The translations under genes were made by a program, and so were the position numbers. The notes under the pieces were generated by a model. That model was not told the DNA's origin. It made no database searches and saw nothing but the letters and a program-made list of their open reading frames with translations. This document shows positions 1 through 64,000 of a stretch of DNA of 64,000 nt, one piece after another; positions within the stretch are counted from its first letter, which is position 1, and the number at the start of each line of letters is the position of its first letter. The DNA is from a virus: the IMG/VR virus record IMGVR_UViG_3300019458_000191, positions 25,914-89,913 of that record; one strand, written 5' to 3'.

Positions 1-2
1 AA

Positions 3-536
3 CTACCCGATTCTCTACCAAATAAATTTCCATTGATTGTTTCTATGGTAAAGGATGACCTTATGTTGAAGCCCGGTGAGATTGCCGAGGAATACATAGA
101 TGTATCTATGATTAATCTGGAATACATTGAACCTCCTGTTGGTGCTAAACCTTGGGGTGGGGAAGTCAGAGAAGTTGTTCCTGAAGGATACTATAATTGC
201 AACGAAGAAAAGTATAACAAATACTTCGGTTTTGGTCTTTCTCCTTGGTCCGAAATCATCGATAATCCTATTTTCAATGAAACGAATTTGGATGACTATG
301 AAATTTTGGCAGAAATTTTATGGGAATTGACTTTTTACGGATGGACACAGAAACAACAAGAAAACTTTCGATCTGAACTGGATGATAGACTTGAAGAATC
401 AAAGAAAGAAATCCAAGAAGGAAAATGTACAAAACTTCCAAAACAAGAAGGTGATAAATATACCGTTGTAATTCCTGATTGCGTGGCCAAATCATTTTCA
501 CGAAAGATAAATAATTTAGCAGAAGGCGCCGATTAA
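3..536 (+). CDS. Hypothetical protein, 5'-truncated (DUF6557-like)
   Basis: The frame is open from the window start. The AEILWELTFYGW motif resembles the DUF6557 family. Confidence 0.6.
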   Translation, partial: LPDSLPNKFPLIVSMVKDDLMLKPGEIAEEYIDVSMINLEYIEPPVGAKPWGGEVREVVPEGYYNCNEEKYNKYFGFGLSPWSEIIDNPIFNETNLDDYEILAEILWELTFYGWTQKQQENFRSELDDRLEESKKEIQEGKCTKLPKQEGDKYTVVIPDCVAKSFSRKINNLAEGAD

Positions 537-540
537 AATT

Positions 541-1167
541 ATGAAAGCAATAGCCGCAATGACATTGGATAGAGCCATTGGACACGATGGAAAATTGCCT
601 TGGCCAACATTAAAAGAAGATTTTCATTTCTTTAAAGGAATGACCAAAGGAAAGAAATTAGTGATGGGATCAAGGACATATAATTCTCTTCCTCAACCAT
701 TCTTAAAAGATAGAGAAATATACTCTATATCACGTAATAGAGTTCATGAATACACATCTGAATATCCTAATGCAAATTGTAAAGTTCATCACAAATCTTT
801 TCGTGATGATATTCCAAAGAACTTTCCTTTACAAGGCGAAGATGTATGGTTATGTGGCGGTGCAGAAATGTATAGAACATTTCTTCCATTGTGTAGTGAT
901 TTATATTTAACAATTGTGTTAGACCCATACGAAGGGGATGTATTCATGCCGGAATTTGATCATCTATTTTCGGAACAAAGATTAATTAAGGAATATAGAG
1001 ATATGTGGATAGTCCACTATTGGAATAGAACCTCATTGGTTCGTGAAACATATAGAGATGGATTCGATGCAAAATTAATAGGAAAGGTGGTTCAAAATCC
1101 AAATGAGAATCCGTCTTTAAGAAATGAATGGGATTTAGGATACAATAATGCACCGACGTTATTATGA
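541..1167 (+). CDS. frd: Dihydrofolate reductase with C-terminal Rmf-like extension
   Basis: DHFR motifs IAAM..IG..GKLPW, D..FFK.MT, VMGSRTY.SL and GGAEMY, plus about 45 extra C-terminal residues. Confidence 0.93.
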   Translation: MKAIAAMTLDRAIGHDGKLPWPTLKEDFHFFKGMTKGKKLVMGSRTYNSLPQPFLKDREIYSISRNRVHEYTSEYPNANCKVHHKSFRDDIPKNFPLQGEDVWLCGGAEMYRTFLPLCSDLYLTIVLDPYEGDVFMPEFDHLFSEQRLIKEYRDMWIVHYWNRTSLVRETYRDGFDAKLIGKVVQNPNENPSLRNEWDLGYNNAPTLL

Positions 1168-1529
1168 CCGACTTTCCCATAACAAATGAAGAGTTTGAGG
1201 CCCATCCTTGGAAAACAACCGAAATAGGAGAATACAAAGTTGATTACTATATATTACATACTTTTACTGATAGCAATTTGTATATCCGTATCACTCTTAA
1301 AGACCCTTCTTTTCATTCTTTCAGCCAGTCGGAAGCCATGGCAGAAGTTTTCAAAGTTAAAAATTATTTGTGTAATGAAGGATTTTTGGATGAAGAGATG
1401 GAAGGAACTAATTTTCCCGACGCCAATATAATAATTTATTCTATATTTGTTTATACAAAGAATAACGTCATAAAAGAAAATGTGTGGGATAAATTTTATG
1501 ATTGGTTAAAGAAAAAACTTTACGAATAA
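1164..1529 (+). CDS. Hypothetical protein
   Basis: ATGA overlap with the DHFR stop; fills the gap before thyA. Confidence 0.7.
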   Translation: MTDFPITNEEFEAHPWKTTEIGEYKVDYYILHTFTDSNLYIRITLKDPSFHSFSQSEAMAEVFKVKNYLCNEGFLDEEMEGTNFPDANIIIYSIFVYTKNNVIKENVWDKFYDWLKKKLYE

Positions 1530-1534
1530 AAAAG

Positions 1535-2620
1535 ATGAATATGAATAAAGTCGATGCAGAATATAATAGATTGGTAGAATTGGTTTTAAACGAAGGTAAA
1601 TTAAAGAAAAATAGAACGGGTATTGATACCATAGGTGTATTTGGTGCTCAATCTAAGTTTGATATTAATCTGGATGCATTTCCAATATTGACCACCAAAA
1701 AAGTATTCTTTAAAGGAATCGTTCATGAACTTTTATGGTTCATTAGTGGTGATAATAACATAAAATATTTAGTGGATAATAACGTTCACATTTGGGATGA
1801 ATGGGCATACGTAAAATTCCAAAAAGATAGTTGGTTGGGAAACAAGGAATATAGACATGAATTTCAAACTCAAGAAAAATTCATTCAGCGAATAAAGGAT
1901 TTGGATAAAGATGATTGGTTTGTTAAAAAATTCGGAGACTTAGGCGTGGGAACATACGGTGGAATGTGGAGAGATTTTCCTTATAGTGATTATTTTCAAG
2001 GAGCAGACTTGTCAGTTGAACTAGAATCAAGAGGCATAGACCAATTACAAAAAGTATTAAACAGTCTAAAATATAATCCGGATGATAGAAGAATGATTGT
2101 CAATTCGTGGCACCCATATTGGGTGGATAAATGTGCGTTGCCTCCGTGTCATTGTTTATTTCATTTTAATACAGAAGAATTGACTCACCAAGAAATGATA
2201 GATGAAGCCTTAAAGATATACATTAATGGTGACAAAGAATACCTCAACGGGTTATCATACAAACAATGTATCGATGATGCTTATATTCCTAAAAGAAGAT
2301 TGAATTGTTTGCTATATCAACGTTCGGCTGACTTGGGTTTAGGTATTCCTTTTAATATCACTTCTTATTGTTTATTGACAGCGATGATTGCTCACTGTGT
2401 AAGAATGGTGTCAGGAACATTTACACATACGTATGGAGACTTACATATTTATAAAAATCATATACCTTTTCTTTCTAAACAGATAACCAATTCTGGATAT
2501 GATTTACCACGTTTACGTATAAACACCAGCAGAAGAAATTTATTTGACTTGGTTTATGAAGACATTCAATTGGAAAATTATGTTTCTCAACCAACAATAA
2601 AGATGGACATCGCAGTATAA
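1535..2620 (+). CDS. thyA: Thymidylate synthase
   Basis: Motifs RTG, FPILTTKK, ELLWF, PDDRR, LPPCH, YQRSAD.LG.PFN and GDLHIY. Confidence 0.97.
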   Translation: MNMNKVDAEYNRLVELVLNEGKLKKNRTGIDTIGVFGAQSKFDINLDAFPILTTKKVFFKGIVHELLWFISGDNNIKYLVDNNVHIWDEWAYVKFQKDSWLGNKEYRHEFQTQEKFIQRIKDLDKDDWFVKKFGDLGVGTYGGMWRDFPYSDYFQGADLSVELESRGIDQLQKVLNSLKYNPDDRRMIVNSWHPYWVDKCALPPCHCLFHFNTEELTHQEMIDEALKIYINGDKEYLNGLSYKQCIDDAYIPKRRLNCLLYQRSADLGLGIPFNITSYCLLTAMIAHCVRMVSGTFTHTYGDLHIYKNHIPFLSKQITNSGYDLPRLRINTSRRNLFDLVYEDIQLENYVSQPTIKMDIAV

Positions 2621-2681
2621 ATAAGTGTAATTAATAAAAACAAAATACGTGGTTGTGGAACCCCGTAGATACTTATTATTA

Positions 2682-3830
2682 ATGGAGTCGGCAAATATGA
2701 AAAAAATGAAAAAAGACCTCTTCAAATGCTTAAATAAGTTTAAGACCTTCTTACATCCCCTTCTCAAAAAAACCGAACGATACGAAAGACAAATAGTTGC
2801 ATCCCTTCTTATTTTAGTTTTGTCTCTATCTTATCTTTTCTTCTTTGGTGAACCAATGCCTTCCAAAAAATCCGTATTAAAAAAATTAGATAATGTAACA
2901 GTTTTAGTGGAAGTAAAAGGCGGAAGCGGAACAGGAACTTTATTTTCAAGAAAGGATGATAAAGGAAATTTAGTACATTTTGTTTGGACATCAGGTCACG
3001 TTATTGATGATGCAATGATTGGTCCTGATGAAAATATGAACGTTTCATTCTCTGACATTAAAATATCAAAGATGAATTTAGTAGGTGATGCAATGTTAGA
3101 GAAAATTTCTTACTCAGCCAAAGTAATAAAGTTTAGTGGAATAAAAGGCGACGATTTGGCTTTATTGGAATTAGTCGATAAAAATATATTTGTAGAAGAT
3201 GACAGTGTGGAATTTGCTTCTCCGATTTTAGTTGTTCCGGGAACATCTTTATATCATGTAGGATGTATGTATGGTTCTTCTGGATACAATTCCGTATCAG
3301 AAGGAATGTTAGCAAATAATGGTAGAATGATATACGGAAAAGTTTTTGACCAATCATCAACAACTGTTTTTCCGGGTTCATCGGGCGGCGGCATATTCAA
3401 TGAACGTGGTGAATATGTTGGAATGATTACAATGATGCGTGAAGCCAATATGAATTATTTTATTCCCGTTCGTAGAATGATGGTTTGGGCTCAAGATAAT
3501 CATTTGGAATGGGCGTTGAATAGAGACATTAGAATGCCGCGGGAGTGGGTAAGGCACAATCAAATGAAAGACGCTGAATTGGATTCCGAGTTAGAAAGAT
3601 TTCAATATTTTTCATTTAAACAGTGGAAAAAACAGCAAGATAAACAAAAAGATTTATCAGATCAAATTTCTAAATTAAAAGAAAATTTGGACTCCTTGAG
3701 AAAGGAATTAGGAAGAACGAATATCATTCATCAAGCTAAACCTACAAATTCCGTTCCATCTTTGAGATTCCATTTTTTTGGTCCTAACGATGAAGAAGAG
3801 GATAGTGATTACGACTGTGGCAGACATTGA
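2682..3830 (+). CDS. Membrane-anchored trypsin-like serine protease with C-terminal coiled coil
   Basis: N-terminal hydrophobic helix; catalytic triad motifs TSGHV, DLALL and PGSSGGG. The start position is uncertain. Confidence 0.85.
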   Translation: MESANMKKMKKDLFKCLNKFKTFLHPLLKKTERYERQIVASLLILVLSLSYLFFFGEPMPSKKSVLKKLDNVTVLVEVKGGSGTGTLFSRKDDKGNLVHFVWTSGHVIDDAMIGPDENMNVSFSDIKISKMNLVGDAMLEKISYSAKVIKFSGIKGDDLALLELVDKNIFVEDDSVEFASPILVVPGTSLYHVGCMYGSSGYNSVSEGMLANNGRMIYGKVFDQSSTTVFPGSSGGGIFNERGEYVGMITMMREANMNYFIPVRRMMVWAQDNHLEWALNRDIRMPREWVRHNQMKDAELDSELERFQYFSFKQWKKQQDKQKDLSDQISKLKENLDSLRKELGRTNIIHQAKPTNSVPSLRFHFFGPNDEEEDSDYDCGRH

Positions 3831-3859
3831 TTTTTAGAATCTAACTAATAAATACCTCA

Positions 3860-3894
3860 CCCCCGTAGAATGGATTTCTACGGGGGTTTTGTTT
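3860..3894 (+). terminator. Rho-independent terminator
   Basis: CCCCCGTAGAA-TGGAT-TTCTACGGGGG stem-loop followed by TTTTGTTT. Confidence 0.85.
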
Positions 3895-3921
3895 GACAGT
3901 GAATAGAGAGTATGTTATATT
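3893..3921 (+). promoter_or_regulatory. Sigma70-type early promoter, probably leaderless
   Basis: TTGACA-17 nt-TATATT with TG extension; the ATG lies 6 nt downstream. Confidence 0.8.
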
Positions 3922-3927
3922 ACAATC

Positions 3928-4380
3928 ATGAACGATTACGTACTTTACATTTTAATGAGGAACGACCTTCCTAGTATGAATGTGGGTAGAGCCGCAGCAC
4001 AAGCATCTCACGCGTCTAATGCCTTTATTCATTCTTTTGGTAAACGAAATGATGTCAAAAAGTGGCAAAAACAAACATCACAAGGATTCGGAACGGCTAT
4101 CGTATTGTCAGCCGACAAAAAAACAATTCAATTCACCATAGATAATATTAATAAATGCAAAGATTGTCCGATTTCTTGGGTCACTGACCCTGAATACGGT
4201 ATGCCTGTAACAAAAGAAATATGGGAACATATTTCAATAGAATTACAGTCTGCTCAGCCCGTTGTTAAAGAAGATGGAATGGTGGTTTGGTTTAGAAAAG
4301 AAGATACTTGTGCATATATCTTTGGTAGTAAAGAAGACCTATTACCATTCTTAGGAGAACTACCATTATGGCCAAATTAA
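3928..4380 (+). CDS. Peptidyl-tRNA hydrolase, Pth2-like
   Basis: YILMRNDL.SM..GRAAAQASHA matches the PTH2 N-terminal signature. Confidence 0.8.
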   Translation: MNDYVLYILMRNDLPSMNVGRAAAQASHASNAFIHSFGKRNDVKKWQKQTSQGFGTAIVLSADKKTIQFTIDNINKCKDCPISWVTDPEYGMPVTKEIWEHISIELQSAQPVVKEDGMVVWFRKEDTCAYIFGSKEDLLPFLGELPLWPN

Positions 4381-4586
4381 AGAATTTTCTAATTCTTTTG
4401 TTTTTCAATTACTATACAATAGGAATAGCATTCCTAATATTTATTTTTGTTGCTATAAAAACAGGAAAACATATAAATTACAATCTCTTTTATTCCTCAC
4501 ATGTTGAGGAAAGGGTAAAACCGTTAGAAAAAAGAATAGAAAGATTAGAGTCGTTGATGACAAATGGGCCAATTCGATTACAATAA
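4368..4586 (+). CDS. Small membrane protein
   Basis: Hydrophobic N-terminus and short coiled coil; overlaps both neighbours. Confidence 0.6.
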   Translation: MAKLKNFLILLFFNYYTIGIAFLIFIFVAIKTGKHINYNLFYSSHVEERVKPLEKRIERLESLMTNGPIRLQ

Positions 4587-5007
4587 AAAAAGATACTGGT
4601 ATCATTTATCCTACAATTTTTCTACGCCAGAAATCGAAATCTTTCCTTGGGATAATTGGAGGCGCCGGGCAGGCTCAGAACCAAGTGGCAATCGTCTTTG
4701 TGTTTGTCCTTCTGTGGCCCATTGTTTAACGGCTTTACCACATAGACCACTTTATCATATTTATCGAACATTCTCCAAAATAATTGCAGAAGAACCAGAA
4801 GGAGTTTATGATTCTGAAGTAACTAAAGAAGCATGGATTGTTAAAAAAATAAAACTCAAAAAAATAGGTTTTATAGATTTGGATAAAATTTCAGAAGAGT
4901 TAGGATGGCGACCAATAGAAGCTGCAGTGGTTCCAAGAATCGATTGGTCCAGACGAGCATTAAAAGAATGGAATCAAATAAGCAATTTATATATGGATGT
5001 ATGTTAG
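4564..5007 (+). CDS. Hypothetical protein, possible ADP-ribosyltransferase fold
   Basis: Motifs WYHLS, EP...RLCVCPSV..CLTAL and D..VTKEAW. Confidence 0.55.
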   Translation: MGQFDYNKKRYWYHLSYNFSTPEIEIFPWDNWRRRAGSEPSGNRLCVCPSVAHCLTALPHRPLYHIYRTFSKIIAEEPEGVYDSEVTKEAWIVKKIKLKKIGFIDLDKISEELGWRPIEAAVVPRIDWSRRALKEWNQISNLYMDVC

Positions 5008-5207
5008 ACCCAAACCACAAATTATTAAAATTATTTAGAGACGGTAGAAATGGATTTTTCTTTCTAATCGGAAGTATGTTATTGGCTAGGTTTACTTTTC
5101 TTGTCGGTATCTTACCTGACATTAAATGGATGATACTGTGGGATTTAATTACCTACTTGACTTCTTTTATTTGGGGTGTATATTTAGTCCTTAGAACAAT
5201 TAAATGA
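5001..5207 (+). CDS. Small membrane protein
   Basis: Two hydrophobic segments; ATGA overlap with the ligase. Confidence 0.5.
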   Translation: MLDPNHKLLKLFRDGRNGFFFLIGSMLLARFTFLVGILPDIKWMILWDLITYLTSFIWGVYLVLRTIK

Positions 5208-6358
5208 ACGTTATGAAACAACTCCCTACTCTATTTGCCCGTGGAAACAATGGTAAAGTTCTTGAATGGTCCGTAGAAGTTCAAGGTAACAAATACCGAT
5301 TTATTACTGGTGCACAGGGATTTAAGCAAGTTACTTCTGAATGGTCTGTAGCAGAACCAAAGAATGTTGGCCGAACGAACGCAACCACTGCCGAAGAACA
5401 AGCCTTTTCTGAAGCTAAATCTCATTGGGAAAAGAAAATCAAGAGAAATGGATATTGGGAAAACATTGGCGATATCGACAAGACTACTTTTGTTGAACCG
5501 ATGTTGGCTAAAAACTTAAAAGATAGAATTGATAAGATTGATTGGAATGAAGGTGTTCTGGTACAGAACAAGTTTAATGGATTTCGGTGTGTAGCAACTT
5601 TTGATGGAGAAAATGTAGTATTAAAATCAAGGAAAGGAGAATTATACGTTTCTGTACCTCATATTAATATCGATCTAAAAAAGTTTTTTGAAACATATCC
5701 TGACGCAATACTGGACGGAGAATTGTTTAATAACGATTTGAGACAAAATTTAAATGAAATATCTAAACTTGTTCGTAAAACTAAAAACATTACGGATGAA
5801 GATTTACTACGAAGTGAAAAATTAGTTAGATTTTTTGTTTATGATGGATACAATATGACAAGTGACTTGGGACCAGAAGTCGGTTATATTATTAGAAAAC
5901 AATGGATAGATGATGTTCTCCCAAAATTTTCTAAATTTTATCATCCCGTTAAAACCTTAATAGCTCACTCAATAAATGAAGTAGATTCTATTTTTGGAGA
6001 ATATGTAAAGGATTGTCAAGAAGGTGTTATTGTCAGAATTCCGAATTCTTCTTATGAGAATAAACGTTCATCATCCTTGCTCAAATATAAACCCATCGAC
6101 GATGCTGAAGCCACCATTATTGATATTAAAGAAGGAACGGGAAATTGGTCCGGAACAGGAAAAATAATTACACTTCAATGGGAAGGAAAGTCATTTGATG
6201 CGACGTTTAAAGGAACGTATGAAGAAGGCGTCGAGTTTTTGAAAAATAAAAAGAAGTGGATAGGTAAAGAAGTAAAATTCATTTACAATTCTCTTACTGG
6301 TTTGGGAATACCTAACTATGCGAGGGTGGATATTAATAATTGCACTCCTGAAAAGTAA
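5204..6358 (+). CDS. ATP-dependent DNA ligase with N-terminal WGR-like domain
   Basis: PMLA, motif I KFNGFR, LDGELF, VYD, EGVIVR, KRS..LLKYK, and a C-terminal OB domain. Confidence 0.92.
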   Translation: MNVMKQLPTLFARGNNGKVLEWSVEVQGNKYRFITGAQGFKQVTSEWSVAEPKNVGRTNATTAEEQAFSEAKSHWEKKIKRNGYWENIGDIDKTTFVEPMLAKNLKDRIDKIDWNEGVLVQNKFNGFRCVATFDGENVVLKSRKGELYVSVPHINIDLKKFFETYPDAILDGELFNNDLRQNLNEISKLVRKTKNITDEDLLRSEKLVRFFVYDGYNMTSDLGPEVGYIIRKQWIDDVLPKFSKFYHPVKTLIAHSINEVDSIFGEYVKDCQEGVIVRIPNSSYENKRSSSLLKYKPIDDAEATIIDIKEGTGNWSGTGKIITLQWEGKSFDATFKGTYEEGVEFLKNKKKWIGKEVKFIYNSLTGLGIPNYARVDINNCTPEK

Positions 6359-6429
6359 TTGGTTATAATGAATTTAATCCCTTGTCTTTCAAACATCTAC
6401 GCTTGGAGAGAATGGAATAAATTTAAAGA

Positions 6430-6457
6430 TTGACATTTTACTGTTTTGTGGTAATTT
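6430..6457 (+). promoter_or_regulatory. Sigma70-type promoter
   Basis: TTGACA-16 nt-TAATTT with TG extension in an intergenic gap. Confidence 0.55.
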
Positions 6458-6487
6458 TCATTTGAGAGATTTTATCCAAAAGAGTTT

Positions 6488-7120
6488 ATGTATATTGCTT
6501 TAGACAACGAAATGGGTGGAGTAACCTTAGATTACTCGTTACTAACAACTTATCTAGTTGTTTTAGATGAAAATTTAAACAAAGTAGATGAATTGGAACT
6601 GGCCTTAAAACCCAACGACGGTATCTATCGTGTTTGTGGACGTGCAATGGAAGTTAATAAAATTGATTTGAAAGAACACGACAAAGTTGCCATCTACTAC
6701 AAAGAAGCTGGTAGCCTACTGTATCAATTTTTAAATAAAAATGCCTCGACCTCTCGAATTCCTTTGGTTCCCGGTGTAGGAAAAATTAATCGATTGACTC
6801 CAATCGGTCATGGGATTTATGGAGATATTGCATTCTTGACTCACTATCTAATGAAAGAAGAAACTTGGGAAACATTCGTTTCTTATAGAAAATTAGATAC
6901 CCAAGCTGTGGCACAATTTTTGAAAGCTTGTGGAAAAATTCCTGATACGGTGTCTGGAAGTTTGGAATCTTTAGCAAAACATTTTGAAATAATTACTGAA
7001 GGAGCCAATGGAAATGTTTCTTATGTCGGTCTATATGATTGTATCGTTAGTTTACATAATGCCAAAGTAGATACTATGTTAACGGTTGAAGTGTTCAAGA
7101 AAATGAAGGAACTTATTTAA
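6488..7120 (+). CDS. DEDDh 3'-5' exonuclease (DnaQ-like)
   Basis: Motifs IALDNEMGG, GH....DI.FL, LDT and HNAKVD. Confidence 0.85.
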   Translation: MYIALDNEMGGVTLDYSLLTTYLVVLDENLNKVDELELALKPNDGIYRVCGRAMEVNKIDLKEHDKVAIYYKEAGSLLYQFLNKNASTSRIPLVPGVGKINRLTPIGHGIYGDIAFLTHYLMKEETWETFVSYRKLDTQAVAQFLKACGKIPDTVSGSLESLAKHFEIITEGANGNVSYVGLYDCIVSLHNAKVDTMLTVEVFKKMKELI

Positions 7121-7794
7121 TGATTAATACATTAAAAATTAAGGAAACAGAAGACAGAAAAGTTTATGTATCTTCGGATACTCACTTTAATCACGATCGA
7201 GAATTTATTTGGGGAGTCCGGGGATATATAAACAACCAAGACCATACTGATTCTATCATAAATGACATAAATTCTTTGGTTAGACCACAAGATGTTCTAA
7301 TTCATTGTGGAGATTTTTGTTTAAATACAACACGAGAAATGCTAGATTCTGTATTGGATAGAATCCACTGTCAGACAATTTATTATATTTGGGGAAATCA
7401 TAATAATCCTCTTCAAAAAGTTTACAATGAATTGTGTGTTAAATTATTGCCTCAATGTGAATCGGATTTTCCAATCACGGAAATTTATCCGTTAAGATAT
7501 AAAAATCTAGTTTTTGTTGGAAATTATCTTGAAGCCTTTATCAATGGTAGAGCATACGTTTTTTGTCATTATCCAATTTACGTATGGAATAATGTGAAAG
7601 ATGGAGTAATTCATTGTTGTGGACATTCTCATTACACTCTTCCATTGTCTCAGGCCGAAGATTTAACAGCGAAAATTTTAGATGTTGGTTGGGATGGTTT
7701 TAAACAACCATACTCTCCGAAGGAAATTCTCGCCATTTGTGAAAAAAAGGGATTACAAAAGGTTGACCACCATAAATTCAAAAATAAGGTTTAA
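7120..7794 (+). CDS. Calcineurin-like metallophosphoesterase
   Basis: Motifs SDTHF.H, GDF, GNH, HYP, GHSH and DVG.D. Confidence 0.9.
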   Translation: MINTLKIKETEDRKVYVSSDTHFNHDREFIWGVRGYINNQDHTDSIINDINSLVRPQDVLIHCGDFCLNTTREMLDSVLDRIHCQTIYYIWGNHNNPLQKVYNELCVKLLPQCESDFPITEIYPLRYKNLVFVGNYLEAFINGRAYVFCHYPIYVWNNVKDGVIHCCGHSHYTLPLSQAEDLTAKILDVGWDGFKQPYSPKEILAICEKKGLQKVDHHKFKNKV

Positions 7795-7797
7795 TAT

Positions 7798-8028
7798 ATG
7801 ACTACAAATACAACATTTGAACAAACTTGTTTGTCCGCAGCAGAAGAAATTACTAAATTATTAGACGTATTGGGATTTACTTCTGATGAATCACATACTG
7901 ATGTAAAAGAAAGAATTGCTGAAATCATCAGTCGTAATGTTCAATTAGATTCCGTTACATCTCTTGAACAATCTTCTTTGTCTGTAGAAGAACGTTCTCC
8001 GTTGTTAAAAGACGAAGTGCCATTTTAA
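7798..8028 (+). CDS. Hypothetical protein
   Basis: Fills the gap in a tightly packed operon; ends in DEVPF. Confidence 0.65.
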   Translation: MTTNTTFEQTCLSAAEEITKLLDVLGFTSDESHTDVKERIAEIISRNVQLDSVTSLEQSSLSVEERSPLLKDEVPF

Positions 8029-8032
8029 ATCA

Positions 8033-8584
8033 ATGTACAATACATTAGTTTGTAATTTTCTTGGTGGACCTGGTACCGGAAAATCAACAATGGCTGGAAG
8101 TGTATATTCCGAACTTAAATGGAGAGGAATAGAAACAGAAATAGTTTTTGAATTTGCGAAGGAATTAGTTTGGGAAAAGAGAACAGAAACATTCAAAGAC
8201 CAAATTTATATATTCGGTGAACAATATCACAGAATCTTTAGGCTGTTGAATCAAGTCGAAGTCATTGTAGTCGATAGTCCATTACTTCTTACTCCAATTT
8301 ATGACCAAGAACATAGGTCTAATCTTGAGAGTCTTTCCGTAAATGAATTCAATAGATTTAATAACTATAATATTTTCATTTCTAGGGAAAAGCCATACAA
8401 TCCTAATGGAAGAAATCAAGATGAAAATGGAGCCATAGAAAAAGATTGTGAAATTCTTAGATTATTAAATCGGTATAATGTTCAATTTGATGTTCTTCCC
8501 GGAAGAAGAGATAGTATTATTCCAATTTGTGACAGAATTACCACTCAATTGCTTCCAACTTTATCCAGAATACATCATGAATAA
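8033..8584 (+). CDS. NadR-like P-loop kinase/ATPase (AAA_28)
   Basis: Motifs GGPGTGKS, EFAKEL, DSPLLL and GRNQ. Confidence 0.85.
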   Translation: MYNTLVCNFLGGPGTGKSTMAGSVYSELKWRGIETEIVFEFAKELVWEKRTETFKDQIYIFGEQYHRIFRLLNQVEVIVVDSPLLLTPIYDQEHRSNLESLSVNEFNRFNNYNIFISREKPYNPNGRNQDENGAIEKDCEILRLLNRYNVQFDVLPGRRDSIIPICDRITTQLLPTLSRIHHE

Positions 8585-9257
8585 TTATATGGATATAAAA
8601 GTCAGGGAACATGGCGGAATTATTTACGTAACGGCCCCAAATCAATACATTTTATGCGATACATTCATGAGAATGCAAGAATTCTATGAATCTCCGATAC
8701 CATGTCTTCGTGGAAATTATTTCGCCGAAGAAACATTCAGAGACGAATACGCAAAGAAGTTTCAGAAGTTTAATTACCATACTACATGGGTTGGATTTAA
8801 TGTTCCCGGAAATATAGTTAAGGAATTTTACAAAAAATTTCATGATTTATCCATGAAAGAACAAGTCTTAAAGAATCTTCTAAAACCATTTCTAAAATCC
8901 AATAAAAAATTCTACATCATTGGAACAATAGAAAGTGATAGGGAAGGTACCCTTGAACATGAAATTGCTCATGCTAGATATTATTTGAATCGAAGTTATC
9001 GACTCGCACAAAACAAAGTTTTTCGGTCGATGCCAAGATATATTCAAGAATATTTCATCAATGCGTTAATACAAATGAAATATGATAAATCGGTGGGTAT
9101 TGATGAAACTCAGGCATATCTCTGTTCAACTTTGGATTTGTGGTATTTGAAGAAAAATTTTAGAGTCAAAGAAATGTCATGGATAAGAAACAAATTGATT
9201 CACCTTCGTTCCCTCCCTTATCTATTCAAATTTCGGAAAAATTTTCCGAGATTGTAA
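8577..9257 (+). CDS. Hypothetical protein with HExxH zincin motif
   Basis: Motifs QEFYESP, GFNVP, HEIAHARY and DETQAY. Confidence 0.7.
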   Translation: MNNYMDIKVREHGGIIYVTAPNQYILCDTFMRMQEFYESPIPCLRGNYFAEETFRDEYAKKFQKFNYHTTWVGFNVPGNIVKEFYKKFHDLSMKEQVLKNLLKPFLKSNKKFYIIGTIESDREGTLEHEIAHARYYLNRSYRLAQNKVFRSMPRYIQEYFINALIQMKYDKSVGIDETQAYLCSTLDLWYLKKNFRVKEMSWIRNKLIHLRSLPYLFKFRKNFPRL

Positions 9258-9268
9258 TTAGTTAAATA

Positions 9269-9276
9269 TATTTATA
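9269..9276 (+). promoter_or_regulatory. Putative late promoter TATTTATA
   Basis: Lies 5 nt upstream of the ATG at 9282; the same element precedes several other genes. Confidence 0.55.
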
Positions 9277-9281
9277 AGAGT

Positions 9282-9872
9282 ATGAGAAATGCTTGTATTC
9301 TTATCATATCCTTTATATTCATTATAACTGGATGTTCCATCAGACATTACAAAACCATGTCTCAATCATTTCAATTGGGCGTTCCTATTTTACAAACTAC
9401 CAATCAAGTTAAATATGTAGAATTGACTTATGAAAAGGTCGAAACTTTCATGGCTTCTTCTGGAATCAATACAACATTAAAAAATACATCCGATCAACAC
9501 TTTTTAGCTGTAGATGAAAATTGGATAACAAACACAGTGATCACAGAGTATAAACAATTCTTAAAAGATTTAAATCTGGAAAATAAATATGAATCCGAAG
9601 TAAATGATTGTGACGATTATTCTCGTACATTTACATTTTTTTGTAAAATAAAATCTCGAAGAACCAATGATTTTAGATATAGCATGGCCGTTGCTGACGT
9701 GTTTTATCACGTTGCAGGAAACAAAAGAAATCCCCATGCAATAAATGGAATCATTGTATTGACAAGCGAAGGAAAGTTAAAATTGGTTTATATCGAACCA
9801 CAAACCGGAATCATTTTCGCTGAATCCGAAAAATCAAATATATCAAAGAATGTTTATTTCTGGTCTATGTGA
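9282..9872 (+). CDS. Lipoprotein with papain/transglutaminase-like cysteine protease domain (Agglutinin_C/MOA-like)
   Basis: Lipobox ITGC; motifs DCDDYS, HAIN and IEPQ. Confidence 0.75.
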   Translation: MRNACILIISFIFIITGCSIRHYKTMSQSFQLGVPILQTTNQVKYVELTYEKVETFMASSGINTTLKNTSDQHFLAVDENWITNTVITEYKQFLKDLNLENKYESEVNDCDDYSRTFTFFCKIKSRRTNDFRYSMAVADVFYHVAGNKRNPHAINGIIVLTSEGKLKLVYIEPQTGIIFAESEKSNISKNVYFWSM

Positions 9873-9877
9873 CCTAA

Positions 9878-9906
9878 TTGACAAAACGGTTATGTTATGT
9901 CATAAT
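9878..9906 (+). promoter_or_regulatory. Sigma70-type promoter, probably leaderless
   Basis: TTGACA-17 nt-CATAAT with TG extension; the ATG lies 7 nt downstream. Confidence 0.7.
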
Positions 9907-9913
9907 ACAGTAT

Positions 9914-10354
9914 ATGATGACGCAAATCCTACTTCATTTGATAGGTGATTACTGGCTTCAATCCGATTGGATGGCCTTAAACAAATCAAAAAAGACATTG
10001 AATTGCCTTGTTCACTGTTTAATTTATACTTCTTTGTTTTTGTTTCTGACTACATCGGTTTGGGCACTATTATTCATCTTTCTGACACACTTTCTAATTG
10101 ATAGATTTCCAATTATCGTAAGAAAATTAATTTATTGGAAAAATCATTTTCCGAAGGGTTATCCAAGATGGGAACTGTGTGCTACAACGGGATATTATGA
10201 TGATTCTCCATACAATCCCATGAAACCTTCTTCTGATATTATTAAGAAAATAGGGCCACCACGACATTTCTTTATTACTGTTTGGTTATATATTGTTTCC
10301 GATAATGCACTTCATTTGCTTTGTAATTTCTTGGTATTAACTTATCTTGTATGA
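9914..10354 (+). CDS. DUF3307-like membrane protein
   Basis: Motifs HLIGDYWLQ...MA..K, H..IY, HFLID and DN.LH, with hydrophobic helices. Confidence 0.8.
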   Translation: MMTQILLHLIGDYWLQSDWMALNKSKKTLNCLVHCLIYTSLFLFLTTSVWALLFIFLTHFLIDRFPIIVRKLIYWKNHFPKGYPRWELCATTGYYDDSPYNPMKPSSDIIKKIGPPRHFFITVWLYIVSDNALHLLCNFLVLTYLV

Positions 10355-10698
10355 CTGAAGGTTATTACAATCATAATATTGACCCAATTTTTGAAGCCAT
10401 ACGGATTTTATCCAGTAGGCATTATTTAGATGATGGAAAAACCCTTGTATCATCTAAGCTTTGGGGGAAAACTCTCTTTGAAGGTAAATTGCGGTCAGAA
10501 CGATGGTGGCAAAATAGGTTGGATAAACTGAAAGAAGACCGTTCCAAAGAGCCAACGATTGAATTATCCCTCGGACCTGAATCAGAACTTGTTGATTTTC
10601 CAACACCTTACGAAGTGGAATTTGACCTTCCAAATAAGATAGATTGTACCTCGTATTTTTCTTGGTTGGAACGAAAGAAATCCTTTGACAAGATATAA
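10351..10698 (+). CDS. Hypothetical protein
   Basis: ATGA overlap with the upstream gene. Confidence 0.6.
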   Translation: MTEGYYNHNIDPIFEAIRILSSRHYLDDGKTLVSSKLWGKTLFEGKLRSERWWQNRLDKLKEDRSKEPTIELSLGPESELVDFPTPYEVEFDLPNKIDCTSYFSWLERKKSFDKI

Positions 10699-10712
10699 AA
10701 AGGTGGTATCCT
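10685..10712 (+). promoter_or_regulatory. Sigma70-type promoter for rIIA
   Basis: TTGACA-16 nt-TATCCT with TG extension. Confidence 0.6.
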
Positions 10713-10772
10713 ATACTCACAATCGATTTGAACGCTCGATTGAGAAACAAAAACAATAAACGCCCGAATAAA

Positions 10773-13172
10773 ATGATACCTACAATCCGAAACCAAGAAG
10801 TTAAGACGAACGCCACCGGCGAAACAATGTCAATGGGACTAGATGCCGAAGATATTCAACACCTTCTGCCGATTCTTCGTGACAGTCTTTATGCCAATAA
10901 GATTTTGGCTCCTATCCGTGAGTATTCTACCAATGCTCGTGATTCTCACACCGCCTTTGGAAAGGCCGGCCGCCCTATTAGGGTCACTCTTCCAACACGA
11001 TTCGAGCCAGAATTCCGTATTCGTGACTTTGGAACGTCGTTGTCATTGGATGAAGTCAAAAATACGTATCTGAAGTATTGCAAAAGCACCAAGAGAACGT
11101 CTAATGATTTCAACGGAGTCTATGGCCTTGGTTGTAAGTCGGCATTCGCTTATACTGACCAATTTACGGTTATCACCTATTTAGACGGTCAGCAAACGAT
11201 TATCAACATTCCCATCAGCGGCGAAGCACAGGTCATTGCTCAGGTTCCTACTACGGAAGAACAAGGATTGGAAATCGTTATTCCGGTTAATATCAAGGAT
11301 GTGGATGCTTGGCACGAAGAAGCCATGGCATTTTACGCTTACTGGTCCGTTCGTCCTACGATTGTCAATCAACGTCAAGATTTGTTTGAAAAATTCTTCT
11401 CTCCACTTCAAATCAAGCCCATCTTTTCTCAAGATGATTGGGAAGTTCGGCCGGGTGGATATAATAATCGTTCCAAGGCCGTTGCTGTCATGAGTTATGT
11501 TCCATATCCCATCAACTGGGAAACGGTCAAACGTAATTTCAGCGAAGAACAGACTCAAAAGTATGGAAAAATTCTTGGATTTGTTGAAAACAATTATGTG
11601 ACGTTCATGTTCTCCAACGGCACAGCAGACTTCACTCCTTCTCGTGAAGCCCTCCAATATACCGAAACAACGTTGGCCTCAATTTGTCATAAATTGGATA
11701 AGATTTCGGACGCCATTGAAAAGATTATTTCTGAAAGAATCTCTTCGGCAACTAATCTCTGGGAGGCCAAGTGCCTATACAATAAAGTATTTAATGGCTC
11801 CTCCTACGACCGGACAGAAGGTAATTTTTATGGAAATCTCGGCCAAATTCAAACCATGATGTCTGGAAAACTCAAGTGGAATGGCATTGGAATCGATGAT
11901 GGTAAGTTTTCAGATATCCATCTTTGGGATAGAAATACCGGTAAAATCAAAGACGGAACACATTATGATTCTTCGACTGTGGTTCCAATCTTTTCAAGTA
12001 TTACTGTTGAAGATAATACCAAGAAAACCGTGATGGTTTCAGGAGTCGCTCGATACGGCAATCAAAGCCTTTTGGCTAGTGAACGGGCTCTCGTTCTTAT
12101 TCTCGACGCTGAAGATACTTACAAAGCAGCGGCCGGCAGGTACCTCTTCTTTGAAGCGTATTTGGATAAGAACATTAATACAATTTATGTGTTGGATCTA
12201 TCGAATCCCACTGTAAAGAAGGAATTCTACAAACATTATAAGTTTGATTCTGTTCCGGTGATTTTGGCCTCTCAAATTGAGAATCAGGTTAAGGCTTTTA
12301 TTGCTGCTAATAAGATTGTTCGGGCTGCTTCTGAACAAGTGAAGGCACCTTATATCGATATGGCTCCTTATTTCGATGCCGTCGATGGTAAGAAGGATGT
12401 GTATTATATCGATTTCGTTTGGAATAAAGATGTGGTTCCTCCAAAGGATGTTGTCGGTGGCATTTATATTCAGGCCACACAAAAAGAAGCCAATTACCTT
12501 GACCGTTCAATGGAAATTGGTGGTTCCGGTGGGTATCGTCGTCGATATCGCAGTAATTATTCTGCTAATGAAATGAAGAATTTGTTGCTGAATTTCGCAC
12601 GTCTATGTCGTATGACTGGAAAGAAGGTCGATAGAATTTATGGTATTCAACCACGAACGGTCGATTCTAAATGGTTTAAGGAAGAAATTGCTGATGGAAC
12701 TTGGGTGGATATGGCATCGGTTGCCGCGGCCGAATTTTCCAAATTGGATATGAGCAAAGCATCATTGGCGATGGATTACAAGAATTCATTAAATGAAAGT
12801 AATACAATTCGTATTGAAGTGGCCAGAACGTTGACGCCCCTTATTTCTGATACGAATAATCCGATTCACAAATACGTGAGTATGGTTTCATCGGAACTTA
12901 GTAATTATTCTCATGTTCCGGCAATGGCAGAAAGTCTTTTGGACAAGAACGACAAGAATTTCAAAATCGTATCTGCTGGTACACAAATCGAAAAGGTTGT
13001 GAAGTCGATTAAGAAATTGTATCCTATGATTTCTATGTTTCCTTCCAATCATTATCTCTTCATGGAAGACGAAGAGAAGATTAAGAGGGTAGACCTGAAG
13101 GCTATTGCCGAATACATTAACGCTATGGATACCGTGAAAGCGGCTCAATCCCAACAACCAGTTGCTGTTTGA
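10773..13172 (+). CDS. rIIA: rIIA-like protein (N-terminal GHKL ATPase)
   Basis: Motifs LY..K....REYSTNA.DSH, IRDFG, STK, G.YGLG.KS.FAY.D.FTV and PSREAL; followed by rIIB. Confidence 0.92.
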   Translation: MIPTIRNQEVKTNATGETMSMGLDAEDIQHLLPILRDSLYANKILAPIREYSTNARDSHTAFGKAGRPIRVTLPTRFEPEFRIRDFGTSLSLDEVKNTYLKYCKSTKRTSNDFNGVYGLGCKSAFAYTDQFTVITYLDGQQTIINIPISGEAQVIAQVPTTEEQGLEIVIPVNIKDVDAWHEEAMAFYAYWSVRPTIVNQRQDLFEKFFSPLQIKPIFSQDDWEVRPGGYNNRSKAVAVMSYVPYPINWETVKRNFSEEQTQKYGKILGFVENNYVTFMFSNGTADFTPSREALQYTETTLASICHKLDKISDAIEKIISERISSATNLWEAKCLYNKVFNGSSYDRTEGNFYGNLGQIQTMMSGKLKWNGIGIDDGKFSDIHLWDRNTGKIKDGTHYDSSTVVPIFSSITVEDNTKKTVMVSGVARYGNQSLLASERALVLILDAEDTYKAAAGRYLFFEAYLDKNINTIYVLDLSNPTVKKEFYKHYKFDSVPVILASQIENQVKAFIAANKIVRAASEQVKAPYIDMAPYFDAVDGKKDVYYIDFVWNKDVVPPKDVVGGIYIQATQKEANYLDRSMEIGGSGGYRRRYRSNYSANEMKNLLLNFARLCRMTGKKVDRIYGIQPRTVDSKWFKEEIADGTWVDMASVAAAEFSKLDMSKASLAMDYKNSLNESNTIRIEVARTLTPLISDTNNPIHKYVSMVSSELSNYSHVPAMAESLLDKNDKNFKIVSAGTQIEKVVKSIKKLYPMISMFPSNHYLFMEDEEKIKRVDLKAIAEYINAMDTVKAAQSQQPVAV

Positions 13173-13182
13173 TAAAAAAGAT

Positions 13183-13210
13183 TTGACTTCGGCCTAATAT
13201 GAGTTATATT
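13183..13210 (+). promoter_or_regulatory. Sigma70-type promoter for rIIB
   Basis: TTGACT-16 nt-TATATT in the intergenic region. Confidence 0.55.
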
Positions 13211-13257
13211 AATCCGTAGTTTGAAACAAAACAAAAACAATTAAACAAAAAAGAACC

Positions 13258-14298
13258 ATGACATACTCACTTACCCCGAATGCTCTGACGGTTGTTACCA
13301 GTAACAACAAGGTTTTGATGACCCGTTCAGATAACCCTAATTGGCACCAGATTCTCTCTGCTTTGAAGCGTAACAACGAAGCAGATGTGGTGAATCTTAT
13401 GAATGTTCGTCGAACGGTTGAAACGTTCGGTTCGGACTTGGCTCCCGGTGCAATCACCATCCGTGACGGACAAGTTTTCTTCCGTGATGAATTATTGGCT
13501 GGCCTTGACGTTGACCGTATCCTAGAATTTTCTTGTAAGGGACTTCCGGTTGATGGTATGGTGGCCTTCTTGGAAAAGAAATTGGCAAATCCTTCTCGTC
13601 GTTCCATTGAATCCCTTTATTGGTTCCTTGAGAACGGTAATATGCCCATCACTCCCCGTGGTACGTTCCTTGCTTACAAGGGCGTTTCCAACGAATTCAA
13701 TTCGATTAGCACCGGCCGCGAACCTCTGATTAGTGGTGTTCGTAATTCCAATGGCTCCATTCTTAACTCTGTCGGTCAGACTGTTCACATGGAACGCCGA
13801 TACGTTACGGATGACTTCAATCAAGGTTGTGGACCTGGCCTCCATGCCGGTAGTATTAATTACGCCAAGGGATGGGGCCCCCGTGTTGTAATCGTGGAAA
13901 TCGACCCGGCTGACGTGGTTTCGGTTCCTTCATCTGAACACGAAAAACTTCGTTGTAATAAATATACGGTAATTGGTGAGTATGTTGCACCATTGTCTGA
14001 TACTTATACAGAGGAATTTCATCCTGAGTTGGCCAAGCCTAAGAAGGTTGTGGTTACACCTGAGATTCAGGCTCTTATCGACGAAGCTTATGAAGCTGGT
14101 CAGAAAGATGCTTCGCTCGATGAACCTACTTTGGATGATATCGAAACCGAAGAAGACACGGAAACTTACGATGACGGTTATGCCCGTGGTTTGAAAGACG
14201 GCCGTGGCCACAAGCGCAAGGTTTACTCAAATGATGAATTGGGAAATAGCGATTATGTGGACGGTTATCTCGACGGCTACCGCAGGGGCCGGAAGTAA
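13258..14298 (+). CDS. rIIB: rIIB-like protein
   Basis: Motifs NPS, LY.FL, IT..G.FLAYK, C..GLH.G...YA and V.IDPADVVSVP....KLRC..Y.V; C-terminal YxDGY repeats. Confidence 0.92.
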   Translation: MTYSLTPNALTVVTSNNKVLMTRSDNPNWHQILSALKRNNEADVVNLMNVRRTVETFGSDLAPGAITIRDGQVFFRDELLAGLDVDRILEFSCKGLPVDGMVAFLEKKLANPSRRSIESLYWFLENGNMPITPRGTFLAYKGVSNEFNSISTGREPLISGVRNSNGSILNSVGQTVHMERRYVTDDFNQGCGPGLHAGSINYAKGWGPRVVIVEIDPADVVSVPSSEHEKLRCNKYTVIGEYVAPLSDTYTEEFHPELAKPKKVVVTPEIQALIDEAYEAGQKDASLDEPTLDDIETEEDTETYDDGYARGLKDGRGHKRKVYSNDELGNSDYVDGYLDGYRRGRK

Positions 14299-14349
14299 AG
14301 AACTTCCCACAACGGCAGAGTCTTCAGCGTTCCCTCTGCCAAATAAACC

Positions 14350-14394
14350 GAGGGCATCCTCTCTTTCGGGTGAGATGGGTGCCCTCACTCTTTT
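14350..14394 (+). terminator. Long GC-rich hairpin terminator after rIIB
   Basis: GAGGGCATCC/GGGTGCCCTC stem with a TTCG loop, followed by CTCTTTT. Confidence 0.7.
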
Positions 14395-14402
14395 ATAGAA
14401 AT

Positions 14403-14888
14403 ATGTCAGTTACATTTATTATCAATCCGAATCAAGAAGTCTCCAAGTCGGAGTCGGTCAAAGACCGTGTAATTGAATACGTAACAGAATATAAGATAAA
14501 ATCTATCGATGGTAAAAAATACGCCGGGTGGTACGGCAGTACCGAAACGGAATATTTTAGTATTGTTTTTGTTGGAGGCGTTGTTTCTATTTCCTTAGCA
14601 GAACGTCAAATGAAGATAGGTGAGGATTATTGTTTACCCCTTATAGTTTCACGATTGAAATCGGTAGCGATAACCAACGATAACAATAAAAAATTAGTAG
14701 TATTGGGTAACTACAATTATAAACATGCAAATAAGGATTTAGATAGAGTATCATTTAAAGATGTCATGAAGCCTCTTGGTTGGAAATTTGCATCTAAAAA
14801 AGTAAAGGTTCAATACGATTTGATTGAATCGGATTTTTATGAAAAATCAGAAGAAGAAATTTTACCACCTATTAATATTGTAATATGA
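14403..14888 (+). CDS. Hypothetical protein
   Basis: Open frame in an operon, overlapping the next gene. Confidence 0.65.
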   Translation: MSVTFIINPNQEVSKSESVKDRVIEYVTEYKIKSIDGKKYAGWYGSTETEYFSIVFVGGVVSISLAERQMKIGEDYCLPLIVSRLKSVAITNDNNKKLVVLGNYNYKHANKDLDRVSFKDVMKPLGWKFASKKVKVQYDLIESDFYEKSEEEILPPINIVI

Positions 14889-15364
14889 AAAATAACTATA
14901 AAGACTGGTCCACCGATGACCTTAGAAAAGAAGCAGAAATAATCTGTGCAGAAATTTATAAACGTGAGAGAAAAGAAGATTCAAAGAAACAAAAGAATCG
15001 TAATATTAATGGAATTACTCCAAAAGATATTGTTGTTGAAATTTGGACGACCGATGGAGATGACCTTTATTATTCCTTTTATATTCTTTATGAAGGAAAA
15101 CGGTATGACATTTACTATGATGGAATTGCTGACTATGATAACAGATCAAAAGAAAATAATTGGGGATATCATTCTTGGTGGCCAATAAACCCGGATGAAG
15201 AAAATGATGAATACGCCACAAACGGTGCGTTCCTTTTTATTCCTGATGGTTTCAGTGAAGCAATGGAAAATGCTTATAATTTTAATGGAACAATAAAACA
15301 AGCAATTAAGAAATTGAAATCTTGTGGAATAACAAACGTTAACGAAAACATTATCCAACATTAA
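14885..15364 (+). CDS. Hypothetical protein
   Basis: ATGA overlap; acidic and aromatic composition. Confidence 0.7.
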   Translation: MKNNYKDWSTDDLRKEAEIICAEIYKRERKEDSKKQKNRNINGITPKDIVVEIWTTDGDDLYYSFYILYEGKRYDIYYDGIADYDNRSKENNWGYHSWWPINPDEENDEYATNGAFLFIPDGFSEAMENAYNFNGTIKQAIKKLKSCGITNVNENIIQH

Positions 15365-15367
15365 AAT

Positions 15368-15748
15368 ATGTCTTACTATCTCTTTTTGGATGATGTCCGT
15401 GATCCGAACAAATTTCTTAAATCCATTAGAACTTGGGTCATAGCTAGAGACTATAAGGAGTTCGTAAATATAATAACTAGAGATGGTCTTCCTGAATTCA
15501 TTTCTTTTGACCATGACCTAGCGTTTGAACACTATCCCCTTAATGACCCTCAACAAAATGGTACAACCATACCGTATAACGATTATACCGAAAAAACAGG
15601 TTATCACTGTGCTAAATGGTTAATCGAATACTGTATGGATATTAAAAAACCTTTGCCCAAGTTCCAAGTTCATTCAATGAATTCGGTCGGATCAGCAAAC
15701 ATTAAACAATTGCTCAATCGATTCAACGAAGTAAGAGATGATTTATAA
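15368..15748 (+). CDS. Cyclic-phosphate-processing receiver domain protein
   Basis: Motifs LFLDDVR.P, ISFDHDL, TGY.CAKWL and HSMN.VG..NI. Confidence 0.85.
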   Translation: MSYYLFLDDVRDPNKFLKSIRTWVIARDYKEFVNIITRDGLPEFISFDHDLAFEHYPLNDPQQNGTTIPYNDYTEKTGYHCAKWLIEYCMDIKKPLPKFQVHSMNSVGSANIKQLLNRFNEVRDDL

Positions 15749-15795
15749 TAAGTAACTATAGATACTCCTGGTATCGGAATTAACTTATTCATGAT

Positions 15796-15820
15796 ATTCA
15801 TGATATGTATTATCATGAAT
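15796..15820 (+). promoter_or_regulatory. Start-codon-sequestering hairpin overlapping a putative late promoter
   Basis: Perfect 10-bp inverted repeat ATTCATGATA/TATCATGAAT containing the ATG at 15815; TATGTATT spans the loop. Confidence 0.65.
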
Positions 15821-16663
15821 TATAAACGAATTTGCCCGGATTGTAATAAGGGAATCATCCACTCAGGAAAATATGCAAAGGATAATTGTAATAGGTCAAT
15901 AAAAAGAAATTTGCCTTGTGTTTCGTGTGGACGAATAAGAATGAAAAATAATCCGAATTATTGGAATAAAATCGAAGAAGTAAAGAAGATTTTGAGTAAA
16001 AAATTGAGTGGAGAATTAAATCCAAATTATAAAGTTCCTATGTCAGAGGAACAAAAAGAAAAAATAAGAAAAAACGCAAAGGTATTAAAAGGCAAAGATA
16101 ATCTAAGTTATAGAAAAAGTTTTTATACTTGGTGGGTAGAAAAATACGGAAAAGAAGAAGCTGATAAAAAATTATTGGATTTTAAGAAAAAACATTCAGA
16201 ATCATCTTCTGGAAAAAATAATCCTATGCATGGAAAACCATCCCCACAAGGTTCAGGAAATGGCTGGTCAGGATGGTACAATAATTGGTATTTTAGAAGT
16301 TTACATGAATTATCATATATGATTAGAGTAATAGAAAGATTCAATCTATTATGGGAATCCGGAGAAAAACAAAATTATTCGATTTCTTACACAAATTATG
16401 ATGGCAAAGAAAAAACTTATTTTTCGGATTTCATTATAAACGGAAAATATATGATTGAATGTAAACCCAAGAAGTTACATAAAACACCTTCCGTCAAATT
16501 AAAAAAAGAAGCAGCTGAAAAATTTTGCGTATTAAGAGGATTAAAATATAAACTTGTATCTCCTAGACTTTTGTGTTATGATGTTATGGTAAAACTGTGG
16601 AAAGATGGAAAAATAAAATTTCTTGAAAAATATGAAAGAAAATTTAGAGAATATAAACCATAA
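15815..16663 (+). mobile_element. Free-standing homing endonuclease (Zn ribbon, NUMOD3 repeats, TnsA-like PD-(D/E)XK domain)
   Basis: CPDC and CVSC; SG..NP.Y and SGKNNPMHGK; FRSLHEL, Y.SDF and IECKP. Confidence 0.8.
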
Positions 16664-17117
16664 ATTAGTTCTTATCGTTTTAGTCGGACCTCCGGGCAGC
16701 GGTAAAAGTACTTGGGGTAAGAAATTTGCTCAAGACCATAATTTGAACTATATCAGTACCGACGAACTTCGTGCAAGATTTGGTTCAGGAGAAGATGATC
16801 AGACAGTAAGTGGTGCAGTTTTTGGTTATGTAAAAAGAATCATTCCACAACTTCTTTCCACAGGTAAAAGTGTGTTGATTGATGCAACAAGCATGAGTCG
16901 GAGAGATAGAAAAGATTATATTAAATTTGCTGATGCTGTTGGTGCATACAAAATTGCTATTGCATTTGAAGTTGACCGAAATACTCTCATTAAACGTAAT
17001 CAAGAAAGAGGCGAAAAAGGCGGAAGAAATGTACCCGTCGAAGTCATTGATAGATTTTTAGGAAAATATCAAAGACCGGATTCCTCCGAAGGATTTGATA
17101 AAGTTGTAATCAAATAA
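16632..17117 (+). CDS. Polynucleotide kinase-like P-loop kinase (AAA_33)
   Basis: Motifs GPPGSGKST, STDELR, IDAT....R, RN.ER and VP.EVI. Confidence 0.88.
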   Translation: MKENLENINHKLVLIVLVGPPGSGKSTWGKKFAQDHNLNYISTDELRARFGSGEDDQTVSGAVFGYVKRIIPQLLSTGKSVLIDATSMSRRDRKDYIKFADAVGAYKIAIAFEVDRNTLIKRNQERGEKGGRNVPVEVIDRFLGKYQRPDSSEGFDKVVIK

Positions 17118-17120
17118 GGT

Positions 17121-17507
17121 ATGCCAAAGAAACCTGTAAAGACCGAAGATAACAATATTGTTTACGCCCTTCATTATAAGGGTAAATTATTAGGAACATT
17201 TAAATGGGAGGGTGGTGCATCATCAACACTACAGAGTTGGCGACCACCGAAGAAACTTTATTTTAAAGAACATCAAGCTAAGACGGGTGCAGCACACTTG
17301 CCCACAGATATCTTAGACGATGTAGAATTAGTCGAATATGTTCCGGTCAGGGTATTAAAAAGATTTTCTACTCAAGAAAGAAAAGATTATCTTCATAAGA
17401 AAGAAATCGAATTTAAGAAAAGTCAATTAGAGTATTCAAAAGCTTATCACAAGGATAGTATCAAAAAACATCAAAGAGAACTTGATGAATTATTAAAGAA
17501 ACAATAA
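17121..17507 (+). CDS. Hypothetical protein
   Basis: Open frame in an operon. Confidence 0.65.
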   Translation: MPKKPVKTEDNNIVYALHYKGKLLGTFKWEGGASSTLQSWRPPKKLYFKEHQAKTGAAHLPTDILDDVELVEYVPVRVLKRFSTQERKDYLHKKEIEFKKSQLEYSKAYHKDSIKKHQRELDELLKKQ

Positions 17508-17635
17508 TGAAAAAACAAGCCGGAAAAGGAGACAAACCGAGAAATTGTTTTTCTAAAGAATTTAAGAAAAACTATGACAACATCAATTGGGGTCATGGTA
17601 AAAAACAGAAACCATCAAATAAAAAAGGAAATTAA
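17507..17635 (+). CDS. Small basic protein, 42 aa (not in the ORF track)
   Basis: MKKQAGKGDKPRNCFSKEFKKNYDNINWG..., TAATG-coupled and exactly fills the gap. Confidence 0.7.
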   Translation: MKKQAGKGDKPRNCFSKEFKKNYDNINWGHGKKQKPSNKKGN

Positions 17636-17638
17636 GTT

Positions 17639-18187
17639 ATGCCCGGACAAAATGAATTACCACCTGTTCCAACACCTGAACCAACTCCAGAAGAATTGGC
17701 AAAACGTGAAGAAGCTTTGAATAAACTTGACCAATTACAGGCCGAACTTGAAAGACGACTGGCTGAAAGACGACTGGCTGAAAGAGAAGAGGCCAAGAAA
17801 GAAGATATCTTCGAGGGAACATTAAAAGATATCACGGAAGAGTCTTGTTGCGATAATTCGGAATGTGATTCACAACATTTGCCTGAACTTCCAAACGAAT
17901 CCAACACGGTGTCTATAGAATGTCCTCTTAATTGGGATTCGTTGACCGAGAATTCTGTATTAGTGATTAAAATCGATTCTACGAATCCAATGCGGTTCGC
18001 TCAATTTCAGCACGCTTTGGTTGGTTCCCTTCTTCAACCAAGAAAAGAACTTTTAAAGGAGAAGAAAATTTCTGTCGTATTCATGGGCTCTCAAGATGAC
18101 ATGTCCGTTTTAGAAGAAAAGGATATGAATCGATTAGGATGGTATAAGAAGGAAAAGAGTCTAATTATCACTCCAGACGACATTTGA
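17639..18187 (+). CDS. Hypothetical protein
   Basis: Proline-rich N-terminus and coiled coil. Confidence 0.7.
   Translation: MPGQNELPPVPTPEPTPEELAKREEALNKLDQLQAELERRLAERRLAEREEAKKEDIFEGTLKDITEESCCDNSECDSQHLPELPNESNTVSIECPLNWDSLTENSVLVIKIDSTNPMRFAQFQHALVGSLLQPRKELLKEKKISVVFMGSQDDMSVLEEKDMNRLGWYKKEKSLIITPDDI
17750..17785 (+). repeat. 15-bp in-frame tandem repeat
   Basis: GAAAGACGACTGGCT repeated about 2.4 times, encoding ERRLA-ERRLA-ER. Confidence 0.85.
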
Positions 18188-18220
18188 CGCTAATATAATA
18201 AATCAATATTTATTGGACTT

Positions 18221-18267
18221 TGCCCTTTCTGTATGATAGAATAAATACATATCATTAAGAAAGGGCA
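18221..18267 (+). promoter_or_regulatory. RBS-sequestering inverted repeat upstream of clpP
   Basis: TGCCCTTTCT/AGAAAGGGCA, a perfect 10 bp plus inner ATGATA/TATCAT; ends 6 nt before the ATG. Confidence 0.6.
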
Positions 18268-18273
18268 CTTTTT

Positions 18274-18900
18274 ATGCAATGGAAAAAAAATCGAAAACCT
18301 TCTCGCCGATACAATCAAGACATGGATGATCTCGAAGATAATATAAAAGAATGGTTTGAGGAAAAGGATGATTCTCCATTACATAATAAAATATATCTTT
18401 ACGAAGACGTGACGCCACAGAGCATCCTTCGTCTAAATAAACAAATCGACTCTCTTACAAAAAGACTTCAGATACTTCAAATCAATGTATCTTTGCCTGC
18501 ACCCCCGGTCATTGAACTTCATATTTGTACCGACGGCGGCGATTTGTGTGCAGCTTTATCTACCGCAGATAAGATTTCAAAAAATGCTGTCCCAGTTCAT
18601 ACTTATTGTGAAGGATTAGTAGCTAGTGCGGGAACCATTATTTCTGTTTGTGGTTATAGACGTTTCATCAGTGAAAATTCCTGTATGTTAATTCATCAAT
18701 TAAGTTCTACCTCTTGGGGTAATTTTGAACAATTAAAAGATGATATGAAAAACAACGAAGTATTAATGAAAATATTGAAAAATGTTTATTTAAAGAAAAC
18801 TTCCATATCCGAAGAAGATTTATCGAATGTGTTAAAGAGGGATTTGTTTTTTACTTCAGAAGAATGTCTAAAAAGAGGATTGGTAGATACAATTGTTTGA
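18274..18900 (+). CDS. clpP: ClpP-like protease
   Basis: Motifs I.LHI.T.GG, G.VASAG and MLIHQ; DLFFTSEECL..GLVD.I. Confidence 0.88.
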   Translation: MQWKKNRKPSRRYNQDMDDLEDNIKEWFEEKDDSPLHNKIYLYEDVTPQSILRLNKQIDSLTKRLQILQINVSLPAPPVIELHICTDGGDLCAALSTADKISKNAVPVHTYCEGLVASAGTIISVCGYRRFISENSCMLIHQLSSTSWGNFEQLKDDMKNNEVLMKILKNVYLKKTSISEEDLSNVLKRDLFFTSEECLKRGLVDTIV

Positions 18901-18907
18901 TTTGAGT

Positions 18908-18935
18908 TGACAATTATAAAAAGTCGTGGTATGGT
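18908..18935 (+). promoter_or_regulatory. Sigma70-type promoter
   Basis: TTGACA followed 16-17 nt later by TATGGT with TG extension. Confidence 0.6.
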
Positions 18936-18971
18936 TTTATTGTAACGCAGATTCTCTAAACAAGAACAATT

Positions 18972-19613
18972 ATGAACGACATCACAAACAAGATAATCGT
19001 ATTGAAGTTGAACGCCTTATGGCAACCTGTAGGCTATTCTTCGGTAGCTAAGGCTATTGTTGATTTGGCTGCTGGCCAAAGTGCCAAGGCTCTTGACTTG
19101 GAATATGAAATGGGCGAAGATGGTGAACCAACCGGCGAACCTATCAGCATGAATCCGGTCGAATGGGATGAATGGATTAATTTGCCTGTTCGTCCATACG
19201 ACTTTTGTGTACATTATGCAAATGGCATGAAGGTTATGCGTGTTCCAACAGTCTTAATCGCTGTCAATTTTAATAAGATGCCTATAAAGAAATTCAATGG
19301 TAAGCCATCAAAAGATTCCATTTGGGCTCGTGACGGTGGAACGTGTCAATATACTGGCCGACAATTGAAAAAGGGCGAAGGTAATATCGACCACGTTGTT
19401 CCAAAAGACCGTGGTGGTAAAGACACATGGGAAAACATGGTTTTGGCTGACAAAGAAATCAATTCCAAGAAAGGTAATCGGTTAAACAGTGAACTCGGAT
19501 TGAAGTTGCTTCGTGACCCGAAGGCTCCGAAGTCTATGCCATTGTCTTCAATGATTAGAACGATCAGACATCGAGATTGGAGACACTTTTTAACGAATAT
19601 CGATGAAGAATAA
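18972..19613 (+). CDS. HNH endonuclease (McrA-like)
   Basis: Motifs VLKLN..WQP, RVPTV, RD..TCQY.G and IDHVVP..RGG..TWEN.V.....N..KGN. Confidence 0.9.
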   Translation: MNDITNKIIVLKLNALWQPVGYSSVAKAIVDLAAGQSAKALDLEYEMGEDGEPTGEPISMNPVEWDEWINLPVRPYDFCVHYANGMKVMRVPTVLIAVNFNKMPIKKFNGKPSKDSIWARDGGTCQYTGRQLKKGEGNIDHVVPKDRGGKDTWENMVLADKEINSKKGNRLNSELGLKLLRDPKAPKSMPLSSMIRTIRHRDWRHFLTNIDEE

Positions 19614-19637
19614 TGGGGAGTACTCCCCTAAAAATCA

Positions 19638-19666
19638 GAAAACCCTCCCACTCGGGAGGGTTTTTC
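19638..19666. terminator. Bidirectional intrinsic terminator between convergent blocks
   Basis: GAAAACCCTCCC-ACTC-GGGAGGGTTTTTC, with A and T tracts on both sides. Confidence 0.88.
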
Positions 19667-19836
19667 GTTTATGTCTTTAATGACATATTACCTGTTTATA
19701 CCTTTAATTACATATTATTTTATACAACATATAGGCCAATGAATCAACATATCCAAAATGTTGAATCAATAAACATAACCTATTCACTTTATGTAGTAGT
19801 AAATATAATTTTGTGTAAACATCCATACTATCGGTC

Positions 19837-20475
19837 TTACTTGGATTCTGTATCTTTATCAAATAAGAAATTGGCTTTAATTGGAGCTGCTCGATAAGAC
19901 AAGGTTGACTTACTCAATTTGTCAAACATGACATTTACACCCTGAGAGTCTGCAACATAATCCAATGTAGTGCCAGCAGAATATCCAAGATTGGAACCAA
20001 CGGCCCAAGAATCTTGATTTGCACCAATGTAAACGAAATCCCAAGAATATACTTGGGTTTGATGATCTATTCTGTTCTTTACATCTTGATGATTGAATTT
20101 GATGCTGGCATTTTCTAATCCATCCGTAATAACGACAACCAACACTCGTTCAGGTCGTTCTTCTTCAGGTGTATTATGTAAACGTATACCCACATTATCA
20201 ACCGTTGTGCAAAAAGCATCATAGAGAGCAGTCCATCCTCTGGGTTCAAAATCTACATCCACCATATCTTTTAGTGTTTGTAAATCTTGATTCTCAAACA
20301 TTACGTCATACACGTCGTCAAATTTATAGGCTGAAACCTTACAAGGTGCGTCACCTAACTTTTCTCGTTGTTCTTTTATAAACGAATTCAATCCACCAAC
20401 AACATCCGAAGCAATTTTTCGCATCGAACCAGACCTATCAATCACAAATATGATTTCTGTATATCCTAATCTCAT
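19837..20475 (-). CDS. von Willebrand factor A domain protein
   Basis: MIDAS motif DRSGSM, T.LYDA and ITDGLENAS. Confidence 0.9.
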   Translation of the reverse strand: MRLGYTEIIFVIDRSGSMRKIASDVVGGLNSFIKEQREKLGDAPCKVSAYKFDDVYDVMFENQDLQTLKDMVDVDFEPRGWTALYDAFCTTVDNVGIRLHNTPEEERPERVLVVVITDGLENASIKFNHQDVKNRIDHQTQVYSWDFVYIGANQDSWAVGSNLGYSAGTTLDYVADSQGVNVMFDKLSKSTLSYRAAPIKANFLFDKDTESK

Positions 20476-20582
20476 AATTAATTTTACCTTTCTTATTTTG
20501 TTTCCCGTTGTGAAATTTCTATTTTTTCTTCAAATTCAAAATTAATTTTTACCGGTGAAGTTGTGAATCCTGTTCTCAATTA

Positions 20583-20849
20583 TTACTCTCTTTTTAGAGC
20601 ACCATGTTGTTCCATACAAGCGACACATAGTCCTGCCACTTTACGAATCATGTCTAATTTCTTTTCGGTGTCAGCAAATTCTGCTGCGAAGGCTTTTGTC
20701 TTATCGGAATAGCCGGAAATGTATAGAATAAATTCATCTACGGTTCGTTCTCCGTTTCCTGGTCTTCCACCAGATAATGTGTTTCCCCATTTTTTATCTT
20801 GATAGTCACGCTCTGTGTCTATTACTTTATATACTTCTTCTCTTTTCAT
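20583..20849 (-). CDS. MazG-like all-alpha protein
   Basis: Motifs ER.YQD.KWG and KVAGLCVACME. Confidence 0.6.
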   Translation of the reverse strand: MKREEVYKVIDTERDYQDKKWGNTLSGGRPGNGERTVDEFILYISGYSDKTKAFAAEFADTEKKLDMIRKVAGLCVACMEQHGALKRE

Positions 20850-20850
20850 A

Positions 20851-21996
20851 TTATTTTTTATCGTTATCTATCATGATTTTAACCAAGTGGTCAAATGATA
20901 TTTTGGGTGCCCATCCTAGTTCTTTTCTTACTCTCTTTGAATCACCCAACAACAAATCGACTTCAGCGGGTCTGTAAAACTTAGAATTAATTTTTACCAA
21001 TACAATTCCCCTCCACACATATATTTCGTTTATTCCTTCTCCAACCCATTCGCCCACTACTCCAAAACAGTCGAAGGCACGTTCAACAAATTCTTTGATG
21101 GTGTGTGTTTCTCCACTTGAAAGAACATAATCACTCAATTTTCTGGATAACCATTGAGTATATTTATCTCCGTAAATTTCCATCATATCACTTCTTACTA
21201 CCGCTAAATCTTCATTATAGACATCTTGGTTTAACATCCTCCATACACCATCCATAAAATCAGGAGAATAACTCCAATCTCTTTTTGCATAAATATTTCC
21301 TAATTCCAACGGAACAGGTTGAAGAACACCGGATTGATGTTCTTTCATGATTCGACAAACATTTTGAGTAATTTTCCTTGTTACAAATTCTTCACCACGT
21401 CGTTCGCCCTCGTGGTTAAACAACCATCCTTGGATTGCGTATAATCCATACGATTCACGATAAACCTTAACGACCATCCTAGCAGCCGTTTTAGATGCTC
21501 CGTATGGGCTGCGTGGTCTTTCTGGATGTGTTTCATCTTGGGGGGTCCGTACGACATCACCAAATTCTTCCGAAGAACCGGCATTATAAAATCGGCATGC
21601 TGGTTTGAACCTATAAATGGCTTCAAGACAATCCAATACAGCAGTTGAATTGGTTTCCCAAGTTTGGCGGGCAAAATCCCATGAGGATGCTACGAAAGAT
21701 TGTGCGGCGAAATTGATAAAGTAGTCAGGCTTCAATACTTCTATTAATTTGTAAATCGAATGAGAATCAGTCAAATCAAAATTAACTAAAATAAAACGGG
21801 GATAGTCAACCAAATGTTTTATGTTATCGTGATTTTCGACACTTAAACGTCTTGCCCCACCAACTACCGTTAAATCGGTATGTGATAAAAGATAATCAAC
21901 CATGTGGCTTCCATCTTGTCCAGTGACGCCTGTGACGAATGCAACTTTGCCAGAAAAATATCTGCCCTGTAAATCTTGTATATTGTGAACTTTCAT
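20851..21996 (-). CDS. gmd: GDP-mannose 4,6-dehydratase
   Basis: Motifs TGVTGQDG, AAQSFV..S, SSEEFG, PRSPYGASK, FNHE..RRG..FVTRKI and RPAEVDLLLGD. Confidence 0.96.
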   Translation of the reverse strand: MKVHNIQDLQGRYFSGKVAFVTGVTGQDGSHMVDYLLSHTDLTVVGGARRLSVENHDNIKHLVDYPRFILVNFDLTDSHSIYKLIEVLKPDYFINFAAQSFVASSWDFARQTWETNSTAVLDCLEAIYRFKPACRFYNAGSSEEFGDVVRTPQDETHPERPRSPYGASKTAARMVVKVYRESYGLYAIQGWLFNHEGERRGEEFVTRKITQNVCRIMKEHQSGVLQPVPLELGNIYAKRDWSYSPDFMDGVWRMLNQDVYNEDLAVVRSDMMEIYGDKYTQWLSRKLSDYVLSSGETHTIKEFVERAFDCFGVVGEWVGEGINEIYVWRGIVLVKINSKFYRPAEVDLLLGDSKRVRKELGWAPKISFDHLVKIMIDNDKK

Positions 21997-22036
21997 AACC
22001 GATTATACGTATATCCTTATCTCCACAAAGGAGTAA

Positions 22037-23062
22037 TTATATCAACATTAATGATTCTATCCACGCCATAGTAGAATCAACGTTGTAAGTTTCCAATCCT
22101 ATAATATTCAGCATCTGTAAGTTAATGTATTTACCGTAATAGGCAATATATAACTTCCAAATAATACTATCTATATTCGTTGGTTCTGCTTTGTATAAAA
22201 AATTTAGCCAAGAAATATCTTTGGACCCCACCATTGAAATTCCATTAGAAACAAAATCCGCCGCGACAATATTAAATGTTTCGGACATACTCACTTGTAA
22301 ACCAATATCCATTTCTCTTACAAGGGTTATGAAAGTTTGGTGATCCATCCAATGATGTTTAACTAAAATATGTTGAGTGCCTTCAAAACATCTTTCTATA
22401 TTTGTTAAAACCGATTCGCCTTTTTGTTCCGTTCTGTCTGAATTGATATGAAATTTTATTTTTTTACCAATTTTGTTACCAAAAGCAATAGATGCCATTG
22501 CTTGATAAAGTTGATTTTTCATTGGTCTGATTGCCCCGAAACAACCAATATTAATATATTCTGAATCACATGGTTTGCAATCTTCTATGGTGTATTCCGG
22601 CGGACAATAAATGTTTGGGTGATAAATAACAGTAATATCAAAACAATCCCTGAATGTATCTACGATATCTCGGCTATTTGCGGAAATAAATAATCGCTTT
22701 GGAAATTTTTTAGAAATTTCATGATATCTTTTTAACCAATCGATAGCAATACCCTCATTGGCCAAAAATGGAATCTTACTATGAATACGAACGAACCATC
22801 TTATTTTTGGATGAATCTTTACTAATATTTCCATTTTCTCAGGTACAACCCACAAAGCTTCAATAAATACGTGTGTAGGTTGATCTAAAGTTACTTCTCT
22901 ATCAATACAATTATTATCAACTACTGTAGTTGTTCTCGCTAAGATTCCGTGCTTTCTTAATTCATTACACACGAAATTACAAGAATTGATTAATCCATAA
23001 GATATTCCATAGGAATTATTTCTCTTCTTGCAGATAAATAGTATTTTTACTTTTCGGTCCAT
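22037..23062 (-). CDS. GT-B glycosyltransferase (GT4-like)
   Basis: Motifs GCFGAIRPMKN and SETFNIVAAD. Start taken at MDRKVKILF. Confidence 0.75.
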   Translation of the reverse strand: MDRKVKILFICKKRNNSYGISYGLINSCNFVCNELRKHGILARTTTVVDNNCIDREVTLDQPTHVFIEALWVVPEKMEILVKIHPKIRWFVRIHSKIPFLANEGIAIDWLKRYHEISKKFPKRLFISANSRDIVDTFRDCFDITVIYHPNIYCPPEYTIEDCKPCDSEYINIGCFGAIRPMKNQLYQAMASIAFGNKIGKKIKFHINSDRTEQKGESVLTNIERCFEGTQHILVKHHWMDHQTFITLVREMDIGLQVSMSETFNIVAADFVSNGISMVGSKDISWLNFLYKAEPTNIDSIIWKLYIAYYGKYINLQMLNIIGLETYNVDSTMAWIESLMLI

Positions 23063-23211
23063 TTTATGTATTTGTATATTAGTTCTCCATCTTCGTCGAA
23101 ATAACAAGCCCACCGGCCATCCGGAAAAGAAAAGTCTCGTTTTCTCTTCCGACATGATTCCTCCCATTCTTTATACCAATCACTTTCCCACCAATTTTTA
23201 TTCTTTTCCAT
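23047..23211 (-). CDS. Small Trp-rich hypothetical protein
   Basis: MEKNKNWWESDWY... fills the gap and overlaps both neighbours. Confidence 0.5.
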   Translation of the reverse strand: MEKNKNWWESDWYKEWEESCRKRKRDFSFPDGRWACYFDEDGELIYKYIKWTEK

Positions 23212-23734
23212 CATAACCATCACCCTCGTCATCCTCATCTTCCCAAGGTGGTTTATCACCTTCGTTATCTGATTCACTATCGGAGTCTTCTTCATCTGAA
23301 AATTTTTGATAAAAATCTTCAAAATCATCCTCGGATAGACCGAGTAAATTTATAATAGCATTAATTATGTAACAATTATCGTATTTGCTTAATTGTTTTT
23401 CGGATATCTTCTTGGATAGAAGAGTTGCCAGATAAGTCAATTCCATCGTTTTTTTATCATTGGCATCAGGCTCTACTCTACCGTCGCGAATACGATTGAT
23501 TACTTTTTCTTGAGTTATGTCCCAAACTAAACCAGGAATTTCATGATTTTCTATAGCCAATTTGGTTTGTTCTATGACCAGTTCGGAGATCTTCTGGTTT
23601 AATTCGTCGTCTGATACACCATCTTTTTTGGCTTTGGCTTGTAATTTCTTTATTAATCGATTGTCGATTTTTTTCGCAATCGAAAAAGAAGCCAGTATGC
23701 CTTCTTCAGACAATATGTGTCTTGGACAATTCAT
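23198..23734 (-). CDS. Hypothetical protein with acidic tail
   Basis: Helical protein with a D/E-rich C-terminus; TATTTATA 3 nt upstream. Confidence 0.7.
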   Translation of the reverse strand: MNCPRHILSEEGILASFSIAKKIDNRLIKKLQAKAKKDGVSDDELNQKISELVIEQTKLAIENHEIPGLVWDITQEKVINRIRDGRVEPDANDKKTMELTYLATLLSKKISEKQLSKYDNCYIINAIINLLGLSEDDFEDFYQKFSDEEDSDSESDNEGDKPPWEDEDDEGDGYDGKE

Positions 23735-23737
23735 GCC

Positions 23738-23745
23738 TATAAATA
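23738..23745 (-). promoter_or_regulatory. Putative late promoter TATTTATA
   Basis: Lies 3 nt upstream of the ATG at 23734. Confidence 0.55.
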
Positions 23746-23773
23746 TTTTTTAGATTGATTAAAAATCCAAAAA

Positions 23774-24487
23774 TCAAACTCGACTCGTTGTTTTTCTAGG
23801 CGACCCCTGCATTCTATCAGGGTCATTAAAATGAACATCTACCCTATTGTTACGTATATACCCACGTCCACAGATAAATGTGCAATTATAACAGAGAAGT
23901 TTTATATTCTCTAATTTATGATTTTTTGGATCTCCATCTTCAAAATTCAAAACAAGTGGCATTTTTTCATCAGTTATTCTTTTTTCGCTGAATCCACATT
24001 GTTCACACTCAGCTTTTTTTGTTCCACTTCTTATTAAAAGGTCTTTAAGTCTAAATGCAGGATAATTAGGAAATTCACCATTTAATATTTTATTTAATGG
24101 GTATTTACCTTTATTTGGGTCCCAGTATCTTTTCTTTGACCCCTTTCCCCAAGGATTCGTTTTAAAAATACCATACTTAATTGCATATTTTTTGTATGTC
24201 GTGTAATCTACACCCAAATATCTTGCACAAGCTGCAGCACAATCATTCTTTTGTTGAGCTTCTAATATCTCTGATTCCAACAAAGGTCTTCTACTTCCCT
24301 TACTTTTTAATCTTGTTGGGGGCTGGGGTAGTATTCCGGAATCATTAAGTATATCTTCCGGCAATTGAAGTTCATCCATGACTTTTTTTGTGGTTAAATC
24401 ATGGATTTGTTTCTTCATCTCTAGTATGTCTGATACTAGAGCATGAAGAACCTTCTGTTCATTACTTTGGCTTATCGGAGTTTCCAT
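23774..24487 (-). CDS. HTH plus degenerate Zn-HNH domain protein
   Basis: AACARYLGVDYTTYKKYA (HTH-like); CEQC...L.LNF.DGD..N..LEN..LLCYNC. Confidence 0.75.
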   Translation of the reverse strand: METPISQSNEQKVLHALVSDILEMKKQIHDLTTKKVMDELQLPEDILNDSGILPQPPTRLKSKGSRRPLLESEILEAQQKNDCAAACARYLGVDYTTYKKYAIKYGIFKTNPWGKGSKKRYWDPNKGKYPLNKILNGEFPNYPAFRLKDLLIRSGTKKAECEQCGFSEKRITDEKMPLVLNFEDGDPKNHKLENIKLLCYNCTFICGRGYIRNNRVDVHFNDPDRMQGSPRKTTSRV

Positions 24488-24824
24488 CTTCCCCTCTCAT
24501 AGATTCTAACTTTAAATCTACACCATGTTTTTTCATGAAATTCATTCTTAGTAATTCTGCTTTTCTGTGACAACCAGCATTAACTAAAACGAAATAACTG
24601 TTCAATACTACAGGTACATTTAATTTATTACCCACTTTTTCAGAACATTCCATTACTATTGCTAGTTTAAAGTCAGGTTGCCCTAACTTTTTTTCTATAG
24701 CTCTAGTTGCTGCTTCCATGTAAACATCATCAAATATTGATGCATTTATTTCAAATTGTTCTTTCCAATTCAAACATTTGACGACAATCTTCTTAATCTC
24801 CGACGATTTCATAGATTCCTTCAT
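24462..24824 (-). CDS. Hypothetical protein
   Basis: Open frame in an operon. Confidence 0.7.
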   Translation of the reverse strand: MKESMKSSEIKKIVVKCLNWKEQFEINASIFDDVYMEAATRAIEKKLGQPDFKLAIVMECSEKVGNKLNVPVVLNSYFVLVNAGCHRKAELLRMNFMKKHGVDLKLESMRGEDGNSDKPK

Positions 24825-24871
24825 ATTATATCCGATTTTGTTTCCTCTAGCTAATGATGATATTAGTTATC

Positions 24872-26524
24872 TTATAAATCCCCGAAATCATAATTAACGT
24901 TGGTGATGGATAAATCTCCATCATTCAATAAGTCTAAATTCTTCAGTTTTTCCTGAAGGTTTTTGCATACCTTTTCTTCTACGGTTTTGGCAACAAAAAC
25001 AATTTTTTGAATACTTTTCGTTTTGGCATCATCTCTCCATACTCTTCCCGTCGCTTGTCTCATTAAGACAGCCGAATAATTTGGTGATATTAATGCCAGT
25101 CTAGGATGATTTCCCTCCAAATCATGAAGGGAAAGTCCTGCTCCACCTGATGCTATGTTAATTAGAATAACTCGTTGATTATTATTTTGAAAGTTCTCGA
25201 CGTTCTTTTGACGAACATCATCTTTCGTTTTACCATCAAAAATACAACTCGTCTTCAATCTTCTTGCGATTGCATCTATGGTTTCTGTAAAATTTAAAAA
25301 TACGGCAACAGACATGCCATTTTCCAGCCCTTCTTCTATTATTTCTATAAAAAGAGGAACCTTAATTAATTCAATTTGTTGTCTAGCTCTTAAAACGGCA
25401 GTAAGTTCGCTGGCCTTGTCTCGTTTTATTAGAGCATGTAATTTTCTTAATTCCTTTTCCATCGTTGCGTGCACAGAATTAATTTCTTCAGCTTGAATAT
25501 CATCCATGTCATAACAATCAGCAATAATGTCTGATTCTGGAAATCCAGGAATAGTATCTCGTGTCAACCTTACGCCACGATGTTCAAAAATATCTTTGTT
25601 TAATTTTTTTAATACTTTTTCTTTAATCTTTTTATCTTCTGTAAACATTAATCCGAATCGGCCCTTAAACACTCCATGTTCATATAACCATTCATAATAT
25701 TGTTTTGGACCAGAAAATAATTTTATTGCAGTTCCAACGGTTCTCAATTCTAAAGGATTAGTAGCGTTTGTAGCCGAACAAAACAACATTTTAAATTTTT
25801 GTTTAATAGCTTCTACACATGTTTTAGAATTTTGTGTTTTGAAGTTCTTTAGTTTTTGTGATTCATCCCATATAATAAGAGTATCTTTAGGAATTTTCCA
25901 TGTAAATTTTTCACGGTGGGTCTTTCGATTCATTACATACGAGGCTATTGGAGAATCTTTCTTTCCTGTTCTTAATTGTTCATAATTAATGATACCAATT
26001 AAAGAATCTTTCATTTTAAAGTGTTTACATATAACTCTTTTCCATGAGGCCATAACTGCCTTCGGACAAACTACGACGATTTTATGATTTATTTCTCTTG
26101 CTACTGCACAAGCAACATAGGTTTTGCCGATACCTAAATCGGAACCATCTATTGCAGAATTCCATTTATTAATTGCGGATACGAGTTTACTAACCGAATC
26201 TATCTGCCAAGGTCTTAGACCGGATATATCTTTGACTTTATATGGAGGTAGCCAAAAATCCTCTTCTGGGGGAGGGGTCTTCTCTTTTGGTTGTGTAAAT
26301 GATTTAAAATCTAAGCACGTCTTTTTTGTTTCGGCTAAAAACCAATCATTTTCATTTTCTTTAAATACAGAAAATCCTTCTTCTCTTAATTTAAATTTCG
26401 CACCCTTCCAGTAAGCAAAAAAAGCCGACCTATATTCAATTGGAATGAGCCAAATCCGTCTCCACATCGTCTTTTCTTTCTCGACGACCTGATACGGTTC
26501 TGACCATTCAATCGATATTTCCAT
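24872..26524 (-). CDS. SF2 helicase (SNF2/HARP-like)
   Basis: Motifs LRPWQ, DLGIGKT, VVCPK, DESQ, SAT, GG.GLSL and QATGRVWR. Confidence 0.9.
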   Translation of the reverse strand: MEISIEWSEPYQVVEKEKTMWRRIWLIPIEYRSAFFAYWKGAKFKLREEGFSVFKENENDWFLAETKKTCLDFKSFTQPKEKTPPPEEDFWLPPYKVKDISGLRPWQIDSVSKLVSAINKWNSAIDGSDLGIGKTYVACAVAREINHKIVVVCPKAVMASWKRVICKHFKMKDSLIGIINYEQLRTGKKDSPIASYVMNRKTHREKFTWKIPKDTLIIWDESQKLKNFKTQNSKTCVEAIKQKFKMLFCSATNATNPLELRTVGTAIKLFSGPKQYYEWLYEHGVFKGRFGLMFTEDKKIKEKVLKKLNKDIFEHRGVRLTRDTIPGFPESDIIADCYDMDDIQAEEINSVHATMEKELRKLHALIKRDKASELTAVLRARQQIELIKVPLFIEIIEEGLENGMSVAVFLNFTETIDAIARRLKTSCIFDGKTKDDVRQKNVENFQNNNQRVILINIASGGAGLSLHDLEGNHPRLALISPNYSAVLMRQATGRVWRDDAKTKSIQKIVFVAKTVEEKVCKNLQEKLKNLDLLNDGDLSITNVNYDFGDL

Positions 26525-26530
26525 CGAAGT

Positions 26531-26827
26531 TTAATCTCCGTATTCTTCTTTTTGGAAATTCGTCACTTCATGAACATCGCAACGAACATGGGTTTTATCT
26601 TTATTTAAAACACCTATATTTACCTTTTCGGCCATAGCACGAGTAAACATGACTCCCTGAGGGTCATCATAACCATGACCTAAATCAATAAGATGTTGAA
26701 TAAATTCGGCTTTAGAATGGCCTGTTAGAGGTTTCACCATTTCCGAAAGATGTCTAACAACATCAGAAACAGTATTGTGATAAACTACCCGCTTCAATAG
26801 TGGGTCTTGGACATAGAATTTGCTCAT
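26531..26827 (-). CDS. Hypothetical protein
   Basis: Open frame with a TACATATA element upstream. Confidence 0.7.
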   Translation of the reverse strand: MSKFYVQDPLLKRVVYHNTVSDVVRHLSEMVKPLTGHSKAEFIQHLIDLGHGYDDPQGVMFTRAMAEKVNIGVLNKDKTHVRCDVHEVTNFQKEEYGD

Positions 26828-26932
26828 AATTTTTCCTATATGTATATTACGTTGATTTAACTGTAAACGGTTACAATTCTTATATCAACATATAATATCA
26901 AAACTTATTTGTGGACTATGAGCCAACTTAAT

Positions 26933-27901
26933 TTATTTCCACTTTAACTCTCTTTTGATTTTATCAACACGGTCTTTGTCCGATTGGTCCATAGTTTTTG
27001 AAACTTCTTGTAAAAGTTCGGTGATAGTATATTCCTTTTCGGTGCCGGCCGCAGCTTCTCTTTCTTTCATTAGTTCGATAGAATCAATGAGTTTATGTAA
27101 TGTGTCTTTGTATCCATCAGATACGTGTGTAGGAACTAAGTTGGCAAACTTTACTGCACCCGGAGCAATACCCTTTACGAGTTGAATCAACCAACTAAAT
27201 CCGATTTCGAATATAGAAAAGATTGATCCTACAACAGGATTCGCCGAAGCAGCAAGTCTCAACACTAAATATAAAACTAAGAAAATGACAATAAACCAAA
27301 CAATACTAAAGAATAGTCTTTTAATTCCGTAGAATATGGCACCTAATCCGAACCAACTATCCATTTCATTAAGAGTGGCTTTATATTGGTCTGCCTTCAA
27401 AGCATTATTCTCTGCCAACTTTAGATATTTATCCAATTCGGCAACTTTTGAAGCAGCCAAATCTTTCATTTGTACGTTTAATGATTGAATTTCTGCGTCT
27501 TTTACAGACAATGCATCTCTTCCTCGTTTTTGTTCAGAAAATATTTCGGAAAGTAGTTTATCTACAATTGCAATTACTTCTTTTACTTCATTAAAATCCG
27601 GTTTATTAGCCAAAACCTTTACACGGTCATTCATTTCTCTAGCAACATCAACTTCTTTTGGTGGGTCTTGAACCTTCTTTAATGCGTAATCGGTTCCTTC
27701 AGCCAAGGCACCAATATGATTGAGTCTTTCTTGGTCGGTGGCAGCCATTCCTCTTTCAATTTTAGTAAATTGTTCCTTGGCTTCGCTGTTTTTCTTATAA
27801 GAATCGCCTATGACTCCCTTATTTTTACTAAGAAGAGAACCACATCCCACCAACACAAAAATCAAAAAACCTGTAATGACGCCGCCAATATATTGTTTCA
27901 T
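26933..27901 (-). CDS. Lipoprotein with coiled coil and C-terminal transmembrane helices (spanin-like topology)
   Basis: Lipobox LVGC, long helical region, and transmembrane segment FFSIVWFIVIFLVLYLVL; AAAGAGG RBS. Confidence 0.75.
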   Translation of the reverse strand: MKQYIGGVITGFLIFVLVGCGSLLSKNKGVIGDSYKKNSEAKEQFTKIERGMAATDQERLNHIGALAEGTDYALKKVQDPPKEVDVAREMNDRVKVLANKPDFNEVKEVIAIVDKLLSEIFSEQKRGRDALSVKDAEIQSLNVQMKDLAASKVAELDKYLKLAENNALKADQYKATLNEMDSWFGLGAIFYGIKRLFFSIVWFIVIFLVLYLVLRLAASANPVVGSIFSIFEIGFSWLIQLVKGIAPGAVKFANLVPTHVSDGYKDTLHKLIDSIELMKEREAAAGTEKEYTITELLQEVSKTMDQSDKDRVDKIKRELKWK

Positions 27902-27918
27902 AGTATTAACCTCTTTCT

Positions 27919-27926
27919 TATAAATA
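27919..27926 (-). promoter_or_regulatory. Putative late promoter TATTTATA
   Basis: Immediately upstream of the RBS of 26933..27901. Confidence 0.55.
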
Positions 27927-27928
27927 GA

Positions 27929-28306
27929 CTATCCCTTTAAAAGAGACTTTTTATTTTCTATACCGTAACGTTGTTCAAGGGATTCGGGGTCAACTATTCC
28001 CATTTTAGCTTTAAGAATCGCTAATGCCGCGACCGGAGACATCAGCCCGCAATTGAATCCTATAATTCCATGTTGTTTACAAAAATCTTCAAGAGTTTTT
28101 ATATCTTTTTCTTTATGACTTAATTTTGGTTGAGGATTGGCATCCGGATTAGATTCCGACTCCTTCTTCTGAACCATTATCTTATGTGGGTCAAATTCAT
28201 TGTTAGGAGTGGCTACTGGGGGTACCTGATTTAATTTTTGTGCCATAACTTGATTAAAATCCGGAACTTTTACGAATGTAGGTTTATAATCTTCTATTTC
28301 TTCCAT
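27929..28306 (-). CDS. Hypothetical protein
   Basis: Open frame ending in KKSLLKG. Confidence 0.7.
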   Translation of the reverse strand: MEEIEDYKPTFVKVPDFNQVMAQKLNQVPPVATPNNEFDPHKIMVQKKESESNPDANPQPKLSHKEKDIKTLEDFCKQHGIIGFNCGLMSPVAALAILKAKMGIVDPESLEQRYGIENKKSLLKG

Positions 28307-28311
28307 AACAA

Positions 28312-29637
28312 TTATTCTATACCAGCTTGGTTATATTTGTCTCCGAGCCAATTTACATTATTAAGTTGTTTTTCTAAATTAACCTGTAATTTAGTTGCTA
28401 ATTCTTCTACAAAATTATCGGGTATAGTTTCTCCTGAAGTTAACATTTTATTGTAAGCTCTAAGGATACCATCTTTTATCATTTTCATTAAAAGAGATTT
28501 AAGATATTTTTTGGATTTATTTCTGTCAGAAACTTGTAAATTTTCATCCACTCCGACCAATTGTCTTTTCTTCCAATCTGGAACAGGAGAAATTTTTGGT
28601 TTTGCTCCAATACCATACAAAGCTTTCTTTTTATCTTCAATGGATTTTAAATGAATTGCACGGTCTTTAGCTTGTTGAGAATTGTCACCATCATCTTTAT
28701 TTTTTTCTCCGTAAACGAATTCTTCATACGAAACGGTTTTATCTTTATCTCTTCCTCCACCAGTATATGGATTGAATAATACATCCTTTAAATCGAATCC
28801 TTCATCATTAGCGATCGTTTTCAATATTGGTAGTATATGATTTAATCCTATTTTCTTTAATTGATTAGATTTGTTCCAAAAAGTAATAATGAGTTGACCG
28901 TCCATTTTAAAAATTCTACCTAAAACTGAATCATTATAACTGAGAGTAGGCCTCATGTCAGAATTTTCTGCATCAAATTCGCCTCTTTCCAAATTTTCTT
29001 TATATCCTGCTATTGTATCAACTAATCCACCATGAGTTTCATAATCCCATGTATGTTTTGTAAGATTAATTTTTCCATCTAAGAAAACTGTATGGGCTTT
29101 TGTGTTTCCTCGTAACCAATGAACCTCACTGTTTTCAAAATATATTATGAATGGACCTACACAACAAGAATTATCATCAAATTGACAATCAGCGAATTCT
29201 TCGGGATGTTCATTTAACTTTTCTTTTTTTTTAAAGTTACCGGTTTTAATTCCGTCTTCCCAATCTCTAAAAATCATATTTCCCAAAAGATATGCTTGTT
29301 TTTCCATCTTTCTCATGTGAGGGTCTTTTTGAGCATATCCGGGACCAAGATTATCATTATTACCTTTATTGAGCTGTTCGTGTTCATGTTGCCAGTGATG
29401 AATAATTTCGTGTGCAAAAGAACGAAGAATATCTTTTGGATGTCTATCAGTAATGTTTAGTTTAACAATTCCCGTTTCAGGCTCGTAATGTGCTGTTTTA
29501 CCTAAAAGTTTGCCGGAATTTTTTATATCTTCTACCAAAATAACTTTGGGAGTCTTTTTTAAATCCAATCGTTCTCTTAGATAGAGATAGAGACTCGCTA
29601 GATTTTCTTTAAACTCTTGTTTTTGTTCTGGTTTCAT
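28312..29637 (-). CDS. Zn-metallopeptidase-domain protein, probably virion-associated
   Basis: GKTAHY.P...RHPKDILRSFAHEIIHH.Q and E..AY..G...FR.WED; a second domain is shared with the upstream gene. Confidence 0.8.
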   Translation of the reverse strand: MKPEQKQEFKENLASLYLYLRERLDLKKTPKVILVEDIKNSGKLLGKTAHYEPETGIVKLNITDRHPKDILRSFAHEIIHHWQHEHEQLNKGNNDNLGPGYAQKDPHMRKMEKQAYLLGNMIFRDWEDGIKTGNFKKKEKLNEHPEEFADCQFDDNSCCVGPFIIYFENSEVHWLRGNTKAHTVFLDGKINLTKHTWDYETHGGLVDTIAGYKENLERGEFDAENSDMRPTLSYNDSVLGRIFKMDGQLIITFWNKSNQLKKIGLNHILPILKTIANDEGFDLKDVLFNPYTGGGRDKDKTVSYEEFVYGEKNKDDGDNSQQAKDRAIHLKSIEDKKKALYGIGAKPKISPVPDWKKRQLVGVDENLQVSDRNKSKKYLKSLLMKMIKDGILRAYNKMLTSGETIPDNFVEELATKLQVNLEKQLNNVNWLGDKYNQAGIE

Positions 29638-29641
29638 TACT

Positions 29642-29649
29642 AATAAATA
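29642..29649 (-). promoter_or_regulatory. Putative late promoter TATTTATT
   Basis: Lies 4 nt upstream of the ATG at 29637. Confidence 0.5.
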
Positions 29650-29661
29650 TAAATTCTCCGT

Positions 29662-30525
29662 CTATTCCATTGGTTTTATTGATGGAATGGGTTTAACTTC
29701 ATAAGGTATATCAGGATGAAAATAATCACTAAAACTAAGGTTATCATCATCCAAAAAAGCATCCAAATCCATAACTTCTTCAAAAGATTTTTTATCCGGT
29801 GGGGGACCTGATAAAATATGTCTTAATTGAGCATAAGATATTCCGAGTTTGTCAGCTGCCACTTGTAATCTGTTTGGTGGATATTTAGTTAATACCGCCC
29901 GTTTGGCTTCTGGAGAAAAATGTTGTAATTTTCTCAATTTATTTATTTGTTCATCTGATAATTTGGATTGGGTGGTGGTATTTTTTCTATTAAATACTTC
30001 ATCATAAGAAAAAAATCTATTTGGAATACCTATGAATTCGAAAACGGTATTTTTAATGTTTGCTCCTAGTAAAACAAAAGCATTATGAATTTGAGTTTCA
30101 TATCGTCGAACATTAAAATGATTTTCCCAAAAAGAACACATGTAATACCCTTTATTATCCATGTCTTCCCATATTCTACCAGAAACCATAACCTGGGAAT
30201 CAACTCTCTCGTCAGTTGCAATGATTCCTGCATCCCTTAATGGTTCAAGTAAGAAATGGTGCGTAAAATTTTCTTTGTGCCAGTTTAAATTTCCAGCATT
30301 ACTTTCTTCGTAATCTTCCGCTGCATCATCATCATCCAAAAAAATTTTTAACTTTTTGGGACTAGCAGCCACTACAAAAGGCCGGCCATAAAAATCACTG
30401 TCTATAACAGAAAATAATCCAACTACATCATCTCTATTTTCCCATGAATAACCGTTTCCATTATATTCTATGTAGTCCGGGTCTTCATTCAATAATTTTT
30501 TGAATGGAAGTGGCATACATGACAT
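29662..30525 (-). CDS. Hypothetical protein, probably virion-associated
   Basis: N-terminal FKKLLNE; GRIW...SFW...SYDEV domain paralogous to part of 28312..29637. Confidence 0.75.
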   Translation of the reverse strand: MSCMPLPFKKLLNEDPDYIEYNGNGYSWENRDDVVGLFSVIDSDFYGRPFVVAASPKKLKIFLDDDDAAEDYEESNAGNLNWHKENFTHHFLLEPLRDAGIIATDERVDSQVMVSGRIWEDMDNKGYYMCSFWENHFNVRRYETQIHNAFVLLGANIKNTVFEFIGIPNRFFSYDEVFNRKNTTTQSKLSDEQINKLRKLQHFSPEAKRAVLTKYPPNRLQVAADKLGISYAQLRHILSGPPPDKKSFEEVMDLDAFLDDDNLSFSDYFHPDIPYEVKPIPSIKPME

Positions 30526-31274
30526 TATTCCGTCATATTTGGTTCTGTCTGAACCGACCGGGCGTGGTCATCTTTTTGAACTCTGGCTTGAGTAGGAGCC
30601 ACAACTTTCATTGAATGACATTCATCTACATCTTTTTCATGACATTTGCATTCACATTCCGGAGGACAGTCACAAGCAAATTTTGGATCTCCTGTACATG
30701 GGCACTTATCTCCTTCTTCTAAAGTCATTTCATCTAATACTTCACGAACCAACGTTTTAATCAAATTTACGTGGGATTCTTGAAGTTTGGGGGTGCCATC
30801 TATCTTACCAGAAGAATTTGGACCGCCTTGACCGTCAGCAGTGGCACTAATTTCCTTTGGTGTTCCATCGATTTTACCTGAGGAATTTGATCCACCTTGT
30901 TTTTGACCTTCGCCGGAAACAACGTCACCACCAACGGAATGAGATGCAACGCTTTTATCTACCATTCCGGCAGCAGTAATTTTATCTTCTGCATGGCCAC
31001 CAACTTTAGTCATACCAGAAACAGCACCATCAGCACATTTGCCACTGGTAGGTTTTCCTACCTGAATAATTTTGGCCAATCCAACCATACCACGTACACG
31101 GGGTATTTTCATAGACCCATCATCGTATTTTAATTCTGTATCATCCACATCGTCTTTTTCTAAACCTATTCCTGGAGATGAATTATCAAAATGATTATGT
31201 TCCTCGTTTATATCCGAAGATTTCTTACCATAAAACTCTCGGTAACTTAAAATTTTATTGTTTTTATTTTCCAT
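30525..31274 (-). CDS. Low-complexity protein with internal repeat and Cys-rich segment
   Basis: GG.NSSGKIDGTPK occurs twice; CPCTGDPKFACDCPPECECKCH. Confidence 0.75.
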   Translation of the reverse strand: MENKNNKILSYREFYGKKSSDINEEHNHFDNSSPGIGLEKDDVDDTELKYDDGSMKIPRVRGMVGLAKIIQVGKPTSGKCADGAVSGMTKVGGHAEDKITAAGMVDKSVASHSVGGDVVSGEGQKQGGSNSSGKIDGTPKEISATADGQGGPNSSGKIDGTPKLQESHVNLIKTLVREVLDEMTLEEGDKCPCTGDPKFACDCPPECECKCHEKDVDECHSMKVVAPTQARVQKDDHARSVQTEPNMTE

Positions 31275-31833
31275 ATCGTTTTTCCTGTTTCTCTTTGAGT
31301 TTTTCTTGGATTATATCACAAATAGATCGAGGCGTTCTTTCTACTTGTTTTTTTCTTTCTATTATCATTTGGTCAAGAAGCTTAACAGTTTCTTTCACTT
31401 TCATTTTTTCATCATCGATGTTTAACATACCTAACCTACTGTAATATTGAGGGTCTTGTTTTAAATTGTTTAATACTGCTTGTTTAGCAATACTCTTATC
31501 TCTCTTCACCATGTTATTCAATTCATATTGAAGTGCCATGAGGATTTCATCTGGAGACGGAGTAATCTTTTTTGAAAATATTTGATTTACTTGATTATCA
31601 ATGGAAGCTGAATCAGGACCAAGAGGGGGTTGAATATTGTCCGAATCTAAATCTTGAGAACCGCTTGGTTGATTTCCTATATGATTTACTCCCTTTTCAG
31701 AAGCCGAAAATGAAGAAGGGTTTTGAGTAATATTTCCGCCAGCAGGAGTACCGTAACCAGGCCCAACAGAAGATATACCAGCGGCACCACCCGGTGCACC
31801 ATCAAATGTATTTTCTATCGTGAATTTGTCCAT
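31264..31833 (-). CDS. Hypothetical protein with DUF5661-like C-terminal region
   Basis: G/S/P-rich N-terminus; L.YE......D..IAK..V..NL..DP.YYS.L. Confidence 0.7.
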   Translation of the reverse strand: MDKFTIENTFDGAPGGAAGISSVGPGYGTPAGGNITQNPSSFSASEKGVNHIGNQPSGSQDLDSDNIQPPLGPDSASIDNQVNQIFSKKITPSPDEILMALQYELNNMVKRDKSIAKQAVLNNLKQDPQYYSRLGMLNIDDEKMKVKETVKLLDQMIIERKKQVERTPRSICDIIQEKLKEKQEKRYGK

Positions 31834-31853
31834 ACACTATAAATAGTATGGAC
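31828..31853 (-). promoter_or_regulatory. Start-codon-sequestering hairpin with TATTTATA in the loop
   Basis: Perfect 8-bp inverted repeat GTCCATAC/GTATGGAC containing the ATG at 31833; loop motif at 31838-31845. Confidence 0.7.
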
Positions 31854-31885
31854 TTAGGAGAAAGGAGGAACAAGTTAGTGAGATT

Positions 31886-32149
31886 TTATAATTCTTCTAT
31901 AAGAATTTTTTTAGATGTCAGTTCTATCATTATTTCTTTACCATTAATAGATGTTTCTTCGAGATAAAAAATCGTATGTTCACCGACAATATTTATAGAC
32001 TTCACTTGTTTTATGGGATTTAATTTACTATGATTACATAAGTTACTAGCTTTACGTATATTCATATTATTATTGAAATAATCTATCCAATATTGTTTAT
32101 TTTTTATTGGAACTTTGGTACCAAATGATGATATATCATCCGGCATCAT
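31886..32149 (-). CDS. Hypothetical protein
   Basis: Open frame overlapping the upstream stop; start uncertain. Confidence 0.5.
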   Translation of the reverse strand: MMPDDISSFGTKVPIKNKQYWIDYFNNNMNIRKASNLCNHSKLNPIKQVKSINIVGEHTIFYLEETSINGKEIMIELTSKKILIEEL

Positions 32150-32375
32150 ACGTTCTATCTCCATCTTTATCCTCAATTGGTTTTCCATCAGAAGGAAGAG
32201 AAGTATCCCATTGGAATTTTGGTCTGAAATCTCCGTCACCATCAGAATACAACGTCACGTTACGTGAAGACCCCAATCCACCAAGTTGTTGCATGTATTT
32301 CAACATAGCAAGAAAATGAGGAATCCATCTCTCTTCCATACTACACTCAATAGTAAATGTTTTACTGTTTCTCAT
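32136..32375 (-). CDS. Hypothetical protein
   Basis: Motif G..GSSR....YSDGDGDFRPKF. Confidence 0.65.
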   Translation of the reverse strand: MRNSKTFTIECSMEERWIPHFLAMLKYMQQLGGLGSSRNVTLYSDGDGDFRPKFQWDTSLPSDGKPIEDKDGDRTYDAG

Positions 32376-32395
32376 GTTTCTCTCCGTGACAGTTC

Positions 32396-32590
32396 TTACA
32401 TAAAAGAACACAATAAACAAAGTAAAGGTTTTTTATAATACCACCTTCTTTTTAATAATTTATCTCTTTCCGGATTATTTTTTACCCAATGTTTATCTCT
32501 ACATCTCGTAGAACAAAATTTCTTATTAGGATGTTTTGTAGATAGTAAAAAATCAGAATTACAAAATAAACATTTAACTAATGTCTCCAT
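32396..32590 (-). CDS. Small Zn-finger protein, possibly a truncated homing endonuclease
   Basis: CLFC...KFCSTRC followed by CLLC and an early stop; very AT-rich. Confidence 0.5.
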   Translation of the reverse strand: METLVKCLFCNSDFLLSTKHPNKKFCSTRCRDKHWVKNNPERDKLLKRRWYYKKPLLCLLCSFM

Positions 32591-32864
32591 TTTCCTTTAT
32601 CTTCTCGTTTTCGTAATCCGAAACAGGTCTTCTATATAATTCCAATTTTATACACTCTAATACACCAATTAAATCATTAGCAGTCTGATATCCGCGTTGA
32701 AGATTCAAAATTCTATTACAAACCGTTGATATGACGTAATTTATTTCTCCCACCGAATATAATGGTTTGCGTTCATCAAAAAGATTTTCCTCTGTGAGTT
32801 TTCGAACAATAGTATCTATTAATTCGTCGTATTTCTTTCGGTCTTCTGGTTTAATATAAGGCAT
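32574..32864 (-). CDS. DUF6899-like phage protein
   Basis: Motifs MPYIK..R, GE.NY.I and G.LEC.KLELYRR....YE..K..ENGD. Confidence 0.8.
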   Translation of the reverse strand: MPYIKPEDRKKYDELIDTIVRKLTEENLFDERKPLYSVGEINYVISTVCNRILNLQRGYQTANDLIGVLECIKLELYRRPVSDYENEKIKENGDIS

Positions 32865-32865
32865 A

Positions 32866-33207
32866 TTATTCGAAACTTTTACATTTGAGTTGAATTACGG
32901 TGACAGTAGAAGTCAAATCCAAATCAGGATAATAATCTCTCAATCCTTCAAATAAATCCGTTCTCGACACAAACCCATCTTTTATATATTCGTCTTCGGT
33001 TATGTCATTGAGTGTAGTATGACGAACGTTGACTACTTCTGCTTCCATGCACCAATTTACATCGGGACAAGCCAAAATAACTTTACCGGGTTTATAATCT
33101 CTATGACCTTCTCGAATTGTGATAGTTTTTTCTCCACTCATTGCTACATCTATAAGAGATTCTGACAGGAGAAGACATTGTAAAGGTTTTTTTAATTTAG
33201 ACTCCAT
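32866..33207 (-). CDS. ASCH domain protein
   Basis: Motifs GEKTITIR and DGF...L..YYP.....VTVI. Confidence 0.85.
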   Translation of the reverse strand: MESKLKKPLQCLLLSESLIDVAMSGEKTITIREGHRDYKPGKVILACPDVNWCMEAEVVNVRHTTLNDITEDEYIKDGFVSRTDLFEGLRDYYPDLDLTSTVTVIQLKCKSFE

Positions 33208-33385
33208 AATTTATTTTAACTAAATATTTTTTTGTTATTGATTGAGAATGAGCCAGAGAAACTTCAGCAACAGGAGTTCCCGGAGGATAAATAGTTTCGA
33301 TGGTAACTGGTCCCTTTTCTTTAACAAGAGTTAACAATCCATTGATTATTTCCTCAGACGTATCAAATGATAATGTCTCACTCAT
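33197..33385 (-). CDS. Hypothetical protein
   Basis: Overlaps both neighbours in the operon. Confidence 0.55.
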   Translation of the reverse strand: MSETLSFDTSEEIINGLLTLVKEKGPVTIETIYPPGTPVAEVSLAHSQSITKKYLVKINYGV

Positions 33386-33720
33386 ACTGGTTCCATGTAT
33401 TCTACAGGTATTCCAAATTCTGTAGCAATCTTTATTTCAGCATTGACTCCGGTTGATTCCTTATATCCATCAACCATCAAAACTATAAGTTTTTGACAAC
33501 GAGCAATCATTGCCACATCGAATGCTTTCCAGAATTCCCAATGACCTGGCAAACTTGCATCAACCGACATTGGATGACATTGAGAAATAGGAGCAAAAAC
33601 AAAATGACCTTCACACATCAATTTTGAAGCTGCTCTATTTGATGCATGAAATCTTTCTTCTTGAACAGATTTATCTTTATGAGAATACGGACAGGCTAAA
33701 TATATGAGGGAATTATTCAT
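33382..33720 (-). CDS. DUF1937 / nucleoside 2-deoxyribosyltransferase-like protein
   Basis: Motifs IYLACPYS, FAPI..H, W..FD and S.GV.AEI..A. Confidence 0.85.
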   Translation of the reverse strand: MNNSLIYLACPYSHKDKSVQEERFHASNRAASKLMCEGHFVFAPISQCHPMSVDASLPGHWEFWKAFDVAMIARCQKLIVLMVDGYKESTGVNAEIKIATEFGIPVEYMEPV

Positions 33721-33721
33721 A

Positions 33722-34114
33722 TCAATTCGAATTAGGATTTAATGCTCCTGTTAAATGAATAAGTTCCACCGAATTATATGGTTGAACTATTAAATTAATG
33801 GCCAATGTTGCTGGCTCCAAAAAATATACATGTGTTCGATATGATTGTATTATTTTCATATCTTCGAGTGTCAGTAATTCTTTATCGATATTTGATGACA
33901 CTTTAGTTCGTGTTTCAGAATTCATCGGTTCAAATGCCGATGCACGTAACTCTCTATCAATTAATTCTTTCAAAGTCTTAACAAGAACACTATTTTCATA
34001 CCTTGAAAGAGTGTCTGATTTTTCCGTTGTATTATTTGACCAAGAAGGTCTTGGAATCCAAGCAAACAAACAAGTCAAAAATGATGCTTTAGTAAAAAAT
34101 TGTCTTCTATTCAT
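33722..34114 (-). CDS. Tat-signal protein with stand-alone tail-sheath C-terminal-like domain
   Basis: MNRRQFF twin-arginine leader; FEP.N..TR..V...I...L..L....I..Y and I..IVQP..SVE.I.L; AAGGAGG RBS. Confidence 0.7.
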   Translation of the reverse strand: MNRRQFFTKASFLTCLFAWIPRPSWSNNTTEKSDTLSRYENSVLVKTLKELIDRELRASAFEPMNSETRTKVSSNIDKELLTLEDMKIIQSYRTHVYFLEPATLAINLIVQPYNSVELIHLTGALNPNSN

Positions 34115-34275
34115 TGTTGACCTCCTTCAAAGCAAGTTCATACATGTTCATTAGTGTAGAGCTTAATGTTTCGCCTCCATGAAAGACTTCTAATTTTTTG
34201 TAAAGATTCAAGGTCGATTCTTGATTTTGCTTCTTTTCCATTCTTTCTAACTATTATTTCAACTTCATTTTTCAT
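34107..34275 (-). pseudogene. Small ORF with a frameshift in an A6 run; the corrected product resembles a T4 gp23 segment
   Basis: As read it stops at 34138. Removing one A at 34194-34199 gives ...EAKSRIDLESLQKLEVFHG...EVNNE*, overlapping the next ATG. Confidence 0.5.
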
Positions 34276-34279
34276 AATT

Positions 34280-35026
34280 TTATCGTAATTCAGGTTTCAA
34301 AAGTTTCCAACGGTCGCTGTTAATTCTTACAATATTATCATCGATGTTTTCTACCATCGTCATGACTTCTTCAACGTTATTGTAGATGTATTTATGAGGA
34401 ACAGCACCCATTATCCACAATGGAGTCTTTTTCTTACCACCTTCAATAGAAAGGAACAAAGGTTTCTTTTCACGAATGACAGTGGTTATTTCTTCGGCAC
34501 TTCCCCACGATGCTTTCTCTGGAATGATATGAGCTATAAAGAAATCACAAATATCACACAATCTTAAATCATGAGAACGAACCTGCCACATTCTCTGTTG
34601 AACCAAATCATATTGTTCTGTTTCCATCCAGTGATGCATTTCATCTCGTGACCTTTCATCTTCTGGAATTTCATTAATGAATGGTTTGTGATATGGGTCG
34701 AAAAAGGTAATATTCCTATTGGCGAGCCTCTGTTTTATAACATCTCTCCATCCCCGGCCGTCTGAATATTGCATGTGACCAATCAGATAACAGCGAGTTC
34801 TAAACAAAACGTTTTCTTTTGTTTTAACAGATGATTGTTGGTCTTCTGCATTACCAAACAATAATTTTTTGTGTTCATTTTCCATAGGAATTTTATAATT
34901 CTGGTTTTTAATAACCCGGCAACCTTCTTCTTCTAAAGAACGAATCCGAATGTCAAACCACTCTCCGGTGGCATCATTTCGTTGTAACCACCAAGGCGGA
35001 TCACCGGCTGACAGTTTTGTTGACAT
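34280..35026 (-). CDS. Nucleoside 2-deoxyribosyltransferase-like protein
   Basis: Motifs YLIG.M....GWR, FDP, DL...D.CD and GSAEE. The true start may be internal. Confidence 0.8.
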   Translation of the reverse strand: MSTKLSAGDPPWWLQRNDATGEWFDIRIRSLEEEGCRVIKNQNYKIPMENEHKKLLFGNAEDQQSSVKTKENVLFRTRCYLIGHMQYSDGRGWRDVIKQRLANRNITFFDPYHKPFINEIPEDERSRDEMHHWMETEQYDLVQQRMWQVRSHDLRLCDICDFFIAHIIPEKASWGSAEEITTVIREKKPLFLSIEGGKKKTPLWIMGAVPHKYIYNNVEEVMTMVENIDDNIVRINSDRWKLLKPELR

Positions 35027-35028
35027 TA

Positions 35029-35259
35029 TTAGTCGGTAACTGTCACAAACTCCAGAGCTAATCCACGTTGTTGTGCAAAATCCATCAAATCAGGTAATTC
35101 ACGAACCGGACGATAGTTTACTGCAACTTCAAGAGTTTTGCAAAAACGGGTTGGATGATTTTCAATCACGTTTGCACCACGCAACCATTGATGGGTGTGG
35201 TATTTTTGAATAAATTCGGCTAGGGCCTGACGGTCTTTTTCGTTTGTTGGTAATTTCAT
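35029..35259 (-). CDS. Hypothetical protein
   Basis: Open frame in an operon. Confidence 0.65.
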   Translation of the reverse strand: MKLPTNEKDRQALAEFIQKYHTHQWLRGANVIENHPTRFCKTLEVAVNYRPVRELPDLMDFAQQRGLALEFVTVTD

Positions 35260-35293
35260 AATTTTTTCTTTCCTACATTAATAATATCGAACA

Positions 35294-36265
35294 TTACTTC
35301 AAATGTTTCAAGATTTTATATACACACGCCAAAAACGTTAAGTCTCTGGCCTTTGGAATGACAAGTGAAGATTGATACAGTGATTCGGCCAACTCTACAA
35401 TGATTAAAGCATCCTTTCCCTTTCCGTAAGAATCGACCTTTTCAAACAATTGTTTATACAAAGCATCAAATGAATTTGGGTCAAAATCAGCAACCAACTG
35501 ACGTATCTCTCCGAATGAAGATAGTTTCGGAGACTTTAGAATTTCGACAATCTTTTCAATGAAGTCGTTATTGACAATTGATTGTTTTGATATCTTTATG
35601 ACACCATTCACCGTTGACTGTTGAGCAAAATTAAGTACTTTTCTCATGTCAGGATGAAAAGAGTTTATAATAAAAACAATATCTTCTTGTGTAAATTGTA
35701 CATTTTCAATTGTTAAGATTTCGGCCAATTTAACGGCCCCTTCCTTTTTACTGGAAGGACGGATTTCAAACCCCTGAGTCCTTGAAATTAACGCTGGAAT
35801 TATCTTTTCTACATAATTACATGTTAAAATAAACCGTGTATGAGCCGAATATGTTTCCAACAAATTTCTAAGAACAGATTGTGCATTAAGAGTCAAGAAG
35901 TCGGCTTCATCCAATATGATGACCTTTAATGGTCTAAATCCAGCGGAATAAGCAAAATTCTTAATCTTGTCTCTAATTGTTTCAATACCATTTTCATCCG
36001 ATGCATTAATTGTCATTACATCACATGGTATATGTTGAACGATTAATTTAGCCAATGTAGTCTTTCCGGTACCAGCAGGCCCACTGAATAAAAGATTTGG
36101 AATATCTTTCTTTTCTATGAAAAGTTTGATTTGTTCTTTTATATCCGAGTGTCCGACATATTCATCCAATGTCGCAGGCCGATATTTCTCAACCCAAAGA
36201 GTATGTTTTTCTCTTTTGGCTAAGGTTTTATCTAAACGTGATTCATCTTCAAAAAAATCATTCAT
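35294..36265 (-). CDS. Clamp loader subunit (T4 gp44 / RFC small subunit-like)
   Basis: Motifs LWVEKYRP, GPAGTGKTT, NASD, ILDEAD, FILTCN and SR. Confidence 0.95.
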   Translation of the reverse strand: MNDFFEDESRLDKTLAKREKHTLWVEKYRPATLDEYVGHSDIKEQIKLFIEKKDIPNLLFSGPAGTGKTTLAKLIVQHIPCDVMTINASDENGIETIRDKIKNFAYSAGFRPLKVIILDEADFLTLNAQSVLRNLLETYSAHTRFILTCNYVEKIIPALISRTQGFEIRPSSKKEGAVKLAEILTIENVQFTQEDIVFIINSFHPDMRKVLNFAQQSTVNGVIKISKQSIVNNDFIEKIVEILKSPKLSSFGEIRQLVADFDPNSFDALYKQLFEKVDSYGKGKDALIIVELAESLYQSSLVIPKARDLTFLACVYKILKHLK

Positions 36266-36267
36266 AA

Positions 36268-45966: not shown

Positions 45967-47448
45967 ATGAAAAAGAAAATTTTGTTACTCTCCGACGATT
46001 TAAGAATGCATTCTGGCGTTGCAACAATGTCCAGAGAATTGGTTTTGGGAACTCTTCATAAATACGATTGGGTTCAAATAGCTGGTGCTATACAACATCC
46101 AGAAAAAGGAAAAATCATTAACATGGATGCTGCATGCGTTCAAATGACGGGAGTAAAAGATGCCAAGTTGGTGTTATATCCTGTCGATGGTTATGGAAAC
46201 GAAGACATTCTTTTTAACATCATCGATAAAGAAAAGCCTGATGCAATCATGCACTTTACCGACCCTCGTTTTTGGGGATGGTTATATGCCATTGAAAGAC
46301 AACTTCGTAGTTTTATTCCATTAACTTATCTAAATATTTGGGATGATATTCCGTATCCAATGTATAATCGGCCGTTCTATGAATCTTGTGATTTGTTAAT
46401 GTCAATCAGTAAACAAACCTATAACATCAATAAACATGTTATGGGAGAAGAAAATTGTTGCACGGTAAATGACACAGAAATGAAAGGAAGAACACTTCTT
46501 CATTATGTTCCACATGGAATTAATGCCAAAACATTTCGTCCTTTTCTAAAAGACGACCAGGTTCTTCTAAAGAAACGAAAAGAACTGTTTGGTGGTAAGG
46601 ATTATGACTTTACGATTTTTTACAATAGCCGAAACGTTCAAAGAAAGCGAACAAGCAACATCTTATTAGCATACAAAACCTTTTGTGATAATCTTCCAAA
46701 AGAAAAAGCTGATAAGTGTGTTTTAGTTCTTCACACCGAACCAAGACAAGATGCAGGAACGGATTTGATTGCTGTTAAGGAAGCATTTTGTCCTGATTAC
46801 GATGTTATATTTTCAACGGCACGATTGACACCGGATGATATGAATTTCATGTATAACATCGCCGATGTAACTATTAATCTTTCATCAAACGAAGGTTTTG
46901 GTCTTTCTACGGCAGAATCATTAATGTCTGGTACGCCAATCATCGTTGCTGTCACCGGAGGTTTACAAGACCAAATCGGACAAGTAAAAGATGATGGTTC
47001 GGAGATTGTGTTTGATAAAAACTTTGGTTCAAATAACTGCGGAAAATATAAGAAACATGGTGTTTGGGTGAAGCCTGTATGGCCAGCTACACGAGTTATT
47101 CAAGGTTCGGTTCCAACTCCATATATTTTCGATGACCTTGCTAAATGGGAAGACGCAGCAGAAGCAATGTTATATTGGTATCTAATGCCTAAAGAAAAAA
47201 GAGTGGCTTGTGGATTAGAAGGAAGACGTTGGTGTTTAAACGAAGGTGGATTGAATGCCGAAAATATGTGTAATCAATTTGTAACTTGTATGGATTACAC
47301 TTTAGAAAAATTCCGACCAGTAAAACAAGTCGGATTATTCACCGATAAAGATTACGTCGGCCATTTGATGCCAGGAAATATGGGATTTGAACTTCCTGTT
47401 TTTGATAAAGAAAAATTAAAACAAGAAGCGGAATCCGTTGTAGTATAA
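45967..47448 (+). CDS. GT4 glycosyltransferase
   Basis: Motifs KILLLSDD....SGV, PHGI, RN..RK and NEGFGL...E....G.P. Confidence 0.9.
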   Translation: MKKKILLLSDDLRMHSGVATMSRELVLGTLHKYDWVQIAGAIQHPEKGKIINMDAACVQMTGVKDAKLVLYPVDGYGNEDILFNIIDKEKPDAIMHFTDPRFWGWLYAIERQLRSFIPLTYLNIWDDIPYPMYNRPFYESCDLLMSISKQTYNINKHVMGEENCCTVNDTEMKGRTLLHYVPHGINAKTFRPFLKDDQVLLKKRKELFGGKDYDFTIFYNSRNVQRKRTSNILLAYKTFCDNLPKEKADKCVLVLHTEPRQDAGTDLIAVKEAFCPDYDVIFSTARLTPDDMNFMYNIADVTINLSSNEGFGLSTAESLMSGTPIIVAVTGGLQDQIGQVKDDGSEIVFDKNFGSNNCGKYKKHGVWVKPVWPATRVIQGSVPTPYIFDDLAKWEDAAEAMLYWYLMPKEKRVACGLEGRRWCLNEGGLNAENMCNQFVTCMDYTLEKFRPVKQVGLFTDKDYVGHLMPGNMGFELPVFDKEKLKQEAESVVV

Positions 47449-47489
47449 TTACTTTACAAAACTGTAGCGTATAAGTTATATTAAGTGTT

Positions 47490-48119
47490 ATGAAAGGCAT
47501 ACCACTCGGAGAAGTAAAATATAAAGTTTCTATAGAATTGACGAGTGGCTATGCAAAAGTTCCGTCACGAGCAAGTAATGGTGCAGCAGGATACGATTTA
47601 TATGCAACGGAGGATACGTTGTTAAATTCAATGGAAAGAAAATTATTAAATACTGGCGTGAAAGTTTCTATACCGAAGGGATTTTATGGAAGACTTGCAC
47701 CCAGAAGTGGTTTAGCACTAAAAAACGGCTTAGATGTGTTAGCCGGGGTTATAGATTCGGATTATACAGGAGAGGTTGGTGTGTTGTTGATCAATCTCTC
47801 CTGTGATCCGATAACAATAAAAACAGGTGATAGAATCGCCCAAATAATTTTTGAAAAGTGTTTCGATGTTGATTTTACCATTGTTGATGAATTACCTAAG
47901 ACGGATAGAGGGACGGATGGATTTGGAAGTACCGGTATTAATGACGAAGAAGTAAAAAATTCAGTCACAAAACGTGATGGTGGATTTAACCATCCACACT
48001 TAAAAAAAGAAGATATAAAAGGTTCTTTATTAGAAAGATTTAATAGAACAAACGTGGATGTTCCTAAACCTGCGAGTTATGAAAAACAGGTTAAAGAACG
48101 AGAACAAGGAATGAAATGA
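47490..48119 (+). CDS. dut: dUTPase (trimeric)
   Basis: Motifs AGYDL, RSGLA, GVIDSDY.GE, GDRIAQ and RG..GFGSTG. Confidence 0.96.
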   Translation: MKGIPLGEVKYKVSIELTSGYAKVPSRASNGAAGYDLYATEDTLLNSMERKLLNTGVKVSIPKGFYGRLAPRSGLALKNGLDVLAGVIDSDYTGEVGVLLINLSCDPITIKTGDRIAQIIFEKCFDVDFTIVDELPKTDRGTDGFGSTGINDEEVKNSVTKRDGGFNHPHLKKEDIKGSLLERFNRTNVDVPKPASYEKQVKEREQGMK

Positions 48120-48343
48120 AAAAAGTTTTACAGCCAGAAGTCAAAGAGATATCAGAATTTCGTTGTGACATTCATAATGATAGAGAAGCTTGTGTTCAAT
48201 TGACTTTGGCCGCTGGTTATGGAAGTAAATATGATTTACAAGAAATAAGATTGGATTTATGCGACGAGTGTGCTGACAATCTTATACACGATTTAAAATT
48301 AAGATTCGGTGACGTAGTTAAATTGAAAGATATTGTATTATGA
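48116..48343 (+). CDS. Small Zn-binding protein
   Basis: CDIH...YGS.YD....DLCDEC. Confidence 0.65.
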   Translation: MKKVLQPEVKEISEFRCDIHNDREACVQLTLAAGYGSKYDLQEIRLDLCDECADNLIHDLKLRFGDVVKLKDIVL

Positions 48344-49668
48344 GTAAACCTATTTGTGTATTTCAAGCTCCACTCTGGACAAGAAGTGGATACGGTGATT
48401 GGGCTATGGCTGTAGCAAAGAGTCTCAACCGATATGATAAATTCGACTTACATTTAATTCCTACTCGTTGGGGTGGATGTAGCAGAAAACATTTATCAAG
48501 TCAAGTGTTAGATAATGAAGAGCTACAGTTATTTAATAAGGTACTAAGAACACAGTTGACTCGTCAACCCGAATTGTATATTCAATGTACAATTCCACCG
48601 GAATTTCAGCCTGTTGGTAAATTCAATATTGGTATGACTGCTGGTATTGAAACTACCGTGGCTCGTGGAGATTGGATTGAAGGATTAAACAGAATGAATA
48701 TGAATATTGTCACTTCCGTTCATTCTAAGAATGTTCTTGAGGGAGCATCTTATACAAAGAATGTTCCTAATCAACCACCCGTTCAACTAAAATCCGTTAA
48801 GCCGATGGAAGTTGTATTTTGGGGTGCTGACACGACAATCTATAAAAAAACTGATGAAAAGGTAGAATCCATTGAATCAACGCTGAATGATATTCCGGAA
48901 GATTTCTGTTTCTTGTTTGTTGGACAATGGACTAGTGCAAATCTCTTTAATGACCGAAAAGACATTGGCAATCTTATCAAAACTTTCAGTGAAACCTTCA
49001 GAAATTGGAAGGGCAGTCAAAAGCCACCAGCACTCATTCTGAAGTCGAGTGGTGCGGCAATTTGTAACGGAGACAAATACGAAATGATTAATAAGTTAAA
49101 GGCTATTCGTCTTCTTATTGCTGGTAGTCCAGAAAAAGTTTCGGAACTTCCTAATGTATATTTGGTTTACGGAGATTTAACCGATAAAGAAATGAATGCT
49201 TTGTATAACCACGATAAGGTCAAAGTTCATGTTTCTTTTACTCACGGAGAAGGATACGGGCATCCTCTTCTTTTGGCATCATTGAGTGGAAAACCACTTA
49301 TGGCTCCAAATTGGAGCGGTCATCTTGACTTTTTGAATCCTAAATATACAAAATTATTGGATGGACAATTGGCTCAACTTCCTCCAGATGCAGTCAACGA
49401 ATGGTTGATTGCAGAATCAGGATGGTTCAATGTAAATTATAGTCAGGCCCAAGATTCATTAAAGAATGCATTCTATCATTACGGTGCATATCTTGAAAAG
49501 GCCGAAAATCTACGTCTCGAAAACAGTGAAAAGTTTTCGATGAAATCAATGGATGTTCTTTTACACGGAGTATTAGACAAATACGTTCCTAAATTTGCTG
49601 TTGAACAAAAATTAGTTCTTCCAAAATTAAAGAAAGTAGAATTGCCTAAATTGGTTAAGAAGGATTAA
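48340..49668 (+). CDS. GT4 glycosyltransferase
   Basis: Motifs P..TRSGYG, FLFVG.W, RKD and GEGYG.P. Confidence 0.88.
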   Translation: MSKPICVFQAPLWTRSGYGDWAMAVAKSLNRYDKFDLHLIPTRWGGCSRKHLSSQVLDNEELQLFNKVLRTQLTRQPELYIQCTIPPEFQPVGKFNIGMTAGIETTVARGDWIEGLNRMNMNIVTSVHSKNVLEGASYTKNVPNQPPVQLKSVKPMEVVFWGADTTIYKKTDEKVESIESTLNDIPEDFCFLFVGQWTSANLFNDRKDIGNLIKTFSETFRNWKGSQKPPALILKSSGAAICNGDKYEMINKLKAIRLLIAGSPEKVSELPNVYLVYGDLTDKEMNALYNHDKVKVHVSFTHGEGYGHPLLLASLSGKPLMAPNWSGHLDFLNPKYTKLLDGQLAQLPPDAVNEWLIAESGWFNVNYSQAQDSLKNAFYHYGAYLEKAENLRLENSEKFSMKSMDVLLHGVLDKYVPKFAVEQKLVLPKLKKVELPKLVKKD

Positions 49669-49669
49669 T

Positions 49670-50011
49670 ATGACTCCGGAAACACAAATATTGTTAAATT
49701 TACACCGATATTTTTTACAAACACGGCAATGTGGTCATACTACCGCTTTAGTTCGTGGTGCTGAGAATGTTGATGCTAAGGTTCTTGTTCATTCTCTGGG
49801 AATGAAAGATATTCTTAAAAAAGTCAGTAAAAATAAAAAAGACTTAGATACTATTACTTTTTCCGACCTTAATAATGGAAGCATACTGGCAGGATTTAAA
49901 AAACCATTGGTAATTGATAATGCTACCATGACCATTTTATTAAAGTATGCTTTGGAAAGAATTGCCCATCTCGAAAAGGAGAATTATGCTCTTAAAGAAA
50001 TGGTCAAATAA
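49670..50011 (+). CDS. Hypothetical protein with degenerate P-loop-like motif
   Basis: RQCGHTT...PLVIDN. Confidence 0.6.
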   Translation: MTPETQILLNLHRYFLQTRQCGHTTALVRGAENVDAKVLVHSLGMKDILKKVSKNKKDLDTITFSDLNNGSILAGFKKPLVIDNATMTILLKYALERIAHLEKENYALKEMVK

Positions 50012-50013
50012 AT

Positions 50014-50694
50014 ATGAAAATAAGTTATTTGGTAACGTGTAAAAATGAAACCACCACCCTTGATGAATTACTAAATTTAGTTTGGGTGGCTGCCTGTTCC
50101 ATGCCTGAGGATGAAGTAGTGATTGTTGATGATTTTTCGGATAATCCAGAAACTCAAAAGATTCTCGATAACTATAAGAGTAAAGAAAGAGTAAGATTAC
50201 TTCAACACCCTCTTAATAATAACTACGGAGAACATAAAAATTGGGGAACACAACAATGTAAGGGTGATTACGTTTTTCAAATTGATGGCGACGAGTTACC
50301 TTCTTCAAATTTAGTCGGCGAAACCCTCCACGAAATAATAAAAAGTAATCCGACCATAGAACTCATTTTTGTTCCAAGAGTTAACGACTTTAATGGTGTT
50401 ACACCATCTCATGCTTCTCAGTGGGGATGGAGAATAACATATTCTAAAGAATCGAACAAACCAATTGTTAATTGGCCAGATTATCAAGGAAGAATATACA
50501 AAAGAGAATATCCAAGAATTCATTGGTTCAAAAGACTACATGAATGCATACAAGGAATGAATGAATATAGCCTTCTTCCATGTGATGATGAATCTTTATC
50601 TTTATTACATCGTAAAACAATAGAGAAACAAATTGCAACAAATTTGGGTTACAACAAAAATTTTACCGAATCTGAAAATAAGGGACAAGGATAA
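50014..50694 (+). CDS. GT2 glycosyltransferase
   Basis: Motifs ISY....KNE, VDD.S, IDGDE and WPDYQ.R. Confidence 0.88.
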   Translation: MKISYLVTCKNETTTLDELLNLVWVAACSMPEDEVVIVDDFSDNPETQKILDNYKSKERVRLLQHPLNNNYGEHKNWGTQQCKGDYVFQIDGDELPSSNLVGETLHEIIKSNPTIELIFVPRVNDFNGVTPSHASQWGWRITYSKESNKPIVNWPDYQGRIYKREYPRIHWFKRLHECIQGMNEYSLLPCDDESLSLLHRKTIEKQIATNLGYNKNFTESENKGQG

Positions 50695-50695
50695 T

Positions 50696-52597
50696 ATGAA
50701 GACTGTTCACAAACCTTGGGGAAGAGAAGAATGGTTAGAATTAAACGACCGTTATTGTTATAAAAGAATATACATTAACGCCGGATATAAAACCAGCTAT
50801 CAATATCATAATTTCAAAAGAGAAACGAATTATATCATTTCTGGAGAAGCTGAAATATGGTTAGAAAATGATAATGGAGTAGTTGAAAAGAAGATAATGA
50901 AGGCAGGAGAATATTTCAATGTCACCCCTCCAAAAAAACATCGAGTCATTGCAATAACCGACATAGTTCTTCAAGAAGTATCAACTCCTGAAGTTGATGA
51001 TGTTATTAGAATCGAAGATGATGCCAAAAGAAAAGACGGAAGAATCGAATCGGAACATAAAACTCCGGCCGTTCTTATTTTATCTGCTGGTTTGGGAACT
51101 AGATTGAAAAAACTTACCGAACATATCAATAAGTCTCTAGTTCCTCTTAACAATAAAGCCGTATTATCACATATCATCGAAAAATTTCCAAAGGAATATG
51201 ATATAGTTATTGCTATTGGTCATAAAGGAGATTTAATAAAGGAGTATTGTAGTTTAGCACACTCAGATCGAAAAATAACTTATGTAGATGTAGATAATTT
51301 TGATGGACCTGGGTCTGGACCCGGACACTCTACATTAAAATGTAAGGATTATTTACAACGACCATTTTACTTAACCACTGCTGATTGTATATTAACCGAT
51401 TCTTTGCCTCACTTGGATGGTAATTGGTTGGGATGTCATCCAACTTCTTATCCTGAAAAATATTCTACTGTTATGGTCGATGAAAATAATGAAGTCGTTT
51501 CATTTGTAAACAAATCAGAACATGGTCATGATTTGGCATTCATTGGATTGGCTGGAATAATGGATTATTCTGTATTTTGGAAATCATTAGAGACACATAT
51601 ACAAAAAGGTGAAGTAGTTTCGGCTTGGTCCGACCCATCGGAATATTCACAATTAAAAGTAAAAACCTTAGAGTGGTTAGATGTAGGTAATTTGGATGAC
51701 TTAGATACAGCGAGAAAGGTATTAAACGAATCTCCATTATCTCTTTCCAAAGATGTAGGAGAATTTACTTATAAAGTAGGTAATAAATTTCTAAAATTTA
51801 ACCATGACCGAAAAATAACTGAAAACAGAACTATCCGTGCAAAACATTTGTTTGGATTGATTCCTTCAGATTTCCGTTCTACGGAGCATTTCATATCTTA
51901 TAATTGGTCCGAAGGGAAGACCTTATATCAATACGATAATGTAGAATTATATCAAAAATTTTTGGTGTGGTTTTCATCAATTGCAAAAGATGCTGTATTA
52001 GAATGTGAATCCATTAAAGAATTTTACATAGACAAAACCAATGATAGAATTAAAAAATTCACACAAAAATACGGAGAAAAATATTATAAAGAATCATTGT
52101 GTATAAATGGAAAACTCTATCCATCTTTAAAATCCTTGTGGGAAGTAAATAAATCGGATTGGTTCATCTTTTCTCGGAGATATAAACAATTTCACGGCGA
52201 CCTACAGTTTGATAATATCATATACAATTCTTCAAAATCATTTAGTTATTTGGATTGGAGAGATTCTTTCGGAAAAAATGTAGATGGTGGAGACGTTTGT
52301 TATGATATAGCTAAACTGTATGGTGGTATGTTAATACCCTATGATAAAATGAAAGATAATAGAAACGTATCTTTAGTAGAAAGTTTCCCGAGTGTCGATT
52401 ATACCATTCTTACGAACGAAAAGTTAATATCAATGTTACCTCAATTTTTTAGTTGGGCATTCGGTCATGGTATAACAAAAGAAGGATTGAATAGATTAAC
52501 TGCAATCATATTCATTAATATGGCTCCACTTCACGATGAAGTATTCGGGAAGGCTTTATGGTGTAAAGGAATACAAATGCTTCATGAAAATAACTAA
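50696..52597 (+). CDS. Cupin / nucleotidyltransferase / APH-choline-kinase-like trifunctional fusion
   Basis: KPWG.E..L cupin; LSAGLGTRL...NK.L; HGDLQFDNI..LDWR...D..YD.AKL. Confidence 0.85.
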   Translation: MKTVHKPWGREEWLELNDRYCYKRIYINAGYKTSYQYHNFKRETNYIISGEAEIWLENDNGVVEKKIMKAGEYFNVTPPKKHRVIAITDIVLQEVSTPEVDDVIRIEDDAKRKDGRIESEHKTPAVLILSAGLGTRLKKLTEHINKSLVPLNNKAVLSHIIEKFPKEYDIVIAIGHKGDLIKEYCSLAHSDRKITYVDVDNFDGPGSGPGHSTLKCKDYLQRPFYLTTADCILTDSLPHLDGNWLGCHPTSYPEKYSTVMVDENNEVVSFVNKSEHGHDLAFIGLAGIMDYSVFWKSLETHIQKGEVVSAWSDPSEYSQLKVKTLEWLDVGNLDDLDTARKVLNESPLSLSKDVGEFTYKVGNKFLKFNHDRKITENRTIRAKHLFGLIPSDFRSTEHFISYNWSEGKTLYQYDNVELYQKFLVWFSSIAKDAVLECESIKEFYIDKTNDRIKKFTQKYGEKYYKESLCINGKLYPSLKSLWEVNKSDWFIFSRRYKQFHGDLQFDNIIYNSSKSFSYLDWRDSFGKNVDGGDVCYDIAKLYGGMLIPYDKMKDNRNVSLVESFPSVDYTILTNEKLISMLPQFFSWAFGHGITKEGLNRLTAIIFINMAPLHDEVFGKALWCKGIQMLHENN

Positions 52598-53222
52598 AGA
52601 CACAAGAATATACTGTTCATTTTCCTTAAAAGCAGGAAATAATGGATGTCATTTCTTTAATTCCCATTTTCAAACCCATAAAATTGATGCAATCTACCGT
52701 TCATTCTCCGTTAATAACATTTATGATGCTTTATTTTCAGCCAAAACACTAAAGTTTTCAGGGTGTGGAATATCAATGCCCTTTAAAATTACGGCATGTG
52801 AATACGTCGATGAATTAAATTGGACGGTAGAACGGTGTGGTGCCCTAAATACGGTCGTATTTGACGATGGAAAATCAATTGGCTACAATACCGATTTTGT
52901 TGCCGCTTATCGGATGTTGGGTATTTATAATCCAGATAATAGAAAAATATATATTCTTGGATCAGGCGGGTTATCAAAAGCATACCAATCTGCGTGTAGA
53001 GACAAAAAAATAGAATTTATTATTTTAAATAGACAAAACATTAATAAAGTGTTTGAGTTAAAGAACGAGATTATCTTTAATTGCACTCCATTGTTTTTGG
53101 ATGTAAAAAATAATGTCTATATCGATTGTTCGGTAGATACAGAAAGAGGACATGAATTCTTTTTATATCAAGCCTGTGAACAATTTAAACTTTATACGGG
53201 ATATGAAATATCAAATACCTAA
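52584..53222 (+). CDS. Shikimate dehydrogenase-like oxidoreductase
   Basis: Motifs SMPFK, GALNTV, GYNTD, ILGSGG, NR, NCTP and QA..QF.LYTG. Confidence 0.85.
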   Translation: MKITKDTRIYCSFSLKAGNNGCHFFNSHFQTHKIDAIYRSFSVNNIYDALFSAKTLKFSGCGISMPFKITACEYVDELNWTVERCGALNTVVFDDGKSIGYNTDFVAAYRMLGIYNPDNRKIYILGSGGLSKAYQSACRDKKIEFIILNRQNINKVFELKNEIIFNCTPLFLDVKNNVYIDCSVDTERGHEFFLYQACEQFKLYTGYEISNT

Positions 53223-54186
53223 ACTTTTCGTCGGACCTGTTTCAAAAAATACCGTCGATTCAGTAATTGAGTATTCTAATGAACATGATGTTCCTCTTGG
53301 TTTAATTCCTTCCCGAAGACAAATTGATTGGAATGGTGGATATGTAAATGGGTGGAACACCGAAACTTTTTGTGAATACGTTCGTGCCAAAACAAAAAAT
53401 GTAATCATTCAACGAGATCACGGTGGTTCCAATCAAGGAATATTAGATGATGACGGTGAAAGGTCTTTTTTGGAAGATAACGTGTTCATGGATATAATCC
53501 ACATAGACCCTTGGAAATTGAATATTAATTTCGATGATGGTATTAGGGAAACAATACATTGGTTAAATAGATTAGATAATCCTAACGTAAAGTTTGAAAT
53601 AGGAACCGAACAATCGATTCGAAAAATGGATATAGAATTGGCTGAAAGGTTTCTAAAAAGAGTGGCAAAATCTACTCCCGGTAGAATTTTTTCTAAGATT
53701 CAATATTTTGTTATTCAATCCGGAACGTCTTTGATGGAAAATTCTCAAACCGGAACATATTGTCCGGACACATTATTAGATTTCGTTGCCCTTTCGAGAA
53801 AAAATCTATTATACACTAAAGAACATAACGGAGATTATATTTCATCCAAGGAAATACGTAATAAATTTAAATTAGGATTGGATTCTATCAATCTCGCTCC
53901 GGAGTTCGGTATGATTGAAACTTCTTGTATTTTAAAGGAATTAGATGAAGAAGGAGAAGAAGATTTACTGAATCATTTTTATTCTATTTGTTATAAATCT
54001 GACACTTGGCGTAAATGGATAGGGAAAGATTTTGATGTAAATGATAAAGAAAGATTGATTAAAATCTGTGGGCACTATTTGTTTTCGACACCTGGATTCG
54101 AAAAAATTAAATACAATATGAGAGATTTGGATAAAGAAATAAAATTCAAAATGAAAGAAAGAATACATGAAATCGTTAAACAATAA
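53203..54186 (+). CDS. GatZ/KbaZ-like TIM-barrel aldolase/epimerase
   Basis: Motifs SRRQID..GGY, RDHGG, IHIDP, EIGTE, KEHN.DY and NLAPEFG. Confidence 0.75.
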   Translation: MKYQIPKLFVGPVSKNTVDSVIEYSNEHDVPLGLIPSRRQIDWNGGYVNGWNTETFCEYVRAKTKNVIIQRDHGGSNQGILDDDGERSFLEDNVFMDIIHIDPWKLNINFDDGIRETIHWLNRLDNPNVKFEIGTEQSIRKMDIELAERFLKRVAKSTPGRIFSKIQYFVIQSGTSLMENSQTGTYCPDTLLDFVALSRKNLLYTKEHNGDYISSKEIRNKFKLGLDSINLAPEFGMIETSCILKELDEEGEEDLLNHFYSICYKSDTWRKWIGKDFDVNDKERLIKICGHYLFSTPGFEKIKYNMRDLDKEIKFKMKERIHEIVKQ

Positions 54187-54559
54187 AGCCAAGACCATCT
54201 TTTGTGATATTGACGGGACAATCCTCAACCATGCAGGAAAAATAGACGACCTTATTTATCAACTTAGAAAGCCAGAATATCAATTGGGTGCTAAACTTTT
54301 AGAAGGAGTGAAGGAACGATTTCAAGAGTGGGAAGAGAGAGGATATAACATTATTCTCACTACCGGCAGGCGAGAGTCTTTAAGAGAAGTGACCGAAAAA
54401 CAATTGTTAAGATTAGGAATCAGTTATGACCAATTAATAATGGGTATTGGCGGAGGTCAACGAGTTCTTATCAATGACTTAAAACCTAACAGTACCGAAC
54501 CTACTGCTATAGCCATTTGTTTGAAACGTGACGGGGGTATGAAGAATGTCAAAATATGA
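54167..54559 (+). CDS. HAD phosphatase (capsule-biosynthesis type)
   Basis: Motifs DIDGT, TTGR and YDQLIMG...G.R.LIND. Confidence 0.85.
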   Translation: MKSLNNKAKTIFCDIDGTILNHAGKIDDLIYQLRKPEYQLGAKLLEGVKERFQEWEERGYNIILTTGRRESLREVTEKQLLRLGISYDQLIMGIGGGQRVLINDLKPNSTEPTAIAICLKRDGGMKNVKI

Positions 54560-55029
54560 TAAAAATGATATCACATAGAGGTAATGTTCATGGTCCTGAC
54601 TTAAACAAAGAAAATCATCCTGATTATATCTTGGAAGCTGTGAAATTGGGATTTGATGTAGAAATAGATGTATGGAGACTTCCTAATGGTAAGTGGTGGC
54701 TCGGGCACGATGAACCACAATACACCGTTACTATGGAATTTTTAAGAAATCCGGTATTTTGGTGTCATGTAAAAAATTCGGATGCATTAAATTATTTTAG
54801 AGAACATAGTAATCACTGCCATTATTTTTGGCACCAATCGGATGATTATGTACTTACATCAAGAGGAATCGTATGGGTTCATTCTAAGAAACATCTTATA
54901 CCAAAATCAGTTTGTGTTTTGCCTGAATTAGGAATACACGGGGATATTCGACAATGTTATGGAGTATGTAGTGACTTCATTGAAAAATACAAATACACTC
55001 TATATGAAACAGCCAATAAAGAAGATTAA
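54556..55029 (+). CDS. GDPD/PLC-like phosphodiesterase
   Basis: Motifs ISHRGN, EN, G.DVEIDV, LGHD, H.KN and GVCSD. Confidence 0.85.
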   Translation: MIKMISHRGNVHGPDLNKENHPDYILEAVKLGFDVEIDVWRLPNGKWWLGHDEPQYTVTMEFLRNPVFWCHVKNSDALNYFREHSNHCHYFWHQSDDYVLTSRGIVWVHSKKHLIPKSVCVLPELGIHGDIRQCYGVCSDFIEKYKYTLYETANKED

Positions 55030-55567
55030 ATTAGTAATATTAGACATAGACGGTGTATTAACGGATGGAACAAAGGTATATGATTTAAACGGGAAAGTCA
55101 TTGGAAAAAGATTCAATGATAAAGATTTCACTGCAATAAAAAGACTGAAAGCATCGGGAGTGAAAGTATGTTTTTTAACTGGAGACTTAAATGTAAACGA
55201 AGAAGTTGCAAAGAAACGGGGCATTGACTTATTCTTTTCAAGAACTGCTGACGGTTCATTAAGTAAAAAATCGTTTTTACCAACTTTATATGAAGTGTAT
55301 GATGCCGACCAGTCTTCTACGGTATATGTGGGCGATGATTTGTTTGATTTAGATATTATCGAAGAACTCACATGGACATACTGCCCAAAAGATGCCATTT
55401 TTGACATTAAAATGAATTGTCATAATGTTTTAAGGGTAAATGGTGGTGAGGGCGTAGTTGCAGACTTATATCTCGAATTAGTTACGAAAGGAATGATAAT
55501 TCCTGCTTCTCTTGAAACTATTATAGAAATAGATAGAATCGAGTCAATGACAGCTTTAAAGAAATGA
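55004..55567 (+). CDS. KdsC-like HAD phosphatase, copy 1
   Basis: Motifs LDIDGVLTDG, F..KD, YVGDD..D and GGEGVV. Confidence 0.88.
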   Translation: MKQPIKKIKLVILDIDGVLTDGTKVYDLNGKVIGKRFNDKDFTAIKRLKASGVKVCFLTGDLNVNEEVAKKRGIDLFFSRTADGSLSKKSFLPTLYEVYDADQSSTVYVGDDLFDLDIIEELTWTYCPKDAIFDIKMNCHNVLRVNGGEGVVADLYLELVTKGMIIPASLETIIEIDRIESMTALKK

Positions 55568-56367
55568 AAGACCTTATTATATATGGTAACTTGATTCGTG
55601 ATAAGATTCATCTTTGTGAAGATGAATTTGTGATGGGTCAACCCAATAATAATTGCCATATAATAGATTCGGTTGGTGGAATAGGCAATCACGTAAAAAC
55701 CATCGAATTAACAGGATTAGATTTATCTTATTCCACAAAGTTCATAATGGGCACCGAATATGATCCCATATCTCAAGCAACGGTGATTGTGGATAAAAAG
55801 GACGGTAAAAAAAGAAAGACGAGTTCGGTAAAATGGGGTGCCGACACGAGATTAAGTGCAGAATACATACAACATGAGTCGGCTCAATGGCATCATATTT
55901 CTTATTTAGATGCTCTTCCGAAAATAACCGTAGAAGATGTTATTCAAATGGGAAATTCTTGTGAATTTGTTTCGGTAGATTTTTGTGGAGCAAATTTTCC
56001 TTATGATGAACGAATTTTTAACTGGTTGGATTTTATCATAACATCCGATACAGAAATAAATAAAATACCTCCACATTTACATCACAAGTGTATAATACAT
56101 TCACCGACTGAAACTATATATTTTGATGAAGTGCATGGATTTCAACATATAAAAAATCCTATTCCCTTCGACGAAGATATTTGTATATTAGGAGCAGGAG
56201 ATGCTTATTGTGTATCTTTTATCTTTCAATTCTTAAAAACGAGGTCTATGAAAGAATCGATAAAATTTGCTCATACAAATGCTTACAAATATTTAGTTTT
56301 AAAATTTCCTAATAATGGTTATGAAGAAAAAATACAACCTCTTAATTCCGATTGCTGGATTAGGTAG
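55564..56367 (+). CDS. PfkB-family carbohydrate kinase
   Basis: Motifs GN...D, GGIGN and GAGDAY. Confidence 0.8.
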   Translation: MKDLIIYGNLIRDKIHLCEDEFVMGQPNNNCHIIDSVGGIGNHVKTIELTGLDLSYSTKFIMGTEYDPISQATVIVDKKDGKKRKTSSVKWGADTRLSAEYIQHESAQWHHISYLDALPKITVEDVIQMGNSCEFVSVDFCGANFPYDERIFNWLDFIITSDTEINKIPPHLHHKCIIHSPTETIYFDEVHGFQHIKNPIPFDEDICILGAGDAYCVSFIFQFLKTRSMKESIKFAHTNAYKYLVLKFPNNGYEEKIQPLNSDCWIR

Positions 56368-57496
56368 TAGGTTCGTAAAAGAAAACTACTTCCTTCCAAA
56401 GCCTCTAATTTTAGTAAACAATCGTTCCATCATTGAATGGACAATGGATTGTGTTGACCATTCAAACTGTAATATCATCTTTATAGTCCGTAGAGAACAT
56501 ATTGTAGATTTTAACATCGATGGATATCTCCGAGCGAAATTTGGAAATGATATAACAATAATCGAAGTGGATAAAACGACTGAGGGCGCAGTATGTTCGT
56601 GCCTATTAGCCGAATCACATATTGATAACGACCTTCCTCTAATTATCCATTGTTCGGATATTTATTTTGAACCAAAATTTGACCCGGCTTCATTGGACGG
56701 TCTTCTCATGGATGGTGTAATATTGACTTTCAAATCCAATAGCAAAAATTACAGTTATGTAGAACTAAATGAAGAATCGGTCGTTACTAAAACAGCCGAA
56801 AAACAGGTTATTAGTCCAAATGCAGCCGTTGGTATCTATTGGTATAAACGAGGAAGTGATTTTGTCAAGTATGCAAAGAATATGATTCAGAGAAACATCC
56901 GAACGAATAATGAATTTTTCATTTGTCCGCTTTACAATATATTCATAGAAAATGGACATAAGATTCTTACAAAGCCGGTAGAAAAAATGCATGTATTTGG
57001 AACACCCGAAGAACTTAGATTCTTTGTAAATAACAGTCTTCGAACATGGCCTGATAGAAAACATACTGTTGCTTTGTGTAGTGACCATTCAGGATTTGAA
57101 ACGAAGGAAGAATTCAAAAAGATTTTGACTTTTCATGGAATATCGTATGTTGATTTTGGTGTTCATGATAAAACTATAGATAGAGATTATTATGAATATG
57201 TTCATGCAGCCGCAGATGCGGTCACGAATGGTCAATGTAATTTTGGCTTTGGATTTTGTCGAAGTGGGCAAGGTGTAAATATAACTGCAAATAAGATGAA
57301 AGGTATTCGTTCTGCTTGGGTGAACGATGGTTATTTGGCAGAAATGGCAATAAGACACAATTGTTGTAACTTTTTTTCGTTACCTGCAAAATACAATACA
57401 GCCGATACTTTCCGAGACATAGCTCTGGCATGGAAAAACTCTACGTTTGATGGTGGAAGACATCAGCAGAGAGTTTATAAAATAGAAACATTATAA
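56321..57496 (+). CDS. Sugar nucleotidyltransferase fused to RpiB-type isomerase
   Basis: IP.AG.GSRF......PKPLI, T.GA and GTPEEL; SDH.G, C.SGQG....NK..GIR, HN and F.GGRH..R. Confidence 0.88.
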   Translation: MKKKYNLLIPIAGLGSRFVKENYFLPKPLILVNNRSIIEWTMDCVDHSNCNIIFIVRREHIVDFNIDGYLRAKFGNDITIIEVDKTTEGAVCSCLLAESHIDNDLPLIIHCSDIYFEPKFDPASLDGLLMDGVILTFKSNSKNYSYVELNEESVVTKTAEKQVISPNAAVGIYWYKRGSDFVKYAKNMIQRNIRTNNEFFICPLYNIFIENGHKILTKPVEKMHVFGTPEELRFFVNNSLRTWPDRKHTVALCSDHSGFETKEEFKKILTFHGISYVDFGVHDKTIDRDYYEYVHAAADAVTNGQCNFGFGFCRSGQGVNITANKMKGIRSAWVNDGYLAEMAIRHNCCNFFSLPAKYNTADTFRDIALAWKNSTFDGGRHQQRVYKIETL

Positions 57497-57501
57497 TACT
57501 A

Positions 57502-58416
57502 ATGTCTATAAAAATAACAACTAAAAAATTTGTAGGTCGTTCTACAAAAATACATAAAGGAAAGTATAATTACACCCACGTAAAATATGAAGGATGTTTT
57601 AAAAAAGTTTGTATTAAATGTCCAGAACATGGAAATTTTTTTCAGTTAGCATCAACCCATTTACAAGGAAGTGGATGTCCAAAATGTAAACACAACACTC
57701 AATGGGGTTCTGACAAATGCAGAGCAGAAAAATTCTTTATTAAAGTTAAAAAAATACACAATGGTATATACGATTACAAAAAATCAAAATATAAAAATAT
57801 ATATTCTAAAATAGAGATAGTGTGTCCTACACATGGTTCTTTTTGGCAAAGACCATATAATCATTTAAAAAATAAATGTACATACTGTGCAAAGAATTTC
57901 AAATTAAATAGAAGGAATTTTATTCTTAAATCTAATGAAATACACAAAAATAAATACAATTACTCTTTAATTGATTATAAGAACATAAGAACAAAAGTTT
58001 GTATTAAATGTCCAGAACATGGAAATTTTTTTCAATTTCCTGATTCTCATTTGAGAGGAAAAGGATGTCCAAAATGCTCATACACCATATCGAAACCAGA
58101 AACCAAATTTCTTGATTATTTAAAAATAAAAAATAGAAATGTTTACGTAAAACCATTCAAAGTGGATGGAATCAATTACAAAACAAATACTATTTATGAA
58201 TTTCTAGGAGATTACTGGCATGGGAATCCAGAAAAATATAAAGCAAAAAATATAAATCACCATAATAAAAAATCGTTTGGAAAATTGTATAAAGATACTT
58301 TAAAAAAATTTGATAGATTAAAAAACATGGGTTACAATATAAAATATATTTGGGAAAATGATTGGAAAAAATTTAAAAAATTTCCCAACAAAAAATTAAA
58401 AATATATGATTTTTGA
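57502..58416 (+). mobile_element. Free-standing endonuclease with three Zn-ribbon repeats and a Vsr-like C-terminus
   Basis: Three repeats of H..KY.Y...Y......I.CP.HG.F.Q...HL...CP.C; VDG......YEF.GDYWHG. Confidence 0.82.
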
Positions 58417-59131
58417 AAATGTAATTACATACTTGCATCAATGGCCTGATTTCAAAATCAATATCATAGATGTTGGTTGTCACAAAGCAGGATTTCTACA
58501 CGGATTTAAACGTAAATTAACAAAGGATAGTTTTTGGGTAGGTATTGATGCGTGTGATTATGGTATCGGCGGACAATACGATGTATTCGTAAATAAAGCC
58601 GTTGATAATGTAGCAAAAGACGAAATTCGACAATTTAATGAGTATGTAGAATCAGGATGCAATTCTCTTCTTCCTATGAATATGGAAATTCTAACGGGAG
58701 ATAATTCCGAATACGAAAAGAAATGGTATATTGGAAAAACAGCCGAACAATTATCCGTGGTGAAAGAACAAAAGACTGTAACAAGAGACGTAAATGTATC
58801 TTCATTACATTCGATTCTATCTTTCATGCCACGGTTTACAAATGAAATGATTCACTTTATAAAAATCGACACTCAAGGAAATGATATTAATGTTGTTAAG
58901 AGCATGAAAGAATTCAGAGATAAAACATTATTCATTCAAATGGAGTGTGTTTCCAGTCACAATAAGAATATAGTTTTATATAAAGGACAACAAATCATGG
59001 AAGATGATATAAAAGATATGGAAGAAATGGGATTCATGGTTTATGATTTTGTAGATTATGGAGCCAATAGAACAGCTGGACCAGAAGCCGATGTTGTATT
59101 CTATAACAAAAAATTAGTGGAGATGGAATGA
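58406..59131 (+). CDS. FkbM-family methyltransferase
   Basis: Motifs IIDVGC..., KIDTQG.D and IQME. Confidence 0.85.
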   Translation: MIFENVITYLHQWPDFKINIIDVGCHKAGFLHGFKRKLTKDSFWVGIDACDYGIGGQYDVFVNKAVDNVAKDEIRQFNEYVESGCNSLLPMNMEILTGDNSEYEKKWYIGKTAEQLSVVKEQKTVTRDVNVSSLHSILSFMPRFTNEMIHFIKIDTQGNDINVVKSMKEFRDKTLFIQMECVSSHNKNIVLYKGQQIMEDDIKDMEEMGFMVYDFVDYGANRTAGPEADVVFYNKKLVEME

Positions 59132-59451
59132 AAATAACAGAAGGAAAAAAATTCAAAAATGGCTGGTACATTGGGGCATTTGAACCATCAATTTTGAATA
59201 CCAAGGATTTTGAGGTATCACATCAATTTCATAAAAAAGGATTTGTATCCACACCCCACTATCATAAAATTTCTAATGAATATAATTATATTGTTAATGG
59301 TTCGGTTTTAGTTAATCATCAACATCATTTAAAAAGAGGGGATACGTTCATTTACGAACCAAACGAAATTTCGGATGTAGAATTCTTAGAAGACACAGAT
59401 ATGATAGTGGTTCGAGTTCCTTCTGCACCCGGAGATAAATACGAAGTATGA
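59128..59451 (+). CDS. Cupin domain protein
   Basis: Motifs GW.IG.F.P, H.H....E...I..G and PS..GDKY. Confidence 0.8.
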   Translation: MKITEGKKFKNGWYIGAFEPSILNTKDFEVSHQFHKKGFVSTPHYHKISNEYNYIVNGSVLVNHQHHLKRGDTFIYEPNEISDVEFLEDTDMIVVRVPSAPGDKYEV

Positions 59452-60185
59452 GAGTTGCATTATGTTTGTCAGGACAACCAAGATTTGTAGAAAAGGCATA
59501 CCCTTATATCTACAATCATCTTATTGTCCCTAATTGTGCGGATGTTTTCTTTCATACATGGTTCTCAAAAGATGATGTAAATAAAGCATATCGAAATGAT
59601 ACCGGTTGGACAAATCATCCAAACAATAAAATTCCAGAAAATACTGAAGAGATTCTTTTAGGTCTTTACAAACCAAAATCTCACTTGTTTGAGAAACAAA
59701 GAACCTTCAAAAATAAGTCATGGAACGTAGATAAAACGATTCAAAAATTTTGTAGTCATCTTGAAAGAGATTACTTTGTAAATATGATGCATTGTATGTG
59801 GTATAGCATACACAAATCCAATGCTGTCAAAGAGATTTATAGATATGAACAGGACATAGTTTACGATTATGTTATACGATGTAGATTCGACGCCATCGTG
59901 CCACGTCCGTTATTATGTTCTGAATTAGACCCTAATATTCTTCATTTGAGTCATGACAGACAACAACCAAATATGTTAGATGATTGGTTCGCTGTGTCTT
60001 CGACAAAAAATATGAACGTATATACAGATTGTTACAATTTAATGGATGCGGCGTATGAAATAGGAATGAAACGAGATGGATTGGTATGTAATGAAATTTT
60101 AATACATGATGTGGTTAAACAATTCAACATACCTACAACAATAATACCGAATTTTAAAATTGAATTCGTAAGACCTTGGACATAA
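59448..60185 (+). CDS. Putative glycosyltransferase
   Basis: Motifs ALCLSGQPR, DVF.HTW, M.YS, YD.VIR.RFD and D.FA. Confidence 0.75.
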   Translation: MRVALCLSGQPRFVEKAYPYIYNHLIVPNCADVFFHTWFSKDDVNKAYRNDTGWTNHPNNKIPENTEEILLGLYKPKSHLFEKQRTFKNKSWNVDKTIQKFCSHLERDYFVNMMHCMWYSIHKSNAVKEIYRYEQDIVYDYVIRCRFDAIVPRPLLCSELDPNILHLSHDRQQPNMLDDWFAVSSTKNMNVYTDCYNLMDAAYEIGMKRDGLVCNEILIHDVVKQFNIPTTIIPNFKIEFVRPWT

Positions 60186-60186
60186 T

Positions 60187-60747
60187 ATGATAAAATTAGC
60201 AATTCTTGATATCGACGGTGTTCTTACTGATGGAACAAAAGTAGTCAACGTGGATGGACAATCCATCGAAAAACAATTCAATGACAAGGATTTTGTTGCT
60301 ATAAAGAAACTTCAAGCATCAGGCGTATCGGTGTGTTTTTTAAGTGGAGACAAAAACGTTAATGAAGCCGTAGCAAAAAAGAGAAGCATCGATTTCTATT
60401 TTGCACATACCGGTGCAGGTCACATGAGTAAAAAGGATTTCTTACCAATGTTGCTAAATAAATATAAAGCCACAAAGGATGAAACCGTTTACATAGGAGA
60501 TGATTATATAGATGTTGAGATAATGAAAGAATTGACACACACCTATTGTCCTATGGATGCAACAGAAGAAACAAAAGAAGCAGCAAATACTATGTTATTG
60601 AGACGTGGTGGTGAAGGAGTAATATCAGATTTATATCATGATTTAGTTAATGAAAACTTAATAAATCCTTGCACATTCCAACAATTTCTTGAAGTAGATA
60701 GAATCGAAAAAGAAAAAAGAGAAAGACTCGTCAGAAATATGTTATGA
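60187..60747 (+). CDS. KdsC-like HAD phosphatase, copy 2
   Basis: Motifs LDIDGVLTDG, FNDKDF, YIGDD..D and GGEGVI. Confidence 0.88.
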   Translation: MIKLAILDIDGVLTDGTKVVNVDGQSIEKQFNDKDFVAIKKLQASGVSVCFLSGDKNVNEAVAKKRSIDFYFAHTGAGHMSKKDFLPMLLNKYKATKDETVYIGDDYIDVEIMKELTHTYCPMDATEETKEAANTMLLRRGGEGVISDLYHDLVNENLINPCTFQQFLEVDRIEKEKRERLVRNML

Positions 60748-61394
60748 TAATTACTAATGTATCGCGTTTGGGAGATTTTCTTCTAACTCTTCCTGTTGCT
60801 TCTTGGATTCACAAAAATCAAGGAGAAAAGATACATTTTGTCTTGAGCGATAATTTTCCTCTATATAAAAAGATAGAACCTCTATTGCGTCTTCAACCAT
60901 TCACCGAAAATGTTTCTTATGTAAATGTTGGAACCAATGCTTTCGACCCCTCTCATTGGTGCTTTAATCCTCAACAATTTTGTATCGAAGGTAACTATCT
61001 AAACATGGGATTTTGGGAATATCCTGGAAAATATTTACCACAATTTTATGCCGAAAGATATGGATTAGGAGTAGATAATGATTTTGTTATTACTGTTGGA
61101 AACAATGATGTCGAAAAGACGGAACCATATTCTGTGTGGATAGAATCGTCTCCATATCGTGAAGAGTATGGAAAATTAAAATCGATAGTTCCTTATGATT
61201 GTATCGAACTTAAATCAGATTTCATAAGTGACGCGGTGTATGCTAAAAATGCTGATACGGTGTATTCCACAATGGGTGGATTCATGATTATTTTGGATTT
61301 AATGAATGTTCATTGTAAGGTATATGCTCCAATGAATTTATTAGAAACAAAATATCTTTACTATCGTAATAATCACGAGTATTTTTGTTTATGA
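60744..61394 (+). CDS. GT9 (heptosyltransferase)-like protein
   Basis: N-terminal RLGDFLLTLP motif. Confidence 0.6.
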   Translation: MIITNVSRLGDFLLTLPVASWIHKNQGEKIHFVLSDNFPLYKKIEPLLRLQPFTENVSYVNVGTNAFDPSHWCFNPQQFCIEGNYLNMGFWEYPGKYLPQFYAERYGLGVDNDFVITVGNNDVEKTEPYSVWIESSPYREEYGKLKSIVPYDCIELKSDFISDAVYAKNADTVYSTMGGFMIILDLMNVHCKVYAPMNLLETKYLYYRNNHEYFCL

Positions 61395-62182
61395 AAATAT
61401 TAGTTTGTATTCCTAATTACGGAACGGGAAATAGAGAACACTTAAAAAGAACTCTATTGGAATACTCTACATATAAAAATTATGAGTTGGAAATTCATCT
61501 TCTTTTAACTGATGAAATAGACGTTTCCGAGTTCACTACTCTTAAAATCATAAAACACTTTTATCCTAAAGACATCGGACATTTCTTGACTCACACTCAC
61601 AAACAGATTTTTACCCAAAACATAGAATTGTTTGATTACTTTTTATACATTGAAGATGATATTCTGTTGAGAGAGGTTTCCGTAGATTTGTTTATGGAAG
61701 AATCTAAAATTCTTCCTCCAAATTTTGTTTGTGGATTTCTTCGATTTGAATATAAAAAGGATGAAGATTATTGTTATTTGATAGACTGTCATCCAGAACA
61801 TTCTGTTCATAGAAATGGTAAAGGCATCATTAGAAACAATTATAACATTGTTGGTAATGACTATTTGGAATTACACAACGTTCATCAGGGGTGTTATCTT
61901 CTTTCTAAGGTTCAATTGCTGTTTGTAATTAAAAGTGGATGGTATTTTCATGACCATAGACACGGAGGATACGCTGGTATATTGGAATCTGCTGCATCGG
62001 ACGTTTATTTTAGGTGTGGAATAATAAAAGTCACACCAAGAAATAAAATAAATGAACTAATCATTCATCACTTGCCGAATAAATATGTAAATATGTTGCC
62101 GAATGTATATCGTGATGATATAGTTCCCGATGCCAATAAATTAAAGGTTATAGAAAATGAATCCAATCGTATTATATTGTAA
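61391..62182 (+). CDS. Putative GT-A glycosyltransferase
   Basis: Motifs FDYFLYIEDDI, GFLRFE and IHHLPNKY. Confidence 0.7.
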   Translation: MKILVCIPNYGTGNREHLKRTLLEYSTYKNYELEIHLLLTDEIDVSEFTTLKIIKHFYPKDIGHFLTHTHKQIFTQNIELFDYFLYIEDDILLREVSVDLFMEESKILPPNFVCGFLRFEYKKDEDYCYLIDCHPEHSVHRNGKGIIRNNYNIVGNDYLELHNVHQGCYLLSKVQLLFVIKSGWYFHDHRHGGYAGILESAASDVYFRCGIIKVTPRNKINELIIHHLPNKYVNMLPNVYRDDIVPDANKLKVIENESNRIIL

Positions 62183-62963
62183 ATCCTATTGTAATGACGT
62201 TCAGAGAGTCAAAATACTTCTTGATTCTGTAGAAAAACACAACAAGGATGGCATTCCATTTTACATCTCCGTTCCTTCTACGGATATTACTATGTTTAAA
62301 ATGGTTTTAGGAGAACGGTCAACTTATACTCTCATCACCGACGAAGAAATTTTAGGAAACAACCTTGAACAATCATGGGTGAACCAACAAATTGTTAAGG
62401 TGTCCTTCTGGAAGTTGAAGAACTGTTTCAACTATCTAGTTTTAGATTCGGATAGTTATTTCATTCGTGACTTCTTCATCAAAGATTTCATTTATGACGG
62501 TGTAATTCCTTATACTGTAATTCATCAACAAAAAAATTTATTTGAATGGACGTGTAAAAATAAGAATATATTGGGATTTGACCCATCTATTTCATTTGGC
62601 GAATGTAGATATCCCATTATGGAATTATTTGGTAGGAAAGGAAAAATATATGATTTTGGTCCATGTCCGTTCATAAGCTCATGTTTAGTATGGGAATCTT
62701 TGGAAGAAAATTATATAAAACCAAATAATTTAAAAATTGAAGATTTAATACGGTTAATTTCTTCAGAATTTTCTTGGTATGGAGAAACTCTTTTAACATG
62801 GAAACCTATAGAACTACACCCTATAGAACCTCTGTTTAAAGTTATGCATTACTTGGATCAATACCAAGAATATAAACGATTAGGATATACAGAAAAACAT
62901 TGGTCAGAAAATTATTTAGGAATAGTTTGTCAAAGTTCTAGTGGGCTTCCGTTAAAATATTAA
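62157..62963 (+). CDS. DUF6492-like putative glycosyltransferase
   Basis: Motifs KSY..D..R...L..S, W..QQIVK, LDSD and EF.WYG. Confidence 0.72.
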   Translation: MNPIVLYCKSYCNDVQRVKILLDSVEKHNKDGIPFYISVPSTDITMFKMVLGERSTYTLITDEEILGNNLEQSWVNQQIVKVSFWKLKNCFNYLVLDSDSYFIRDFFIKDFIYDGVIPYTVIHQQKNLFEWTCKNKNILGFDPSISFGECRYPIMELFGRKGKIYDFGPCPFISSCLVWESLEENYIKPNNLKIEDLIRLISSEFSWYGETLLTWKPIELHPIEPLFKVMHYLDQYQEYKRLGYTEKHWSENYLGIVCQSSSGLPLKY

Positions 62964-62965
62964 TT

Positions 62966-64000
62966 ATGAATGATTTGACCATAAGAAAAAATCATTTTTT
63001 AAATAATTCCAATAAAATTCATAAAAATAAATATGATTATTTAAAATCCAATTATATTAATAATTCCACAAAAATAGAAATAATTTGTCCTTTTCATGGT
63101 TCTTTTTTTCAAGTTCCGTATAACCATTTATTAGGAAGGGGATGCAATAAATGTGCTATAGAAAATAAAAAACAACAAAACACAAAAACAACAAAACAAT
63201 TTATAATTGATGCTAGGAATATACACGGAAATAAATATGATTATTCTCTTGTAGAATATAAAAGATGGAACATTTTTGTTAAAATTATATGTAAAAAGGG
63301 CCATTGTTTTTTTCAAACTCCAAATAGTCATCTCAATGGAAACGGATGTTCTATTTGTTCAGGGAATATAAAGTCAAATACAGAAGAATTTATTAAAAAG
63401 GCCAAAAAAATTCACGGTAACAAGTATGGTTATCAATTTATATGTTATAAAAATAATAGAAAAAAATTAAAAATTGTTTGTTTCAAACACGGAATTTTTT
63501 ATCAATCCGCTCACGATCATCTCAGAGGTAATGGGTGCATAAAGTGTGGTATAAATATCATAATTAATAAATTGTCTTTATCTAGAAAAGAATTTATTAA
63601 TAAATCCAGAAAGATACATGGAAACAAATATGATTACACCAAAGTAAATTATATCAACTATTCTAGTAATATTGAAATAATTTGTAAAAACCACGGCTCT
63701 TTTTTTCAAACCCCCAATAATCACTTACAAGGAAAAGGATGTATAAAGTGTACATGGTTGATATCTAAGCCCGAAAAAGAATTTTTAAATTTACTAAATA
63801 TTCCTCTACGCAATATTCGTTTAAAAGAATGGAGGTCTAAATCGGTAGATGGTTACGACCCAAAAACAAATACTGTCTATGAATTTCTAGGAGATTACTG
63901 GCATGGAAATCCGAATATATTTTCACCAAATAAAATTAATAAAGACACTAAAAAATCATTCGGAGAATTATACAGAGATACTATATTAAAACTTGAAAAA
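62966..64000 (+). mobile_element. Free-standing endonuclease with four Zn-ribbon repeats, 3'-truncated by the window end (not in the ORF track)
   Basis: The frame from ATG 62966 stays open to the end: MNDLT...IICPFHGSFFQ...HL.G.GC..C four times, then VDGYDPKTNTVYEFLGDYWHGNP. Confidence 0.82.

What the first reader, a model, noticed from the sequence alone, without database searches (positions are those of the whole stretch)
33722..34114. Tat export signal fused to a stand-alone tail-sheath C-terminal domain
Seen: a 130-aa ORF with a strong AAGGAGG RBS begins MNRRQFF plus a hydrophobic stretch. It continues with ~85 aa reading LIDRELRASAFEPMNSETRTKVSSNIDKELLTLEDMKIIQSY...LAINLIVQPYNSVELIHL. 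Established: S/N-R-R-x-F-F/L is the twin-arginine motif. The FEPN...L..L...G.I..F...I.I.V.P....E.I pattern marks the C-terminal polymerisation domain of contractile sheaths (T4 gp18, T6SS TssC, eCIS). Inference: the gene sits among nucleotide-metabolism genes, far from any tail operon, so it is not the virion sheath. It may be an exported or membrane-tethered sheath mimic acting as a decoy, a superinfection-exclusion factor, or a poison of host or competitor contractile systems. I do not know of a described protein with this architecture.
Basis: partly seen in the sequence, partly recalled or inferred. Interest (0 to 1): 0.85.

Follow-up and report, generated by a model that had tools for sequence, protein, structure and literature searches.

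The report
Exported stand-alone tail-sheath domain protein
A large uncultured phage from a cave carries a small accessory gene that joins a bacterial export signal to the inner core domain of a phage tail sheath, a rare and apparently undescribed design that a few other big phages share and whose job is still untested.

Summary
Window 33722-34114, minus strand, is a 130-aa ORF with a perfect AAGGAGG 6 nt before its ATG.

**Sheath domain.** Residues 25-129 are a very diverged tail-sheath C-terminal domain (CTD).
- Pfam and phmmer miss it.
- A custom profile of 86 sheath C-termini scores it 22.2 bits, against at most 9.9 in 5000 shuffles.
- The ESM Atlas's own model matches Phage_sheath_1C clusters at TM 0.71-0.72.

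**Leader.** Residues 1-26 look like a twin-arginine signal. It is supported by motif and base rates only. No Tat profile reports it.

**Relatives.**
- None of 80 related replication loci carries the gene.
- No leader of this form was found in the 28 related records searched whole.
- A degenerate DNA pattern found four other 122-137-aa phage ORFs with the same design. All four pass Pfam's PF17482 cut-off.

This scan had noted the same design before on other DNA (e1-5754555, e1-5411941). I confirmed recurrence, but not their counts.

**Reading.** Function is untested. My best guess is an exported binder of incoming contractile-tail parts, acting like T4 Spackle or Imm. A poison of cytoplasmic sheaths does not fit the topology. 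I found no paper describing the design. Interest 0.6.

The parts
34121..34127 (-). Shine-Dalgarno AAGGAGG, 6 nt (TCAACA) upstream of the ATG
   Evidence: Read. Only 2 copies in the window against 5.4 expected. 0 of 59 ORFs of 150 aa or more have AGGAGG upstream.
33722..34114 (-). 130-aa ORF (P0001) including its stop. It is translationally coupled: its ATG overlaps the stop of the upstream 44-aa ORF by 8 nt.
   Evidence: Codon score is 0.188, against 0.291 +/- 0.068 for 45 long ORFs. The sequence is identical in contigs of two cave-metagenome runs.
34037..34114 (-). Residues 1-26, a signal-peptide-like leader: n-region MNRRQFFTK, h-region of 12 residues, c-region RPSWS
   Evidence: Base rates. 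K:R at positions 2-10 of 59 proteins is 66:12. No Tat profile hit.
34094..34108 (-). Twin-arginine motif, residues 3-7 (R-R-Q-F-F)
   Evidence: The same register as the RR-x-F-[FLI] leaders of the four look-alikes.
33728..34042 (-). Residues 25-129, a diverged tail-sheath C-terminal domain (two long helices plus three strands). It lacks a 7-residue insert and about 12 terminal residues present in the compared sheaths.
   Evidence: BLASTP to phiXF1 sheath residues 404-516 of 529. PF17482 spans 412-509 in a 95%-identical sheath. Custom profiles, ESM Atlas, alignment, alignment-informed AF2 model.
34107..34275 (-). Two overlapping small ORFs (44 and 45 aa) directly upstream. The 44-aa frame ends inside the P0001 start.
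   Evidence: No family hit for the 44-aa ORF. No indel in either run. No sheath-like signal in any frame.
33382..33720 (-). Downstream neighbour, DUF1937 / nucleoside 2-deoxyribosyltransferase-like. It starts 2 nt after the P0001 stop.

Best explanation
P0001 is an expressed accessory gene of a roughly 340-kb T4-superfamily myophage. It is the most diverged known member of a small class of phage proteins of 122-137 aa. Each is built from a cleavable twin-arginine-type signal peptide of about 25 aa followed directly by a stand-alone tail-sheath C-terminal domain (CTD).

Shown:
- the ORF and its ribosome-binding site;
- homology of residues 25-129 to sheath CTDs;
- absence of the rest of a sheath;
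- the rarity of such leaders in this phage group;
- four natural look-alikes with Pfam-certified CTDs.

Inferred:
- The leader sends the folded domain across the cytoplasmic membrane. I put export of some kind at about 0.8 and Tat specifically at about 0.55.
- In real sheaths this domain is the platform that holds neighbouring subunits' terminal strands.
- The inner sheath domain also contacts the tube. I have not placed the pyocin tube-contact helix within the PF17482 part.
- In the periplasm the free domain would bind a part of an incoming contractile tail that becomes exposed there, most plausibly the tube surface vacated by the contracted sheath.
- That would block or sense secondary infection, as the small exported early T4 proteins Spackle (binds gp5 lysozyme) and Imm (binds the tape measure) do.

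The confidence given is for the whole statement including function. For the architecture alone I put about 0.8.
For: ORF and RBS.

Sheath homology:
- The only tblastn hit in 50,697 phage records is the C-terminus of an annotated tail sheath.
- Pairwise E is 7e-9 to phiXF1 and 2e-4 to Mel-JY01, both collinear to the sheath's end.
- Custom profiles give 22.2 and 17.5 bits, with 0 of 5000 shuffles as high.
- hhalign gives E 1.2e-3 in the same register.
- The ESM Atlas single-sequence model matches PF17482 clusters at TM 0.72, 0.71 and 0.64.

Leader: base rates are 2 of 708 and 1 of 7569 M-starts. Arginine is rare at N-termini here, 12 R against 66 K. The c-region carries a basic residue and a small-x-small site.

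Class:
- 2 of 2 IMG/VR pattern hits are RR-leader plus CTD ORFs.
- So are 4 of 22 metagenome pattern hits, two of them the same contigs as the IMG/VR hits.
- 0 of 12 hits in prokaryote genomes are.
- 4 of 4 pass the PF17482 cut-off, with the domain starting at residues 28-37.
- A 4-row family profile aligns P0001 from residue 1 at 29.3 bits, against 13.6 for the best of 5000 shuffles.

Setting: one look-alike sits among T4-type early genes (Alt-like, gp59, gp32). P0001 sits in a variable insert of the replication module.

Analogues: Spackle (PMC7677548, passages). Imm-TMP (preprint 10.64898/2026.03.06.709160, abstract only). CTD as binding platform (PMC10457771, passages). Sheath domain I helix contacts the tube electrostatically in R-type pyocin (PMC6088184, passage).
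Against: - P0001 itself reaches no curated threshold. There is no PF17482, PF10518 or TIGR01409 hit at E up to 10.
- Only 13 of 59 highly conserved sheath-CTD columns are identical.
- Its uncharged h-region has 12 residues. As I recall, TATFIND asks for 13.
- TIGR01409 is sub-threshold even in the look-alikes: 13.6 and 13.4 bits against a cut-off of 16.7, in 2 of 5.
- The gene is absent from 80 related replication loci.
- 28 related records searched whole have no leader of the form M-x-R-R-x-F.
- The wider searches found no sequence relative.
- Its branch is very long, 6.28 against a median of 0.38, which fits decay as well as a new function.
- Its codon score is 1.5 sd below the mean.
- The family profile score is partly circular, because the search pattern was designed from P0001's own motifs.
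- One origin for the five is neither shown nor rejected (p-AU 0.263).
- No binding, localisation or phenotype has been tested. The tube-binding step is pure inference.
Confidence: 0.35

Rival explanations
1. Exported or membrane-associated protein whose sheath-derived fold has been reused for something unrelated to tails. Examples are binding a host envelope component, or acting as a periplasmic sensor that delays lysis on superinfection, as T4 RI does.
For: The evidence for export is the same as above. The Tat-CTD rows all sit on long branches (0.9-6.3 against a median of 0.38), as expected after a change of partner. P0001 has lost most sheath hallmark motifs. RI is a small exported T4 protein with a cleavable signal (PMC8385771, listing and abstract only).
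Against: Four of five members keep enough sheath signature to pass Pfam, which suggests that sheath-type contacts still matter. No holin or lysis genes lie next to P0001.
Confidence: 0.22
2. Decaying or neutral ORFan: a captured 3' fragment of a foreign sheath gene that happens to be open, with no selected function in this phage.
For: No homologue at E <= 0.001 in 1.84 billion representatives. Absent from relatives. Longest branch in the tree. Low-normal codon score. It resembles phiXF1-type sheaths more than the sheaths of its own lineage: the own-lineage profile gives 5.8 bits, inside the shuffle range.
Against: The frame is intact and spans exactly leader plus one whole domain. It has a perfect, otherwise rare SD at the right spacing. 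Spacing with its neighbours is coupled. An RR leader is improbable by chance. The same two-part design occurs in four other phages.
Confidence: 0.15
3. Cytoplasmic tail-assembly factor: a gp25-like sheath initiator, cap or regulator. On this reading the N-terminus is not an export signal.
For: gp25-type initiators are 117-132 aa and share the sheath-CTD fold (PMC10457771). T4 gp25 is among the top Foldseek hits (5iv5_BD, 5iw9). Baseplate-wedge proteins appear in the BFVD hits. In the 543-kb contig the look-alike lies 4.2 kb from a GPW_gp25 gene.
Against: No PF04965 hit. Sequence similarity is to sheath CTDs, not to gp25. The N-terminus has the full n/h/c layout of a signal peptide in all five members. 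P0001 and the 6.4-kb look-alike lie among early or replication genes. That same 543-kb contig already has an ordinary gp25.
Confidence: 0.1
4. One reading: a mimic that caps or poisons host T6SS, tailocin or competitor phage sheaths during their assembly.
For: The domain keeps the platform part of the sheath but lacks the N-terminal arm and about 12 C-terminal residues. In principle it could accept strands without passing them on.
Against: Those sheaths assemble in the cytoplasm, while the protein carries an export leader. The phage's own lineage has 782-803-aa sheaths that it would also meet there.
Confidence: 0.05

Closest known systems
Contractile tail sheath proteins (Pfam PF04984 + PF17482; T4 gp18, Xanthomonas phage phiXF1 sheath, Microcystis phage Mel-JY01 sheath)
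   Same: Residues 25-129 align collinearly with the last ~110 residues of these sheaths, from the W of the WG..T motif to the C-terminus. Predicted secondary structure is two long helices plus strands, as described for the CTD (PMC10457771).
   Different: It has no N-terminal arm, no PF04984 domain and no surface domains. It lacks a 7-residue insert and the last ~12 residues. It carries a signal-peptide-like leader. It is not in a tail operon. It falls below Pfam's threshold.
RR-leader + Phage_sheath_1C proteins of uncultured phages found here (L210 131 aa, L217 135 aa, L214 137 aa, L221 122 aa); the same design is noted in scan findings e1-5754555 and e1-5411941
   Same: Same size. Same order: leader of about 25 aa with RR-x-F-[FLI], then the CTD starting at its first helix. 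Non-tail gene context in two of them. The profile aligns P0001 from residue 1.
   Different: The four pass PF17482 at 27.6-60.6 bits and P0001 does not. P0001 has a shorter h-region and a far longer branch. Common descent is not shown. I found no paper describing this class.
gp25 / TssE / gpW / Mu gp46 sheath initiators (PF04965, PF07409)
   Same: Stand-alone proteins of about 120-130 aa with the sheath-CTD fold that hold sheath terminal strands (PMC10457771). Structural hits (GP46 cluster, TM 0.60).
   Different: They are cytoplasmic baseplate parts without leaders, encoded in tail modules. P0001 has no sequence match to them.
T4 Spackle (gp61.3) and Imm, superinfection-exclusion proteins
   Same: Works-like analogy only. 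They are small products of early genes that leave the cytoplasm and bind a tail part of the incoming phage (PMC7677548; preprint abstract).
   Different: No sequence or fold relation. Spackle is a helical bundle. Neither is derived from a virion protein. No function has been tested for P0001.
T4 Cd.3 / DUF7355 (PF24051)
   Same: A small early-region protein of T4-like phages that appears among the BFVD structural neighbours of the model.
   Different: No leader, no PF24051 hit for P0001, weak structural scores, function unknown.

Membership tests
Phage_sheath_1C (PF17482) domain | Score at or above Pfam's gathering cut-off (26.9 bits) | tested here: not met
   No hit at E <= 10. The genome search with PF17482 finds nothing in the own record.
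Phage_sheath_1C (PF17482) domain | Significant collinear similarity to bona fide sheath C-termini | tested here: met
   Custom profiles give 22.2 and 17.5 bits, with 0 of 5000 shuffles as high. Pairwise E is 7e-9 and 2e-4. The matched region equals PF17482 in a certified sheath.
Phage_sheath_1C (PF17482) domain | CTD fold (two long helices and an antiparallel sheet) | tested here: met
   The ESM Atlas single-sequence model matches PF17482 clusters at TM 0.72 and 0.71. The alignment-informed AF2 model (biased) has pLDDT 76.8, with sheaths at the top of the Foldseek list. The single-sequence AF2 model was unusable, pLDDT 42.
Full tail sheath protein | N-terminal arm plus PF04984 domain upstream of the CTD | tested here: not met
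   The ORF starts 24 residues before the CTD. A full-length sheath profile finds no other piece in any frame of the 89.9-kb record.
Twin-arginine (Tat) signal peptide | Polar-R-R-x-hydrophobic-hydrophobic motif near the N-terminus | tested here: met
   N-R-R-Q-F-F-T-K at residues 2-9. This is rare here.
Twin-arginine (Tat) signal peptide | Uncharged h-region and a signal-peptidase site | tested here: inconclusive
   There are 12 uncharged residues (mean Kyte-Doolittle 1.65), then R-P-S-W-S. The length is at or below what Tat predictors ask for, as I recall. No SignalP or TatP tool was available.
Twin-arginine (Tat) signal peptide | Match to curated Tat profiles (TIGR01409, PF10518) | tested here: not met
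   No hit at E <= 10. Two look-alikes reach 13.4-13.6 bits, below the 16.7 cut-off.
Twin-arginine (Tat) signal peptide | Tat-dependent export | not testable with these tools
   Needs reporter fusions in tat+ and tat- hosts. The host is unknown (cave metagenome).
   Alignments. The profile scores 29.3 bits against 13.6 for the best shuffle. This is partly circular, because the pattern was derived from P0001.
   The tree is star-like. One clade is not rejected (p-AU 0.263) and not recovered.
GPW_gp25 sheath initiator (PF04965) | Profile match and baseplate gene context | tested here: not met
   No Pfam hit. The neighbours are replication and nucleotide genes. There is only fold-level resemblance.
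DUF7355 / T4 Cd.3 (PF24051) | Profile match | tested here: not met
   No hit for P0001. T4 Cd.3 itself scores 112 bits.

The most novel reading that the evidence does not exclude
Large myophages have repeatedly detached the inner 'platform' domain of a tail sheath, put a Tat leader on it, and express it from early or accessory regions as a periplasmic immunity factor. This factor would coat the tube, or another exposed part, of incoming contractile tails, whether phage or tailocin. It would be a third route of entry blocking beside Spackle and Imm, and a case of a virion building block turned into an anti-virion decoy.
Probability: 0.2. Interest if true: 0.8.

Novelty: new variant of a known kind. 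Interest (0 to 1): 0.6.

Why it matters
If the reading holds, it adds a new way for phages to guard an infected cell: exporting a copy of their own kind of tail part to intercept rivals.

It would also give a compact natural binder for contractile-tail components. That could be useful for studying genome delivery, tailocins and injection systems.

It would show that the Tat pathway, which carries folded proteins, is used by lytic jumbo phages for accessory proteins. A related phage carries a different small ORF with a textbook RR leader.

Even if the function differs, the class is a clean example of domain detachment and relocalisation of a structural virion protein. It is directly testable with simple export and plating assays.

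For this particular gene the caveat is that it is the most eroded member, and it may be on its way out.

Tried and rejected
**Searches that found nothing for P0001**
- PHROGs.
- PDB sequence search: only an irrelevant hit at E 0.52.
- Word-indexed homologue search: self only.
- phmmer against 1.84 billion representatives: self plus P0002. P0002 is a repeat protein whose score comes from a 22-residue repeat, and I rejected it as spurious.
- IMG/VR and metagenome scans with P0001 peptides.
- IMG/VR scan with alignment A3.

**Structure and length checks**
- Single-sequence AF2 gave pLDDT 42 and was not used.
- Search for short sheath-C proteins with A3: 4617 hits. The best 120 are fragments of ordinary sheaths. 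0 of 120 have an RR motif, 90 start with M, and the 40 M-starts printed read as internal sheath sequence. This says nothing about real stand-alone forms.

**Origin from the phage's own sheath**
- The record holds no sheath.
- A profile of 8 own-lineage CTDs scores P0001 at 5.8 bits, within shuffles.
- A recent copy of its own sheath is therefore not supported. The profile is narrow, so an old copy is not excluded.

**Relatives**
- 80 clamp-loader loci hold no sheath-like or P0001-like ORF. The best values were 8.8 bits and E 0.25.
- Of 45 handles sent, 29 were searched and 16 were not held. 7 of the 29 have a full sheath and none has a short one.
- The RR-start pattern in 28 records gave 6 matches against 5 in the reversed control. 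I translated two and both are closed frames. Read from the matched strings, two of the other four hit a stop and two encode S-R or S-S rather than RR.
- The 155-aa RR-leader ORF of L084 is not sheath-like.

**Other checks**
- Promoter and terminator scan: nothing above chance.
- Shifted pattern with RR one residue later: 0 hits in IMG/VR.
- Sequencing runs: no RNA holder is listed. Two DNA runs of a cave metagenome hold the stretch identically and may be its source.
- Complex prediction was not used. No cognate tube or partner of this phage is at hand, and a stand-in pair was judged unlikely to be informative.
- Supplementary files of papers were not consulted.
Full report
**1. What is there**

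On the minus strand, 33722..34114 encodes 130 aa (P0001) beginning MNRRQFF. A perfect AAGGAGG sits at 34121-34127, 6 nt before the ATG.

This site is unusual for the genome.
- The heptamer occurs twice in the window, against 5.4 expected.
- None of 59 ORFs of 150 aa or more has AGGAGG upstream, and 49 of 59 have no SD-like tetramer.

The ATG overlaps the stop of a 44-aa upstream ORF, and the next gene starts 2 nt after the stop. Codon usage is within the range of the long ORFs but low: 0.188 against 0.291 +/- 0.068.

**2. Where the window comes from**

- The window is bases 25914-89913 of an 89,913-base virus record estimated to be 26% complete.
- The identical protein is also on record on a 340,916-base contig.
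- The DNA is held, without any difference, by contigs of two cave-metagenome runs that may be its source.
- PolB is 42.6% identical to that of Microcystis phage Mel-JY01, and otherwise resembles T4-like phages.
- Of 29 clamp-loader relatives that could be searched, 7 have sheaths with open frames of 782-803 aa. All 4 relatives that are at least 90% complete are among the 7.
- The phage is therefore very probably a large myovirus whose own sheath lies outside this fragment.

**3. The C-terminal part**

Standard profiles are blind to it, and so is phmmer against 1.84 billion representatives. Several other lines agree, though.

Sequence:
- The single tblastn hit among 50,697 phage records (E 0.03) falls on the last 113 residues of the annotated tail sheath of Xanthomonas phage phiXF1. 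The pairwise E is 7e-9.
- In a 95%-identical sheath, Pfam places PF04984 at 237-408 and PF17482 at 412-509. P0001 residues 25-129 therefore cover one whole Phage_sheath_1C domain, starting at the domain boundary.

Profiles:
- I built a profile from 86 sheath C-termini: 80 IMG/VR loci plus six relatives. P0001 scores 22.2 bits. The best of 5000 shuffles scores 9.9, and no other of 146 window ORFs scores.
- With the six phiXF1-like rows removed, the score is 17.5 against 8.7.
- hhalign agrees in register (E 1.2e-3, probability 19.5%).
- The Mel-JY01 sheath aligns end to end (E 2e-4).

Structure:
- The ESM Atlas holds its own single-sequence model of this protein (pTM 0.53). Its nearest structures are clusters carrying PF17482, at TM 0.72, 0.71 and 0.64, and a Mu GP46 cluster at 0.60.
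- An AF2 model made with the sheath alignment (pLDDT 76.8, not independent) shows two long helices and three strands. The XM1 paper describes the CTD in these terms (PMC10457771).
- Foldseek ranks sheaths and T4 gp25 first for this model, at E 0.008-0.07.

Degree of divergence:
- Only 13 of 59 highly conserved columns are identical.
- A 7-residue insert and about 12 terminal residues are missing.

**4. The N-terminal part**

Residues 2-9 read N-R-R-Q-F-F-T-K. Then come 12 uncharged, mostly aromatic or aliphatic residues, then R-P-S-W-S. This is the n/h/c layout of a signal peptide, with the twin-arginine consensus and a basic c-region.

Controls:
- The loose filter (RR, x, two hydrophobic residues, then 12 uncharged hydrophobic residues) passes 2 of 708 M-starts in the record. 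One is P0001 and the other is a 61-aa frame I did not examine.
- It passes 1 of 7569 M-starts in 1.13 Mb of related phage loci.
- Lysine outnumbers arginine 66 to 12 at positions 2-10 of the window's 59 long ORFs.

Against:
- No hit to PF10518 or TIGR01409.
- The h-region is short.
- No signal-peptide predictor was available.

I conclude that export is likely, and that Tat is the more likely route but is unproven.

**5. Conservation and origin**

- None of 5043 ORFs in 80 related replication loci resembles P0001 or a sheath CTD.
- In relative L083, the nucleoside-deoxyribosyltransferase-like gene is followed directly by the DUF6899-like gene. I judged that likeness by eye. In the window, about 1.4 kb holding six listed ORFs, P0001 among them, lies between the two.
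- A profile of own-lineage sheath CTDs does not recognise P0001: 5.8 bits, within the shuffle range.
- Together with the atypical SD, this points to an accessory gene acquired or remodelled from a different, simpler sheath lineage. It does not look like a recent copy of the phage's own sheath.

**6. The design recurs**

Two earlier notes of this scan (e1-5754555, e1-5411941) describe Tat-leader plus sheath-domain genes in other phages. I treated them as a lead.

I wrote a degenerate DNA pattern: M-x-R-R-x-F, then 50-60 codons, then F-E-x-N-x3-T-R.

| Collection | Pattern matches | RR-leader + CTD ORFs |
|---|---|---|
| IMG/VR viral contigs | 2 | 2 |
| Metagenome contigs | 22 | 4 (two are the same contigs as the IMG/VR hits) |
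| 596 Gb of prokaryote genomes | 12 | 0 |

- That gives four distinct ORFs of 122, 131, 135 and 137 aa.
- All four pass Pfam's PF17482 cut-off, at 30.8, 30.4, 27.6 and 60.6 bits. The domain starts at residues 28-37.
- All four have a hydrophobic core. Read by eye, all have a small-x-small site near residues 25-27.
- These features, and the sheath motifs outside the pattern, were not asked for by the pattern.
- TIGR01409 is sub-threshold in two of them.
- Their clusters have 1-3 members and no names. One of the four sequences is not on record at all.

Context:
- One lies between Alt-like, VWA and SPFH genes and gp59 and gp32.
- One lies in a 543-kb contig between baseplate genes and a PseT-like kinase.
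- One lies near a fused cytidylyltransferase / 2-hydroxyacid dehydrogenase gene.

Relationships:
- Their nearest relatives are full-length sheaths of 566-1170 aa, with up to 41% identity.
- A four-row profile aligns P0001 from residue 1 at 29.3 bits, against 13.6 for the best shuffle. This is partly circular.
- The tree is unresolved. All five have long branches. One origin is neither rejected (p-AU 0.263) nor shown.

**7. Mechanism**

In real sheaths the CTD is the platform onto which the N- and C-terminal strands of two neighbouring subunits dock (PMC10457771). In R-type pyocin, a helix of the inner sheath domain makes the electrostatic contact with the tube (PMC6088184). I have not shown that this helix lies in the PF17482 part.

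An exported copy cannot meet assembling sheaths or T6SS, because these are cytoplasmic. It also cannot meet the sheath of an adsorbed phage, which stays outside the envelope. What does enter the periplasm is the tube with its tip.

T4 already blocks entry with two small products that leave the cytoplasm.
- Spackle is an early-gene product that binds the gp5 lysozyme (PMC7677548).
- Imm binds the tape measure (preprint abstract).

My best guess is that the class works like these, through a sheath-derived binding surface. The steps from export onwards are inference. The mature domain is acidic, pI 5.3, which I do not interpret.

**8. Verdict**

- The sheath-domain reading is supported.
- The Tat reading is supported at motif level only.
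- The poison reading is disfavoured by topology.
- The exclusion reading is open.
- Five literature searches surfaced no paper describing the architecture (and, on another point, 72). These searched the held library only, and no supplements were seen.
- P0001 is the most eroded of five natural examples, which tempers its own weight.

Noticed in passing
L084:7043-7510 (+), IMG/VR contig of 59,021 bases related through the deoxyribosyltransferase-like gene: A 155-aa ORF begins with a textbook RR leader (MNRRDFIK plus an Ala/Val/Leu core). Its mature part is unrelated to P0001 and to sheaths. It has weak Tat profile hits: PF10518 at E 0.35, and TIGR02811 at 16.5 bits, below the cut-off.
   Followed up: partly
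window 34107-34275 (-): Two overlapping small ORFs (44 and 45 aa) lie in different frames just upstream of P0001. Another first-reader note (e1-6129902) proposes an A6 frameshift. Contigs of two runs show no indel there, and no family or sheath signal was found.
   Followed up: partly
window, all ORFs of 150 aa or more: Shine-Dalgarno sites are scarce. 49 of 59 long ORFs have no SD-like tetramer in -20..-3, and none has AGGAGG. This hints at a host with weak SD use and makes the P0001 site stand out.
   Followed up: partly
window 32574-35026 versus L083:3995-4819: In a relative, the deoxyribosyltransferase-like gene is followed at once by the DUF6899-like gene. The window has about 1.4 kb in between, holding the small ORFs, P0001, DUF1937, a 62-aa ORF and ASCH. 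This looks like a variable accessory islet. The likeness of the DUF6899 genes was judged by eye only.
   Followed up: partly
L178:9335-9610 (-), phage T4 gene cd.3: T4 Cd.3 (DUF7355, PF24051, 112 bits) and other small early proteins of T4-like phages appear among the BFVD structural neighbours of the sheath-CTD-like model, beside gp25-type proteins. They may be an unrecognised fold relation.
   Followed up: partly
G001 (202,882 bases, 91% complete), the record of L083: No sheath was detectable with PF17482, with the Mel-JY01 sheath or with alignment A3, although the record is nearly complete. Either its sheath is very diverged or it is not a myovirus.
   Followed up: no
window 34460-34700, run X2 record 3: A second contig of 5,899 bases in one cave run carries a diverged copy of part of the deoxyribosyltransferase-like gene (6-7 differences per ~50 bases). 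A related phage therefore shares the habitat.
   Followed up: no
L191:355-756 and 756-4166 (+), 543,035-base contig: In the megaphage contig, the RR-leader sheath-domain gene lies just downstream of a GPW_gp25 gene and a 1136-aa ORF, and just upstream of a PseT-like kinase/phosphatase. This is a different setting from the replication-module position of P0001.
   Followed up: partly

What the first reader, a model, noticed from the sequence alone, without database searches (positions are those of the whole stretch)
34107..34275. Miniature major-capsid (gp23)-like peptide next to the sheath fragment, split by an A6 frameshift
Seen: ATG 34275 reads MKNEVEIIVRKNGKEAKSRIDLESLQK and then stops at 34138. 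Dropping one A from the A6 run at 34194-34199 continues LEVFHGGETLSSTLMNMYELALKEVNNE*, whose stop overlaps the next gene's ATG as in a coupled operon. Established (recalled from memory): T4 gp23 contains EMGFRIDKQVIEAKSRQLKAAYSIELAQDLRAVHGMDADAELSGILATEIMLEINRE. The peptide matches EAKSR and E..Q.L...HG, and has the same 17-residue spacing from HG to E(V/I)N.E. Inference: a capsid-fragment mimic beside a sheath-fragment mimic suggests a cassette of structural-protein decoys, for example against defence systems that sense virion proteins. The A6 run may be an assembly error, pseudogenisation or a slippage switch.
Basis: partly seen in the sequence, partly recalled or inferred. Interest (0 to 1): 0.8.

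Follow-up and report, generated by a model that had tools for sequence, protein, structure and literature searches.

The report
Broken mini-gene copied from capsid protein
A tiny gene in an uncultured giant T4-like phage looks like a copied piece of the phage head-shell protein, but in this phage one extra A has broken it; an intact version exists in one related phage, and what it does is untested.

Summary
ATG 34275 opens a 45-codon frame. The A6 run lies at 34194-34199. Skipping one base gives a 55-aa protein whose stop overlaps the next gene's ATG. The A6 run is not a slip of one assembly: contigs from two cave-metagenome runs match the window with 0 differences. An exhaustive phmmer search found one intact 63-aa homologue, P0005 (E 3e-9), which crosses the break without a gap. 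The 55-aa reading is therefore the ancestral one, and the window's copy is most likely a recent pseudogene. The capsid likeness is at chance level for the window's peptide alone. It becomes credible through P0005. The only hit among 38,880 PHROG families is the T4 gp23 family, at E 0.14. hhalign against 21 diverse gp23-type proteins gives probability 86%, and 0 of 691 shuffles reach that score. The matched piece is T4 gp23 233-305. No Pfam hit was found, there are only two family members, and no structure could be predicted. The decoy function and the "cassette" with the sheath-like neighbour are untested. This scan has noted capsid-fragment mini-genes before in other T4-like phages.

The parts
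34195..34275 (-). First 27 codons of the small gene (frame A): MKNEVEIIVRKNGKEAKSRIDLESLQK. This is the conserved half, with 20 of 25 aligned residues identical to P0005.
   Evidence: Codon-phase score favours this frame by 9.2 and 10.3 ln units over the other two.
34194..34199 (-). A6 run, the site of the +1 frame break. The ancestral state is inferred to be one A shorter.
   Evidence: It is identical in contigs of two runs. The junction ESLQK|LEVFHG aligns without a gap to ESLQD|LQALHG of P0005.
34107..34193 (-). Last 28 codons plus stop of the ancestral gene (frame B): LEVFHGGETLSSTLMNMYELALKEVNNE*. 10 of 28 residues are identical to P0005, and the protein ends at the same place.
   Evidence: Frame B is favoured over frame A by 5.65 ln units across 84 nt.
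34138..34275 (-). The 45-aa ORF as it stands (P0003): 27 in-frame residues plus an 18-residue out-of-frame tail.
34107..34241 (-). The 44-aa ORF as it stands (P0002): an internal ATG, 16 out-of-frame residues, then the last 28 ancestral residues.
33722..34114 (-). Downstream neighbour of 130 aa. It has a twin-arginine-like N-terminus (MNRRQFF...), weak likeness to the C-terminal domain of tail sheath, and a strong AAGGAGG ribosome-binding site that lies inside the small gene.
34280..35026 (-). Upstream neighbour of 248 aa, nucleoside 2-deoxyribosyltransferase-like. Its stop lies 4 nt before ATG 34275.

Best explanation
The locus is a frameshift-inactivated copy of a small orphan phage gene (55 aa here, 63 aa in its one intact relative). 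That gene descends from a piece of a T4-type major capsid protein. The piece corresponds to T4 gp23 about 233-305: the end of I-domain linker 2, the stretch beside the short P-domain helix where head-length mutations cluster, and the first 20 or so residues of the spine helix. In this phage one extra A in an A-run (inferred A5 to A6) moved the last 28 codons out of frame. The change is fixed in the assemblies of both samples, so here the gene is most likely a recent pseudogene. Shown: the frame break, its reproducibility, the intact homologue, and sequence-profile likeness to gp23. Inferred: descent from a capsid gene, recency of the break, and co-transcription with the replication-module genes (spacing of 4 nt and an 8-nt overlap). 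How the intact protein works is inference only. My best guess (about 0.35) is that it acts as a free-standing mimic of this conserved capsid segment and competes for whatever binds it. I favour a host capsid sensor or chaperone over capsomer contacts, because the gene sits among replication and accessory genes rather than head genes. A functionless relic of a partial duplication is about as likely (about 0.3).
For: Frame break and reproducibility. Intact homologue: phmmer against 1.84 billion representatives found P0005 at E 3.1e-9, with query 3-53 matching 12-62. The alignment is 59% identical with no gap at the junction. The profile hits the own contig in two frames, covering profile positions 10-40 and 31-64. 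Coding signal switches frame at the run.

gp23 likeness:
- BLASTP of P0005 against T4 gp23 gives 25.4 bits, E 1e-4, at residues 258-286.
- The only PHROG hit of P0005 among 38,880 families is phrog_138 (E 0.14), which is the T4 gp23 family (E 7e-177).
- tblastn of P0005 against 50,697 phage records found 77 records at E<=10. Of the 40 listed rows, 29 lie under genes annotated major head or capsid protein, in both coliphages and cyanophages.
- hmmsearch --max with a 13-sequence gp23 model scores P0005 at 8.7 bits, reached by 1 of 4000 shuffles.
- hhalign of the two-sequence profile gives probability 64.8% against 13 gp23 sequences. It gives 86.2%, P 4.9e-6, score 40.4 against 21 diverse ones. 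0 of 774 and 0 of 691 column shuffles reach these scores; the shuffle maxima are 24.8 and 22.1.
- Among 201 real proteins, the top three scores are the S-CREM2, T4 and RsoM2USA capsid proteins.
- P0001 matches 11 of 20 aligned gp23 columns that are >=90% conserved, against 5 of 35 variable ones.

Context: the phages with the closest clamp loaders include large T4-type phages. Two of them, RsoM2USA and LR756508, were tested and both have phrog_138 capsid proteins. Structural placing of the segment comes from passages of PMC9546572.
Against: No Pfam Gp23 hit for P0001 or P0005 at E<=10, and no PDB sequence hit. Every unbiased database search is individually non-significant: PHROG E 0.14 and best tblastn E 1. 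The hhalign P of 4.9e-6 would be about 0.2 if multiplied by 38,880 families.

P0001 alone is weak. Its HMM score is 0.5 bits, reached by 3.7% of shuffles. Two of the 28 other T4 ORFs score higher by Smith-Waterman. hhalign probability is 26%. P0005's count of conserved columns is no better than for variable columns under MAFFT's gap placing: 7 of 19 against 8 of 44. A 5-residue deletion is needed in the alignment.

The family has only two members. This phage's own capsid protein is not on the 89.9-kb record, so descent from it cannot be checked. No structure model could be made. Only contigs were available, so a minority A5 form, or frameshifting during expression, cannot be excluded. In 34200-34241 the two open frames tie on codon phase.
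Confidence: 0.6

Rival explanations
1. The gene family is real and the window's copy is frameshifted, but the likeness to gp23 is chance. It would then be an unrelated orphan small protein.
For: There is no Pfam hit. PHROG E is 0.14 and the best tblastn E is 1. P0001 alone ranks third of 29 T4 ORFs. The family was chosen post hoc. The profile has only two sequences (Neff 1.2).
Against: The score rose when the independent homologue was added and rose again with a more diverse gp23 profile. 0 of 1465 column shuffles reach the observed scores. The top three of 201 real proteins are all capsid proteins. The only PHROG hit of 38,880 is the predicted family. Even against the weak paralogue gp24, the best local match falls on the homologous motif.
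Confidence: 0.2
2. The truncated 45-aa product (27 conserved residues plus a new 18-residue tail), or the 44-aa product from the internal ATG, is still made and useful. The locus would then be a remodelled gene, not a dead one.
For: The N-terminal half is the conserved half, with 20 of 25 residues identical to P0005 against 10 of 28 downstream. ATG 34275 keeps its tight 4-nt spacing to the upstream gene. Gene callers called each ORF on 2 contigs. The 44-aa frame scores as coding.
Against: The out-of-frame tail is disfavoured by 2.67 ln units on codon phase. The best gp23-like block (HG and the helix after it) is lost from the 45-aa form. No homologue of either truncated form exists apart from this phage's own copies.
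Confidence: 0.12
3. Programmed +1 ribosomal frameshifting or transcriptional slippage at the A6 run yields the full 55-aa protein. The run would act as an expression switch.
For: tRNA-Lys could re-pair one base downstream on AAA-A (read). The downstream frame is open to the ancestral stop and still scores as coding.
Against: The one relative is a plain uninterrupted ORF. The next zero-frame codon is ATT, and no Shine-Dalgarno-like stimulator lies upstream (read). From general knowledge, an A6 run is short for RNA polymerase slippage. A6+ runs occur about twice per kb in ordinary genes of this genome.
Confidence: 0.06
4. Sequencing or assembly error: the true sequence has A5 and the gene is intact.
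For: Homopolymers are the classic site of such errors. Only contigs, not raw reads, could be laid.
Against: Contigs of two runs from two samples, built by a different assembler, agree with the window at 24x and 14x with 0 gaps. The split ORFs are on record from three collections.
Confidence: 0.02

Closest known systems
T4 gp23 major capsid protein family (Pfam PF07068 Gp23; phrog_138), segment 233-305
   Same: It shares the family's most conserved block. Family columns K..EAK.R, E..QD..A.HG.D and the EI/VN.E ending are matched, with the same 17-residue spacing. Profile-profile probability is 86%.
   Different: It is only 55-63 aa, against about 410-545 aa for the capsid proteins compared here. 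It lacks the A domain, the P-domain sheet, the I domain and the N-arm, so it cannot form an HK97 fold. It is below every curated threshold. It has a 5-residue deletion. It is encoded among replication and accessory genes, not head genes.
T4 alt.-1 / alt.-2, small ORFs derived from a partial duplication of gene alt
   Same: Both are short ORFs in a T4-type genome that descend from part of a larger virion-associated gene and have picked up a stop or frame change. For alt.-1 and alt.-2 this comes from the depositors' notes in NC_000866.
   Different: alt.-1 and alt.-2 lie next to their parent gene. Here the parent capsid gene is not nearby and was not seen. No function is known for either case.
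Gol region of T4 gp23 in Lit/EF-Tu exclusion (recalled from memory, not checked in a paper here)
   Same: A short segment of gp23 has biological activity on its own, as a trigger of a host defence. That is the logic behind a mimic or decoy reading.
   Different: As recalled, Gol is a different, N-terminal segment and is not separately encoded. Nothing links the present segment to Lit.
Capsid- and sheath-fragment mini-genes noted earlier in this scan in other T4-like phages (AI notes e1-5644268, e1-6071548, e1-5743724)
   Same: These are small genes built from pieces of gp23-type capsid protein, some lying among replication genes and some beside sheath-derived pieces or carrying export-type leaders.
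   Different: Those notes describe intact, multi-member sets. No sequence likeness to them was found. Here there is a single broken copy, and no other gp23 piece lies on the 89.9-kb record. The notes are unchecked leads, not evidence.

Membership tests
Gp23 major capsid protein (Pfam PF07068 / phrog_138) | Hit to the curated family model above its threshold | tested here: not met
   Pfam gives 0 families at E<=10 for P0001 and for P0005. PHROG gives none for P0001 and phrog_138 at E 0.14, 12.1 bits, for P0005.
Gp23 major capsid protein (Pfam PF07068 / phrog_138) | Complete HK97-type fold (N-arm, P domain with sheet, A domain) | tested here: not met
   By length alone: 55-63 aa cover only profile positions that correspond to T4 233-305.
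Gp23 major capsid protein (Pfam PF07068 / phrog_138) | Homology of the covered segment (descent from a gp23-type gene) | tested here: inconclusive
   hhalign gives probability 86.2%, P 4.9e-6. 0 of 691 shuffles reach that score. The top 3 of 201 real proteins are capsid proteins. 11 of 20 conserved columns are matched by P0001. Against this, the database-wide E-values are 0.14 and 1.
Pseudogene by homopolymer indel | An intact orthologue that spans the break in one frame | tested here: met
   P0005 has E 3.1e-9 and aligns without a gap across ESLQ(K/D)|L.
Pseudogene by homopolymer indel | The break lies in a mononucleotide run and is reproducible in independent data | tested here: met
   The A6 run is at 34194-34199. 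Contigs of two runs show 0 gaps. Read-level polymorphism could not be tested, because only contigs were served.
Programmed ribosomal frameshift / transcriptional slippage site | Two-frame layout conserved in relatives, with a slippery site plus a stimulator | tested here: not met
   The only relative is a single 63-aa ORF. No stimulator is seen on reading. A6+ runs are common in ordinary genes.
Anti-defence decoy or mimic of a virion protein | Binds or blocks a sensor of the mimicked protein, or rescues the phage from it | not testable with these tools
   The host and the sensor are unknown. The cognate capsid protein was not available, so no complex prediction was sent.
Tail sheath C-terminal domain (the 130-aa neighbour) | Significant match to sheath family models | tested here: inconclusive
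   PHROG tail-sheath families hit at E 0.11 and 0.14, both at the C-terminal end of the profile. There is no Pfam sheath hit. hhalign gives probability 6.8%, score 26.5, and 0 of 343 shuffles reach it. It is the best of 1354 six-frame ORFs by a sheath HMM, but at E 0.17.

The most novel reading that the evidence does not exclude
Intact members of this family are free-standing mimics of the most conserved contact segment of T4-type capsid protein: I-domain linker 2, the short P-domain helix region at the quasi-threefold axes, and the start of the spine helix. Made from a replication-module operon before head genes are expressed, they would occupy a host sensor or chaperone that recognises this segment, or poison the capsomer contacts of rival T4-like phages. 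Together with the adjacent leader-bearing protein that resembles the sheath C-terminal domain, they would form a small 'virion-piece' cassette. Its loss by frameshift in this phage would reflect arms-race turnover. This would be one instance of a wider, unpublished class of structural-protein-fragment genes in large T4-like phages.
Probability: 0.2. Interest if true: 0.8.

Novelty: new variant of a known kind. Interest (0 to 1): 0.45.

Why it matters
Many bacterial immune sensors recognise conserved phage structural proteins, including the major capsid protein (passages of bioRxiv 10.64898/2026.01.04.697583; passages of PMC13728456). A separately encoded copy of the most conserved capsid segment would be an obvious way to jam such a sensor, or to interfere with a competitor's head assembly. 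My three literature searches listed no paper whose title or abstract start describes such genes. The matched segment sits where single substitutions change T4 head length (passages of PMC9546572), so an assembly role is also conceivable. This particular copy is broken and has only one known relative. Its value is therefore mainly as one more data point for a possibly general class, and as a clean example of a fixed homopolymer frameshift in an uncultured phage.

Tried and rejected
Searches that found nothing:
- blastn of 33300-35300 against 50,697 phage records gave no match.
- A DNA pattern flanking the run, allowing other run lengths, found nothing in viral contigs or metagenome contigs. The own record may be left out of those collections.
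- Loci for P0005 or A1: 0 relatives among 35, 340 and 75 pattern matches in the viral, metagenome and genome collections.
- No locus was found for the 130-aa neighbour in viral contigs, and its word-based protein search found only itself. Conserved linkage could therefore not be tested.
- Relatives of the 248-aa gene (L001, L002) do not carry the small gene.
- Searching the own record, G001 and G002 for gp23 (PF07068, T4 gp23, phrog_138) found nothing. In some searches the controls rang nowhere either, so these blanks say nothing.
- RsoM2USA and LR756508 have no A1 homologue.
- PDB sequence search found none. ESM Atlas gave no usable hit.
- No RNA holder was listed among the sequencing runs.
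- The promoter and terminator scan of 32500-37500 was at chance level: 16 against 19.4 expected and 3 against 2.9 expected.
- The scan-notes look-ups by sequence and by place (relatives) found nothing. One word look-up found nothing relevant.

Rows dropped: of the 5 phmmer hits, I set aside P0006 (716 aa) and P0007 (196 aa). They are repeat proteins that match only a short repeated motif in 4-5 stretches.

Rejected readings: a slip of a single assembly, and a contingency switch (the run is too short, and such runs are common).

Technical problem: hhalign crashed on the real query when the template was an .hhm file. The observed scores therefore come from .aln templates and the shuffle scores from .hhm templates. 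In 5 paired trials the two differ by 1 score unit or less.

Supplements of PMC9546572 (SI Fig. S5, which maps the mutations) were not seen. The domain placing rests on main-text passages only.
Full report
WHAT IS THERE. The window is part of an 89,913-bp IMG/VR record that CheckV estimates to be 26% complete. Its G+C content is 34%. The finding lies on the minus strand, in a tightly packed run of small genes downstream of a clamp and a clamp loader. The clamp loader's best relatives in the phage collection are an uncultured 484-kb phage, Microcystis phage Mel-JY01, Pelagibacter phage HTVC008M, cyanomyophages and the 344-kb Ralstonia phage RsoM2USA, at 36-43% identity.

ATG 34275 lies 4 nt after the stop of a 248-aa nucleoside-deoxyribosyltransferase-like gene. 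It opens a 45-aa ORF. A second ORF of 44 aa overlaps it in another frame and ends with a TAG that overlaps ATG 34114 of a 130-aa gene. The A6 run is at 34194-34199.

IS THE A6 REAL? Two public runs hold the stretch. They come from two samples and two studies of cave metagenomes; either may be the source of the window. Their Logan contigs cover 33300-35300 in one piece each, with 0 other letters and 0 gaps, at word depths 24.2 and 14.3. The two ORFs as they stand are each on record on 2 contigs. One is from Logan and ENA (longest contig 340,916 bp). The other is from JGI/IMG (longest 340,880 bp). A slip of one assembler is therefore unlikely. A minority form cannot be excluded, because only contigs were served.

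IS THE 55-AA READING MEANINGFUL? A word-based search of 5.8 billion proteins found only the two split ORFs, 2 of 2 candidates. An exhaustive phmmer search of 1.84 billion representatives found 5 proteins at E<=0.001:
- the two split ORFs;
- two repeat proteins that match a short motif, which I set aside;
- P0005, an intact 63-aa protein from a 97,858-bp Logan contig (E 3.1e-9).

P0005 aligns to P0001 at 59% identity with no gap at the junction, and both proteins end at the same place. Before the run 20 of 25 aligned residues are identical. After it 10 of 28 are identical. Both counts were made on the alignment.

Codon-phase likelihoods trained on the record's long ORFs agree with a frame switch. 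The 81 nt before the run favour frame A by 9.2 and 10.3 ln units. The 84 nt after it favour frame B, by 5.65 over frame A. For true genes, pieces of this size give a mean margin of about 8.5 with sd 3.7, and the true frame is best in 98% of pieces. In 34200-34241 the two open frames tie.

The window's copy is thus a once-continuous gene broken by one extra A. The only relative is a plain ORF. I see no frameshift stimulator, and A6+ runs occur about twice per kb of ordinary ORF. I therefore read it as a pseudogene or a remodelled remnant, not a recoding site.

IS IT CAPSID-LIKE? For P0001 alone the answer is no better than chance:
- No Pfam or PHROG family at E<=10.
- No PDB sequence hit.
- BLASTP against T4 gp23 gives 19.2 bits with a pairwise E of 0.014.
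- 0.9% of 2000 shuffles reach its Smith-Waterman score, and gp23 ranks only third of 29 ORFs in a 30-kb stretch of T4.

The intact homologue changes the picture:
- P0005 scores higher against gp23 at the same place: 25.4 bits, E 1e-4, residues 258-286.
- Its only hit among 38,880 PHROG families is phrog_138 (E 0.14). T4 gp23 itself matches that family at E 7e-177.
- tblastn of P0005 against all 50,697 phage records returns 77 records at E<=10. None is significant on its own; the best E is 1. Of the 40 listed rows, 29 lie under genes annotated major head or capsid protein, in both coliphages and cyanophages. Three lie at the S-CAM3 position that another record annotates as major head protein. 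Two are unannotated. Six lie under a Yua-type hypothetical gene.

I then built gp23 alignments from fetched loci. One search gave 76 loci, reduced to 13 sequences at under 80% identity. I added the capsid proteins of S-CREM2, RsoM2USA and LR756508 and five more distant loci, giving 21 sequences. The results were:
- hmmsearch --max scores P0005 at 8.7 bits, reached by 1 of 4000 shuffles. P0001 scores 0.5 bits, reached by 3.7% of shuffles.
- hhalign of the two-sequence profile gives probability 64.8% (score 30.9) against the 13 sequences.
- Against the 21 sequences it gives 86.2% (score 40.4, P 4.9e-6, T4 233-288).
- 0 of 774 and 0 of 691 column shuffles reach these scores; the shuffle maxima are 24.8 and 22.1. 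The reversed profile scores 9.5.
- The templates differed in file type between the observed and shuffled runs, which shifts scores by 1 unit or less.
- Against 201 real proteins, the three best scores are the S-CREM2, T4 and RsoM2USA capsid proteins (31.9, 27.6, 20.5). The next best is 18.8.
- P0001 matches 11 of 20 aligned gp23 columns that are >=90% conserved, but only 5 of 35 variable ones. For P0005, MAFFT places the gap differently and the contrast vanishes: 7 of 19 against 8 of 44.
- One of the two gaps in the hhalign alignment coincides with a loop that distant gp23 relatives also lack.

Against all this, Pfam never fires. The hhalign P would be about 0.2 after multiplying by the number of PHROG families. 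The family has two members. The target was chosen post hoc. I put descent from a gp23-type gene at about 0.8.

WHICH PIECE? From main-text passages of PMC9546572:
- The I-domain linkers stand in for the HK97 E-loop.
- The head-length mutations A268V, A275T, D285V and D287V/N lie beside the short P-domain helix at the quasi-threefold axes, where capsomers make charge contacts.

The mini-protein's best block aligns to T4 270-287. The whole protein aligns to about 233-305. It therefore covers the end of linker 2, that mutation cluster and the start of the spine helix. The supplementary figure that maps these residues was not available to me.

SURROUNDINGS. In the 203-kb relative L001, the homologue of the 248-aa gene is followed directly by the homologue of the window's 96-aa gene at 32574-32864 (42% identity, E 4e-26). 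The five genes between them in the window therefore look like a variable accessory block. They are the small gene, the 130-aa gene, a DUF1937 gene, a 62-aa gene and an ASCH gene.

The 130-aa neighbour has no relative in the word-based search. Its sheath likeness is suggestive but not significant:
- Two tail-sheath PHROGs hit at E 0.11 and 0.14, both at the C-terminal end of the profile.
- BLASTP against T4 gp18 gives 18.5 bits at residues 556-605.
- hhalign gives probability 6.8% over 98 collinear columns, and 0 of 343 shuffles reach the score.
- It is the best of 1354 six-frame ORFs by a sheath HMM, at E 0.17.

No other gp23 piece is on the record; the best E is 1.1. Shine-Dalgarno motifs are rare in this genome (18 of 116 long ORFs), so their absence at ATG 34275 says nothing.

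FUNCTION. Nothing here tests function. The gene's place among replication and accessory genes, and its tight spacing, suggest expression with them rather than with head genes. This is inference; the promoter scan was at chance level. Capsid proteins are known triggers of several defence systems (passages). A mimic that competes for such a sensor is therefore my preferred reading for the intact protein (about 0.35). Interference with capsomer contacts is second. A functionless relic of a partial duplication is about equally likely (about 0.3). T4's own alt.-1 and alt.-2 are a precedent for such relics (depositors' notes). In this phage the gene is broken, so whatever it did is probably dispensable here.

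CONTEXT IN THIS SCAN AND IN PRINT. A word look-up of earlier notes returned 61 findings in at least 58 other genomes that describe capsid-fragment, and sometimes sheath-fragment, mini-genes in T4-like phages. These are unchecked AI notes. No sequence likeness to them was found. I use them only as context. Three full-text searches listed no paper whose title or abstract start describes separately encoded capsid-fragment proteins. I saw only the listings and, for three papers, passages.

VERDICT. The frameshift is real and most likely inactivating. The capsid-fragment origin is probable but not proven. The decoy-cassette idea is open. This is a modestly interesting instance of a possibly wider class.

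Noticed in passing
window 33722-34114 (-): The 130-aa orphan protein has a twin-arginine-like start (MNRRQFF plus a hydrophobic stretch). Its collinear but weak likeness to the tail-sheath C-terminal domain covers T4 gp18 536-641. It is the top hit of 1354 six-frame ORFs by a sheath HMM, at E 0.17. It has a strong AAGGAGG site in a genome where only 18 of 116 long ORFs have a core SD.
   Followed up: partly
window 32866-34275 (-) compared with L001 3995-4819: In the 203-kb relative L001, the homologues of the 248-aa and 96-aa genes are adjacent. In the window five small genes lie between them: the capsid-like peptide, the 130-aa gene, DUF1937, a 62-aa gene and ASCH. This looks like a variable accessory block.
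   Followed up: partly
window 34280-35026 (-) and 33382-33720 (-): Two nucleoside-2-deoxyribosyltransferase-like genes flank the pair. One gives Nuc_deoxyri_tr2 at E 4e-4, the other DUF1937 at E 2e-18. The 248-aa one has about 70 extra N-terminal residues compared with its 179-aa relatives in L001 and L002.
   Followed up: no
PHROG library: T4 gp23 also matches three short PHROG families that cover only N-terminal pieces of it: phrog_1823 (54 positions, gp23 59-101), phrog_2086 (156 positions) and phrog_12830 (128 positions). Families of short gp23-piece proteins therefore already sit unnamed in PHROGs. They may be split genes or true mini-genes.
   Followed up: no
L029 (IMGVR_UViG_2974546015_000001, 101636-104312): The gp23 match spans 2277 nt instead of about 1550 nt, which suggests an insertion inside gene 23, such as an intron or a homing-endonuclease gene.
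   Followed up: no
LR756508.1 204353-204910 and 207788-208420: The 484-kb uncultured phage has two sheath-like genes about 3 kb apart. Both match the C-terminal part of T4 gp18, at E 1e-20 and 3e-39.
   Followed up: no
L082 2430-2909 (OR473000.1 119959-120438): In Synechococcus phage S-CREM2 a gene annotated 'intron-encoded endonuclease' lies directly after the major capsid gene.
   Followed up: no
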